Assembly: GCA_964016885.1 (NCBI GenBank)
Contig: OZ024743.1
Location: forward strand, 201,438,001-201,502,000
Length of the DNA: 64,000 nt
DNA from: Eledone cirrhosa
Taxonomy: Eukaryota
Reading direction: 5' to 3'
Shown here one piece after another: positions 1 through 64,000 of this stretch. A program made the position numbers and the translations under genes. The notes below the pieces were generated by a model that saw nothing but the letters and a program-made list of their open reading frames with translations, ran no database searches and was not told the DNA's origin. Numbering within the stretch: the first letter of the stretch is position 1; every line of letters begins with the position of its first letter.

Positions 1-475
1 AGTAAACATGTCAATGAAATTATTGTTTAGGTTGTCAAAAATCAGAAGATTAAAATGAGAGAGAAAGAACTTTAGGTCTTTACAAGCTGGTCAAATTACA
101 CAAAGAAACATTAAGAGAAAATCTACAAGTCATACCAAAATAATCTTACCAATTTTATTTTTCCATCCACTCACCCACCCTTGATATCTCCTTTTCCTCA
201 CCCAACCCCACACACCATGCTGTTCATTCTTTCTCACTCACTCCCTCCCTCTCTGCCTTTATCCCCCCCCCCCACCTTCTCTCTTTATTACGCTAGTCTT
301 TAGTTCTTTCATTCTTACACTTAATGTTTAGCAATTAAACTCTTCAACTGTTGATAGAAAAGGCATGGCAGGAAAAAAAGAAAGAAAAATGCCAGAGTAA
401 ATAAACAAAAGCAATATAAAAATAAAATAACTATGAGTGAAGTGTAAAAAATACAACATATATATATATATATGT

Positions 476-510
<35 letters not shown>

Positions 511-725
511 CTGTGTGATAAAATTATATCTGTATAGATACTGGGTGTGTAACTGAGACTGCAACAATGTATATATAAATATACACATTTTAAATATGCA
601 GACATGTAAACATGTGAGAAAATATGAATTTCTTTGTAAATTGAAATAATGAACACCTTTAGTCAATTTTCAGATCTAATTGGAAGCTCATCAAAGGGCA
701 TGTACATCATCCAATATAATATATA

Positions 726-770
<45 letters not shown>

Positions 771-772
<2 letters not shown>

Positions 773-952
773 TTTCTGAATTTGTTTAGCAAGATTCTTT
801 ATCTGAAATCGTGTGTTGAAACCGATATTGTTATAAATTTATAAGTTTGTAGATTTGTAAATTTATAAATTTATAAATATATAATAAATTGAAGTGAAAG
901 CAACAGGTGCGTGTGTTTCTTATTGGCAACATGACCCTCCCAAAGTATAACA
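771..952. mobile_element. Terminal fragment (tail plus inverted end) of the GIY-YIG Penelope-like family at 41566-42913
   Basis: 771-826 matches 41570-41633; 850-952 matches 42820-42911; (TA)n on both sides. Confidence 0.8.
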
Positions 953-968
953 ATATATATATATATAT

Positions 969-1527
969 ATTATAATAAAATAACAGGAGGCTGGACTTGT
1001 GTAAATCCTTGAAGGGTTTATTATACTATGATCATTTCAATGACCGGGTTCTGTATGAATCTGGTGATATCACGTATTCGAAATATAATAAATGAATATA
1101 ACAGATAAAGTCCATGGGCTGAAAATCATAGACCTGAGGACGACCGACCATCTAGCATCTTCCACTTTAGCCGGTCACCCTCAAGTGGAAGATGCTAGAT
1201 GGTCGGTCGTCCTCGGGTCTATGATTTTCAGCCCCATGGATTTTATCTGTTACATTCATTTATTATATTTTGAATACCTGATGATATCACCGGATTCATA
1301 TGGAACCCGGTCATTGAAATGATCATAGTATAATAAACCTTTCAAGGATTTACACAAGTCCAGCCTCCTGTTATTTTATTATAATAATTAACTCCGTACT
1401 TGCACCCCAACTACACAAACGAAAATGGTTTAGCTGCTTTACGTTGAGCACTCTCTATATTATTACATCAAGATTGACCATACGGAATGACCAACTCTAT
1501 CCAGTGGTGAACCTTCAAACCTAAATA
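969..1527 (+). mobile_element. Non-coding foldback PLE/retrozyme-like element, family HH1: arms 969-1167 and 1183-1385, tail 1386-1527
   Basis: ~200 bp inverted arms with a 15 nt spacer; same family as 54071-55046; HHR motif; flanked by (TA)n. Confidence 0.8.
1274..1331 (+). ncRNA. Minimal type I hammerhead ribozyme
   Basis: AUAC-CUGAUGA-stem II (ACCGG..CCGGU)-GAAA-UGAUCA (palindromic stem III)-UA-GUAU. The mirror copy at 1024-1078 has a deleted core. Confidence 0.7.
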
Positions 1528-1544
1528 AATATATATATATATAT

Positions 1545-1710
1545 TTATTAAAATAACAGATTAAAGTTTAAGCAAAGAATCGCTGCTTTTACCCTTAACG
1601 GGATCTTCTGAAACTAACAAAGTCAATCTGTACGGTTGTTATATATTTGATATATATTTATCCTTATCGAGCCCTCTTTGGATTTTAGTCTTCAAATGTA
1701 TTATTATTAC

Positions 1711-1773
<63 letters not shown>

Positions 1774-2330
1774 ATAATAATAAATTTGAAGACTAAAATC
1801 CAAAGAGGGCTCGATAAGGATAAATATATATCAAATATATAAGAATCGTTTTATTTACTTTATTCTTAACTCTGAAGCCGAGAATCATTCGGTTTCCTAG
1901 TTAGAATTTTAGTCTACGACTTCAGTTATACCATGTACGTGGTTTTAGTCTTTGTATGCAATTGTTCTCCCTGCTCCACATATGACGTATTATCTTCGTT
2001 TTTTCCGTTCATTGTCAGAGAACGTCTCTATGAACCACCTAATAGAATATTAGTCTACGACTTCTTTTATACCAGAAACGTGGTTTTGTCTTTGCGTGTA
2101 ATTGTTTTTCACTGCTCCAAATAATGACGTATTATATTCGTTTTTTCCCGTTCTTTGCCAGGGAACGTTTCCACGAACGAAGGTATCATCTTCCTGTCTT
2201 CCTCCGGTTGCAATGTTTTTTGAAATATTCACTTCTGCGTTCACAGATTGACATTGTTAGTTTCAGAAGATCCCGTTAAGGGTGAAACCAGCGATTCTTT
2301 GCTTAAACTTTAATCTGTTATTTTAATAAA
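1545..2330. mobile_element. Inverted pair of a non-coding (TA)n-inserted repeat family, probably PLE-derived
   Basis: 1545-1630 is inverted to 2244-2330; 1638-1712 is inverted to 1770-1846; internal ~140 bp direct repeat near 1908 and 2050; further copies at 27940-28007 and 62281-62380. Confidence 0.65.
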
Positions 2331-2394
2331 TATATATATACATATGCATATATATATATATAACATATATATACATATATATATATAAATATAT

Positions 2395-2463
<69 letters not shown>

Positions 2464-2756
2464 TGTATATATAGTGTATTTTGCAATACACTTTATGCTT
2501 AATTAAAACCATTTTGAAGACCGTATGCTATTGTTTTAGAGTAGTGACAGACTCACTTACTTTAATCTCAGCTTTGCAAAATACACTATATATACATTCA
2601 TATATATATGGCTATTTCAGGGCTCCAATTCTAATATGTATATATATATGTGTATGTGTGTGTCTAAACCAATGCAATCTCCTCTCATGTACACTGCATC
2701 TAACCCCTCTTATACCTAGTTTCTCTCTCAGTTCACTGATGCTTTGTCTCCCATGA

Positions 2757-3690
2757 ATCATCATCATCATCATCATCATCAACGTTTAACGTCCGTGTTC
2801 CACGCTTGCATGGGTTTGGACGGGGGTATTCCCACTTGAGGCAAGAGTGATTGTCTTGCTCGCATAGGACTGTCTGGCAGGTTTTCTACAGTTGGATGCC
2901 CTTCCTAACACCAACCACATTTACAGTGTGGGACTGGGAGGTTTTTACCGTGTTGCCTACACAGCCACATTACAGCATGGACTGTGTGTTTTTTTGTCGT
3001 GACACCTACACGATCTCATTTGTTTCGGCCTGGATGGTGTGGCACCAACATAACTTTACATAGGAGGGGGTGGTGTGGATGGGGGTGTGGGTGGTGGGAC
3101 GGGGGTGTATTTTGTTAGAGATGCCTACTGGCTGTAGTAGGTTTTACTATGTATTTAGGTAAGGCGGGTCTTCTCTATTACTGAGTACCGCCAAAGATCT
3201 CGGTCCAGTGACATTGTCTTGGAGAGGTATAAGGTCGGAGTTTATCAGCTCGTCCCAGGATTTTCTAGGTCTGCCTATTCCGTGGCTACCGTCTATCTTT
3301 ATTGCCCTGCACTTTGTTATACAGCTATCGACTTTCATGCGCATCACGTGTTCATACCAACGTAGCCTTCTCTCGAGTAAACAACATCTGATCCCTCTTA
3401 TTTCTAATTTTTTCCTTAGTTCGTTTATGCTTTGCCGTTCACGTATATTACTATTACACATCCAGCGGAGCATGCAAGCTTCGTTCCTCTCTAGTCTGCG
3501 TATATCCTCTGCGCACAATGCCCATGTCTCACTGCCATGCAACATTGCTGTTCGTATGCAGGCATCATACAACCTGCCTTTCATTTTTAGGGTGAACCCT
3601 TTAGCGGCTAATAGTAGTATAAGCTCTCTGAACTTTTTACATCCAGTTCTGACTCTAGCTACTGTACTTTCGGAGCACCCTCCCCAATTA
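2757..3690 (-). mobile_element. 5'-truncated RTE LINE, family A: ORF2 C-terminus, 3' UTR, (ATG)n tail
   Basis: ORF 3147-3695 has GRLYDACIRTAMLHGSETW, RRLRWYEHVMRM and GRPRKSW; near-identical to 49655-50600 apart from a small frameshifting deletion. Confidence 0.9.
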
Positions 3691-4974
3691 AACATCCCTT
3701 GGAATATGTGGGCTTTCTTTCTTACTAATCTTCATAGATACTCTGCACATATTGCCCAGTTCTTACTTCCATGCAGCATTGATGTTTGTACTCAAGCTTC
3801 ATACAATCTTGGAGCTCATTTAAGTTCATTCGGCCGACACCATAATGCCCTAGTAATCCCTGCCTGGAGTGATGGTCTGTACCTACTTGAACATTGAAGT
3901 CCCCATAAGAATGAGTTCACTTCTATGTTGAATATCAGAGATGACATTGCGAAGTTGGTCATAGATGTTGTCTTTTCCTGCTCAGATCTGGCCATATTTG
4001 GGGTAAAGCATTTTAGGTTACATGAAAGTGCCATGATAAAGTGCACCTATTTTGCTGTGTCAAGTGGTAATGTTGGTTCCATGAGAAAATGAACACAGTA
4101 AATGCCATAAAGTGGTTGGCTTTAAGATGGGCATCCAGCAATAGAATTCATGCCAAAATGGAATATATGAGCAAGATACAGTCCTTTGACCTGTTTACTC
4201 TCATAACATGACAACCCATTTAAACATGAAAAATTGTTATAAAATGGTGATATGATGAGGATTATCAAAGACAAGCTCAATTATTTAGTAAGAATCTTAG
4301 TAAAACAGTAACCAGTGTGTAAGTGTTTGAAATATTTCAATAGATACTAGTTTTCCCTTTATTGAATCAAGGTCCATAAAACAAACACAAATGTTGTCTA
4401 TGTTGGGGAAAGAGAGATATGTTTGTTATAACAGAGTTTAAGACTTTTCCTTTTGATCTACAGATTTCTCAGAAAAACTGGCAAACAAATTGTCCAAATA
4501 AATATAAGACAAGCTCTGAGATTACAAAGAATCTCTCATGTGTGTTGTGATGGATTGTCATGGCTCAATCTGAGACACTAAGAGATGAGTATTTCTCTCA
4601 AGAAGTTAATGTTGTTTAACCTCATGTCAGCCTAGATCCAGTAGACCTATGATGAAAGGCATTTCACCTGAGACTATTACATTTTCTTAATACACACTGT
4701 ATTAACTCTTTCGGGGTCATATTTCTAATGGAATACACTCTGTTTCAATTAATTAAGGAAGAACTTGGTGTGATTTACTAAAATTATTAATTATCTCATT
4801 ACTAAGCTAGAAGCTTAAACATATGCTTCTTATATATATATCTATGCATGTGTGTGTGTGTATTAAGTGATTAATTTCTTCATTATCAGTAGTTTCATAA
4901 ATTCATTCAGTTGTATTCTGAATAAGTACTCATACATCTCTCTCTATCTCCCTCTCTCTCTCACTCTTACTCTC

Positions 4975-5009
<35 letters not shown>

Positions 5010-5370
5010 GTACACACATATACACTCACAAGAAGAGAATCTAGTCATAGAATTTGGTCACAGTCTTATTCAAACCTTGCCTGCATTGGGAAAACTAATA
5101 TAAAAACGGTGATAAATTTTGTCTCCCATGAAGAACCTTGTTGAAGTCAGGTCATTGCTTGCCTAATATTGCTTCCACTAGCTGGAACAAGGTACGAAGA
5201 GCAAAATTGACAGTGTTTAGAATTGGACACACATCAATCAAGTATTGAGTTTTATTTCACCACACATCTAATTTTACTTCAGTTTTTAGTGTTTAATTAT
5301 TAGATATGCTTTTGTTCACTTGATTATTGATACTCAGGCTGATGGTGCACCAGAATATTAAAGTTTTTCT

Positions 5371-5610
5371 TTAATGCTCTTGTTACTATATTTCTAATGA
5401 AACAAACATGTTTTAATTAATTTTGAAAGAAACTAATCAAATAACTAAGGTTTTCTTTATTAAACTGCTGTTTAAAACATTACTTAACAAAAATTTCTTC
5501 CATAAAATTATGACGAGAAGATTTTAGTATAAGTATGATAATTTTAAAACAGGCAGTTTTATGCCATATAATTGGGGTTGTTTCATGTAGGTTGGTATCA
5601 AAAGAGTTAA
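5371..5610. mobile_element. TTAA-flanked piggyBac-like MITE (degenerate)
   Basis: TTAA at both ends, imperfect TIRs; related to 60321-60560, 58670-58833 and 6136-6258. Confidence 0.45.
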
Positions 5611-5907
5611 TTTTGAAAATAATCAAGAATTTTGAGGGATTTAGTAATATAACAAGTAATATAACTAGCATTATAACTAACTTGATCATGTGTTTAGGAC
5701 AGACAGCACCAGTAGAGTATCAGACAAAATACCTTGCACCATTAGTTAAAACTTTCAACATTCTGGGTTCAAATCTTGTTGAGGTTAAATTTGATTTTCA
5801 TCCTTCCAGGATCAAAAAAATAAAGTACACATTAAGTAATTGGGTTGATATTATCAACTTATTCCTCTTTCCCCAAATTGCTGGCCTTGTGCCAATGTTA
5901 GAAAGAA

Positions 5908-6136
5908 TTAACCATTTAGTAATTACATTACTCTATATTTACTATTATATTTTCACAGTAAACACTTTATCTTACATAGTTATCTCACATAATATCGAAT
6001 CTATGAGATTTTGATATTATTTCTTTTCAGAACAATACCATAACATAAATATGAGCAACCAGTTATGGCCAGTTTGAACAGAGAGAGGTGAGAGAATTCT
6101 GGCCGAATAGGGCCGGTTTAAATACTAAAGAATTAA
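5908..6136. mobile_element. TTAA-flanked MITE, second family
   Basis: ttaaccatttag...ctaaagaattaa; co-linear with 59863-60082. Confidence 0.55.
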
Positions 6137-7285
6137 GTTGGTGTTAGGAACATAACTTTACAATGGTCCTTATGCTTAATAATGAATACTTTAAAATAAA
6201 CAGTTTTATATAATAGAATCAGTGGTGGTATCAGGCAGGTTAGTATCAAATGAGTTAAAAATTGCTGTTATTTTTCTTTTTCTATATAACTGATTATGAT
6301 ATTAAGTTAGACATGGCCTGAGCCAATACTGGCCAAAACCTATCAAAGTTATCAAAGTTACATAGACTTGCTAAAGCTTGGGCAAGAAGTCTTGTGATAT
6401 TTATTCTACCTTTATGTTATGAGTTCAAATCTCACCATATGTGGTAGACTGAATTCATCACTAGTTTAATAACATTTCTTAGACCTTGGGTGACATAAGT
6501 AGAGCCCATTGTGTTGCAAGCATTGAAGCCAGGTCTCTCATATGGTGGTACATTCCTCCTACCCTTACTCCCAATCTTGGAGGCTCAGAAATAAAGGTAA
6601 TTTGGCACATATCTTAGTAGTTAGGAAGTTAGACTCATGATCATTAGGTCACGAGTTTGACTCCCCGATGGGACAACAAATTGTATCTTTAAGCAACATA
6701 TTTTATTTTATTTTGCTTCAGTTGACTTATCTGGAAAGAAATGAGTTACAATGACACTGGTGTCAAGCTATATCAGCTTTTGGCCTTCCCTTTGGACTAC
6801 ATCAATAGTATGGAGAGGAATGATTACTGGTCTTCTACAAAATACCTTGCTAAGGCTTGCTCCTTTGAATGGAACTTTCCAGGTACACACTCATGGTCAG
6901 TCACAACCAAAGTAGAAGTGGTTGCAGTAGAAATCCCTTTCTCCTGATTAAAAGGTAAATGTAAAAGACCCTTAAATCCTGATGGTACTGTCTTGGCACA
7001 CAATGTAATTAGACATTTTACACCTGGCTGAAGCCATCTCTGTACAGACAGAAAACAGCCAATTAGAAGGAGTGAAAGAGAGAGTGGATTAGCAAATTAG
7101 CTCTTTATTCATTGACCTTGAAGGAATGAAAGGCAAAATTGACCTCAGTGGGATTTGAACAAAGAGTGCAGTGAGCTAGGAGAAATACTGAGGCATTTTG
7201 AAACTGACACTCTAAAAACATTGCCAAATCTCAGGCCTTTTCTCCTGATTAAGTGCTAAAAAAATAAAAGTAAGGATGTGTTTGA

Positions 7286-7286
7286 T

Positions 7287-7339
<53 letters not shown>

Positions 7340-7340
7340 A

Positions 7341-7372
<32 letters not shown>
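7286..7372. repeat. (GTA)n/(GTG)n microsatellite
   Basis: Direct inspection. Confidence 0.95.
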
Positions 7373-7687
7373 TCAGTCATTGTTTTGGTTGATGTTGTTA
7401 TTATGATATTAAAGTAAAGAGTGTAAAAGGTTTCAAATGTTGTGAACACTTTAGCAATATAATATATATTATTTCAATGATAGCTCTGAAGTGGGCCTTT
7501 ATCTTCCATCAGGAAAGATTGTTCTTACAAATTCTTGTCCTATTTTAAAGAAATTGATAGGATCTTGATAAAACTTACATGTTTCTAGTAAACCTTTTCA
7601 ATTTTAGGTTATGTTGGCATTTCAAACATATTTACAGAAGGTTCAATAATTTAGAAGTGAATTCTAAGATTACGAGTATGTATTTAT

Positions 7688-7950
7688 ATCATCATCATCA
7701 TCATTTTACGTCCGCTTTTCCCTGCTTGCAAGGGTGGGATGAAAACTTATTCTGGCTTGATTTCTACAGCTGGATGGCCTTCCTAACACCAACCTCATTT
7801 TACAGTGAGTGCTGGGTGCTTTATTTTCTGTGGCACCTACACGTCCACTTTACAGTGTGGGCTGGGTGCTTTTTTGGCATGGCACCTCCACGACCACTTT
7901 GCAGTGGAATGATAGGGACCCCAGTCCTATCATCTCTGCCATGTGCCTCC
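7688..7950 (-). mobile_element. SINE family B (RTE tail) with the tRNA head internally deleted
   Basis: Matches 46218-46600 and 52839-53183 but jumps from tggaggcacatggc straight to agagatgataggac. Confidence 0.8.
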
Positions 7951-7984
7951 ATATATATATATATATATATATGATGTATATATA

Positions 7985-8014
<30 letters not shown>

Positions 8015-8019
<5 letters not shown>

Positions 8020-8313
8020 ATAGACAATATGACCCCACACCCTCCCACTGCAAAGTGGTCGTGGAGGTGTCACGGCAAAAAAGCACCCAGCCCACACTGT
8101 AAAGTGGACGTGTAGGCTCCACAGAAAAAAAACACCCACCACTCACTGTAAATGAGGTTGGTGTTAGGAAGGGCATCCAGCTGTAGAAATCAAGCCAGAA
8201 TCAGTTCCTGTATGAGCAAGGCATGGTCAGCCGACCGGACACTGCCCACAACAGGACAACCCGTCTAATCCATGCTAGCATGGAAGAATGGACGTAAAAC
8301 GGTGATGATGATG

Positions 8314-8315
<2 letters not shown>
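8015..8315 (+). mobile_element. 3' end of RTE family B
   Basis: Co-linear with 51960-52252; (ATG)n tail. Confidence 0.8.
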
Positions 8316-8345
<30 letters not shown>

Positions 8346-8564
8346 ATACATATACATATTTAGAAGTAAATTATAAGATTACAAGATATATTTATATATA
8401 TATACCTCATATATATATATGTATATACATATACATATTTATATATTCAATGTTTACTATTTCCATATGAAACAATTTATATACATAGGCTTCATATATG
8501 TATTATAATGAGTTGAATAACTTTGATTAACTGAGTAAAAAACCTTGTAAAAATGTGTTTTTGT

Positions 8565-9515
8565 TATTATTATTGTTTGTGTTTTTCCTTTGCCTTCAGT
8601 TTTGTTTCTATTTCTTGCCTGGAGTCTTCCTGACACCTAGGGCAGAGAAACTCACTGCAATACGTTTGTAAGCCACAAAATAAACACACCAGATTCTTTA
8701 TGTCATGCACTTTATACAGTTACAAATATATTATTTGCTTTATACTTGTCTACATTATCTGTTTAAAATTCTATTGACAACTGATTGGTGATCAATCATA
8801 TAAGAGTGTGCAATTATTTACAACTTATTTACAAATTATTTATGGAATATAATCTAATAAAGTTAAGTAAAAAAAAAGTTACATAGATCATTATCTTTCT
8901 CACAGTGATAGTACTCTTCTCAATACATGTGCTGTAACGGTTATAACAATCTTTTGTAATTCTTCCAGTGATGAATAAACCAGGGATCATTCTCAAATAA
9001 TTTTCTATCCTTTTTTGATCATTTCTAGTGCTTCTACAATACCTGGTAATGTAACCATCATAAGATGCCACATATTTTCAATTCCAATGAACAAATCTTT
9101 ATATTTTTTGAGCTTGTCAAATTCTTTTGCTGCAATATTGATGCTCATATTAATCAATCAAATAAACAATCTTTGCTATTTTGGTTTTTTACAATAGTAT
9201 CTGGTCCATTATGTTTGTTGTTTCTGTATGTATGTACAGGAAAGTCTAAGAATTGTTATATTTTCTCCCTCAGTTACATCCTCAGGGTTATGTTTATACC
9301 ACTTGATTTCATAATGCTGACATATTAAACAGTGTATCTATTGGCCAACTCTGTCATGCCTTGATTTATTCTCAATTGAGGCTAAAACTTTACATCCAGA
9401 AATTAAGTGGTCCTCTGTTTCAATCACATCATTGCAGAATCGGCACTTTGGATCTACTCCATCTTGGGCAGCTAAGATAAAGACTTCACTCTCTGTCTTT
9501 AACCCTGAGCAACAT
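8565..9515 (-). mobile_element. Degenerate R4/Dong-type (RLE) non-LTR retrotransposon, 3' part
   Basis: Minus-strand translation with stops and frameshifts: LAAQD..CRFCNDVIETEDHLISGC (CCHC), RHDRVG, GPDTIV, KLKKYKDL, LQKIV; ends in (AAT)n near 8565. Confidence 0.8.
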
Positions 9516-9526
9516 ATACACTATGC

Positions 9527-9860
9527 TTATTATTATTATTGTTGTGTTATTTCATTTGAGAGAACTCGTCTGAGAAAGTGTGCTGCTCCTAGTAGCCCAA
9601 TCTTCTGTAGCTTATATTTGCTGATCTTGCAGGGAAGGATGCTAAGGTGCAGGTCTGATGATTTGGGTATTAATCCTAATGCTCCTATTGCCACAGGGAT
9701 AGTGCTTTTGGTGATCTTTCATATAAAGTTAATCTTTATTTCCATGTCTTTGTATTTTGACAGTTTTTCCCTTGTTTTTATAGATGTATTCTTGTCAGCT
9801 GATAAAGAAATATCTATAAGGCTACATGTCTCATCTGCTTTGTTTTTATGATTATTATTA
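9527..9860 (-). mobile_element. Second R4/Dong-type RLE domain fragment
   Basis: CSLIDISLSADKNTSIKTREKLSKYKDMEI..IPVAIGALGLIPK..LQKIGLLGAAHFLRRVLS with one stop; bounded by (AAT)n. Confidence 0.85.
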
Positions 9861-9862
9861 GG

Positions 9863-10277
9863 ATTAGCAGCATCGGTAGAGGGTCGGACACCTTGTTTTG
9901 TAGCATAGAGTTACTGCCTTTTACGGTCTGAGTTCAAAAATCCACCAAGGCTAACTTTGCCTATCATCCTTGCGGGGTCAATAAAATAAAGCACCAGTAA
10001 TAGACTGGGGTCGATTTTATCAACTTTCCCCCTCATCCCGAAATTGTTGGTCTTATGCCTAAAGTAGAAACAATTATTGGCAGTATCGGTAGATGGTCAA
10101 ACGCCATGCTTTGCAGCATAGAGTTACGGCCTTTTACGGTCTGAGTTCAAATCCTGTCGAGGTTAACTTTGCCTTTCATCCTTACTGGGTCGGTAAAATA
10201 AAGTACCAGTAATGTACTGGGTAATTGCTGTCCTTGTGCCAAAAGTAGAAACAATTATTATTATTATTATTATTATT
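9863..10277 (+). mobile_element. Two tandem copies of tRNA-derived SINE family A with (ATT)n tail
   Basis: A-box-like tggcagtatcggt, B-box gagttcaaatcc, conserved core ctttgcctttcatcctt..ggggtcgataaaataaagtaccag, end gtagaaacaattatt; more than 15 copies in the window. Confidence 0.85.
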
Positions 10278-10487
10278 GACGAAAGTGGATGTACGTTTTT
10301 TGAAGCTCCGTGAGTAAGCAATTTTTTGAGGATTAATTGTAGAGAATTGTTTATTTTTTGTACCGCTGAAGCATTATAAGACATTAATTTGTATCCTGTG
10401 AAGGAATAACTCATAATATTTGGGCCTTTTGGCCCAAATATTTGAACTTTATTTTGGAAAAATCATAATTTTTTTCTCAAAAAAAAC

Positions 10488-12397
10488 ATGGCGGAGCCAC
10501 GCCCCCTAGAGGCGGGTCTGCTGTCGTGCAACGGCGACTTGAGCGTTGAGAGGAGAGGTGAGGCGAGGAGCGCCACCAGCACGTGTATGAGCAGCGACAG
10601 TGCCAGCACCAACGGGCCGAGCGGCGCGGAAGGTGGTAACAGTGACAACACCAACACCAACAAGCCGAACAGCGCAGAAGGTGGTAATAGCGAGAGCACC
10701 AACAAAACGAACAGCACAGAGAGTAATAGTAGCGACAGCAACAGCACCAACAAGGCCAACAGCACAGAGGGTAACCACGACACAGGGGAGAACAACAACA
10801 GCAATAGCAGCAGCAACACCAACAAGAACAACAACAGTGACAACACCAACAAGAACACCTTCGCTGCTGTGGCAGCGGCTAAAAGGAGACCATGCTACAG
10901 CATCGACTTAACCAACAGAGAGGAAAAGTTGGCCCAGGCCTGGAAAATCATAAATCAAGAGCAGACCTGGGCAAACTTAACTGTCCCGGCAGAAGCCATT
11001 GAGGCAGTGGAAAAAAGAACGGTGCATTTCAGATGCATCTCAGTAGAGACAAAGAGGGCAGCGATAATCGCCCAAGCTGACATAGAAGCCGCACTGAAAT
11101 ACATCAGAGAGGACACAGACTTCATAGAGAGGGGCAGGCAATACGGTACCGTTTCGGTGCTGTTCAAGTCTGAAGCCCTCGCTGTGAAGCATTCAATGAC
11201 CCCTTGCAAAACCAGCAAGGTCATAATGTACCCCTCCCACATGGGAAAACGAATAGCACGTGTGCGCATTCCCAGGATTCCACCAGGACTTGATATGTGG
11301 TGGCTCCTGGGTTGCGTAATCGTGGAAGGAACGGATACAGTCCCGGTAGAGGCAACGAGAACTGCCAGGGACGACTGGTCCGGGGTTGATCTGGAGATAC
11401 TGCTCCAAATCAGACCCGAAAACGTAAAAGCAATCCCGGACCACATCCGCCTCCAAAACGGGAGGGTGTTGCATATAATGACTGAGGGCAAAAGGCCGCA
11501 TTGTTTCCTTTGTGGGGAAACGACACACTTGCGAGCCTTCTGCCCTCAACTGCCGAAAAGCGCAAGGAGTCGAAAGATTCCACTGCTGGCGACGCCGGGA
11601 CAAGGACCACCAGCAACACCGTCAACAATGGAACCACCAAAATTGCACACCCAGGGGGGAAACGAGGAAAGCTCTCCCATTCCCCCTCCTCCCCAAAATA
11701 CACACACGAACAAGAACATAAACACTCACTCAGACACAAACACGCTCACAGCCACAGACCCCTCATCCTCCAGCAGTGAAGATGAGGGAAAACCAAAATC
11801 CCCCAAAATACAAAAAACAAAACACAAAAAAAAAAGAAATCCACAAAGCACAAACACCCCCACAAAAAAAAATACACACACCACCCACACAAACATTTTC
11901 CCCACAGCATCACCAACACAACCACCAAATCCCCCAAACGCAAACAAGCTAAACAGACACAAGAACAAATAGACACACAAACATCAGAAACTACAGACAC
12001 CCCACCCACAACAAACGCAGACACAATAGAAACAACACTAACAAAGCTATCACCACCACAATCACACGAACAAATAAAACCCGAGCAACAAAACATTAAA
12101 AACTTCGTGCTTGCCAGAAGGGCCAACAAGGAATTGATGGCCCATGTAGCACGAAGCACAAACATCGAAAAAGACGGGGAAACATTTGAAGCGAGCACAT
12201 TTCGCGTACCAGATAATTTGCTTCTGATGCGAATGTCGCTCGCTTCATACAAAGAAATTCGAAAGAGCTTTCCTCGGGATGTGGGAACCCCGAACGTAAA
12301 ACCCACGTCAAGACTATTAAAGGGGTTCCCAAAAGAAACCCCACAAACCATGGAGGTCGAACCACCCGACCTTCACAAGACCCCGGAAGGTAAGTAA
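10488..12397 (+). pseudogene. LINE ORF1 (gag-like, CCHC knuckle), frameshifted around 11820-11960
   Basis: CFLCGETTHLRAFC = CX2CX4HX4C; S/N-rich N-terminus; a second frame is open from before 11882 to the stop at 12397, 29 nt before the ORF2 ATG. Confidence 0.75.
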
Positions 12398-12426
12398 ACC
12401 TTTCCTCTCCCATTCATCCTGCCAGC

Positions 12427-13816
12427 ATGGCCATAAGAGTAGGAAGTTTAAATGTTCGTGGCTTGGGGTCGCCCTGGAAGCAAGGTCACTTGCTCAACGA
12501 CCTCAGGTCACTAGGAATGGATGTAATTGCCATCAGCGAGACCAGAATTTCCGACACACGCGCACTGGCGCCGATTTTCGACGATTATCAGATCTTTGCA
12601 TCTGTTAGTCGGCCGGGAATGGGAGGTGGAGTGGCTGTGCTGTTTAGGAAATGTCTGGATCTCGAGGTAAGGTCAATCTTCCGGGATCCTGACGGAAAGT
12701 TGGTGGTCCTGGACGTGAGCAATAGCGAAGGTGGTGCCTTTAGACTGGTGGCCGTCTACGCCCCTACTGGGGCCGGTCGGCCGGACTTCTTTAGGCGCCT
12801 GGAAAACTTTCTGCTTACGTCTCGCCCTTTACTGTTAATAGGGGATTGGAATGGCATCTTAGAAGCACGCTGGGATTGTGTGGGAGTATCTGATAGGAGC
12901 GGGGGGTGCAAAAGCCTCAAGTACCTGATCAGCCAGTTTCAACTGTCTGACAGGTACCGACTAGATTTCCCTAATGCGCCAGTATGGACCTGGACCAATC
13001 GCATAGGGTCATCTAGATCGTACATAGATAGGATTTTCATTAGGAAAAGAGATAGAAATAGTGTAGGATGTCCACATTTTAAAACGGTTGCCTATTCAGA
13101 TCACAAGCTTGTGATCTGTATGGTCGACCTAGATAAGACACGTAGGTTAGGACCCAGCTACTGGAAGCTAAACATGTCGTTTCCGGCACGTAAAGCTTAC
13201 AGGGACCGGGTCAACAACTTAGTTAAGCAAAAGTTGACAGGGGGGGTTGTCAACAACAGGTGGTGGGGGGCACTCAAAAGAGAGATTAGAGCAACCTCGA
13301 TAGGATTTAGCAAAGAAGTAGCAATAGAGAAAAATAGAAAGGAGGAGGGGCTGATAGCTAAGTTAGACGAGGCTATTTGTAGTGGCATTGCAACAGACGT
13401 GCTAGCGGCGAGAATGGCACTAGACCATTTCTTCAATGCGAAACACGAAGGTTGCATTGTCAGAGCTAAGGCGCGTGCTCTGAGGAACGAGGGAACCAAA
13501 GCTGCCCGATGGGCTCGCTTTGCAGAGACGCAGCGTGGAAATAAAACCACAATTCGGTCTTTGACGGATCGAGATGGACACGAACTGAGCGATTCCAAGC
13601 AGATGTGTGAGGCCTTTCGCCAGCACTTTGCTCGATTGTTCGGGAGGATGGGTGAGTCGGAGACGGCGGCGGACTTCAGTCCCTACCTCGACGGCTTGCC
13701 ACGCCTCTCGACGGCCGACGCTGAGCGCTGCGAAGAGCCGATAACATCAGTCGAAATTCAGGACGCCCTTGTCGGCTGCTCGAGTCGCAAGTCACCCGGT
13801 TTGGATGGTCTGCCGT
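12427..13816 (+). pseudogene. LINE ORF2 N-terminal part: APE endonuclease and linker
   Basis: SLNVRGL, ISET, VYAP, GDWN, YIDRIF, YSDHK and KSPGLDGLP motifs. Confidence 0.9.
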
Positions 13817-15745
13817 GGCGTAGTGACGCTGATAAGGAAAGACGAGAACAAGAGGGACACACTAGATAATTTCAGGCCCATAACCCTGCTCAACACAGAG
13901 TTTAAGATTTTGGCCAAGGTGTTAGCGAAAAGGTTGGCGCTTGTCGTCAAAGATTTGGTTGGGGAGGCGCAAACTTGCGCAATCCCGACCAGGTCCATAC
14001 ACGACAACCTCCACCTCATGCGATACATCATAGAGATGGTTGGGTGCAAACCTGGCTTCGGTGGGGCTCTGATCAATTTAGATCAATCGAAAGCATTCGA
14101 TAGGGTCGACCATCGGTACTTGGAGGCTGTCCTCGAGGCGGCTGGCTTCGGCCCCGTCTTCAGAAGCTGGATCGCTGCAATGTACAGCGGCATCTGCTCG
14201 GTGGTCAAAGTTAATGGCCACCTCTCGGAACCGTTTCAGATCTCTCGATCGGTCCGTCAAGGGTGCCCTCTCTCCTCACTTCTGTACGTATTGACTCTTG
14301 AGCCTCTACTGCGGAAGCTGGAGTTGTTGCAGGGCATCCCGCTCGAACCGGGACGCAGAAAGGCTGCGTCCGCTTATGCGGACGACATCACCGTGATGGT
14401 GTCGGACACCTCGGAAATCGAGGTGATCCGCACCCATTTGGAGGAATATGAAAGGTTGACGGGAGCAAAACTTAACCCGGAAAAGTCGGTGGGCTTGCAG
14501 CTCGGCACCTGGAGAGGCAAGTCCATGCCGTCCAACAGCGTCGTTGGGCGCTGGACAGACGGACCGGTAAAGTTGCTCGGGGTTTGGTTCGGACCAGACC
14601 TCCAGGTGGATAAGAATTGGGACGAGGTGACGAGCAGGATAGCCAACCTCACCCAGAAATGGGCTGAGAGAAAGCTATCACTGAAAGGGCGGGCGGAGGT
14701 GGCGAACGCGTACATCGCGTCCGTCATCTACTACCGCCTGACCGTCGTGCCTTGCCCCCGTCCACGCCTCGCCAATTTGGAACGGCTCCTTTTCAAATTT
14801 TTGTGGAGGGGACGGGTCCCGTTGGTGAGGCGGTCCATCTGCTGCCAGCACCCTCTTCGTGGAGGGCTGGGCATGCCGTGGCTAATGATGCGCAGACATG
14901 CGCTGAGGCTGCGACATCTCCAGATATTTTGCCTAAACGGTGAACAGGTGTGGTCGCCGTTTGTTAGACGGGCCTTTCCGCAGCTCATCTCTTTGACTGA
15001 GCTGCAGTCCTGGGTCAAGAAGAGACCGAGACTGGGCGACGGGCATCTGGAATGTTGCCAGGCGCTCACTGCACTCTGCAAGGTGGGCAATGCGGTCAGT
15101 GGAACTTCCACTCAAGATTTCTATAGAGGATTAGTGGAGGGCAAGTGCGATGACGTACTAGGAGAGGTTCTGGGCGTCAAAGAAGTAGAACTGACCAGTA
15201 TGTTCCGGAGGACTTTCGAGCCGGGGACGATGGATAACTTCCAGAAATCCCTCGCTTGGCAGTGCTACCGGGGGGCGCTGCCGGTTCGGGATAAACTCTA
15301 CAGGCACGGAAGTGCTGTCAGGCGAACCTGCCCGAGATGCGCGCAGAGCGACGAAACCGTTCTGCACGCACTCGTCCAGTGTCCGTGCATTGCTGACTTG
15401 TGGGGTTATGTCGAACAGCTATTGTCGCGTGTAGAACGGATCCGGCTATCGTCCGAGTCCATAGTGAAGATTGACCCGCCGCCTTCTTTTGGTCAGGAAG
15501 GGCAGGCAATTTTCCTCTGCCTGGTGGCAGTAGCGAAAGAGGTTGCATGGTGGACCAGGTTGAAAGCACTGAAGACAGACACTTTTCTCTTCGGCCAATC
15601 CCTCATCAACTTCTTCAAGTTTCACTTGGAAAGGAAGGTGAGGGTGGAGAGAGAAGTGCTGCCCCCCAGTACATTTACTGAAAGGTGGGTGAATGTGGCA
15701 AGAATGGCCCGCGTGAGTGGGCCTACTCTGATCATGCGCCTGTAG
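13816..15745 (+). pseudogene. LINE ORF2 C-terminal part: reverse transcriptase and CCHC finger
   Basis: NFRPITLLN, LDQSKAFDRV, VRQGCPLS, YADD and CPRCAQSDETVLHALVQC; out of frame with the N-terminal part because of an internal deletion. Confidence 0.92.
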
Positions 15746-16752
15746 GCTGGTGAATTCGAGAAGGAGAGGGGTGCCCTTCCCGGGTGCCCTAGGAGCGTCG
15801 GGTGGCTCAGGACTGGTGGGGTGCTTGAGTCAACCCTGGGTGGTGATCCCTCTTATTGGGGAACTTTCATTGTTGTACTTTTATTGTTATTTTGTTTTTT
15901 TGTTATTTATACTTACTCGATCTCTATGTAAACCCCCACTGTCCCTGTCTATTGTGTTGTCCCCTATATGTCGGCCCTTGTGGCCAATAAATGAAATCAT
16001 TATTATTATTATTATTTATAGTAGTAGTAGATGTAGTAGATGTAGAATTGTTTGTACATCAGACAAAACGTCTTGAGGTAATTAGTACAGCTCTTTAGAG
16101 TGAGTTCAAAACCAAGCAAGGTCAACTTTATCTTCTGTTCATCTGAGGTTGATAAAATAAATAAAAAAATACCAGTCAATCGACTGTTCTCCCCCTCCCC
16201 TTACAAATGTCTGGCCTTGTGCTTATGTTAGAAATTATTATTGTTGTTGGTGGTGGAGTTGTTTAATTATTGTTTTTTTTTTAGATATTAACTTGCTTGG
16301 AGCCTTTCATAATCCACAGAAGCCTCCTGTGTAACCCGATTTGGTAGTGAAAAATTATTAAGAGCAGTTTAGGTAATTTAAGACATGGGTATTCCAATGG
16401 GAATCAACGAATGTTTCAAAAAACATAAAATCATTAAGAAAAAAAGTTGCTTTAAAGGAGATGCTAGAAAAAGGACACAGCAGGGGTAGGTGTGTGAGAA
16501 ATGGTTTTTAGTGGCACAGCATATCAATCTGAGTTGAGCTATTAAGGAACCTGAGAATTTTGGGAAAATGGTCTTTATTCTTTAGATTAAAAGGGCAATG
16601 GATTTGGAGGTTAGTAGAAATATGTAACAAACTAATGAATATTGGACCATTATATATCCATTGAGTCATAATTGTTTTCTAAATTTTGTCTGATAAAAAA
16701 AAACCCAGAAGGTTTGGTACCCAGCAGAGACGTATGTGTGTGTATGTATATA

Positions 16753-16920
16753 TCATCATCATCATCATAACCGTTTTACGTACGTTCTTCCATGCTAGCA
16801 TGGGTTAGACGGGTTGTCCTGTTGTGGGCAGAAGCTGGTCGGATGACCATGCCTTGCTCATACGGGAACTGATTCTGGCTTGATTTCTACAGCTGGATGC
16901 CCTTCCTAACACCAACCTCA

Positions 16921-16922
<2 letters not shown>
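16753..16922 (-). mobile_element. RTE family B 3' tail fragment
   Basis: Reverse complement of 52085-52250. Confidence 0.8.
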
Positions 16923-16973
<51 letters not shown>

Positions 16974-17324
16974 CTCTAATAAAGCAGCAAATAAGTTAAT
17001 TAAAAGAACAATGAAGGGGGGGGGGACAAAAAAACAAAAAGAAAGAGAAAGAAATATAGATAGAAAGTACTAGAGATAAAGATAGGCATAGAGAGAGAGA
17101 TAAAAAGAAGATAACATATATATATAGCAGATTTTTTACTTTCGATATAATTGACAGCCAACTATTGCTGTCACTACTACCACCATCACCACAATCATTA
17201 CCACCATCACAACATCCACTGTGACCACCATCACCACAATGACAATGTTGATAATGACACCCTCAACCCCACTACATCCCTTCTATAACAGCAAATCACC
17301 CACTCTCACCAACACCACTAATAA

Positions 17325-17530
17325 TTGCACAAGGCCAGCAATTTGAAAAGGAGGGCAAATTCAATGAAATCGACCCCAGTATGTAACTGGTACTTTATTT
17401 TATCGACCCCTGTTAGGATGAAATACAAAGCTAACCTTGGTGTGATTTGAACTTATAACATAAAGGGTCATAACTCTATGCCACAAAGCATGTTGTCCGA
17501 AAATCTAGCGACACTGACAATCCACTGCTC
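17325..17530 (-). mobile_element. SINE family A
   Basis: Matches the family core and B-box. Confidence 0.7.
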
Positions 17531-17761
17531 TGAATAATACAACCGCAACATTCACCACCAGATAGCACCACCATCTCCCTCACAACAACCTGATATTATC
17601 ATGAATAACTATATCCTAATGACCCCCACCACAAGACCCCCCACCCCTACATTTCCACCTCCAGCATCACTAGCCCCTACTTCCAATCACCCTCCATCTC
17701 AACTGCTACCACCACCACCACCACCACCACTACCAATACAACCTAACATTATCACCAAACG

Positions 17762-17942
17762 ATTGGCAGTATCGGTAGAGGGTCGGACGCCATGCTTTCC
17801 AGCATAGTTACGTCCCTTTACGATCTGAGTTCAAATCACGCCGAGGTTGACTTTGCCTTTCATCCTTACGGGGTCGATAAAATAAAGTACCAGTAAGGCA
17901 CTGGGTAATTGCTGGCCTTGTGCCTAAAGTAGAAACAATTAT
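17762..17942 (+). mobile_element. SINE family A
   Basis: Near-identical to 10077-10255. Confidence 0.85.
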
Positions 17943-18010
17943 CACCAAACATTTCTCCACAATAACTACCACCAGCAGACCCCGCCTATTCCTACCTCCC
18001 CAATACCTGT

Positions 18011-20418
18011 CCACCACCACCACTACCACCATTACCACCACTACCACCACCACCACTACCACTGCCACCACCACCACCACCACTACCACCACCACCACTA
18101 CCACCATTACCACTACCACCATTACCACTACCACCACCATCACTACCACCATTACCACTACCACCACCACCACTACCACCACCACCACTACCACCACCAC
18201 CACCACCACTGCCACCACCGCCACCACTACCACCACCACCACTACCACCACTACCACCACCACCACTACCACCACCACTACCACCACCACTACCACCATT
18301 ACCACTACCACCACCACCACTACCACCATTACCACCACCACCACTACCACCATTACCACTACCACCACCACCACCACCACTACCACCACCACCACCACTA
18401 CCACCACCACCATCACTACCACCATTACCACTACCACCACCACTACCACCATTACCACCACCACCATCACCATTACCACCACCACCACTACCACCACCAC
18501 CACCACTACCACTACCACCACTACCACCACCTCTACTACCACCACCACCACCACCACCACTACCACCACCACCACCACCACCACCACCACCACCACCACC
18601 ATTACCACTACCACCACCACCACCACTACTACCACCACTACCACCACCACCACTACCACCACCACCACTACCACTACCACCACTACCACCATTACCACCA
18701 CCACCACTACCACCATTACCACTACCACCACCACCACTACCACTACCACCACCACCACCACCACTACCACCATTACCACCACCACCACTACCACCACCAC
18801 TACCACCACCACCACTACCACCACTACCACCACCACCATCACCATTACCACCACCACCACTACCACCACCACCACCACTACCACTACCACCACTACCACC
18901 ACCTCTACTACCACCACCACCACCACCACCACTACCACCACCACCACCACTACCACCACCACTACCACCACCACCACTACCACCACCACTACTACCGCCA
19001 CCACCACCACTACCACTACCACCACTACCACCACCACCACCACCACTACCACCACTACCACTACCACCACTACCACCACCACCACCACCACCACCACCAC
19101 CACCACCACCATCACCACCACCACCACCACCACCACCGCCACCACCACCACTACCACCACCACCACCACTACTACCACCACCACCACCACCACCACCACC
19201 ACCACCACCATCACCACCACCACCACCACCACCACTACCACCACCACCACCACCACCACCACTACCACCACCACCACCACCACCACTACCACCACCACCA
19301 CCACCACCACCATCACCACCACCACCACTACCACCACCACCACCACCACCACCACCACCACCACCACTACCACCACTACCACCACCACCACCACTACCAC
19401 CACCACCACCACCACCACCACCACCACCACCACCACCACCACCACCACCACTACCACCACTACCATTACCACCACTACCACTACCACCACCACCACCACC
19501 ACCACTACCACCACTACCACCACTACCACTACCCCCACCCCCACCACCACCACTACTACCACCACCACCACTACCACCACTACCACTACCACCACCACCA
19601 CTACCACCACCACCACCACCACCACCACCACCACCACCACCACCACCACCATCACCACCACCACCACTACCACCACCACCACCACCACCACCACCACCAC
19701 CATCACCACCACCACCACCACCACCACCACCACCACTACCACCACTACCACTACCACCACTACCACTACCACCACTACCACCACCACCACCACCACCACC
19801 ACTACCACCACTACCACTACCACCACCACCACCACCACCACTACCACCACCACTACTACCGCCGCCACCACCACTACCACTACCACCACTACCACCACCA
19901 CCACCACCACCACCACCACTACCACCACTACCACCACTACCACTACCCCCACCCCCACCCCCACCACTACCACCACCACCACCACTACCACCACTACCAC
20001 TACCACCACCACCACTACCACCACCACCACCACCACCACCACCACCACCACCACCACCACCACCACCACCATCACCACCACCACCACTACCACCACCACC
20101 ACCACCACCACCACCACCACCACCACCACCACTACCACCACTACCACTACCACCACTACCACTACCACCACTACCACCACCACCACCACCACCACCACTA
20201 CCACCACTACCACTACCACCACCACCACCACCACCACTACCACCACCACTACTACCGCCGCCACCACCACTACCACTACCACCACTACCACCACCACCAC
20301 CACCACCACCACCACTACCACCACTACCACTACCACCACTACCACCACTACCACCACCACCACCACCACTACCACCACCACCACCACCACCACTACCACC
20401 ACCACCACCACCACTACC
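18011..20418. repeat. 2.4 kb (ACC/ACT)n trinucleotide array
   Basis: Uninterrupted 3 nt phase; produces the artefactual poly-T, poly-V and poly-G/S ORFs. Confidence 0.98.
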
Positions 20419-20587
20419 CAGGTTGACACCCCACCCTACTCCTACCTTGGTGGGTTGAATATTATCTCTGCTTAATGAAGCAATAAAATACAAGTAAAAT
20501 TCTTGTTTGTAGTTTTATTTGATTATCTTCTCCTCCCCTCCACACTAAATCATACGCAACACCACCACCACGCCTTTTATTCCAGCC

Positions 20588-22735
20588 ATACACATAGACA
20601 CATATACATGCACAAACATAGACACACACACATATACATGCACAAACATAGACACACACACATATACATGCACAAATATAGACACACACATATATACATG
20701 CACAAACATAGACACACACACATATACATGCACAAACATAGACACACACACATATACATGCACAAACATAGACACACACACATATACATGCACAAATATA
20801 GACACACACATATATACATGCACAAACATAGACACACACACATATACATGCACAAACATAGACACACACACATATACATGCACAAACATAGACACACACA
20901 TATATACATGCACAAACATAGACACACACACATATACATGCACAAACATAGACACACACATATATACATGCACAAACATAGACACACACACATATACATG
21001 CACAAACATAGACACACACATATATACATGCACAAACATAGACACACACATATATACATGTACAAACATAGACACACACACATATACATGCACAAACATA
21101 GACACACACACATATACATGCACAAACATAGACACACACATATATACATGCACAAACATAGACACACACACATATATACATGCACAAACATAGACACACA
21201 CATATATACATGCACAAACATAGACACACACATATATACATGTACAACCATAGACACACACACATATACATGCACAAACATAGACACACACATATATACA
21301 TGCACAAACATAGACACACACACATATATACATGCACAGACATAGACACACACATATATACATGCACAAACATAGACACACACATATATACATGCACAAA
21401 CATAGACACACACACATATACATGCACAAACATAGACACACACACATATACATGCACAAACATAGACACACACACATATACATGCACAAACATAGACACA
21501 CACACATATACATGCACAAACATAGACACACACATATATACATGCACAAACATAAACACACACATATATACATGCACAAACATAGACACACACACATATA
21601 CATGCACAAACATGGACACACACATATATACATGCACAAACATAGACACACACATATATACATGCACAAACATAGACACACACATATATACATGCACAAA
21701 CATAGACACACACATATATACATGCACAAACATAGACACACACATATATACATGCACAAACATAGACACACACATATATACATGTACAACCATAGACACA
21801 CACACATATACATGCACAAACATAGACACACACACATATACATGCACAAACATAGACACACACATATATACATGCACAAACATAGACACACACACATATA
21901 CATGCACAAACATAGACACACACACATATACATGCACAAACATAGACACACACACATATACATGCACAAACATAGACACACACATATATACATGTACAAA
22001 CATAGACACACACACATATACATGCACAAACATAGACACACACATATATACATGCACAAACATAGACACACACACATATACATGCACAAACATAGACACA
22101 CACACATATACATGCACAAACATAGACACACACACATATACATGCACAAACATAGACACACACATATATACATGCACAAATATAGACACACACACATATA
22201 CATGCACAAACATAGACACACACATATATACATGCACAAACATAGACACACACACATATACATGCACAAACATAGACACACACATATATACATGCACAAA
22301 CATAGACACACACACATATACATGCACAAACATAGACACACACACATATACATGCACAAACATAGACACACACATATATACATGTACAAACATAGACACA
22401 CACACATATACATGCACAAACATAGACACACACATATATACATGCACAAACATAGACACACACACATATACATGCACAAACATAGACACACACATATATA
22501 CATGCACAAACATAGACACACACACATATACATGCACAAACATAGACACACACACATATACATGCACAAACATAGACACACACATATATACATGCACAAA
22601 CATGGACACACACACATATACATGCACAAACATAGACACACACATATATACATACACAAACATAGACACACACATATATACATGCACAAACATAGACACA
22701 CACATATATACATGCACAAACACAGATACACACAC
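20588..22735. repeat. 30 bp minisatellite (catgcacaaacatagacacacacaYatata), about 70 copies
   Basis: Strict 30 nt period with two 2-nt phase shifts near 21170 and 21320. Confidence 0.98.
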
Positions 22736-22801
22736 ACACAAACACACACACACTTATATATATATATACATATACAGACACACACACACATATATATACA
22801 G

Positions 22802-22835
<34 letters not shown>

Positions 22836-23006
22836 GACACACACACATACAGACACACACACACAAACACAGACACACATAAGCGGACGTAAAATGTTGA
22901 TGATGATGATGAGGATGATGATGATGAGGATGAGGATGATGACACATACAGACATACACACAGACACATACATACATGCACAAATAGAGTCACACACACA
23001 CACATG

Positions 23007-23040
<34 letters not shown>

Positions 23041-23324
23041 TAAACAAGCGCACATACACACATACATAAATATGCACACATATGCATATATAGACACCTC
23101 ATACAGAAACTCATGCACACATACATGCCCACACATATATCCATATGTCCACACACATGTGCTGAAGCCTTTAACACTCTTCTAATGGTCTCCCCTACCT
23201 CTACCCTCACCCTGTCTTTTAGAAGCAGAATAACTAGAAATCATTAACCTTCATTTATAAAGTATAGTGGACATCATACACACACACATACACACACACC
23301 ACACACACATATATATATATAAAT

Positions 23325-23388
23325 GTACATACATACACACACACACATATATATATATATATGTACATAAATACACACACACACTCAC

Positions 23389-23419
<31 letters not shown>

Positions 23420-23702
23420 TAAATACACACACACACTCACATATATATATATATATATATGTACATAAATACACACACACACTCACATATATATATATAT
23501 ATATATGTACATAAATACACACACACACTCACATATATATATATATATGTACATAAATACACACACACACTCACACATATATATATATATGTACATAAAT
23601 ACACACACACACTCACATATATATATATATATATATGTACATAAATACACACACACACTCACATATATATATATATATGTACATAAATACACACACACAC
23701 TC

Positions 23703-23733
<31 letters not shown>

Positions 23734-23793
23734 TAAATACACACACACACTCACATATATATATATATATGTACATAAATACACACACACACT

Positions 23794-23829
<36 letters not shown>

Positions 23830-24056
23830 TAAATACACACACTCACATATATATATATATATGTACATAAATACACACACACACTCACATATATATATAT
23901 ATATATATATATGTACATAAATACACACACTCACATATATATATATATATGTACATAAATACACACACACACTCACATATATATATATATATATATGTAC
24001 ATAAATACACACACTCACATATATATATATATGTACATAAATACACACACACACTC

Positions 24057-24087
<31 letters not shown>

Positions 24088-24458
24088 TAAATACACACAC
24101 ACACTCACATATATATATATATATGTACATAAATACACACACACACTCACATATATATATATATATATATATATGTACATAAATACACACACACACTCAC
24201 ATATATATATATATATGTACATAAATACACACACACACTCACATATATATATATATATATATGTACATAAATACACACACACACTCACATATATATATAT
24301 ATATGTACATAAATACACACACACACTCACATATATATATATATATGTACATAAATACACACACACACTCACATATATATATATATATATATGTACATAA
24401 ATACACACACACACTCACATATATATATATATATGTACATAAATACACACACACACTC

Positions 24459-24489
<31 letters not shown>

Positions 24490-24639
24490 TAAATACACAC
24501 ACACACTCACATATATATATATATATATGTACATAAATACACACACACACTCACATATATATATATATATATATATATGTACATAAATACACACACTCAC
24601 ATATATATATATATATGTACATAAATACACACACACACT

Positions 24640-24677
<38 letters not shown>

Positions 24678-24945
24678 TAAATACACACACTCACATATAT
24701 ATATATATATGTACATAAATACACACACACACTCACATATATATATATATATATATATGTACATAAATACACACACTCACATATATATATATATGTACAT
24801 AAATACACACACACACTCACATATATATATATATATGTACATAAATACACACACCCACTCACATATATATATGTACATAAATACACACACACACTCACAT
24901 ATATATATATATGTACATAAATACACACACACACTCACATATATA
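23325..24945. repeat. Variable-length (~38-54 bp) minisatellite gtacataaat(ac)n-tcac(at)n
   Basis: Constant anchors with variable internal microsatellite lengths; roughly 35-40 units. Confidence 0.95.
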
Positions 24946-24946
24946 C

Positions 24947-25072
24947 ATTTTCTAAGGAGGGTAAAATTCCCGAGATCCATGGACGAGTTCTCTCCAGCGG
25001 TCTCTGTCCTTCATTATCGCTGCCATGTCCTGCGTCTCCAATAGACCAGTGTCTGTCCTTAGGGCATCAACA
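24947..25072 (-). mobile_element. RTE LINE extreme 3' fragment
   Basis: [26 protein letters not shown], a typical RTE C-terminus. Confidence 0.65.
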
Positions 25073-25287
25073 TATATACATATACATATATATACACATT
25101 TACATATATATACATATATATATATACACACATATATATATATATACACACATATATATATATATATATACACACATATATATGCACACATATATAGACA
25201 CACATATATATACATACACACACACACAGACATATATATATATATATATATATATACACATTTACATATATATACATATATATATAT

Positions 25288-25328
<41 letters not shown>

Positions 25329-25707
25329 TATATGCACACATATATAGATACACATATATATACATACACACACACCCACATATATATATATATATACACA
25401 TATACAAATATATATACATATACACATATATATACATACATATGCATATATATATATACATACATATGCATATGTATACATATACATACACACACATACA
25501 TATAAATATGTGTGTATGCCTATATGTGCAAAAACAAGGAATAATATATATAATCAATAAGACTACAAAAATCAACAACAAAACTTGTCAATAATTATAT
25601 AAAGTCTATAATAAGACAATAAAAATATAAGAATGTAGCTTAGGAAATACAAAATATATATAAACTTATGTGGTTAGAATGTCTCAATGTATGAGGAAAG
25701 AATTACT

Positions 25708-26023
25708 GGACAGATTTTACTAGCAGAGACTCAGAGGTGGACCCAGAGCAAGATGTTTGGATAACATCCATGAGGTTTGCTGGTTTTTTGGGGGGATCCA
25801 GCTGAATCAGTTGGAGACAGTTGCTTATGATAGAACCTATCGGAAGGAGTGTTTGCGGACTCTGCCCCCACGAACCTCTTAAGAATAAGTGGACGATGAA
25901 GAAAAAAAGAACAAGAAGAAAAAGAAAAAGAAAAAGAAAAAGAAAAAGAAAAAGAAAAAGAAAAAGAAAAAGAAAAAGAAAAAGAAAAAGAAAAAGAAAA
26001 AAGAAAATGAAAAAGAAAAAGAA

Positions 26024-26090
<67 letters not shown>

Positions 26091-26100
26091 AAGAAGAGGA
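25708..26100 (+). mobile_element. Degenerate RTE 3' end followed by (GAAAAA)n, (AAT)n and (AAG)n
   Basis: Homologous to 45174-45340. Confidence 0.6.
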
Positions 26101-28714
26101 AGATAGTAACTTAATGTAATGTTCTTATATAAAATTATTTTGGAAGATTTTTTAGTGAATTGGCCATAGGGTTATTTACTCCAGTAAATACCACTACATG
26201 CCAACCACTAATTTAATTTGTTTAGAAGATGTAAAAGAAATGACGATGTAGTAACTGAAACATGAATGAATACTTCGGAAAAGTGTATCAGTAACGATTT
26301 GCATTTATTGAAGTAGCTTGTTACAATTTTGGTAGTGAAACGTACCTCGTGCCATGATGTGGTGTAATCCTGAGGTATAGGATAGGATTAGAAAAGTTTA
26401 GCATCTGTGCTTGGTGTGGTCAGTTCTAGAGCCGTTGGTGAAAGAGAGATAGATTGTCCTTTGCTCCTTCTTTTATAATCTCTGAAACGGAAGTTCAAGG
26501 AGCATTCTAGAAATTCTACGGGAAGTAACTTTGGCTACTTCCTTTTGTCTAGAGAGCGCTACAATTTTAATTTAAATTGGAAACCTCTAAAATGGGTGAT
26601 TTTATTTCATAGAACCAGAGCCAGTTTTGGCCGGGTTGGTAACTAAAGAGTTAAATATATGATTAAACATATAATAATTCCCTATGATCAATAAATATAT
26701 TCCTAAACATCAGTGTTATGTTACAGGGCTGTGGAAATAACCAAAGCAGTGGAGGTAGTCATAGGGGATTATAGGTCAATGTGTGAGTGTGGGCTCCGTA
26801 GTAGAAAATGTAGGCTTAGTAATTTTATTAGTATGGTCAGAGAACGAAACTGTAAGCAGTCTTAAAGCTGATGAGTGTATTTGAATGTTTGTGGTCTCCT
26901 CTCATCCATTTTATTCCTCTCTCCTTTCTTCCTGTCAATTCTTTGACCCAACTCACTTCTAGACACTGATTTCTGTCCTTTGAGGTAATATTTTACCCAA
27001 CGCTGCTTCGATGGCATTTTGCCGTTTTAACAGCTTCCTTACACCAAGTTTTCCCATTTTCCTACAATTCTAATACACTCACATCTCAAACTTGATGTTC
27101 GAGTTCATTTTGTTTATAAAAGCAAGATTGGTCAGCTAACCAAATTGTAAGTTGAAATTACTTTATTTCGGGAAAATGGCTACACTCTGTTGAGCTAACC
27201 TAAAGCAATAAATACCCAGGTACTGGCTCTGAGTAGCATGTTATTAGAGTGCATATCTCAATTAATTGTTTCTACTTTTGGCACAAGGCCAGCAATTATG
27301 CAGTGTATTACTGGTACTTTATTTTATCGACCCCGTAAGGATGAAAGGCAGAGTCAACCTTGACGGGATTTGAACTCAATGAGATAACATTTGTAAGCAT
27401 GGTTGTGATGTGGATTAGGATGCTTGAGTATGTTGGTAATATCACCACCACATCATTGTCTATTCCTGCCTGATGATGACAGATGAAAGTGATGATGATG
27501 ATAGTTGGTGTTGATGGTGGTGGTTGTGGGTGAGAAAATGACAATTATGAAAGCAACAAAGTCAATAATGATGATAGAGATGGTGATGATTTCAAGGATA
27601 GTGGTGTTATTGTTTATCATCATCATCATCATCATCGCCATCATAATTTTATAAGGATAAATGATGTTGTTGATCCTCTACATCATCATCATCACTATCA
27701 CTATTGCCATCATCATCATCATCATCATCACTGTTCTATCCAGAGGACAGATTATAGCGAGTTATTTGATGTTATTGACACAATGTGTGCAAGACAAAGC
27801 ACCTGCTTTTCTGCCAGAAGATATTTTACATTGTAACAAGAGTAAAAGAAAGAAAAGAATTTTCAAATATGAAATACTTAATGAAAGATCATTATGTAGT
27901 ATGCTTGCATTTATATATATTTATATATATTTATTTAGTTATTAAAATAACAGATTAAAGTTCAAGCAAGGAATCGCTGCTTTCATCCTTAACGAGATCT
28001 TCTGAAAAAGAAACAAACACATACACACACATATATATAAACTAAATATATAAAACTAGTTACAGATCATTTAGCAATGCAAACCACCTCAATTTTGCTT
28101 GAGATTAAGGACACTGCTTTTTCTTCTCTACTTTGGATTTTGTGAGCTGGATTAGCTTGGATGCTGGCTCAAGGACAATGCAGCAGTCTTCAGGCTTTTT
28201 GTTTTTCATCTAGATATATTGCCAACCAAGGCCAAAAAGCAACTATCTACTCTTGAGATGAGCTATCAAGTGCCAGACAGCAACGTGGTATTTTAACTCC
28301 ACAGATATGCACTGTTTAATTGGCCGTTGTCTCACATGAGCTCCTCTTCTCATTGACAGGTTTTGTTTGTTATCACACATGATGTCCAAAAAAAACAAAA
28401 ACATTCTCTTCATCAAGCTGGTTTAGTTGCAGATGACCTATCCATGTAACATGTTGTACTGGGTAACATATGACTAGTAGTACTTAAAAGTAACCTGGCA
28501 TATAAAAAGGGGGTCAAAATGGGGATTGCAAATTAGCCCCCCCCCCCCCCCCCCCCCAAATATGTGCCATAATGACATCGGATATCAGTAAAGAGCTAAA
28601 AGTAGACAAACAAAACGTTCCTAAAGTCACAGAGTTCAAGTTCATAGGAAGTCTCGGGCCAGATTGTGAATCAAATGTCCTAGAGCCAATACCCATGACA
28701 TCACATGTGTTTGG

Positions 28715-29200
28715 CTACCTTAGAACTACAGTATGGTTGCCTTGAAATGTTTTGAGAAAACTAAAAGTTTGGCTCTACAAGGCACACATCTGGCCAATAG
28801 TCACATATGGCTCAGAAACTTAGAATACAAGAGGCAAAGAGATGTGTGCTCTCATGGAATTCTAAACGAAATGCCTAAGAATGATGATTGGCATAGCGCC
28901 TGAACAAATGATGAACAATGGGCATATATGCAACAGATTATGAAAGGCTGAGACAATTAAACATGCTGTAATTTCAAGACAACTCAGATGGTTTGGCCAT
29001 GTAGTCAGAAGTCTTAAAGGAACAATGATCAATGTCGGCTACAGGTCAGATTCCACAAACCTGAGCCCGAGAAGGTGGTCTCTGGAGAGATGAACCAACA
29101 ACATCCGAGACCACAGCAGGATATTGCTTCTCAAAGCTAAGAAATGAGCAAGAGATTATGAACAGTAGAGAAGGGATGTTGTCTGTTGGGTTGCTAGGGG
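28715..29200 (+). mobile_element. Degenerate RTE-type LINE C-terminal fragment
   Basis: KLKVWLYKAHIWPIVTYGSET..KCLRMMIGI..RQLRWFGHVVR with stops. Confidence 0.7.
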
Positions 29201-29289
29201 AATTTGGTTCCTGAGTTGGAATAATTTTTTTCTAAGGAACTGCATTGGTCTGTACCTCCACAGACAAAGGATACAGAAAAATAAAGGTT

Positions 29290-29661
29290 TCTGATTTAGG
29301 CACAAGGAAGGGCAAGTAAATCGACCCTAGTGCATTACTGGTACTTTATGTTATCGACCTTGTAAGGATAAAAGGCAAAGCTAACGTTGGCAAGATTTGA
29401 ACTCAGGATGTAAAGAGATGTAACCCTATAATGCAAAGCATTTTGTCTGACGTTCTACATAAGAAAAATAATTGTTTCTACTTTTGGCACAAGGCCAGCA
29501 AATTACCCAATACATTACTGGTAGTTTATTTTATTGACCCCGTAAGGATGAAAGGCAAAGTTAACCTCGGCAGGATTTGAACTCAAACTATAAAGGGGCG
29601 TAACTCTTTGCTGCAAAGCATAACGTCAGACTCTCTGCCGATACTGCCAATCCACCGCCCT
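29290..29661 (-). mobile_element. Two tandem SINE family A copies
   Basis: Family core present twice; ctacataagaaaaataat duplicated around the second copy. Confidence 0.8.
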
Positions 29662-29857
29662 ACATAAGAAAAATAATGCCAACCAAAAAACAAAGCAATA
29701 ATCTATTGTGAGAAAATACATATACATCATTATCATCATCGTTTAACGTCTATTTTCTATGCTAGCATGGGTTATTGAAGAAATATATTCGTCTAAAATG
29801 CTGAAAATAGCAGGAAATATATATATATAATATATATATAATATATATATATATATA

Positions 29858-30635
29858 ACAACTAGAAATAGATTGACACATATATATATAATGCGATGTC
29901 TGTATTTTTTATAAAATGCAACACGTGGTTCGAGTCATTCACAGATTTGCATTTGATGTGTAAACGCAGATGGTTGGTTCTTCTCCTTTGGTGACCATCC
30001 AGGATTTGACCACTGAGATTTACTGGTTAATTGGTGAAATATATTTTTTATTTAAAGAAATATATACAAAGGAGATTAATCATTTTAAAAGGTATCTATA
30101 TTGGAAGTTCTAGTTAAAATTTAATTGGTTACCTACCTAGCTATGTGTGCTTAAACACTTTATAAATTATTCCCTGAGATTGCTTCATGTGTTAATTTTA
30201 TATATATATATATGTGTCAATCTATTTCTAGTTGATATAAAATGCTCGGATTTATTCATTGGAATGTTTGAGCTTATTCTGCAGTGAATATGGCGCATGT
30301 CTCTCAGACAGGACAACCTTAATTTAATTTTGGATATATATATATAAAGAAAAAAGATGAAGTTTCATTTACATGTATACATATATCTATCTATCTATCG
30401 GAATAGATCCGAGCATTTTATATCAACTAGAAATAGATTGACACATATATATATATATAAAATAAACACATGAAACAATCTCAGGGAATAATTTGTAAAG
30501 TGTTTAAGCACACATAGCTAGGTAGGTAACCAATTAAATTTTAACTAGAACTTCAAATATAGATACCTTTTAAAATGATTAATCTCCTTTGTATATATTT
30601 CTTTAAATAAAAAATATATTTCACCAATTAACCAG

Positions 30636-30636
<1 letters not shown>
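29858..30636. mobile_element. Opposite-orientation fragments (29858-30336 and 30403-30636) of the 542 bp-unit family
   Basis: Match 31599-32040 in both orientations; inserted in (TA)n. Confidence 0.75.
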
Positions 30637-30668
<32 letters not shown>

Positions 30669-31212
30669 CTCTCTCTATATATATATATAACTAAAATAAA
30701 ATCGAAATATAACAACATAATAAAAATAAATCAAAATGTAATAATTTCTACTAATCCTAAACAAAAACAACAACAAAAATATCTTCATTTATTTCATGCT
30801 CTACTTTTTTTTTGTGCCCCCATTATAAAAATCATGGACTTCAATTTATTCCAAGACACAGAGAAAGTGAATCAAGCTGAAACAATGGAATTCCTGCAGT
30901 GATTCTGTGAAAAACATAATTACACAAATAATAACAACAAAGACAATATAGTTACATCTACAATATAACATAAACACACCACTCTTGCCCCAAACAATCC
31001 TTGTGCACTATCTGAGATAATTGTAAGAAAAACAAATGCTCTATCTACATACATGCATACATCCATATTTATTTATGGATATATATATATGATAAAGTTA
31101 TATCTGTACAAATACAGAGCAGGTAACTGAAACTGCACCAATATATAATTGTTTCTACTTTGGGCACTAGACCAGCTATATATACATACATATGTGTATG
31201 TATATATATATG

Positions 31213-31266
<54 letters not shown>

Positions 31267-31598
31267 TGTATATATATATATATATATATTTTTTTTTTTT
31301 AATGATCAACTTTCGTCAAATCGGACCGAGGAAACAATGTTTCCATTGGTCTTTCCAATTGCTAATACTATCCATCGGTCGCAACTCCAGGTAGAAGGAG
31401 CAACGTGAAATAAAGTGTCTTGCTCAAGGACATAACACGTCGCCTGGTCCAGGAATTGAACTCACAACCTCACAATTGCGAATCCAATTCTCTAGCCACT
31501 CAGCCACACGCTTTATATATATATAATTATTTATATATATGTATGTATATATACGTATATATACACATATATATGTATATATATATATATATATATAT

Positions 31599-32384
31599 CC
31601 AAAATTAAATTAAGGTTGTCATGTCTGAGAGACATGCACCATATTCACTGCAGAATAAGCTCAAAGATTCCAATGAATAAATCCGAGCATTTTATATCAA
31701 CTAGAAATAGATTGACACATATATATATATAAAATAAACACATGAAACAATCTCAGGGAATAATTTATAAAGTGTGTAAGCACACATAGCTAGGTAGGTA
31801 ACTAATTAAAGTTTAACCAGAACTTCAAATATAGATACCTTTTAAAATGATTAATCTCCTTTGTATATATTTCTTTAAATAAAAAATATATTTCACCAAT
31901 TAACCAGTAAATCACAGAGGTCAAATCCTGGATGGTCACCAAAGGAGAAGATCCAACCATCTGCGTTTACACAGCAAATGCAAATCTGTGAATGACTCGA
32001 ATCACGTGTTGCATTTTATAAAAAATACAGACATCGCACCGCGTCATCCCAGTGGCGTGAATAGGATTATCGACAGCTAGAAATAGCAACCAAGTCTATT
32101 CAACTGAATTAGCTCTACAATCAAGGGGCCGTATATATATCCAAAATTAAATTAAGGTTGTCATGTCTGAGAGACATGCGCCATATTCACTGCAGAATAA
32201 GCTCAAACCTTCCAATGAATAGATCCGAGCATTTTATATCAACTAGAAATAGATTGACACATATATATTATAAAATAAACACATGAAACAATCTCAGGGA
32301 ATAATTTGTAAAGTGTGTTAATTGGTGAAATATATTTTTTATTTAAATATATACAAAGGAGATTAATAATAATTTTAAAAGGTA
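31599..32384. mobile_element. Non-coding element: 542 bp unit, partial tandem copy (32141-32319) and inverted end (32317-32384)
   Basis: ccaaaattaaattaaggttgtc at 31599 and 32141; the terminal piece is the reverse complement of ~31837-31903. Confidence 0.75.
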
Positions 32385-32442
32385 AGCAGGTGTTTGGAGT
32401 ATAACATACAAGGAGCTTACATAAAGTTATGATGAAAGAAGT

Positions 32443-32660
32443 TTAGATAAATGTCATCATCATTATTAGTAGGTTCCCACAACTCATGCAGCATGTTGTA
32501 GGTGTTACTCTAGACATTTTCACAGTCAGAAGTCCACGCTGGTCTCTATCCTCCATCAGATACATGTGGTGTTGTGACCTGTACAGACCTGTACAGTCCT
32601 TAATGCTGTTGGACCAAGAATTTCTTTGCCTGATAAATGCAGATACTTTAAAACAAACAG
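32443..32660 (-). mobile_element. Degenerate RTE 3' coding end
   Basis: RQRNSWSNSIKDCTGL..MEDRDQR resembles an RTE C-terminus. Confidence 0.45.
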
Positions 32661-33226
32661 TTTGTATCAAAGAACCAGGAGCAGTTTAACACACATTAGT
32701 ATCAAAAGGGCTAATCTTCTACTGGTGTTTTTATTCAATAGATTATGTTCTAGTTCTAAAAAAACATTTGGCCTTGCATTTCGCGAAGCAACAAAAAACA
32801 GCAAACGAAAACGAAAAAAAAAAATGCTTTGTTCTAAACATAAAGATAATGACATTTCGTGTTCTATTTTTTTGTGTTTTTTTAATAAATTTCTTTTGAA
32901 ATATACCAAAGAGTCTGATATACTTTTGTTACGAGCACTTAAATATATCTAATAGTTAAAATTAAATCTTCAAAAACCTCTTCTGACAGAACTTGATATT
33001 AAATTTCGTTATCTAAGAATATTTCCTTATAAAATGCAATTAGTTAACCCACAAAAATGCAGAAAATATTGTTAAAATAAATATAGGATTATATGAGCTA
33101 CATTGCATTGCATTTATATTAAGTTTAGAAAGATACCTTCTTCTGTTCTGTCTAAGAAGAATTTTGAAATGTTTGGTTTGGAGAAGTTTCAAAATCCTTC
33201 AATTAAAATACAAACCTTAATATTTC

Positions 33227-33269
<43 letters not shown>

Positions 33270-33281
33270 CATATGTGTATG

Positions 33282-33348
<67 letters not shown>

Positions 33349-33355
33349 ATATGTG

Positions 33356-33420
<65 letters not shown>

Positions 33421-34159
33421 ATGTATGTATATATTTCTAATAATTTGAAATGGATTTTAAATAAATGTAATTTTCCTTGAATATGCCTTTTATTAGATCT
33501 GTCAAATATTCAACAATTTATTGAATTAAACATATATTTCAAAAGCTGTAACTGCAAATGGAAATGACAAATACATAAAATATATATAGAGAGTTGTGTT
33601 TGGTTTTATAACTTAAGCATTTCCAAAGTCCTGCTTGGAGTGATAGTCTAATAAATAATTAAGGTTTGGCTTGGGGAATATTATCTCATAAAAGAAATTA
33701 ACAAAATACTATATGTGTTTTCGAAAACAATAAAAAATTTTTAACGAGAATGAGTGTCTGGTTAAGTTGAATTTATTATAAGACCTGGACAGGAAGGTAA
33801 ATATTCATAAATACAAGCATACATATGAATTTATACATAATGATGGATACACATGTTGAATTTATACATAATGTTGGATACACATGTGTTTGAGTGTGTG
33901 AGCATAAATCTAAGTATGTATGTGTTTGCATGTTTTTGTGTGCACTAGTGTGCAATATGTATGAATACATATAAATATAATACAGAGATTCTAAAATGCT
34001 GTAGATTAAACATGCATTAATTATAGTTTACATGTTGAGTGATAGGGGAAGGGAGCCTGAATATTTTACAGAATTGAAAGTGGAAAATAATTAATCTGAT
34101 TGGTCAAATATGTATGAATAGAATTTAAGATTTTGCAATTGTAGAAACCTGCCTGAAAT

Positions 34160-34465
34160 CCTGTCTCCCAAAAATGTATACACACTTCAACAGCGTTATA
34201 ATTGTTTCTACTTTTGGCACAAGGCCAGCAATTCACCAGTGCATTACTGGTTCTTTATTTTATCGACCCCGTAAGGATGAAAGGCAAAGTTAACCTCGGC
34301 GGGATTTGAACTCAGAATGGCAAGGGCCGTAACCCTCTACGTCAAAGCATGGCATCCGACCCTCTACTGATACTGCCAATCCACCAACCTTACAATGAAA
34401 GTGTGTATACATCCAACAGCCTTATAATTAAAGTGTGTATACATTATTTTGGGATACCCTGTATA
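34160..34465. mobile_element. Tc1/mariner-like MITE interrupted by a SINE family A copy (34199-34390, minus strand)
   Basis: Ends in gataccctgta; inner atgtatacacactt inverted repeat; related left end tacagggtgtcc at 61842. Confidence 0.5.
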
Positions 34466-34957
34466 TATAATGGCCAAATAGTGAAGAAGTTTGCTTCGCA
34501 ATCATTAAGTCCTGGGTTTGATGCCATTGTAAGGCACCATGAGCAAATGTCATTCACTATAGCCTTTGGTCAAGCAATGCATTTTGAGTGAAATTGGATA
34601 GATGGAAACTCTATAGAAGTTTGTCAGATGGTCAGTGTTTGTAGTGCCAGTCTATTCACACAGTATGTAATGTTGATTCTCCCTGAGAATTATGTTAAAG
34701 GCATATGTGTATGTAGAATGCTCAGCCACTTATATGTTAATTTTATGAGCATACTGTTCCTCTGATCATAGATGGCAGTTCATTCTGTAATATGTTAGCA
34801 GTAAAGTGGTTGCTATTGATGCTATTGAGAAGAGTATCCAGTTTCACACTGTATGTAGACAAAATGTATGATACTCCAATCCTTCCAGCCAATCCTAGCA
34901 CGGAAAAACTGAAGTAAAATGATAATGATGTTGATGATATAAGTGCATCTCTCTCTC

Positions 34958-35058
<101 letters not shown>

Positions 35059-35259
35059 ATACTTGGGGAGGGTCATATTTGTGTAATATTGCCAGAATTA
35101 ATAACAGAACACACTCACTGTTTGGTTGATTTTCGCTTTTCGCTTCTGTGTCTTTTATATCGGTAATCTAATTTATTCGGTCCTCAATGTTGCCATTGAC
35201 TGACCGACGGTCAAAAATAATACAAATACAATATAGACACAAACACATATATATAGTTT

Positions 35260-35301
35260 ATCAAAGTTCTTTCGTTGTACATCTGCAACATCGTCAGTGG
35301 T
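35260..35301 (-). ncRNA. Minimal hammerhead ribozyme motif
   Basis: ACCA-CUGACGA-U-GUUGCA GAUG UACAAC-GAAA-GAAC-UU-UGAU; one mismatch each in stems I and II. Confidence 0.55.
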
Positions 35302-35561
35302 GCTATTGTTTCCTCCCGTTACATTGTATGTCTACGCCATTTTTATTTAGTCTGTATATATATTTATTTATTTATTTATTTGTTTGTTTGTTTATTTTAT
35401 TTTGTCTTCTTTGCGCATGCGTTTGCGTGTGTGTATAGTGTTTTGTTTGATGTGTGTTCGTGATTGGGTGACTGTGTATCGGTTAATGTATTCTATCTTT
35501 ACTAGTGTGTGTTTATATGTGTTTGTTGTTATTGTGCTTGTGTATGTATTTATTTATTTAT

Positions 35562-35744
35562 TTATACTTCTCTTAGGTCAGTGTTGTTTGTTTGGGTGTT
35601 GTTATTATTCCATTCATTCTTTCTGTTTAGTCTTGGCCTTCTAAGTTCTATTTCACTGGCCTCTCTGATTTGCCTATCTGCTGGGTCATTTCTATGTTTA
35701 GATATTATTCTAATTTCTATGTTGTCTATGTTACCGTCGTGTTG
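35562..35744 (-). pseudogene. GIY-YIG endonuclease C-terminal fragment
   Basis: [46 protein letters not shown] aligns with EHKGKLENIEIKIESTHRKDAMFRQITEAIIIKELQPKLNRKYEWN at 42003-42272. Confidence 0.8.
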
Positions 35745-35759
35745 TTGTATTTATATATA

Positions 35760-35844
<85 letters not shown>

Positions 35845-35865
35845 ATATATATATATATATATATA

Positions 35866-36681
35866 TAAAGAATTAATATCTAGTAACATATATATACATA
35901 CAGATGCATATCAATGCTAGCAAATATATAGGTTTTGTCTTAGTAACTTTGTGGTTCAATGCATGGGGTTGCAGAACAATAATATGAGAGACGTAAAATA
36001 AGAAAATTATAAAATTAACTTACTTACTAAAATATCACTTCCAACTAATTAGTTTCTGGAATGGAATAAATATATTTTCCGAAGAAAACAGAAAGAATCA
36101 TTCCGTCGTCAGGGAAGACTATTCTCATCTAAGTATCCAGGCAAAGCGTGGACTCTGGAAACTTATTAAAAAATAATTCAGTGGATAGAAAATAGCAAAG
36201 CGTGGACTGAATTCCTAGCCATTGAGAAAATCACTGCCTCTGCGTCGGTGGCAAATTCAAAAAGAATCAATCACGTGACATCGAGGTCAATCAGTGGAAA
36301 GTGGTTTGCTAATAAGACAGCGGCCTGCCTGCTACCATAGCAGCAGTCATGGCCAATATTGCTTGACAAATAATTTGGAGATAATTATAAAGAATTAATA
36401 TCTAGTAACATATATATACATACAGATGCATATCAATGCTAGCAAATATATAGGTTTTGTCTTAGTAACTTTGTGGTTCAATGCATGGGGTTGCAGAACA
36501 ATAATATGAGAGACGTAAAATAAAAAAAATTATAAAATTAACTTACTTACTAAAATATCACTTCCAACTAATGATTCTCTATGTTTTCTTCGGAAAATAT
36601 ATTTATTCCATTCCAGAAACTAATTAGTTGGAAGTGATATGTAAGTAAGTTAATTTTATAATTTTCTTATTTTACGTCTCA
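35866..36681 (-). mobile_element. Non-coding PLE/retrozyme-like element: 520 bp unit, partial tandem copy and inverted end
   Basis: 35866-36050 is repeated at 36386-36570; 36571-36681 is the reverse complement of ~35990-36101; HHR-like core on the minus strand at ~36063-36116. Confidence 0.7.
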
Positions 36682-37039
36682 CATATATATATATATATAT
36701 ATATATAAACAAAAGTAACTGGTTGAAAGATCAAAACTGGTAGAGTTATGCTAAGAATTTTTAAGCTCAATGTGTTTCTACAATCTGCAAATAGAACAAA
36801 ATTTCATCCACAGTGCAATCCCTGGTCAAATAAATCCAGGATATTACATTAGTGCAGCAACACAGAGCATTTAAATAGTAAGTCCCAGAGTTTAGAAGGA
36901 ATTTAAGACAATTTTATTCATCTTACATGCATTTCTATAGCTGCTCTATGTATGTGTGGCCAGCAAACCTGAAACACTTCACCCCATCGGCTGTACCATA
37001 GACCCCTTACCACATGCCACTCTTGCTTCTTTTTCTCCA

Positions 37040-37900
37040 TGTATGTGGATGATATACTCATGCTCATTTATTGTCTGATGAAGCTGTCAAATTATAGATA
37101 ATTTCAACAATATTGTTGACTACATAAACTTCAAATTTGAACACTCAGATATCATTGGGTTCTTCTCTCAGCTCGACTTAACACAAAGAATCACAGAGAA
37201 GGGTTCCATATACACCAAATTTTATAAAACGGAAACCTGGAGGAACATATTTGTGTACCGTAATTTTGCCCCACCCAGCAGAGCCAGAATTGCTTACGTA
37301 CAAAATTAGATCTCCTGGATACACCCCAGATGCAGTGAGACTAGTGACAAAAACTCCCACACAAAAGATTTCCAAAAAGTTCTCATTGAAAATGACTACT
37401 TAGCTTCTCTTACTAAACACCAGGATATAAACACACTGCCAAGGAGAGCATGCACCTCTAGTGATAGCATATGTTATCTAAAAGTGTTGCTTTTCAATGA
37501 AAGAACTACTGCTGATATATATCAAGCTATCCCTAGGAAAAATCTAAACATGTCACTAGCACACTCAAGACCTTCTCCGCAGATAATTTTCTCAAAAACC
37601 TGACCAACATACACCAACAATAGATGCAGACTTCCTAACTGTCCCATCGACAATTTGGAATTGTGCATAAGATCATATGTGGTTTCCAAGGTCACCTGCA
37701 AAGCATGTGGTAGCTTATACATTGGAAACACTGGAAGCTACACATAGGCATTAAAGAACACAGGGCGACAAGTGCTTCCTCTATCAAAAATAATTACTTA
37801 GAGATATGCCACACCTGAGATATTGAGGTTACCATAGAAGGCACCTAGATGAATGTGGGTAATTTTCAGTTAAAAGAGGCTAATCCTATCAACATACATA
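37040..37900 (+). pseudogene. Highly degenerate Penelope RT to GIY-YIG region
   Basis: YVDDIL at ~37041; CRLPNCPIDNLELCIRSYVVSKVTCKACGSLYIGNTG..IKEHR; many stops and frameshifts. Confidence 0.65.
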
Positions 37901-37908
37901 CAACCAAA

Positions 37909-38115
37909 ATTGTTTCTACTATAAGCAGAAGGCCAGCAATTTTGGGTGAGGGGAAAGTCAATTACATCAACCCCAGTGCATTATTTTATTGGCCCAATAA
38001 GGATAAAAGGCAAAGCTAACATCGGCAGGATTTGAACTCAGATAGTAAAGGGGCATAACCCTATGCCATAAAGCATGGTGTCTGAAGCTCTACCGATACT
38101 GCCAATCCACCGCCC
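37909..38115 (-). mobile_element. SINE family A
   Basis: Family core and ends. Confidence 0.75.
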
Positions 38116-38478
38116 AAAATTAACAACAGATCTGGGCAATATGGAGCAGCTTGTTCTTTGTTCCTCATTTAAAAAGGAGGTTATAACCTTGAAATATTGT
38201 GAAATATATGAGGTAAAACTATTGTTTTATTTTGTCATTCTAATTTTACCCTACTCTAGTTCCATCTTGATATTTCCTATTCACATTGTACAGGCTTTCC
38301 CAAAGCTTATCTTATTATAAATATGTGTGTATACATGTATGTATGTGCAGTACAAATCAATAAAACTATGAATATTATATATAAACACATAAACATGCAT
38401 ATATATACACATAAACACGCATATATATACACATACATACATATACATATATATACATATATATATATATATGTATAC

Positions 38479-38536
<58 letters not shown>

Positions 38537-38554
38537 ATATATATATATTTGTAT

Positions 38555-38586
<32 letters not shown>

Positions 38587-38915
38587 CATCATCATCATCA
38601 TCATCACCGTTTTACGTCCGTTCTTCCACGCTAGCATGGGTTAGACGGGATATATATATATATATATAGTTATGTAATAAACAACATCAGGCAATTATTC
38701 CATTTACCAGTGGCTTCTTAAAAGCAAAAGATTTTGCTTTCAATCCTCAGAATGAAAAAATCCTGGTCTGTTTATTGAATTTGGATTTTAAAAACAAAAA
38801 TGCAATCTATATGAAAGTGAGGCTGGAGAAGGAAGAAGGAAAGGAAAAATAAAATAAAACTACACATGCAAACACACACACAAAAACACGCACACTCACA
38901 CACAAAAGCATACAT

Positions 38916-39004
<89 letters not shown>

Positions 39005-39229
39005 TATATACATATACATACACTCATACACACACATATATACACACATATATATGTGTATATAAATACACACAAACACATACATATACACATATATACA
39101 TACGCATATAAATATCAACACATCCATACATACACATACATATATACAACCACACACACATATATACACACATACATACACATAGAAACATAAATATAAA
39201 TACATATACATACACACATATACATACAT

Positions 39230-39263
<34 letters not shown>

Positions 39264-39810
39264 ATATATGTGTGTACAAGCATACACATACACAAACATA
39301 GCCATACACACATACATATACATACATACATACACATACATAAATGCACTCCTCTACATATTCACACACGCAAATAAATATAAGAATATATATATATATA
39401 TATATAAAAAAAAATGTTTGACAGCGATACAAACTGCAGGTAACTGGACAGACACGGGTGGTAAGTAATACACACAAATGCACGTATACATACATACAAA
39501 ATAGTAAATACATACACACACTCTCGCACATAAATATACATATACAAATACATAAACACATACATACACATACACAAATACATGCACAAACACGCACACG
39601 CACACGTATACAATTATACACACACATATACACACACACATGTATATGTAATTATATACACATACATATATATATATATATATACATAAATATAAAAATA
39701 CACACACACACATATGTATACATACACACACACATATACATACATAGCTATACAATTATACACATACAAATACATACATATCATAAACACGCACAACCAA
39801 ATACAAAAAC

Positions 39811-39847
<37 letters not shown>

Positions 39848-40091
39848 CATACACGTACATACACATATACATGTATGTGTGTGTAAAACTCAGTCTTAGA
39901 TAATTCATATGGACCTTACATATATATAGTAGTAAGGTAATAAAGTAATAAGCAACATAAAGCAATTATTCTATTCACCAGTGGTTTCTTAAAGGCAAAA
40001 AATGTTTCCTTCAATCTTCAGAATGAAAAAGCCTGGTCTATCTACATATACATACATATACACACACAAATATATATATATATATATACAC

Positions 40092-40140
<49 letters not shown>

Positions 40141-40493
40141 AATATACATACACATACACATAGGTATGTGAAGGGCAAGGCAAAAAGAATATATGGGGGG
40201 GGGGGGGGGGGCATAGAAAAAGGTGAAATATAAGGGGAGGTAAGGGAGAAAAAAAATATATACAAGAGTACAGAACGTAGATTCAGCAAAATAAAAACCG
40301 TAGCAGAAGTAAAGAGCAGGGAAGGAGTTCAAGGCGGTTGATTTATCATAGGAGTGTCAATCCAGTTACAGATCAGATGCGATTTCAGATGAGGACAGCA
40401 TCTGAAGATCTCAGTCTTTGAGTTAAGGCAAGCGGAAGAGGCTCTCAAGTTTAGCAAAATCCTATACTTTTCTGTGGTACACAAAGAACAATT

Positions 40494-40582
<89 letters not shown>

Positions 40583-40666
40583 CATCATCATCATCATCAT
40601 CATATATATATATATATATATATATATCGTTTAACGTCCGTGTTCCACGCTTGCATGGGTTATATA

Positions 40667-40720
<54 letters not shown>

Positions 40721-40722
40721 AA

Positions 40723-41061
40723 TGGAGGCACATGGCTTAGTGGTTAGAGCATTAGGCTTGCAATCGAAAGGTTGTGAGTTCAATTCTCAGACCAGGTGAT
40801 GTGTTGTTTCCTTGAGCAAGACACTTTATTTTACATTACTCCAGTTTACTCAGCTGTAGAAATGAGATGATAGGGACTGGTGTCCCTATAATTCCACTAC
40901 AAAGTGGTCGTGGAGGTGCCATGGCAAAAAAGCACCCAGCACTCACTGTAAATGAGGTTGGTGTTAGGAAGGGCATCGAGCTGTAGAAATCAAGCCAAAA
41001 GTCAGTTACCGTCCCACCCTTGCAAGCAGGGAAAAAGCGGACGTAAAATGAAATGATGATG
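40723..41061 (+). mobile_element. tRNA-derived SINE family B with RTE 3' tail
   Basis: A box tggcttagtgg, B box gagttcaattc, ccttgagcaagacacttt core, ggaagggcatc module, RTE tail and (ATG)n. Confidence 0.88.
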
Positions 41062-41097
<36 letters not shown>

Positions 41098-41112
41098 GAA
41101 TACATATATATA

Positions 41113-41548
41113 TAAATTTTGAGTATATGTTGGTTGTTTACCGACACCTCAGTATGCAGACTGGAGCACTCGACGAAGTACGCAGGTTGGTTTGTTTACT
41201 CCGGAGTAATGTAAAATAATTAAGTCAAATATGTAAAATTTGGCTTCGTTTATTATAAATTGTAGATATACTGCTATATATATTTTGGTGACAACCATCA
41301 TTGGCTGTGACCTCTTCATAGATTCCAGTTCCTAAGAGAAATAACAACACTACCAGGAGCTGGACATATCGATGGATTGACGGAGTAAAACACACTTCAA
41401 CAACATGTGTACCTGTCCTTCCAACACCAATTAGGACTGCCTGGAGAGGTCACAGCCAATGATGGTTGTCACGGAAATATATATAGCAGTATATATATAA
41501 TTTGTAATAGACGAAGACAAATTTTACATATTTGACTTAATTATTTTT
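41113..41548 (-). mobile_element. Foldback HHR element, family HH2: tail 41113-41209, arms 41210-41317 and 41445-41548
   Basis: Inverted arms each containing an HHR motif; (TA)n flanks. Confidence 0.75.
41436..41490 (+). ncRNA. Type I hammerhead ribozyme motif with one core substitution
   Basis: ACUGC-CUGGAGA-stem II (ACAGCCA AUGA UGGUUGU)-GAAA-UAUAUA-UA-GCAGU; the opposite arm has UGAAGA. Confidence 0.65.
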
Positions 41549-41757
41549 TATATATATATATATATATTTCGTATCTGAATTTGTTTAGCAAGATTCTTTA
41601 TCTGAAATCGTGTGTTGAAACCGATATTGTTATACTTTGGGAGGGTCATGTTTCCAATAAGAAACACATGCACCAGTTGCTTTCACTTCAATTTATTATA
41701 TATTTATAAATTTCTGGTTGGTTGGTTGGTTCCACAACCAGATAGTTGTTTATATAT

Positions 41758-41802
41758 AGTCATAGTTCTTTCGTCACACACTCTGTGACCTCTTCAGTGA
41801 CT
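41758..41802 (-). ncRNA. Minimal type I hammerhead ribozyme
   Basis: Reverse complement of 42720-42764. Confidence 0.7.
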
Positions 41803-42002
41803 GGGGATTCCTTTCTTTGTTTCTGTGCCTCTCCTTTGTTCTGTCCTACGCCATTTTGTTTCTGTGTGTGTGTTGTGTGCTCAGTCTGCGCATGTGCCAC
41901 ATCCGGGTGTCTGTGTGTGTTTATGTTCATTTATCTATTTGTTTATTTACATGTTACTGGTTGGTTGTTTGTTCTATGTGTGTGTGTGTTTTCATTTTGT
42001 CC

Positions 42003-42272
42003 TTAATTGTAAGTTGTGATGTTGCTGTTCCACTCATATTTTCTATTTAATTTTGGTTGTAATTCTTTTATGATTATTGCCTCTGTAATTTGTCTAAACA
42101 TTGCGTCTTTTCTGTGTGTAGATTCTATTTTTATTTCTATGTTCTCTAATTTACCCTTGTGTTCTATCTTAGCATGTTGGTAGAGTACAGATGATTCTTT
42201 ATTATCTTGAAGGTCTCGCCAGTGTTCATTTATCCGTTCCCCTACACTACGAGCTGTCTCACCTATGTACAC
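42003..42272 (-). pseudogene. Penelope GIY-YIG endonuclease C-terminal fragment (mirror copy at 42265-42519, plus strand)
   Basis: YIGETARSVGERINEH..H....H..RQITEAIII..LN. Confidence 0.88.
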
Positions 42273-42719
42273 TAGTGTAGGGGAACGGATAAATGAACAC
42301 TGGCGAGACCTTCAAGATAATAAAGAATCATCTGTACTCTACCAACGTGCTAAGATAGAACACAAGGGTAAATTAGAGAACATAGAAATAAAAATAGAAT
42401 CTACACACAGAAAAGACGCAATGTTTAGACAAATTACAGAGGCAATAAACATAAAAGAATTACAACCAAAATTAAATAGAAAATATGAGTGGAACAGCAA
42501 CATCACAACTTACAATTAAGGACAAAATGAAAACACACACACACATAGAACAAACAACCAACCAGTAACATGTAAATAAGCAAATAGATAAATGAACATA
42601 AACACACACAGACACCCGGATGTGGCGCATGCGCAGACTGAGCACACAACACACACACAGAAACAAAATGGCGTAGGACAGAACAAAGGAGAGGCACAGA
42701 AACAAAGAAAGGAATCCCC

Positions 42720-42764
42720 AGTCACTGAAGAGGTCACAGAGTGTGTGACGAAAGAACTATGACT
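42720..42764 (+). ncRNA. Minimal type I hammerhead ribozyme
   Basis: AGUCA-CUGAAGA-G-GUCACA GAGUG UGUGAC-GAAA-GAAC-UA-UGACU. Confidence 0.7.
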
Positions 42765-42906
42765 ATATATAAACAACTATCTGGTTGTGGAACCAACCAA
42801 CCAACCAGAAATTTATAAATTTGTAAATTTATAAATATATAATAAATTGAAGTGAAAGCAACTGGTGCATGTGTTTCTTATTGGCAACATGACCCTCCCA
42901 AAGTAT

Positions 42907-42950
<44 letters not shown>

Positions 42951-42952
<2 letters not shown>

Positions 42953-43245
42953 TATAAAGTATGTCCATAGAATCATTTGATAATATATAAACACCGTTTC
43001 TTCTTCCAATTAGCATAATTAACCACAAATAATCAATTAAACGAGGCTATAAGATTAAAAGGCATCTATGAAGAAATAGTAGATAAATAAACGACAGCAA
43101 TCTATTCACGACCAACCGCTAAAGAATATCTACCCAACATTTCAATAGCACGTGGAAATCGATTAAATATACCGTCAACCATACATAATTAGGTATAAAA
43201 TTAAAGTTAGAAGAAAAAATGCATATACACATACCAGGATTACGT
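42951..43245 (-). mobile_element. Copy of the post-ribozyme segment of the 62383-63440 family
   Basis: Co-linear with 63142-63437; between (TA)n tracts. Confidence 0.8.
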
Positions 43246-43332
43246 ATATACATATACATATATATATATATATTCATATATATGCATATACATATATATG
43301 CATACATATACACACATACATATATATATATA

Positions 43333-43371
<39 letters not shown>

Positions 43372-43457
43372 GCATATACATATATATACATATACATATA
43401 TATGCATATACATACATATATATATACATATACATTCATATACATATATATATATAC

Positions 43458-43524
<67 letters not shown>

Positions 43525-43679
43525 CATATCTATCTATATATATTTAGAGAGAGAGAAAAAGAGAGTAACCAGAAAACTTATGGATAGCTTTAGTTTAATG
43601 AAAAATGGATGTTAGTTTAAAAATTAAAGGGAAAAAAGCAACAACTGCAGCAATATATATATATATCTAAAAAAAAGTC

Positions 43680-43962
43680 TAAAGTCTGTATTAAGCCAGA
43701 AGGCTCATTTGGCCGGTGCTTATCCTGGTTTCATGGCGTGAAGAAACTGCGAGTACAAGACTCCCTCACCCCTGGGCAGGACACCAGTCCATCGCAGGTT
43801 TAAACCTCCAGCTATTGCTGGTACTCATTTCCAGCTGAGTATACTGGAGCAACGTGAAATGAAGTGTTTTGCTCAAGAACACAACACACAACCCAGGAAT
43901 CGAACCCACAACATTATGATCGTAAGTCCAACACCCTTACCACTAGGCCACGTGCCTCCACT
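43680..43962 (-). mobile_element. tRNA-derived SINE related to the family B head, with a different tail
   Basis: Minus strand: tggaggcacgtggcctagtggtaaggg..ggttcgattcct..ttcttgagcaaaacacttcatttcac. Confidence 0.7.
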
Positions 43963-45129
43963 ATATATATAAAACAACAACAATGCTGAACACAAGATGA
44001 GAAAACAAAAAACACCAAAAAAAGTATATTTGGTTACTTTGAACCACAATAGACTTTCTAATTTTCAATAACTTTTGTAATTAGTTACTACCACTACTAT
44101 TGCTACCACCACCACCACCATCACTAACACTACCATAAACAAAGATATAATGATTAAAATGATGATGGGGATGATGATGATGACAATAGTGATTGCAATA
44201 ATTATAAAATAAAAATAGAAATAATGGAAATAAAGATAATAATAATTGTTTCTACTTTTGACACAAAACCAGCAATTACCCAATGCATTACTGGTACTTT
44301 ATTCTATCGACCACGGAAGGATGAAAGGCAAAGTTAACCTCGGCGGGATTTAAACTCAGATAAAGATAATAATAATGATTTTCGATGATAATGAAAGTAA
44401 ATCGTAAATGAGACAGATTTAAGAAGAAGAAGACCCTCCCCCCTCCTCAATATATATTTTAATCCATCCAAGCATTACTTTATTTGTATATATAGTTAAA
44501 TAGTAATTGGCTTGTCACTGATATTTTTATTTATTTGTAAATTTCATCAAATTTTCTTTTTCGAATGCATTTTGCTGTTGCAAACATTTTTACTGTACAA
44601 TTTAATGCAACAATTTCATTGATTAATGTAATTATTTATTGATCTGTTGTTTGTATTAAAGATATATCAAACTTAAATTAGCCATTTGTTGCTGTATATA
44701 AAAAAAACAAATCTGTTTTGGTTCTTTTATTCTTTTGATACATTTTATTTTCATTCTCTTCGTCAATGTCGTCAGAAAATTATTATTAATATTATTATCA
44801 TTATTATTGTTATTATGTATTCTTTATCTTTTTAGACACTTGATTGTTAATGAATTTAATAGTTGAACATAAGCACCAGTCTTACAACAGCAGCAACAAC
44901 AACAACAGTAATTACAAGAATAAAAAAATATATAATAGGATACCTGGCATTACCTAGGTTGAAAAGTAATTGTAATTGGATCATGGATAAATATGTATGG
45001 ACAAGAGTACGTGTTTGTTATAGAAATGCACTGATTAAGTTTGAATAAGTTAATACAAAGACTCTTCAGAGGAACCCTATTTCGGCACTTTAGAGCTTTT
45101 ACTTTTCTGAATTGAGAAATCACAGCTCC

Positions 45130-45392
45130 GATATTATAGGTATATGGTTATAATGTCTCAAGAAAGAATTGCAGGACAGATTTTAAGGGCAAAACCAACT
45201 GCCTGGTGATATAAGGGTTAACCCCGAGAGCAAAATAGTTGGATAATATCCATGAGCTTGGCTGGTCTCACTTGGGGATCCAGCCAGATCAGTTGGATAA
45301 GGTTGCTTCTGACAGGACCTGCTGGAGGGAGTGTTTGAGAAGAAGAAGAAGAAGAAGAAGGAGAAGAAGAAGAAGTAGAAGAAGAAGAAGAA

Positions 45393-45439
<47 letters not shown>

Positions 45440-45488
45440 AGAAGAAGAAGAAGAAGAAGAAGAAGAAGAAGAAGAAGAAGAAGAAGAA
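45130..45488 (+). mobile_element. RTE 3' fragment running into a (GAA)n microsatellite (45338-45488)
   Basis: LDNIHELGWSHLGIQPDQLDKVASDRTCWRECL. Confidence 0.65.
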
Positions 45489-45954
45489 TGCATGTTGTAT
45501 AGTTTGGCTATCAATTGAGTTAAATGGCTAAGAAGTTACTGTCATATAGCTAATTCATGCTTGAAACTACATTAACAATACATTCTTTAAAAGTGTAAAA
45601 CAGTGTTCTATCCTAAGGTCTTTACTAAGAGACTGCAAGTTGTAACAACAATCTGTCCTTTATCAAAGATACTATAAGCATTTGAATAAACAATTCAGTT
45701 TTTAGGTATTTTCTGCTAAAATATTACAGGATGTTAAGTGTTTATTAGGCTAAATCAGAAATTAATATGATTTTAAGCGGTAAAAAGTTCCTTATATTCT
45801 CTTTATTAATTCTGATGATTCCAATCTTTTGTTCATAAAATTAATTAAGTAATAATTATGTGTTGCATAAGATTTGGAAGAAATGGACATTAATTTATTA
45901 ATGTAATATAATTAACCATTTTGGTTTAATTTATCATTGTTATATATATATATA

Positions 45955-46170
45955 TATCATGTTTAATATAGAAAGGGCTTCTACAGGACTAGAACTGTTT
46001 CACTCAAAAGAAATCATCAGGAAATCCCTAATTTAAGTTTGATTTCTTTTGATTGAAACAGTTCTAGTCTTGTAGAAGCGATTTCTATATTAAACATGAT
46101 GTTTACACTCTGTTAATGTATTGAGTACCTTACTAACTGTGGTTACCTCCGCTTGGATCCAGGACTAACA
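45955..46170 (+). mobile_element. Small foldback HHR element, family HH3, with 3' tail 46101-46170
   Basis: Arms 45957-46016 and 46043-46100; related to 53197-53368. Confidence 0.7.
45975..46028 (-). ncRNA. Type I hammerhead ribozyme
   Basis: GGGAUUUC-CUGAUGA-UUUCUUUUGAGU-GAAA-CAG uucuaguc CUG-UA-GAAGCCC (GUA triplet). Confidence 0.65.
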
Positions 46171-46217
46171 CACAAACACACACACCCACACCCACACACA
46201 TACATATATACATATAT

Positions 46218-46600
46218 GGAGGCACATCGCTTAGTGGTTAGAGCATTGGCCTTGTAATCGAAAGGTTGTGAGTTCAATTCTCAGACCAGGTGATGTGTTG
46301 TTTCCTTGAGCAAGACACTTTATTTCACATTGCTCCAGTTTACTCAGCTGTAGAAATGAGATGATAGGACTGGGGTCCCTATCATTCCACTACAAAGTGG
46401 TCGTGGAGGTGCCACGGCAAAAAAGCACCCAGCCCACACTGTAAAGTGAATGTGTAGGCGCCACGGAAAATAAAAGCACCCAGTACTCACTATAAATGAG
46501 GTTAGTGTTAGGAAGGTCATCCAGCTGTAGAAATCAAGCCAAAATCAGTTCCCGTCCCACCCTTCCAAACAGGGAAAAGCGGACGCAAAAAAAAAAAAAA
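46218..46600 (+). mobile_element. SINE family B
   Basis: As 40723-41061, with a duplicated aaagcacccag module. Confidence 0.88.
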
Positions 46601-47402
46601 TGATGAAAAAATGATTCCTTATTGTATTTCATTTCATAAAAAAATATAATTCCCTTTCCTTTTCTTCTTTTTTCTTTATTACACCAATTGCTCTTAGAAA
46701 AAATGTCACCTTCAGTCTCCTAGTCACGGTAAAAGGCCTTCAGGCAACAGTCTCTGCTACTTTTAATGGTCCAGCAGCTCTCAGTATATTTTCCAGACAT
46801 TTCCTAGTCTACTGAAGGGAGAGTCACATAAGATCAATTGCTATAGTTTAGGAAATAATTTATTTGCTTAATGAATCACTGAAGAATTTCGGTAACACAA
46901 AACCTCTGGTAGCTCTTTAGGAACGGCTTTTGAAAAAAAAAAAAATAAGACAAAATTTCTTGAGTCAACAAATTTTAGTAGTAAATAGAAACAAACTTTG
47001 GAATTAGTACAACTGTTATTCTGTTGAGAATTTTATATTTTATTTATTCATCTATTATATATTCTTTCATTTGTTGTTTTATTTTTGTCTGATATGGGTG
47101 AGATAGAACAACAAATCATTTCAATTGTATAATTTATTAAAATATTTATATACTGTATATGAGCTGTGAGTATCATGGTTTGTAAAATATGTACACTGTA
47201 TCCCAATATGTTGTAAGGGGTGATTAAAAAGGTTGGTATCAGGAAGTGTATCTAACTGTAAAATATGTCTCAAAGTAAACTGTCGAACCCATGCCAGCAT
47301 GAAAGAGTGAATGATGATGTATATTGGTTTCAGAATAGGTACACATCTAAAACACAGTGTAATGAGGCTGTTTGCTTACAAACAAATCGATTATTATTAT
47401 TT

Positions 47403-47728
47403 TGTAGCATAGAATTATGGCCCTTTATGATCTGAGTTCAATCCCGCCAAGGTTAACTTTGCTTTCATCCTTATGGGGTCGATAAAATAAAGTACCAGTC
47501 CCGCACTGGGGTCGATTTAATCGACTTCCCCTCCCCCCAAATTACTGGCTTGTGACTTTACTAGAAATAATTATTTTGTAGCATAAAATTACGGCCCTTT
47601 ATGATCTGAGTTCAAATCCCGCTGCGGTTAACTTTGCCTTTCATACTGATGGGGTCGATAAAATAAAGTACCAGTAATACACTGGGATAATTGCTGGCCT
47701 TGTGCCAAAAGTAGAAACAATTATTATT
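47403..47728 (+). mobile_element. Two tandem 5'-truncated SINE family A copies
   Basis: Family core present twice, in (ATT)n context. Confidence 0.8.
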
Positions 47729-48126
47729 CTATATAAAAACCAAAAATGCATTATAATGGAAAGCATTTAGGTGAATATAAACACTTTAATATAAATAGTT
47801 TTGTGGAGTAAAATCATAGGAAGATTCAGGCAGTTTTGGTAAGAAAGGAGCTGATCCTTAATCTTAGATATTTATTGCTTCAAGTGTGGATGGAAAATTA
47901 CCACACCCCCTTCCTGTCACTTCTGGGATGGGATACCAATTTATCACACTTAACATTCCAACAGTATCTGGTAACTATTGCTGAAATCAGATAAACTGTT
48001 GAGGCATAAAAAATTAATCTTTTTGTGCTCATATTTCTAACAAAAATATGCTACCTTTGTGTTTTAATTATCAAAATATAAAGAAACATTATCAGACTTT
48101 TCATGAAATAACTAACTTTAAACTTA

Positions 48127-48350
48127 ATAATGATTTCTACTATAGGCAAAAGGCCAACGATTTTTTGGGGGAGGGTAAAGTCGATTAAATCGACCCCAGA
48201 ACATTACTGGTGCTGTATTTTATCGACCTCATAAGGTTGAAAGGCAAAGCTAACTTCAGTGAGATTCTAACTCAGAACGGAAAGGGCCGTAATTCTGTGC
48301 TGCAAAGCAGGGTGTCCGGTGATCTTCCAATACTGCCAATCTACCACCCT
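48127..48350 (-). mobile_element. SINE family A
   Basis: Family core; taactttaaacttaataa duplicated at the flanks (target-site duplication). Confidence 0.8.
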
Positions 48351-49654
48351 TAACTTTAAACTTAATAACAAAAGACAAATATTTAACTCTTGAAATCTAA
48401 TAATATTTGACATGAAAGAGATGTCAGTCCAAGGTTTCAATGTATATTTGACACTTCAATTGAAGTAGTTTTGGGTGGGTTGGTGCTTAACCATTTTGTT
48501 ACCCTATTTCTAATGAAATACACTTCATATGCCTTTCAATTTATTAAGAAAATTATCAAAGATTTAGAGGAATTTAATAAAATAACTTTTTCACTTGTAA
48601 CCTGATGTTTCAAATATTACTTTAAAACGTTCCTTAATTATGATAGAATGTTTGGTAGATAATACTTCTATAGCATTATTGTCCCATGAATGCTTTTCAC
48701 AGTATAGCCAGCCCTCAACTATAAAAAATCCCACCCCCAAAACTATCACTTCCTTTGCAAGTGTAAATACTTTCACTTTTCCACAATAACTACCCTTTTG
48801 TTTGCAAAGGTAAACACTTTTACCCTTACATTTAAGATATCCGCTAAGTCTCAGAGGAACTTGAAGCAAAGAAGCGCTAAAAAGTTTACCATATGCCTTC
48901 CAATAGTAGAATATCAGATATTCTAGGGAAACGTAATGCCCTTCTACAATTATGAATTGAGGAAAAAGCCTATATGTAATACGTCCACATGAACTTTTTT
49001 CAGTTTCCAGCATAACTGTTATCTACAAATTCAAAAATTGTTTTTCAACAAAACTTTGTTAAAAAATTACACTTTATTAAGACAATTGAGGGAAAATAAA
49101 TTTGGGTGGAATGATGCAAGTCATCTGTAGTTATGTCACTAAATTTTCATAAAAAATTGAAAGTGAAACAACTATTGCTCTCAAATGCAAACAAAATATT
49201 TTCAACGCTATATATATATATATATATGTATATACACACATATATGTAAAATTAATTTCATTTTCATTACATAAAAAAAAAAAATTAGATAAATTAAAAG
49301 TATTTAATTAAAAACGATATGGTACTACTTAAATATAAAAACATTAGTAAGAACATTCTGTGTTTAAAAATTATTTACATGGTATAGATATTTCAGGCTT
49401 GTTGAAACAAGACTTAATAACATCTTGAAGAGATTTCGATAAAAATATTAAACAACAAAAGAAACACATTTTCTTACAACTAAAAATTAAATAAAGAACT
49501 AGAGGTGAATAGATTCCAAGTTTGGCACAGTTCACAGTGAATTATATTTAGTCTAGTATTGCATAACAATGGAGTTGGGTCCATACCTCCCATGGGTGAT
49601 CCTGAGCCAATCCTCTGCGGAACACACATGATAATAATCTAATACATGTAAATA

Positions 49655-50768
49655 TCATCATCATCATCATCATCAACGTTTAACGTCCGTGTTCCACGCT
49701 TGCATGGGTTTGGACGGGGGTAGTCCTACTTGAGGCAAGAGTGATTGTCTTGCTCGCATAGGACTGTCTGGCAGGTTTTCTACAGTTGGATGCCCTTCCT
49801 AACACCAACCACATTTACAGTGTGGGTCTGGGAGGTTTTTACCGTGTTGCCTACACGGCCACATTACAGCGTGGACTGTGTGTTTTTTTGTCGTGACACC
49901 TACACGATCTCATTTGTTTCGGCCTCGATGGCGCGGCACCAACATAACTTTACATAGAACGGGGTGGTGTGGATGGGGTGGGGGTGGTGGTGGTGGGGCG
50001 GGGTGTATTTTGTTAGAGATGCCTACTGGCTGGAGTAGAATTTACTATATATTTAGGTAAGGCGGGTCTTCTCTGTTACTGAGTACCGCCAAAGGTCTCG
50101 GTCCAGTGACATTGTCTTGGAGAGGTGTAAGTGTGTGATGTCGGAGTTTATCAGCTCGTCCCAGGTTTTTCTAGGTCTGCCTATTCCGTGACTACCGTCT
50201 ATCTTTATTGCCCTGCACTTTGTTATACAGCTATCGACTTTCATGCGCATCACGTGTCCATACCAACGTAGCCTTCTCTTGAGTAAACAACATCTGATCC
50301 CTCTTATCTCTAATTTTTTCCTTAGTTCGTTTATGCTTTGCCGTTCACGTATATTACTGTTACACATCCAGCGGAGCATGCAAGCTTCGTTCCTCTCTAG
50401 TTTGCGTATATCCTCTGCACACAATGCCCAGGTCTCACTGCCATGCAGCATTGCTGTTCGTATGCAGGCATCGTACAACCTGCCTTTCATTTTTAGGGAG
50501 AACCCTTTAGCAGCTAATAGTGGTATAAGCTCTCTGAACTTTTTCCAACCAGTTCTGACTCTAGCTACAGTACTTTCAGAGCACCCTCCCCCACTGCTGA
50601 TTTTATCGCACAGGTAACGGAAGCTGTCCACTATTTCTATAGAACCCTCTGCGCAATTGAAAGAGCTAGTATTTTGTGGGCACTTGCTGCTACTTATTGC
50701 ACCAGAACACCGGCCACATGTAAAATCTATGTTCTTAGTTAGCTTACCTGTGATCCCACTACATCCCA
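49655..50768 (-). mobile_element. 5'-truncated RTE LINE, family A
   Basis: ORF 50053-50769 is an intact RTE C-terminus; 3' UTR and (ATG)n tail. Confidence 0.92.
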
Positions 50769-50814
50769 CTACATCTATATATATATTAATTCAAAATATT
50801 AATAAATATAGACA

Positions 50815-52252
50815 TTTATGTATAGGGGAGCAGTCAGCAAAGTTAGGATTAGCAATGAGTATAGCGAGGAATTTAGCGTACAGGTTGGGGTCCACCAGGG
50901 CTCTGTTCTTAGCCCTCTCCTGTTCATCATAGTCCTGCAGGCAATAACGGAGGAATTTAAGACCGGATGCCCATGGGAACTCCTGTATGCTGATGACCTC
51001 GCACTCATAGCTGAATCTATGATAGAACTAGAGAATAAATTCCAAACCTGGAAGCAGGGACTAGAGAGAAAGGGTCTCAAAGTCAACATGACAAAGACTA
51101 AGGTCCTTGTAAGTAGACGAGAAAACAGAACCCAGATCCCCTCAGGGAAATGGCCTTGCTCAGTATGTAGGAAAGGTGTAGGTAGGAACTCGATTCTCTG
51201 CCCCAAATGCAAACAATGGGTACACAAGAGATGTAGTGGGATCTCAGGAAGCTTAAATAAGAATGTAGGATTCACATGCAGCAGCTGTGCTGAAACAGCA
51301 AGCAGCAAACAGCCACAGGAAACAAGCACCACCAATCTATGGGAGGGCCCTGTAGAAACAGTAGACAGCTTCTGCTACCTAGGTGACCGAATTAGCAACG
51401 GAGGTGGATGTTCAGAAAGTACAATAACTAGGGTAAGAACAGGATGGAAGAAGTTTAGGGAACTACTACCACTGCTAGCTGCAAAAGGCTTCTCCCTCAG
51501 AATGAAAGGCAGACTGTATGATGCGTGTATCCGAACAGCGATGTTGCATGGTAGTGAGACCTGGGCGCTGAAGGTGGAAGACTTACGTAGATTAGAGAGA
51601 AACGAAGCCTGCATGCTCCGATGGATGTGTAACAGTAATATACGTGAACGACAAAGCATAAATGAATTGAGAGAAAGACTGAGCATAAGAGGAATCAAAT
51701 GCTGTGTGCAGGAGAGGCGGTTGCGCTGGTATGGACATGTGATGCGTATGAAGGATGACAGCTGCATAAAAAGGTGCAGAGCACTAGAAGTTGATGGAAA
51801 CCGCGGAGTGGGGAGACCCAAGATGACCTGGGATGAGGTGATAAAAGCCGACCTTACCCAATTACACCTCTCAAAGACAATGACACACGACCGTGACTTC
51901 TGGCGTCATGCAGTAATACAGAGTACCCGACCTCCCATGGGTACATGCTGAAGCATATAAACAATATGCCCCCACACCCCCCACCGCAAGGTGGTCGTGG
52001 AGATGCCACGGCAAAAAAGCACCCAGCCCACACTGTAAAGTGGACGTGTAGGCGCCACGAAAAAGCACCCAGCACTCACTGTAAATGAGGTTGGTGTTAG
52101 GAAGGGCATCCAGCTGTAGAAATCAAGCCAGATCAGTTCCTGTATGAGCAAGGCATGGTCAGCCGACCAGACACTGCACACAACAGGACAACCCGTCTAA
52201 CCCATGCTAGCGTGGAAGAACGGACGTAAAATGATGATGATGATGATGATGA
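50815..52252 (+). mobile_element. 5'-truncated RTE LINE, family B (RT, PHD finger, C-terminus)
   Basis: ORF 50818-51951 has GVHQGSVLSP, YADD, a C4HC3 finger and GRPKMTW; 3' UTR and (ATG)n tail. Confidence 0.93.
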
Positions 52253-52266
52253 TTCACGTAATCAAA

Positions 52267-52338
52267 ATATATTTTATTATATATATTTCGGAGGTACTGT
52301 GTTGTTTTCTCAATACGTCCTCATCAGATAAAATATAT
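52267..52338 (-). ncRNA. Type I hammerhead ribozyme, family HH4
   Basis: AUAUAUUUUAU-CUGAUGA-GGACGUAUUG..CAGUACCUCC-GAAA-UAUAUA-UA-AUAAAAUAUAU. Confidence 0.75.
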
Positions 52339-52400
52339 AAATTGATGTATGACATACCTCAACTGTGCTGATGATTCAATTCCAGTCTTGGCATTCAGGG

Positions 52401-52432
<32 letters not shown>

Positions 52433-52505
52433 TATCCAGCAAATTTCAACCGTTGAGGTTGTCTTTTTTCCGGGTATGTCAATATTTATTTATAAAACAT
52501 ATCTG

Positions 52506-52571
52506 TATTTTATCTGATGAAAGCGCACCATAATTTACCTTGGTTGCCCTTGAAATATATATAATAAAATA
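52506..52571 (+). ncRNA. Type I hammerhead ribozyme, family HH4 variant
   Basis: UAUUUUAU-CUGAUGA-AAGCGCACCA..UGGUUGCCCUU-GAAA-UAUAUA-UA-AUAAAAUA. Confidence 0.75.
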
Positions 52572-52838
52572 AATATGGTTTTATAAATATAGTTTCCATT
52601 TATTAATATATTGTCAAATCCCGCCGAGGTTAACTTTGCCTTTCATCCTTACAGGGTCGATAAAATAAAGTACCAGTAATGCACTGGGTAATTGCTGGCC
52701 TTGTGCCTAAAGTAGAAACAATTAATACATTGTGTATTTACTCCACTATTTGTTGAGTGCTTTATATCAGTTATAAAAACTTTTAAGCTTGTTGAATCCC
52801 AACAAATTAAATATAACCTCTGCATATATATATATATA

Positions 52839-53183
52839 TCATCATCATCATCATCATCATTTTACGTCCGCTTTTCCCTGCTTGCAAGGGTGGGACGGGA
52901 ACTGATTCTGGCTTGATTTCTACAGCTGGATGCCCTTCCTAACACCAACCTCATTTACAGTGAGTGCTGGGTGCTTTTTTGCCGTGGCACCTCCACGACC
53001 ACTTTGCAGTGGAATGATTTGGACCCCAGTCCCTATCATCTCATTTCTACAGCTGAGTAAACTGGAGCAATGTGAAATAAAGTGTCTTGCTCAAGGAAAC
53101 AACACATCACCCGGTCTGAGAATTGAACTCACAACCTTTTGATTGCAAGGCCAATGCTCTAACCACTAAGCCATGTGCCTCCA
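52839..53183 (-). mobile_element. SINE family B
   Basis: Full-length reverse complement of 40723-41061. Confidence 0.9.
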
Positions 53184-53196
53184 TATATATATATAA

Positions 53197-53368
53197 GTTT
53201 ATCCTGGGTTCAATCGGGGGTTACATAGCAGAGTATGAATATTTAATATAGAAATGTCTTTTACAGGACTAGAACTGCTTTATTCGGGAAAAATCATCAG
53301 GGCTCCTGATGATTTCTCCCAAATGAAACATTTCTAGTCCTGTAAAAGCTATTTCTATATTAAATATA
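53197..53368 (-). mobile_element. Small foldback HHR element, family HH3
   Basis: Arms 53239-53301 and 53305-53366, each with CUGAUGA; tail 53197-53238 resembles 46135-46170. Confidence 0.7.
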
Positions 53369-53391
53369 TATATATATATATAATATGTATG

Positions 53392-53457
<66 letters not shown>

Positions 53458-54019
53458 TGTATGTATGTATAAATAGACTTGTAAGAAAAAGAATAACAAC
53501 AACAACAACAGTAACAACAATAATAACATCTCAGAATCAGCAATAAGCAATGGACCAATTTGTCACATGACACCTTGTAATGTTCAGAACAGAATTTGAT
53601 TATTTCATATCAGTGTAAACTGTAATTATATATGTAATTAGAATATCACTTAATTTCTTATAATCACTTTTAATTTAATTTGCCACACACACACACAAAC
53701 ATACATATACACTCATGTATTTACATTTTTTCTCTCTGTCTCTCTCATATACAATCTTACACACACATACAAGCATTCATATGTTCATAAGCACACAACT
53801 AAATACAGATACATATTTACACTCGTATATCTTAGTCAAGTACATTCCGTCATTTTCTCTCTTTCTCTCTCTTTCTCCCCTCTCTATGTCTAATTCTTTC
53901 TCACCATCTCTAATATAGCATTTGTACATATACAAATAAGCACATAGATATATAGACAGATATAGCTAAAGACTCATACATAAACATTCAAATACATAAA
54001 CACAAATATCATTATACAC

Positions 54020-54071
<52 letters not shown>

Positions 54072-54265
54072 TCAGGTTTGAGGTTCACCACTGTATAGAG
54101 CTGGTCTATTCCATATGGTCAATCGTAATGTTATAATATAGAGAGTACTCAACGTAAAGCAGTTCAACCGTCTTTGTTTTTGTAGTTGGTGGTGCTATTA
54201 CGGAGTTAAATATTATAATGAAATGACAGGAGGCTGGATTTGTGTAAATCCTTGAACGGTTTATT

Positions 54266-54323
54266 ATACTATGATCATTTCAATGACCGGGTTCCGTATG
54301 GATCCGGTGATATCATCAGGTAT
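54266..54323 (-). ncRNA. Type I hammerhead ribozyme (HH1)
   Basis: AUAC-CUGAUGA-..ACCGG AUCC AUAC GGA AC CCGGU..-GAAA-UGAUCA-UA-GUAU. Confidence 0.72.
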
Positions 54324-54931
54324 TCGAAATATAATACGTGAATGTAATAGATAAAATCCATGGGGCTGAAAATCGAGGACCCGAGGGCGACCGCTATTCT
54401 GCTCCTTCAACCTCAGCCGGTGGCCCTCGAGTGACGTGGCTAAAGTTTACAGTGTGCTACTACCAGTCAGATACACGAAAACAGAAAGGGATGGGAACAT
54501 AAGTTAGCGTCGACTCATGCCACAGGATAAAAGAAAGAAAGAAAGGAAGGAGAGAGAAGAAGGGGGAAGGAAGAAGAAGAGAAGCCAGGGTTAATGTCAG
54601 CTATAAGAAGAAAGACAACTAATACCGGTCAGATATAGGCAAACAAAAGGGGGAAGGAAGACTTATCTGGCTTCTCTTCTTCTTCTTTCCCCCTTCTTCT
54701 CTCTCCTTCCTTTCTTTCTTTCTTTTATCCTGTGGCATCAGTTGACGCTAACTTATGTTCCCATCCCTTTCTGTTTTCGTGTATCTGACCGGTAGTAGCA
54801 CACTGTAAACTTTAGCCACGTCACTCGAGGGCCACCGGCTGAGGTTGAAGGAGCAGAATAGCGGTCGCCCTCGGGTCCTCGATTTTCAGCCCCATGGATT
54901 TTATCTATTACATTCACGTATTATATTTCGA

Positions 54932-54989
54932 ATACCTGATGATATCACCGGATTCATACGGAACCCGGTCATTGAAATGATCATAGTAT
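54932..54989 (+). ncRNA. Type I hammerhead ribozyme (HH1)
   Basis: Mirror copy of 54266-54323. Confidence 0.72.
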
Positions 54990-55227
54990 AATAAACCTTT
55001 CAAGGATTTACACAAATCCAGCCTCCTGTCATTTCATTATAATATTATATATATATATATGTATATATATGCACACACATATATGTCATAATTTCACACA
55101 TATACACATAGAAAATCAAATATACGCATCTAGAAACCTACTCATATTTAAATAGATCTGTATATGTACAAATGTACACGGAAACATTGTTTCAAATTTG
55201 AACAGTAAGACGCAATCACTCCTCCCT

Positions 55228-55472
55228 CATCATCATCATCATCATCAACGTTTAACGTCCGTGTTCCACGCTTGCATGGGTTTGGACGGGGGTAGTCCCA
55301 CTTGAGGCAAGAGTGATTGTCTTGCTCGCATAGGACTGTCTGGCAGGTTTTCTATGGCTGGATGCCCTTACTAACACCAACCACATTTACAATGTGGAAC
55401 TGGGAACTTTTTACCGTGTTACCTACAAGGCCACATTACAGCATGGACTGTGTGTTTTGTCGTAACACCTAC
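55228..55472 (-). mobile_element. RTE family A 3' UTR fragment
   Basis: Matches 49655-49903. Confidence 0.85.
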
Positions 55473-55539
55473 GTGGACGTAAAATGAAATGATGATGATG
55501 ATGATATATATATATATGTATATATATATATATGCATGT

Positions 55540-56473
55540 ATATGTATACTACGGTGACAGTAATATCTGCGTACGCACCTCAATCCAGACTGCCCGGCAC
55601 TATAAAAGACAGATTCTATGAGATACTGATGCTCACTACCTCCCAAATAACCGACAGTGACTATATAATTATTGCAGGTGACCTAAATGGTCACGTTGGA
55701 CAACATTGTGACGGCTATGACGAAATCCATGGAGGCTATGGGTTTGGTACTAGAAATGAGGAAGGCTCCAGAATCCTGGAATTCTGTGACGCAAATAACC
55801 TAACTATCTGTAACACTAACTTCAAAAAACGTGACAATCACCTGATCACCTATAGATCCGGGGAACACACAAGCCAGGTAGATTATATCCTTACCAGAAG
55901 ACGTGACAGAGTGTCTGTTGTAAACACTAAATCCCTCCCCCTTGAAGAATGCACCTCCCAACATAGACTGATAATTAGCGACCTAATAGTCAGGACGAGA
56001 CGTGCTAGACAAAAGAAGAGGACTATCCTCAGGAGAAAAATATGGAAGCTAAAAAAAGCAGGCTTGGAAAGTATGGCGGGATGGGGGAAGTAGAGAAGAC
56101 TATTGGCGGTACTCAGCCATAGAGAAGACCCGCCTTACCTAAATACATAGTAAAACCTACTACAATCAGTAGGCATCTCTAACAAAATACACCCCCATCC
56201 CACCCCTTCCACACCGCCCCCTTCTATGTAAAGTTATGTTGGTGCCACACCATCCAGGCCGAAACAAATGAGATCGTGTAGGTGTCACGACAAAAAAACA
56301 CACAGTCCACGCTGTAATGTGGCCGTGTAGGCAAGACGGTAAAAACCTCCCAGACCCACACTGTAAATGAGGTTGGTGTTAGGAAGGGCATCCAGCTGTA
56401 GAAATCAAGCCAGAATCAGTTCCCGTCCCACCCTTGCAAGCAGGGAAAAGCGGACGTAAAATGATGATGATGA
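55540..56473 (+). mobile_element. Internally deleted chimeric RTE: APE fragment joined to the C-terminus and 3' UTR
   Basis: SAYAPQ, GDLNGHVG, GFGTRNEEG, QVDYIL, SQHRLI; then WRYSAIEKTRLT*; family A UTR switching to the SINE-B/RTE-C tail. Confidence 0.85.
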
Positions 56474-56482
56474 TATATATAT

Positions 56483-56646
56483 ATTGAAAGGATAACAAGG
56501 ACAATTGGTTACTCCTTCATTACATTTATTGGTAGGTGACGCACGTTTCGCCACTGATCAGCTCAAGCTTTGATCACAGATGTGAACCTAAACATCGAGT
56601 GCTCACCCAGGTGAACCTGCAGTAACTCCAAGTTACACTCCCTAGA
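56483..56646 (-). mobile_element. Probable short PLE end with the 3' half of an HHR
   Basis: Minus strand GAAAC-GUGC-GUC at 56538-56549; no intact CUGANGA or stem I; (TA)n flanks. Confidence 0.35.
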
Positions 56647-56652
56647 TATATA

Positions 56653-56784
<132 letters not shown>

Positions 56785-56786
56785 TA

Positions 56787-57587
56787 TGGCCATGTTCGAT
56801 ATGCAGAAAAGGAACTGGCATAAATTAAGAGATGTAGCGGGATAGCAGACAAACTAACAGGTAGGGAGAAATATGTATGCAGTAGATGTACAGGGAAATT
56901 AGACAGTAGAAGTCGCATTGATAGACACATTTTTCAAATGCAGGAGGGCGCTATAGATGTGGTGGATAGCTTCCGGTACCTAGGAGATCAGATTAGCATG
57001 GGAGGAGGGTGTTCCGAAGCCATAGTTTCTAGAATAAGGACGGGTTGGAAGAAGTTTAGGGAGCTGCTTCCTCTGTTGACGAAGAAGGGTTTCTCCCTGT
57101 GTACGAAAGGCCGGTTGTATGATACCTGTATGAGGAGCGCGATGCTGCATGGTAGTGAGACATGGGCAGCAACTGCAGAGGATATGCGACGGCTGGAGAG
57201 AAATGAGGCAAGCATGCTCCGTTGGATGTGCAGTGTAAATGTGCGTGAACGACCCAGCATAAATGTGTTGAGAGAGAAATTGTGTCTGAGAGGGATAGAA
57301 TGTAGTGTACGGGAGAGGAGACTGAGGTGGTATGGACATGTGATGCGCATGGAGGATGACCGATGGGTGAAGAAGTGCCAGGAAATGCCAGTTGAAGGAA
57401 GACGTGGTAGAGGTAGACCACGAAAAACATGGGCGGAAGTGGTGAGAACAGAACTCAGTTCATTGAAGCTCATGGTGGAGATGACGAAGGACCGTGACGA
57501 GTGGAGAGATGCTGTGCTGAATAAGACTCGTCCCACCCTTGCAAGCAGGGAAAAGCGGACGTAAAATGATGATGATGATGATGATGA
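56787..57587 (+). mobile_element. 5'-truncated RTE LINE, family C
   Basis: Partial PHD finger, then ORF 56938-57564 ending KTRPTLASREKRT* directly before (ATG)n. Confidence 0.92.
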
Positions 57588-59862
57588 TATATATATATAT
57601 ATATATGATTTAACATACCTTTGAAATATTACAAAATATTTGAAAAAAAAATTGTAATTTGATATGTTGTTAGGATCTTATACAGTTAGAGTAGAAAGTA
57701 CATTTATGAATTGCAATAGATTGCAAAATGATAGATAGAACATTGAAAATAAAGGGAAGAAAAGGAAAGAGAAAAAACATTAAAGATTTTAAAAGATGAA
57801 ATAATATATTGATTTAATTATAAACTATATTAATGATTTATGTAAATGAAATATATAAAAACTCTAAAGACAAAGAAAGAACAAGAAAACTAAATAAAAA
57901 GATATAGAGATAATATCATTATATAGTATACTGATCTAAATAAAACTTATATAAACAGTTAATGTAAAAACAAGAAAAGTATAACAAAATGTTAAGGAAA
58001 CAATAGAAAATTAAAATGAATTAGAAATAAATAGTTTTATAACAACTTTATATCGTCTTGATATAAAAATATTTGATTATCAATGGTTTGTACATATGCC
58101 GAGTTTCATTGTCATAGCATTAGTGGTTTAGAAATAAAGTAGAAGGAAGATGGATGGGGCTGTAGTCGCCCCCCTGGCTTAGGGAGCCCCTAAAACGCCC
58201 AGGTTTTATAGGGTTAATCAATCCATATTCAACAAATGATTGGTGTAAACGAGCATAATTGATGCCTTGATTTCTCTAGGTAAATATTCGATCAGATGGA
58301 CCTTTGTTTATTTTGAAAATGTGTGTTCCAGTTGTTTGTACCCTTAAAGTAATTCTCAGGGAGATTCAGTGTGTCATAGGTCTAGCCCTTTGGATTACAA
58401 GTACAGTCCTCTGATAGGCTTCCAAACTCTGTTTCTGTTTACCTAATTTCACTCAGAAGATATGGATCAACACATTGTATACAATGGAATTGAACCCAGA
58501 ACCTAATGATTTACCTTTGCTTTACCTTTGGCCATGCTGCATCCACTTACTGGTGAATGTACACACACACACACATGCATGTACACTCAAAGATATATAT
58601 ATATTTAATGGGCTTCCTCATGTTCTAGAAAATGAAGTTAGATATTGTTTATATTTATTTTAAAATCTCCCATTAAAATTTCATGTAAGAATCTTTGTTA
58701 TGTTATAAACACCAACTTAAAACAGAGCAAGTTAGTTATTTTACTAAACCCTTCCAAATACTTGATTATTTTCAAAGCTATTTGAAAATCCTAGGCAGTG
58801 TCATTCATTAGAAATATGATAACAAAAGGGTTAAACTCATTTGCAGTATGCATTTCATGCAACATCCTGCTGCATATTCAACAGATCCTAATTGATTTAT
58901 GAATGTTAGAAAGTAGTGCATATTTAGCAAGCTAGTCAGCATGAGGAAATTGAAAAATAAGAAATGGTCATGAGGTTAGGGTAGCTATTTGGTAAGAAGT
59001 GATGCAAGCTTATTTCCTGACTTGGGTTTCCCTGTCAAATCCTGTTGAAAGCATAATCTCTGATGTTCTGTATTTCCTTCTACTATTACACTTCTGTTTA
59101 CTTCAGTTATTTACACCAATTTTTGCTCAAGTCAGCAATCATTTCACATTGTTACTTTAGCCAGACTTCTTCAGTAAGTCTGGCGAAAGTTCATACACTG
59201 ATCTTTTTTTTCAACTTTTATTGAAGAATATATTTTATAATATTTTCTGTGACTTTCATGTGGTCATACAATATTGGGTATCATATACAAAGCAGGGAGT
59301 CAAATTTAGAAAGTTGAAATTTGGCTATGGTTTAGATCTACCATACAAGAACAAGTAAAGTCTACCTAAGACACTTCTCTGACAGTGTTCTTATCATCAT
59401 CATCATCATCCTCATTATCATTTAACGTCACTTTCCATGCTAGCATGGGTTTGACGAGTTGTCCCGTTTGAAGCAAGTTGGGTCAGGTGACTGTTTCTTG
59501 CTCACACAGAACTGTTTCTGGCTTGGTTTATATGGTTGGATGCTGTTGCTGATGATATAGGTATACATGACAGGTTTCTTTAATTCCTTTTTACTAACTT
59601 CCACCCAAGGCTATAGTAATAGAAACTAACTAAAGTTTCTGAACAATATGCTGAAAGCAATATCACGTGGTTGTGAAGTGAACTCCTTAACCATACAGCT
59701 ATCCAGAAATGTTGTTTTTATTACTGACGAAGAAGAAAAAATAATACTTTTCTTGACGAGTGTTATTTTATTTATTGTTGAAAATATAATTAAGGTTTAC
59801 TAAATTCAAGTTGTTTATTTTATGTTATAATCCAACTCTTACTAACAGGGAAAGCAAATATG

Positions 59863-60082
59863 AACGGTTTAGCATTTACATTACTCTATATATACTATTG
59901 TATTTTTACGGTAAAAGTTTTTTCTTACATGATTATCTCACATAATATCGAACCTACAAGATTTTGATGATATTATTTATTTTGAGAACAATAACTTAAC
60001 GTCAGTATGAGCTACCAGTTACAGCTGGTTTGAACAGAAAGAGGTGAGAGAATTCTGGCTGGTTTAAATGGTAAAGGTTTAA
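59863..60082. mobile_element. MITE, same family as 5908-6136
   Basis: Co-linear; ends tttagcattta and taaatggtaaa. Confidence 0.55.
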
Positions 60083-60320
60083 AAGATGATGATATTTCAT
60101 TCATATACAACAACCATCACATATGTATGACACGCATCTGAAAGAACATCCCAGCATCACTTACAAAGCTACTTGCTTTTCTTGTTGCTGTTGTAGTTGT
60201 AAATTGGTTTGTGTATGTATGTGTGTATGTCTGCACATGTGTGTGTGTGTGCGCATATGTTTGTATGTGTGTTCATGCACACATGTGTATGTGTGTGTTT
60301 GGTGACATCATTGTTTCTGT

Positions 60321-60560
60321 TTAACCCTATTGATACCAAACTGCCTGAGACTACTCCTTGTATTATAATACAAAACTGTTTTCAAAACTTTCCATCTCAG
60401 TTTAATGTAAGAACCTTCTTTAAGTTACATTCCAAATACTAAGTAAATTATAAGAAATCTTGTCATAGTACTAAATTTCTTGAAAAATTCTTGATTATTT
60501 TCAAAATTCTTTAAAAATGTTTAGCAGTGACTTTCATTAGGTATATGATAAGGAAAGGTT
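60321..60560. mobile_element. TTAA piggyBac-like MITE
   Basis: Starts ttaaccctattgatacc; reverse-complement relative of 5371-5610. Confidence 0.45.
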
Positions 60561-61264
60561 ATATTTATTTATTTATGTATTTATTTGTTTATTTGTTTAT
60601 GTATTTATTTGTTTATTTATTTATTTATTTGTTTACTTTTTCATTTAATTGTTTACTTATTTACTTATTTAGTTTTGCAGTGTATTTTCCTAAAATTATA
60701 TATTTGCTTCAGAAAAGTAACGTTCTTTGTATCACACTGTTTCTTCAATGAACTGTATTGCCTATCTTTTTCTTCTCTATCTATCTATCTATCTACATGT
60801 ATATATATACTTCTATGACCTCTGCTCATCACAGCAGCATTTTGTAATCCATTTTTTGAACTGCTTCACCCAACTCACAGTAATCCCGAAAAATCTTTAT
60901 GTTTTTCTTATATTTTCTTCTACAACACTACAGGTTTTACTGCAAGCATTTATACTAAGCAGAAACACACATATTTTACACTAACATAAAACACACAAAT
61001 ACATTCATAGACATTCACAGATATACAAACTGTTCCACTCCCACCCAACACTACCAAACGCCAATAGTTTCTCTGTTCTCCCTCAGTCGAAGACTATTTA
61101 TTCAGGTGGAAAACTTCAAAGTGAAGCTGTGATGTTATCAGAAGCTTTTCAAACCTGTCAAATATGACCCAGTAGCAAAACCACCACCACTTCATTCTCT
61201 CCCACCCACTAGGAAGTAAGTAGAATTAGCTCATTACACCCCTACCTCATCAACATTATATATA

Positions 61265-61330
<66 letters not shown>

Positions 61331-61362
61331 TATGTATATAAATATCTGGATTTACATATATA

Positions 61363-61420
<58 letters not shown>

Positions 61421-61966
61421 CATATATATATCATACCTATATATGTATATATAACTGCATACATTTATATCTATCTATCTATATATATATATAAGACGAT
61501 TATGTACGAATGTATATATACATGTATGTGAGGATTATGTATGGCTGTATATATAGATATTCATCTACATATAAAAGGGACATCACTAATGCTGAATTTT
61601 AGGCTGAAAATATTCCTGGCTAATATTTACTGTTTGTTTTATATTTTCCTTTGAACTTTCTAGAAGATCTTACTTACTAATATTGACATGATTCACAAAT
61701 TTCTATTTCTCCTTACGAACTGTTCACTCACCCTTTGCTTGGTGCTGTTGGTTACATTGGAGGTTAGTAAGTCTATTCTTGTTTTCATGGTGCTACTGAT
61801 GAACATTATAGGTAGCCAATGTAACTCGGATTCTTTCTATATACAGGGTGTCCTCCAAAACATGTATACAGACTTCAACAGCATTCTAATAAATATTACT
61901 TGTACAGGTAATGAAAGTGTGTATAACTGTATACTGTATATATAATGATGATGATGATGATGATGA

Positions 61967-62004
<38 letters not shown>

Positions 62005-62005
62005 C

Positions 62006-62261
<256 letters not shown>

Positions 62262-62382
62262 TATATATATATATATATATATTTATTAAAATAACAGATT
62301 AAAGTTTAAGCAAAGAATCGCTGCTTTCACCCTTAACGGGATCTTCTGAAACTAACAAAGTCAATCTGTAAACGCAGAATAT

Positions 62383-63440
62383 ATATAAAGATTTACATAT
62401 ACACAAACTAGATAAAGTGATAGATATGTTTTTGGCAACCATTCACGATGTGGCTTAATGATGAATTAATAAATTAAATAATCAGAGCAATATACTATAA
62501 ATTATGTCCTTAGAATCATTTGATAAAATATATACTCAATTTCCTCTCCCAATTAGTATAATCAACCACACAAAAAAACAATTAAACCAGGCTATAAGAT
62601 TAAAAGGCACCTGTGAAAAAATAATAGATAAATAAACGATAGCCATCTATTCGCGGTCAACAGCCATAGAATATTTACCAAGCATTTCAATAGCACATGG
62701 AAATCGATTAAATATATCGTCAACCATACACAATTAGGTATAAAATTAAAGTTAGAAGAAAAAATGCATATACTCTGATTATTTAATTTATCATTGAGGC
62801 ACATCGTGAATGGTTGCCAAAAACATATCTATGACTTTATCTAGTTTGTGTATATGTAAATCTTTATATTTGATAATCTCTCATAAGGTTGAGATGCAAT
62901 TTAGGCAATATTAGGCTGCGCTTTCTAGCAACCAGCCTACTAGCCATAAGGCACCAATCACATTCTTTCTAACTTGACCACTGCCATGTCACAGTTCTTA
63001 GCCATTTTGAATTTGTTTCTGGCGGGGATCATTTAAGAAAAATCTTTGTCCAAGTGAGTTTGTTTCCTGATGAGTTGGAAGCTCGAGAATTTATCCTTGA
63101 TAGGATATTTCCGAAAGTGAATGAAACCCTAAAGGGTAGAAACGTAATCCTAGTATGTGTATATGCATTTTTTCTTCTAACTTTAATTTTATACCTAATT
63201 GTGTATGGTTGACGATATATTTAATCGATTTCCATGTGCTATTGAAATGCTGGGTAAATATTCTATGGCTGTTGACCGCGAATAGATGGCTAATATTTAT
63301 TTATCTATTATTTCTTCAAAGGTGCTTTTAATCTTATAGCCTGGTTTAATTGTTTTTTTTGTGGTTGATTATACTAATTAGGAGAGGAAATTGAATATAT
63401 ATTTTATCAAATGATTCTAAGGACATAATTTATAGTATAT
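62383..63440 (+). mobile_element. Non-coding HHR element, family HH5: ~670 nt unit (62773-63440) preceded by an inverted permuted copy (62383-62772)
   Basis: 62383-62487 is the reverse complement of 62773-62869; 62491-62772 is the reverse complement of 63160-63439. Confidence 0.8.
63062..63143 (+). ncRNA. Type I hammerhead ribozyme with a long stem II
   Basis: GUUUC-CUGAUGA-[49 nt including the UAUCCU UGAU AGGAUA hairpin]-GAAA-CCC UAAA GGG-UA-GAAAC; GUA triplet, predicted cut between 63138 and 63139. Confidence 0.8.
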
Positions 63441-64000
63441 ATATATATATCATAATTATCATCCCCATCACCACATCCACCACCACCACCATCCTCATCA
63501 TCATTATCATCACCGTTTAATGTCCATTTTTCTATGCTAGTATGGGTTAGACGAGTTGTCCCATTGTGAGACAAGTCAGATCAGGTGTGTATATGTGTTG
63601 GCAAAGCTACAATTAGTTAAATTTGGTGAGTGTTATTGGTTGTGGTAGTTGTGATGGTGGTAGTAGTAGTAATATTAGTGTTGTTGCTGATGGTGGTAGT
63701 GGTACTGTTTGTGGTGTTGGTGATCATAGTGATGGTGATGGTTGTGATGGTGGTAGTAGTGGTGGTAGTGGTAGTGGTGGTGGCTGTGATTAGAAATAAT
63801 TTTATTCATGGAGGTGGTGTTGTTTGGCATTATAACCATACATGGTTACAGAACAGCTGAGTGACAAACTAAGATAACTCCTCCTCATGAACATTATCAA
63901 AATAATCACTTTCACCACCAGCACAAAATCATCACCCGCACCATCATCAGCACCACCACCAACACCACTATCATGATGATGATCATCATAATTAACACAA

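Follow-up and report, generated by a model that had tools for sequence, protein, structure and literature searches.

Penelope-like elements (PLEs) characteristically insert with an inverted, 5′-truncated arm and a tail at one end (PMC8557442, PMC3846280). PMC8557442 gives a tail of 30–40 bp at one end and describes both microsatellite targeting and non-autonomous Chlamys elements, and the same inverted-arm layout is documented for the rotifer element Pen2a_Av (PMC3846280). Two internal starts of reverse transcription on a linear tandem RNA have been put forward to account for the tail, and for one PLE, that of the anole, ribozyme cleavage proved dispensable in vitro: insertion did not need it, and no reads ended at the cut (PMC11167929). 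Tandem retrozymes have been shown to form circles of 170–400 nt (Cervera and de la Pena 2020, PMC7229834). Animal retrozymes have since been argued to be non-autonomous PLEs (Li, Clavereau and Pollet 2026, 10.64898/2026.07.22.740005), with a consensus length of 51–972 bp, solo monomer copies and a relationship to pseudo-LTRs (pLTRs); an ‘active’ retrozyme is defined there by two or more successive units that each bear a hammerhead. Circle-templated insertion has so far been a proposal (PMC4209133, PMC7229834). The locus described here bears on the role of the hammerhead ribozyme (HHR) in PLEs and on circles as templates for PLEs and retrozymes.

The insertion occupies positions 62383–63440 of the window, the 64-kb stretch of DNA analysed here, and consists of two arms arranged head-to-head. 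Self-comparison of the window sequence placed the plus arm at 62773–63440 (668 nt), with the order X-Z-Y: X (62773–62869) is followed by the non-coding body Z (62870–63060), by a predicted type I HHR (63061–63144), and by Y (63139–63440), a pLTR-like 3′ segment ending in gtatat at a (TA)n. In the minus arm, which extends from 62773 back to 62383, the order is Y (Y′, 284 nt, 62490–62773), then TG at the Y-to-X unit junction (62488–62489) and then X (X′, 105 nt, 62383–62487), Y′ being an inverted 5′-truncated arm and X′ a tail at its outer end that terminates in tttatat. Y of the plus arm (63159–63440) and of the minus arm (62773–62490) are 96.5% identical over 284 columns with 2 gaps, while X of the plus arm differs from that of the minus arm (62487–62383) by 3 substitutions in 97 nt and an 8-nt indel. 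The initial annotation had described the plus arm as X-Z-Y and the minus arm as Y running across TG into X, and the arm alignment confirms this. It likewise bears out the proposed length of the plus arm, namely one full permuted unit minus 2 nt (668 of 670 nt): X begins 2 nt past the unit junction, the first base of the arm being the next one after the minus-arm TG, and the last base is the end of Y. Counting the longer minus-arm X, the unit measures 678 nt. The GC content of the ~670-nt unit is 32%, and at the inversion point the arms overlap by 1 nt (62773).

The left target context is a (TA)n microsatellite (62156–62282, from an AT array at 62153–62286) and the right one is (TA)5 (63441–63450), where a target duplication is not readable. 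Directly outside the minus arm lies a feature missed in the initial annotation, a 97-nt end fragment of another repeat family (62283–62379, minus strand; 94–99% identity to 2233–2329, 1545–1632 and 27939–28007), which is possibly a separate insertion or a template switch. This second family also ends in (TA)n, and at 1525–2362 two of its copies lie inverted to each other, with a duplication of 135 nt inside. The repeats flanking the insertion at 62005–62154 and 63491–63570 appear to be LINE 3′ ends that terminate in (GAT)n(TA)n. Within the unit, a 16-nt direct repeat (94%; 62841–62856 and 63150–63165) connects the start of Y with the end of X. A hexamer, GTATAT, occurs at the 5′ start of the minus arm (63159) and again at the end of Y (63435). 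A tandem array of the ~670-nt unit was not seen within the 64-kb window; the locus itself holds one ribozyme and no two consecutive HHR-bearing units.

An internal comparison is provided by a palindromic insertion at 41568–42914, the 5′-truncated 3′ end of a coding PLE with a GIY-YIG C-terminus in each arm. It is flanked by (TA)n and carries a 56-nt tail on the inverted (left) arm only. Its palindrome of 645 bp at 41624–42914 is spacer-less, with 6 mismatches in 629 positions, and minimal hammerheads lie at 41797 (−) and 42725 (+). A stub of the same family at 750–977 has the same tail, and more end pieces are found near 35.0–35.5 kb. The best relative of this element carries GIY-YIG and a Cys linker, and by this linker we read the element as Neptune type (clade after PMC8557442). 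A weak endonuclease-profile match near 37.6 kb (36000–38000; 11.9 bits, E 0.002) is possibly an old PLE remnant. Nucleotide similarity between the coding PLE and the unit is limited to chance matches of 11–18 nt. Given the matching layout of the coding PLE, it is routine in this window for an inverted arm to continue beyond the end of its element, and in those terms Y corresponds to the pLTR and TG-X to a tail of 107 nt. The PLE-style integration proposed in the initial annotation is thus supported, an inverted 5′-truncated arm with a one-end tail being present as at 41568–42914. However, the layout is not supported as a footprint specific to a circular template, as it is standard in the PLE descriptions of PMC8557442 and PMC3846280 and is present in the coding PLE of the window. 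Because inverted arm and tail make up the standard PLE insertion, the inference of a circle is weaker than the annotation had assumed.

To follow the family beyond this window, contigs or reads of four of nine public sequencing runs were aligned to 62745–63475 (X3, X5, X6, X8 and X9 were left out; run X4 is labelled with a second organism). Contigs fitting the unit numbered 3,255 in run X1, 3,391 in run X2 and 280 in run X4; depth was present in each bin of the unit, and the contigs jointly tile its full length. No loci matched a 25-nt pattern from Y in contigs of metagenomes, viruses and prokaryotes, so these sets yielded no long flanked copy. The joint from the end of Y to the start of X recurred in at least four contig rows (12 rows listed, 5 further), all from run X2, and one of them carries the identical TG; their depths of 7–25 are too low for the frequency of the joint in the family to be deduced. 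Of the suggestion that the template was a circle or a head-to-tail concatemer, the read-through from Y into X is therefore upheld, the recurrent joint indicating that the template did run from Y into X, while a specificity of the layout for a circle is not. Among the 40 listed of 300 difference rows, the minus arm has 6 of 13 minority letters in common with the plus arm, the third copy of the family in the window (see below) 0 of 12. The common letters fit an origin of both arms from one source lineage, or later gene conversion between them.

These data also bear on an origin of the layout by rearrangement of DNA after insertion, either an inversion or deletion in an older tandem or a palindrome that lost its direct Y, or by an assembly artefact, in which case the locus would be uninformative on the RNA template. 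No aligned record spans the inversion point 62773, and the minority letters common to the arms could mean local duplication. However, the ~3% divergence between the arms, together with the 8-nt indel, argues against a fold-back read; the minus arm holds the Y-X junction that is missing from the plus arm; and the 645-bp spacer-less palindrome of the coding PLE survives, such palindromes thus not always being lost here. We consider this origin very improbable. Further signals were set aside. Read-end pile-ups in run X7 at 62898, 63010, 63013, 63091, 63197 and 63351 fall on AATT sites and were read as restriction ends; the loose ends and the run-on share of 0.93 in this run were dropped, the run being read as a reduced-representation library; and a step in X1 depth just past the cut (9,000 to 148,000) was not used, similar dips occurring within Y where the copy diverged.

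Hammerhead ribozymes share the core motifs CUGANGA and GAAA and an NUH cleavage site. In the unit, CUGAUGA (63067–63073), GAAA (63123–63126) and the triplet GUA (63136–63138) form such a core, identified by a motif descriptor. Stem I consists of 5 Watson–Crick pairs plus U-G and stem III of 4 pairs, and the helix II region is 49 nt long. In the copy at 62383–63440, stem II comprises 2 Watson–Crick pairs, 2 G-U pairs and 1 mismatch, and the minimum-energy fold does not form the HHR core, which is mispaired. With the letters that predominate in the family at 63077 (99.8% of X1 depth), 63118 (98%) and 63122 (79%), the base of helix II has five Watson–Crick pairs, and the letter at 63077 also abolishes one pair in a competing helix. 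Against such a repair of helix II, T at 63074, found in 54% of X1 depth, breaks the first pair of the helix. The descriptor, whose thresholds were chosen with the motif already known, matched 1 of 20,000 shuffles. Scored against the features of a type I HHR, the unit has the core and three helices and lacks a curated Rfam match: the Rfam hammerhead models gave no match at the gathering score, nor at E up to 10, and they likewise missed the other PLE ribozymes of the window. We take the HHR to be a genuine motif, decayed in the present copy, with a cut predicted after A63138; one HHR per unit agrees with the initial annotation. With its helix III of 4 bp, the predicted ribozyme would probably be able to cut as a monomer.

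The predicted cut lies close to the starts of two Y arms. A third family copy, absent from the initial annotation, is located at 42947–43245 (−); it is Y-only, tail-less and 87% identical. Its 3′ end is the same base as the end of Y in the plus arm, and its 5′ end corresponds to 63142, which lies 3 nt downstream of the first base that follows the predicted cut. The 5′ end of the inverted arm Y′ corresponds to 63159, 20 nt after that base. Both this copy and the insertion at 62383–63440 have a (TA)n target.

In accordance with the initial annotation, the unit has no recognizable coding capacity. The longest stop-free stretch is 79 codons, and 0 of 13 stop-free stretches reached the Pfam cut-off. 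For the 79-codon frame no relative was found among 37 candidates, which is weak evidence. At 30 bits, none of 151 PLE-type endonuclease proteins matched the 62383–63440 locus, whereas 147 of the same 151 matched the coding PLE at 42270–42914. The endonuclease profile scored –3.2 on the unit and 96.6 on the coding PLE, and 162 of 200 shuffles scored at least as high as the unit. A supposed endonuclease-like motif in the 79-codon frame, which overlies the ribozyme, was rejected on the outcome of the Pfam, relative and endonuclease searches. The unit thus has no ORF with reverse transcriptase (RT) and GIY-YIG, the mark of an autonomous EN+ PLE.

The possibility has to be weighed that X-Z-Y is the repeated terminal unit (a tandem pLTR) belonging to some longer coding PLE, or arose from one by a single deletion, and that the locus is a short truncated insertion of that element, given that most PLE insertions are 5′-truncated in the account of PMC8557442. 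Alignments break repeatedly at 62900, with one X1 contig carrying 97 unaligned letters upstream; several contig joints skip 67–91 nt between 62822 and 62914; and the contigs are so short that a rare long form could hide. More generally, contig alignments often break or skip at 62830–62900, possibly a variable spacer or an old deletion point, and single contig records among those listed have 67–97 unaligned letters. Owing to these letters and the frequent breaks near 62900, a rare longer form may exist. However, the fraction of contigs that continue into unlike sequence was given as 0 in X1, X2 and X4, and the sequence preceding X in the joints seen is Y. Summed depth of X and Z, which is not copy number, is of the same order as that of much of Y. 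Clear endonuclease sequence lies ~210 nt upstream of the ribozyme in the coding PLE, and none is present in the 290 nt upstream of the unit HHR; the lack of relatives of the 79-codon frame points, if weakly, in the same direction. We therefore judge a longer coding parent improbable. An autonomous partner with Y or X was not found; the search returned one coding PLE family within the window.

We lean, with some reservation, towards the view that the locus is a copy of a non-coding ~670-nt multi-copy unit with a predicted HHR, a non-autonomous PLE or retrozyme-type unit that was copied by a PLE reverse transcriptase-endonuclease into (TA)n from a linear RNA of more than unit length. The arms, their junction, the family and the lack of coding remnants are direct observations; the course we propose is as follows. 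A tandem or partial-tandem source would be transcribed through the Y-X junction, and the ribozyme would cut some of the transcripts after A63138, creating 5′ ends at the start of Y. A PLE enzyme would cut AT-rich DNA and prime internally at two sites 107 nt apart, site A at the end of Y and site B at the end of X. Both sites finish in ATAT, which could pair with the cut (TA)n target. The copy begun at site B would have run via TG and Y to ~20 nt from the cut 5′ end, yielding the inverted arm and the tail. The copy begun at site A, where the third copy also ends, would have passed a ribozyme site left uncut and reached the start of X, because the RNA began there or because the enzyme stalled. 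The two copies would then have been joined head-to-head over the 1-nt overlap. Y arms starting 3 and 20 nt past the cut favour linear cleaved templates. The ribozyme-cutting step is weakened by the finding that cleavage is dispensable in the anole PLE (PMC11167929). Further points stand against parts of this scheme. Among them are the failure to find an autonomous partner with Y or X, the absence of a tandem array from the window and the T at 63074 in helix II. The plus arm stops 2 nt from the junction without a ready reason on a linear template (~0.7% under uniform truncation, a figure that applies to the given locus, which was chosen after the fact for this coincidence), and the 107-nt tail exceeds the usually reported 30–40 nt of PLEs. 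Twin priming of L1 type on one RNA was rejected as a poor fit, because the arms overlap by all of X.

The stop of the plus arm leads to the rival idea of a covalently closed RNA circle of ~670 nt, produced by ribozyme cleavage and ligation in the same family and used by the same enzyme. Here, reverse transcription would have begun at site A, continued over the sealed cut site and ended when, one lap later, the enzyme met its own start; with internal priming by the PLE enzyme, long arms would stop at one lap and short ones at the cut. The plus arm, as one unit minus 2 nt, indeed spans an intact cut site, and its near-exact one-unit length is, at this single locus, the sole pointer to a circle. 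The expected cutting as a monomer and the starts of the Y arms 3 and 20 nt past the cut would also be in keeping with it, as would at least three contigs, among the 24 listed of 6,971 records, that break at 63134–63154 with 25–67 unaligned letters, although these breaks could be explained by local divergence. As precedent, circles have been demonstrated for the retrozymes of coral, mussel and axolotl (PMC7229834) and proposed for PLEs (PMC4209133). On the other hand, this is one locus, picked owing to the one-lap coincidence, and the stop of the plus arm is also explained on a linear RNA by a natural RNA start or a stalled enzyme. In the proposals of PMC4209133 and PMC7229834 a circle would give tandem copies of more than unit length, and none were seen here. 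An inverted arm that stops near the cut is a better fit to linear cleaved RNA, the same layout is present in the coding PLE of the window, and folding as a closed molecule (–152.8 kcal/mol, 60% paired) brings no gain in stability over the open form (–158.2 kcal/mol). The suggestive details, the one-lap arm and the Y starts near the cut, come from three arms in all. We hold a circular template to be unlikely. If true, the genomic copies would attest to the use of circular as well as self-cleaved templates by the PLE machinery, and this would tie the circle cycle of retrozymes to the inversion and tail formation of PLEs. As the unit is short and multi-copy, with an HHR predicted to cut as a monomer, counts of copy starts can address both the role of the ribozyme and that of circles.

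The window contains further elements of related kinds. Two different minimal type I hammerhead motifs lie 187 nt apart on opposite strands at 52327 (−) and 52514 (+), with a palindromic TATATA helix III, dimer-type as in metazoan PLEs, and relaxed scans returned weak hammerhead-core-like motifs at 40021 (−), 38750 (−) and 45812 (+). A near-complete LINE of L1/Tx1 type with ORF1, endonuclease, RT and zf-RVT spans 10446–15745. LINE fragments with RT and a PHD finger, which we take to be RTE-like, are found at 50056–51948, 55488–57561 and 3150–3731; it is this LINE whose 3′ ends appear to flank the insertion at 62005–62154 and 63491–63570.

Until copy starts are counted, the insertion stands as an ordinary one of PLE type, from a family for which the literature searched, repeat libraries not included, gave no description; nor did that literature yield a description of inverted retrozyme insertions. 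What is new here are the thousands of contigs fitting the unit, the Y-X joint in run X2 and the repair of stem II by majority letters. Compared with metazoan non-LTR retrozymes, the unit is likewise non-coding, low in GC and multi-copy, with one type I HHR, a head-to-tail junction, PLE neighbours and a size within 51–972 bp (10.64898/2026.07.22.740005). Unlike them, it has no tandem of two ribozyme-bearing units at the locus; its helix II region is 49 nt and its helix III 4 bp long; it is longer than the circles of 170–400 nt reported in 2020 (PMC7229834); and it carries an inverted arm and a tail, which do not figure in the retrozyme descriptions consulted in PMC7229834 and 10.64898/2026.07.22.740005. 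The initial annotation had set a retrozyme-like template against PLE-style integration; the integration is indeed PLE-style, but the contrast vanishes if animal retrozymes are non-autonomous PLEs, as argued in 10.64898/2026.07.22.740005.

With EN+ PLE insertions, such as Pen2a_Av (PMC3846280), those of PMC8557442, PAc (PMC11167929) and the element at 41568–42914, the locus shares the head-to-head 5′-truncated arm and the one-end tail, as well as a ribozyme on the 5′ side of the pLTR, a (TA)n target and ATAT at both outer ends. In contrast to these insertions, the unit has no ORF, no direct upstream pLTR past the inversion point and no palindrome at that point; its tail is 107 nt instead of 30–40 nt, and in tandem coordinates its arm starts are offset by 284 nt versus ~21 nt in the coding element of the window. 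Chlamys MRC1 and Chlamys-N4 are also short non-coding PLE derivatives with a microsatellite target, and the non-autonomous PLEs of Chlamys likewise form pLTRs and head-to-tail copies (PMC8557442, PMC9977147). According to the same two sources, they differ in being green-algal, mostly without canonical hammerheads and targeted to (C)n or (CA)n, and a similarity to an autonomous partner has been shown for them, whereas none was found for the unit in the window. With its single ribozyme, the insertion behaves as a non-autonomous PLE would, and equally as a monomer of a retrozyme, a class to which it may belong.
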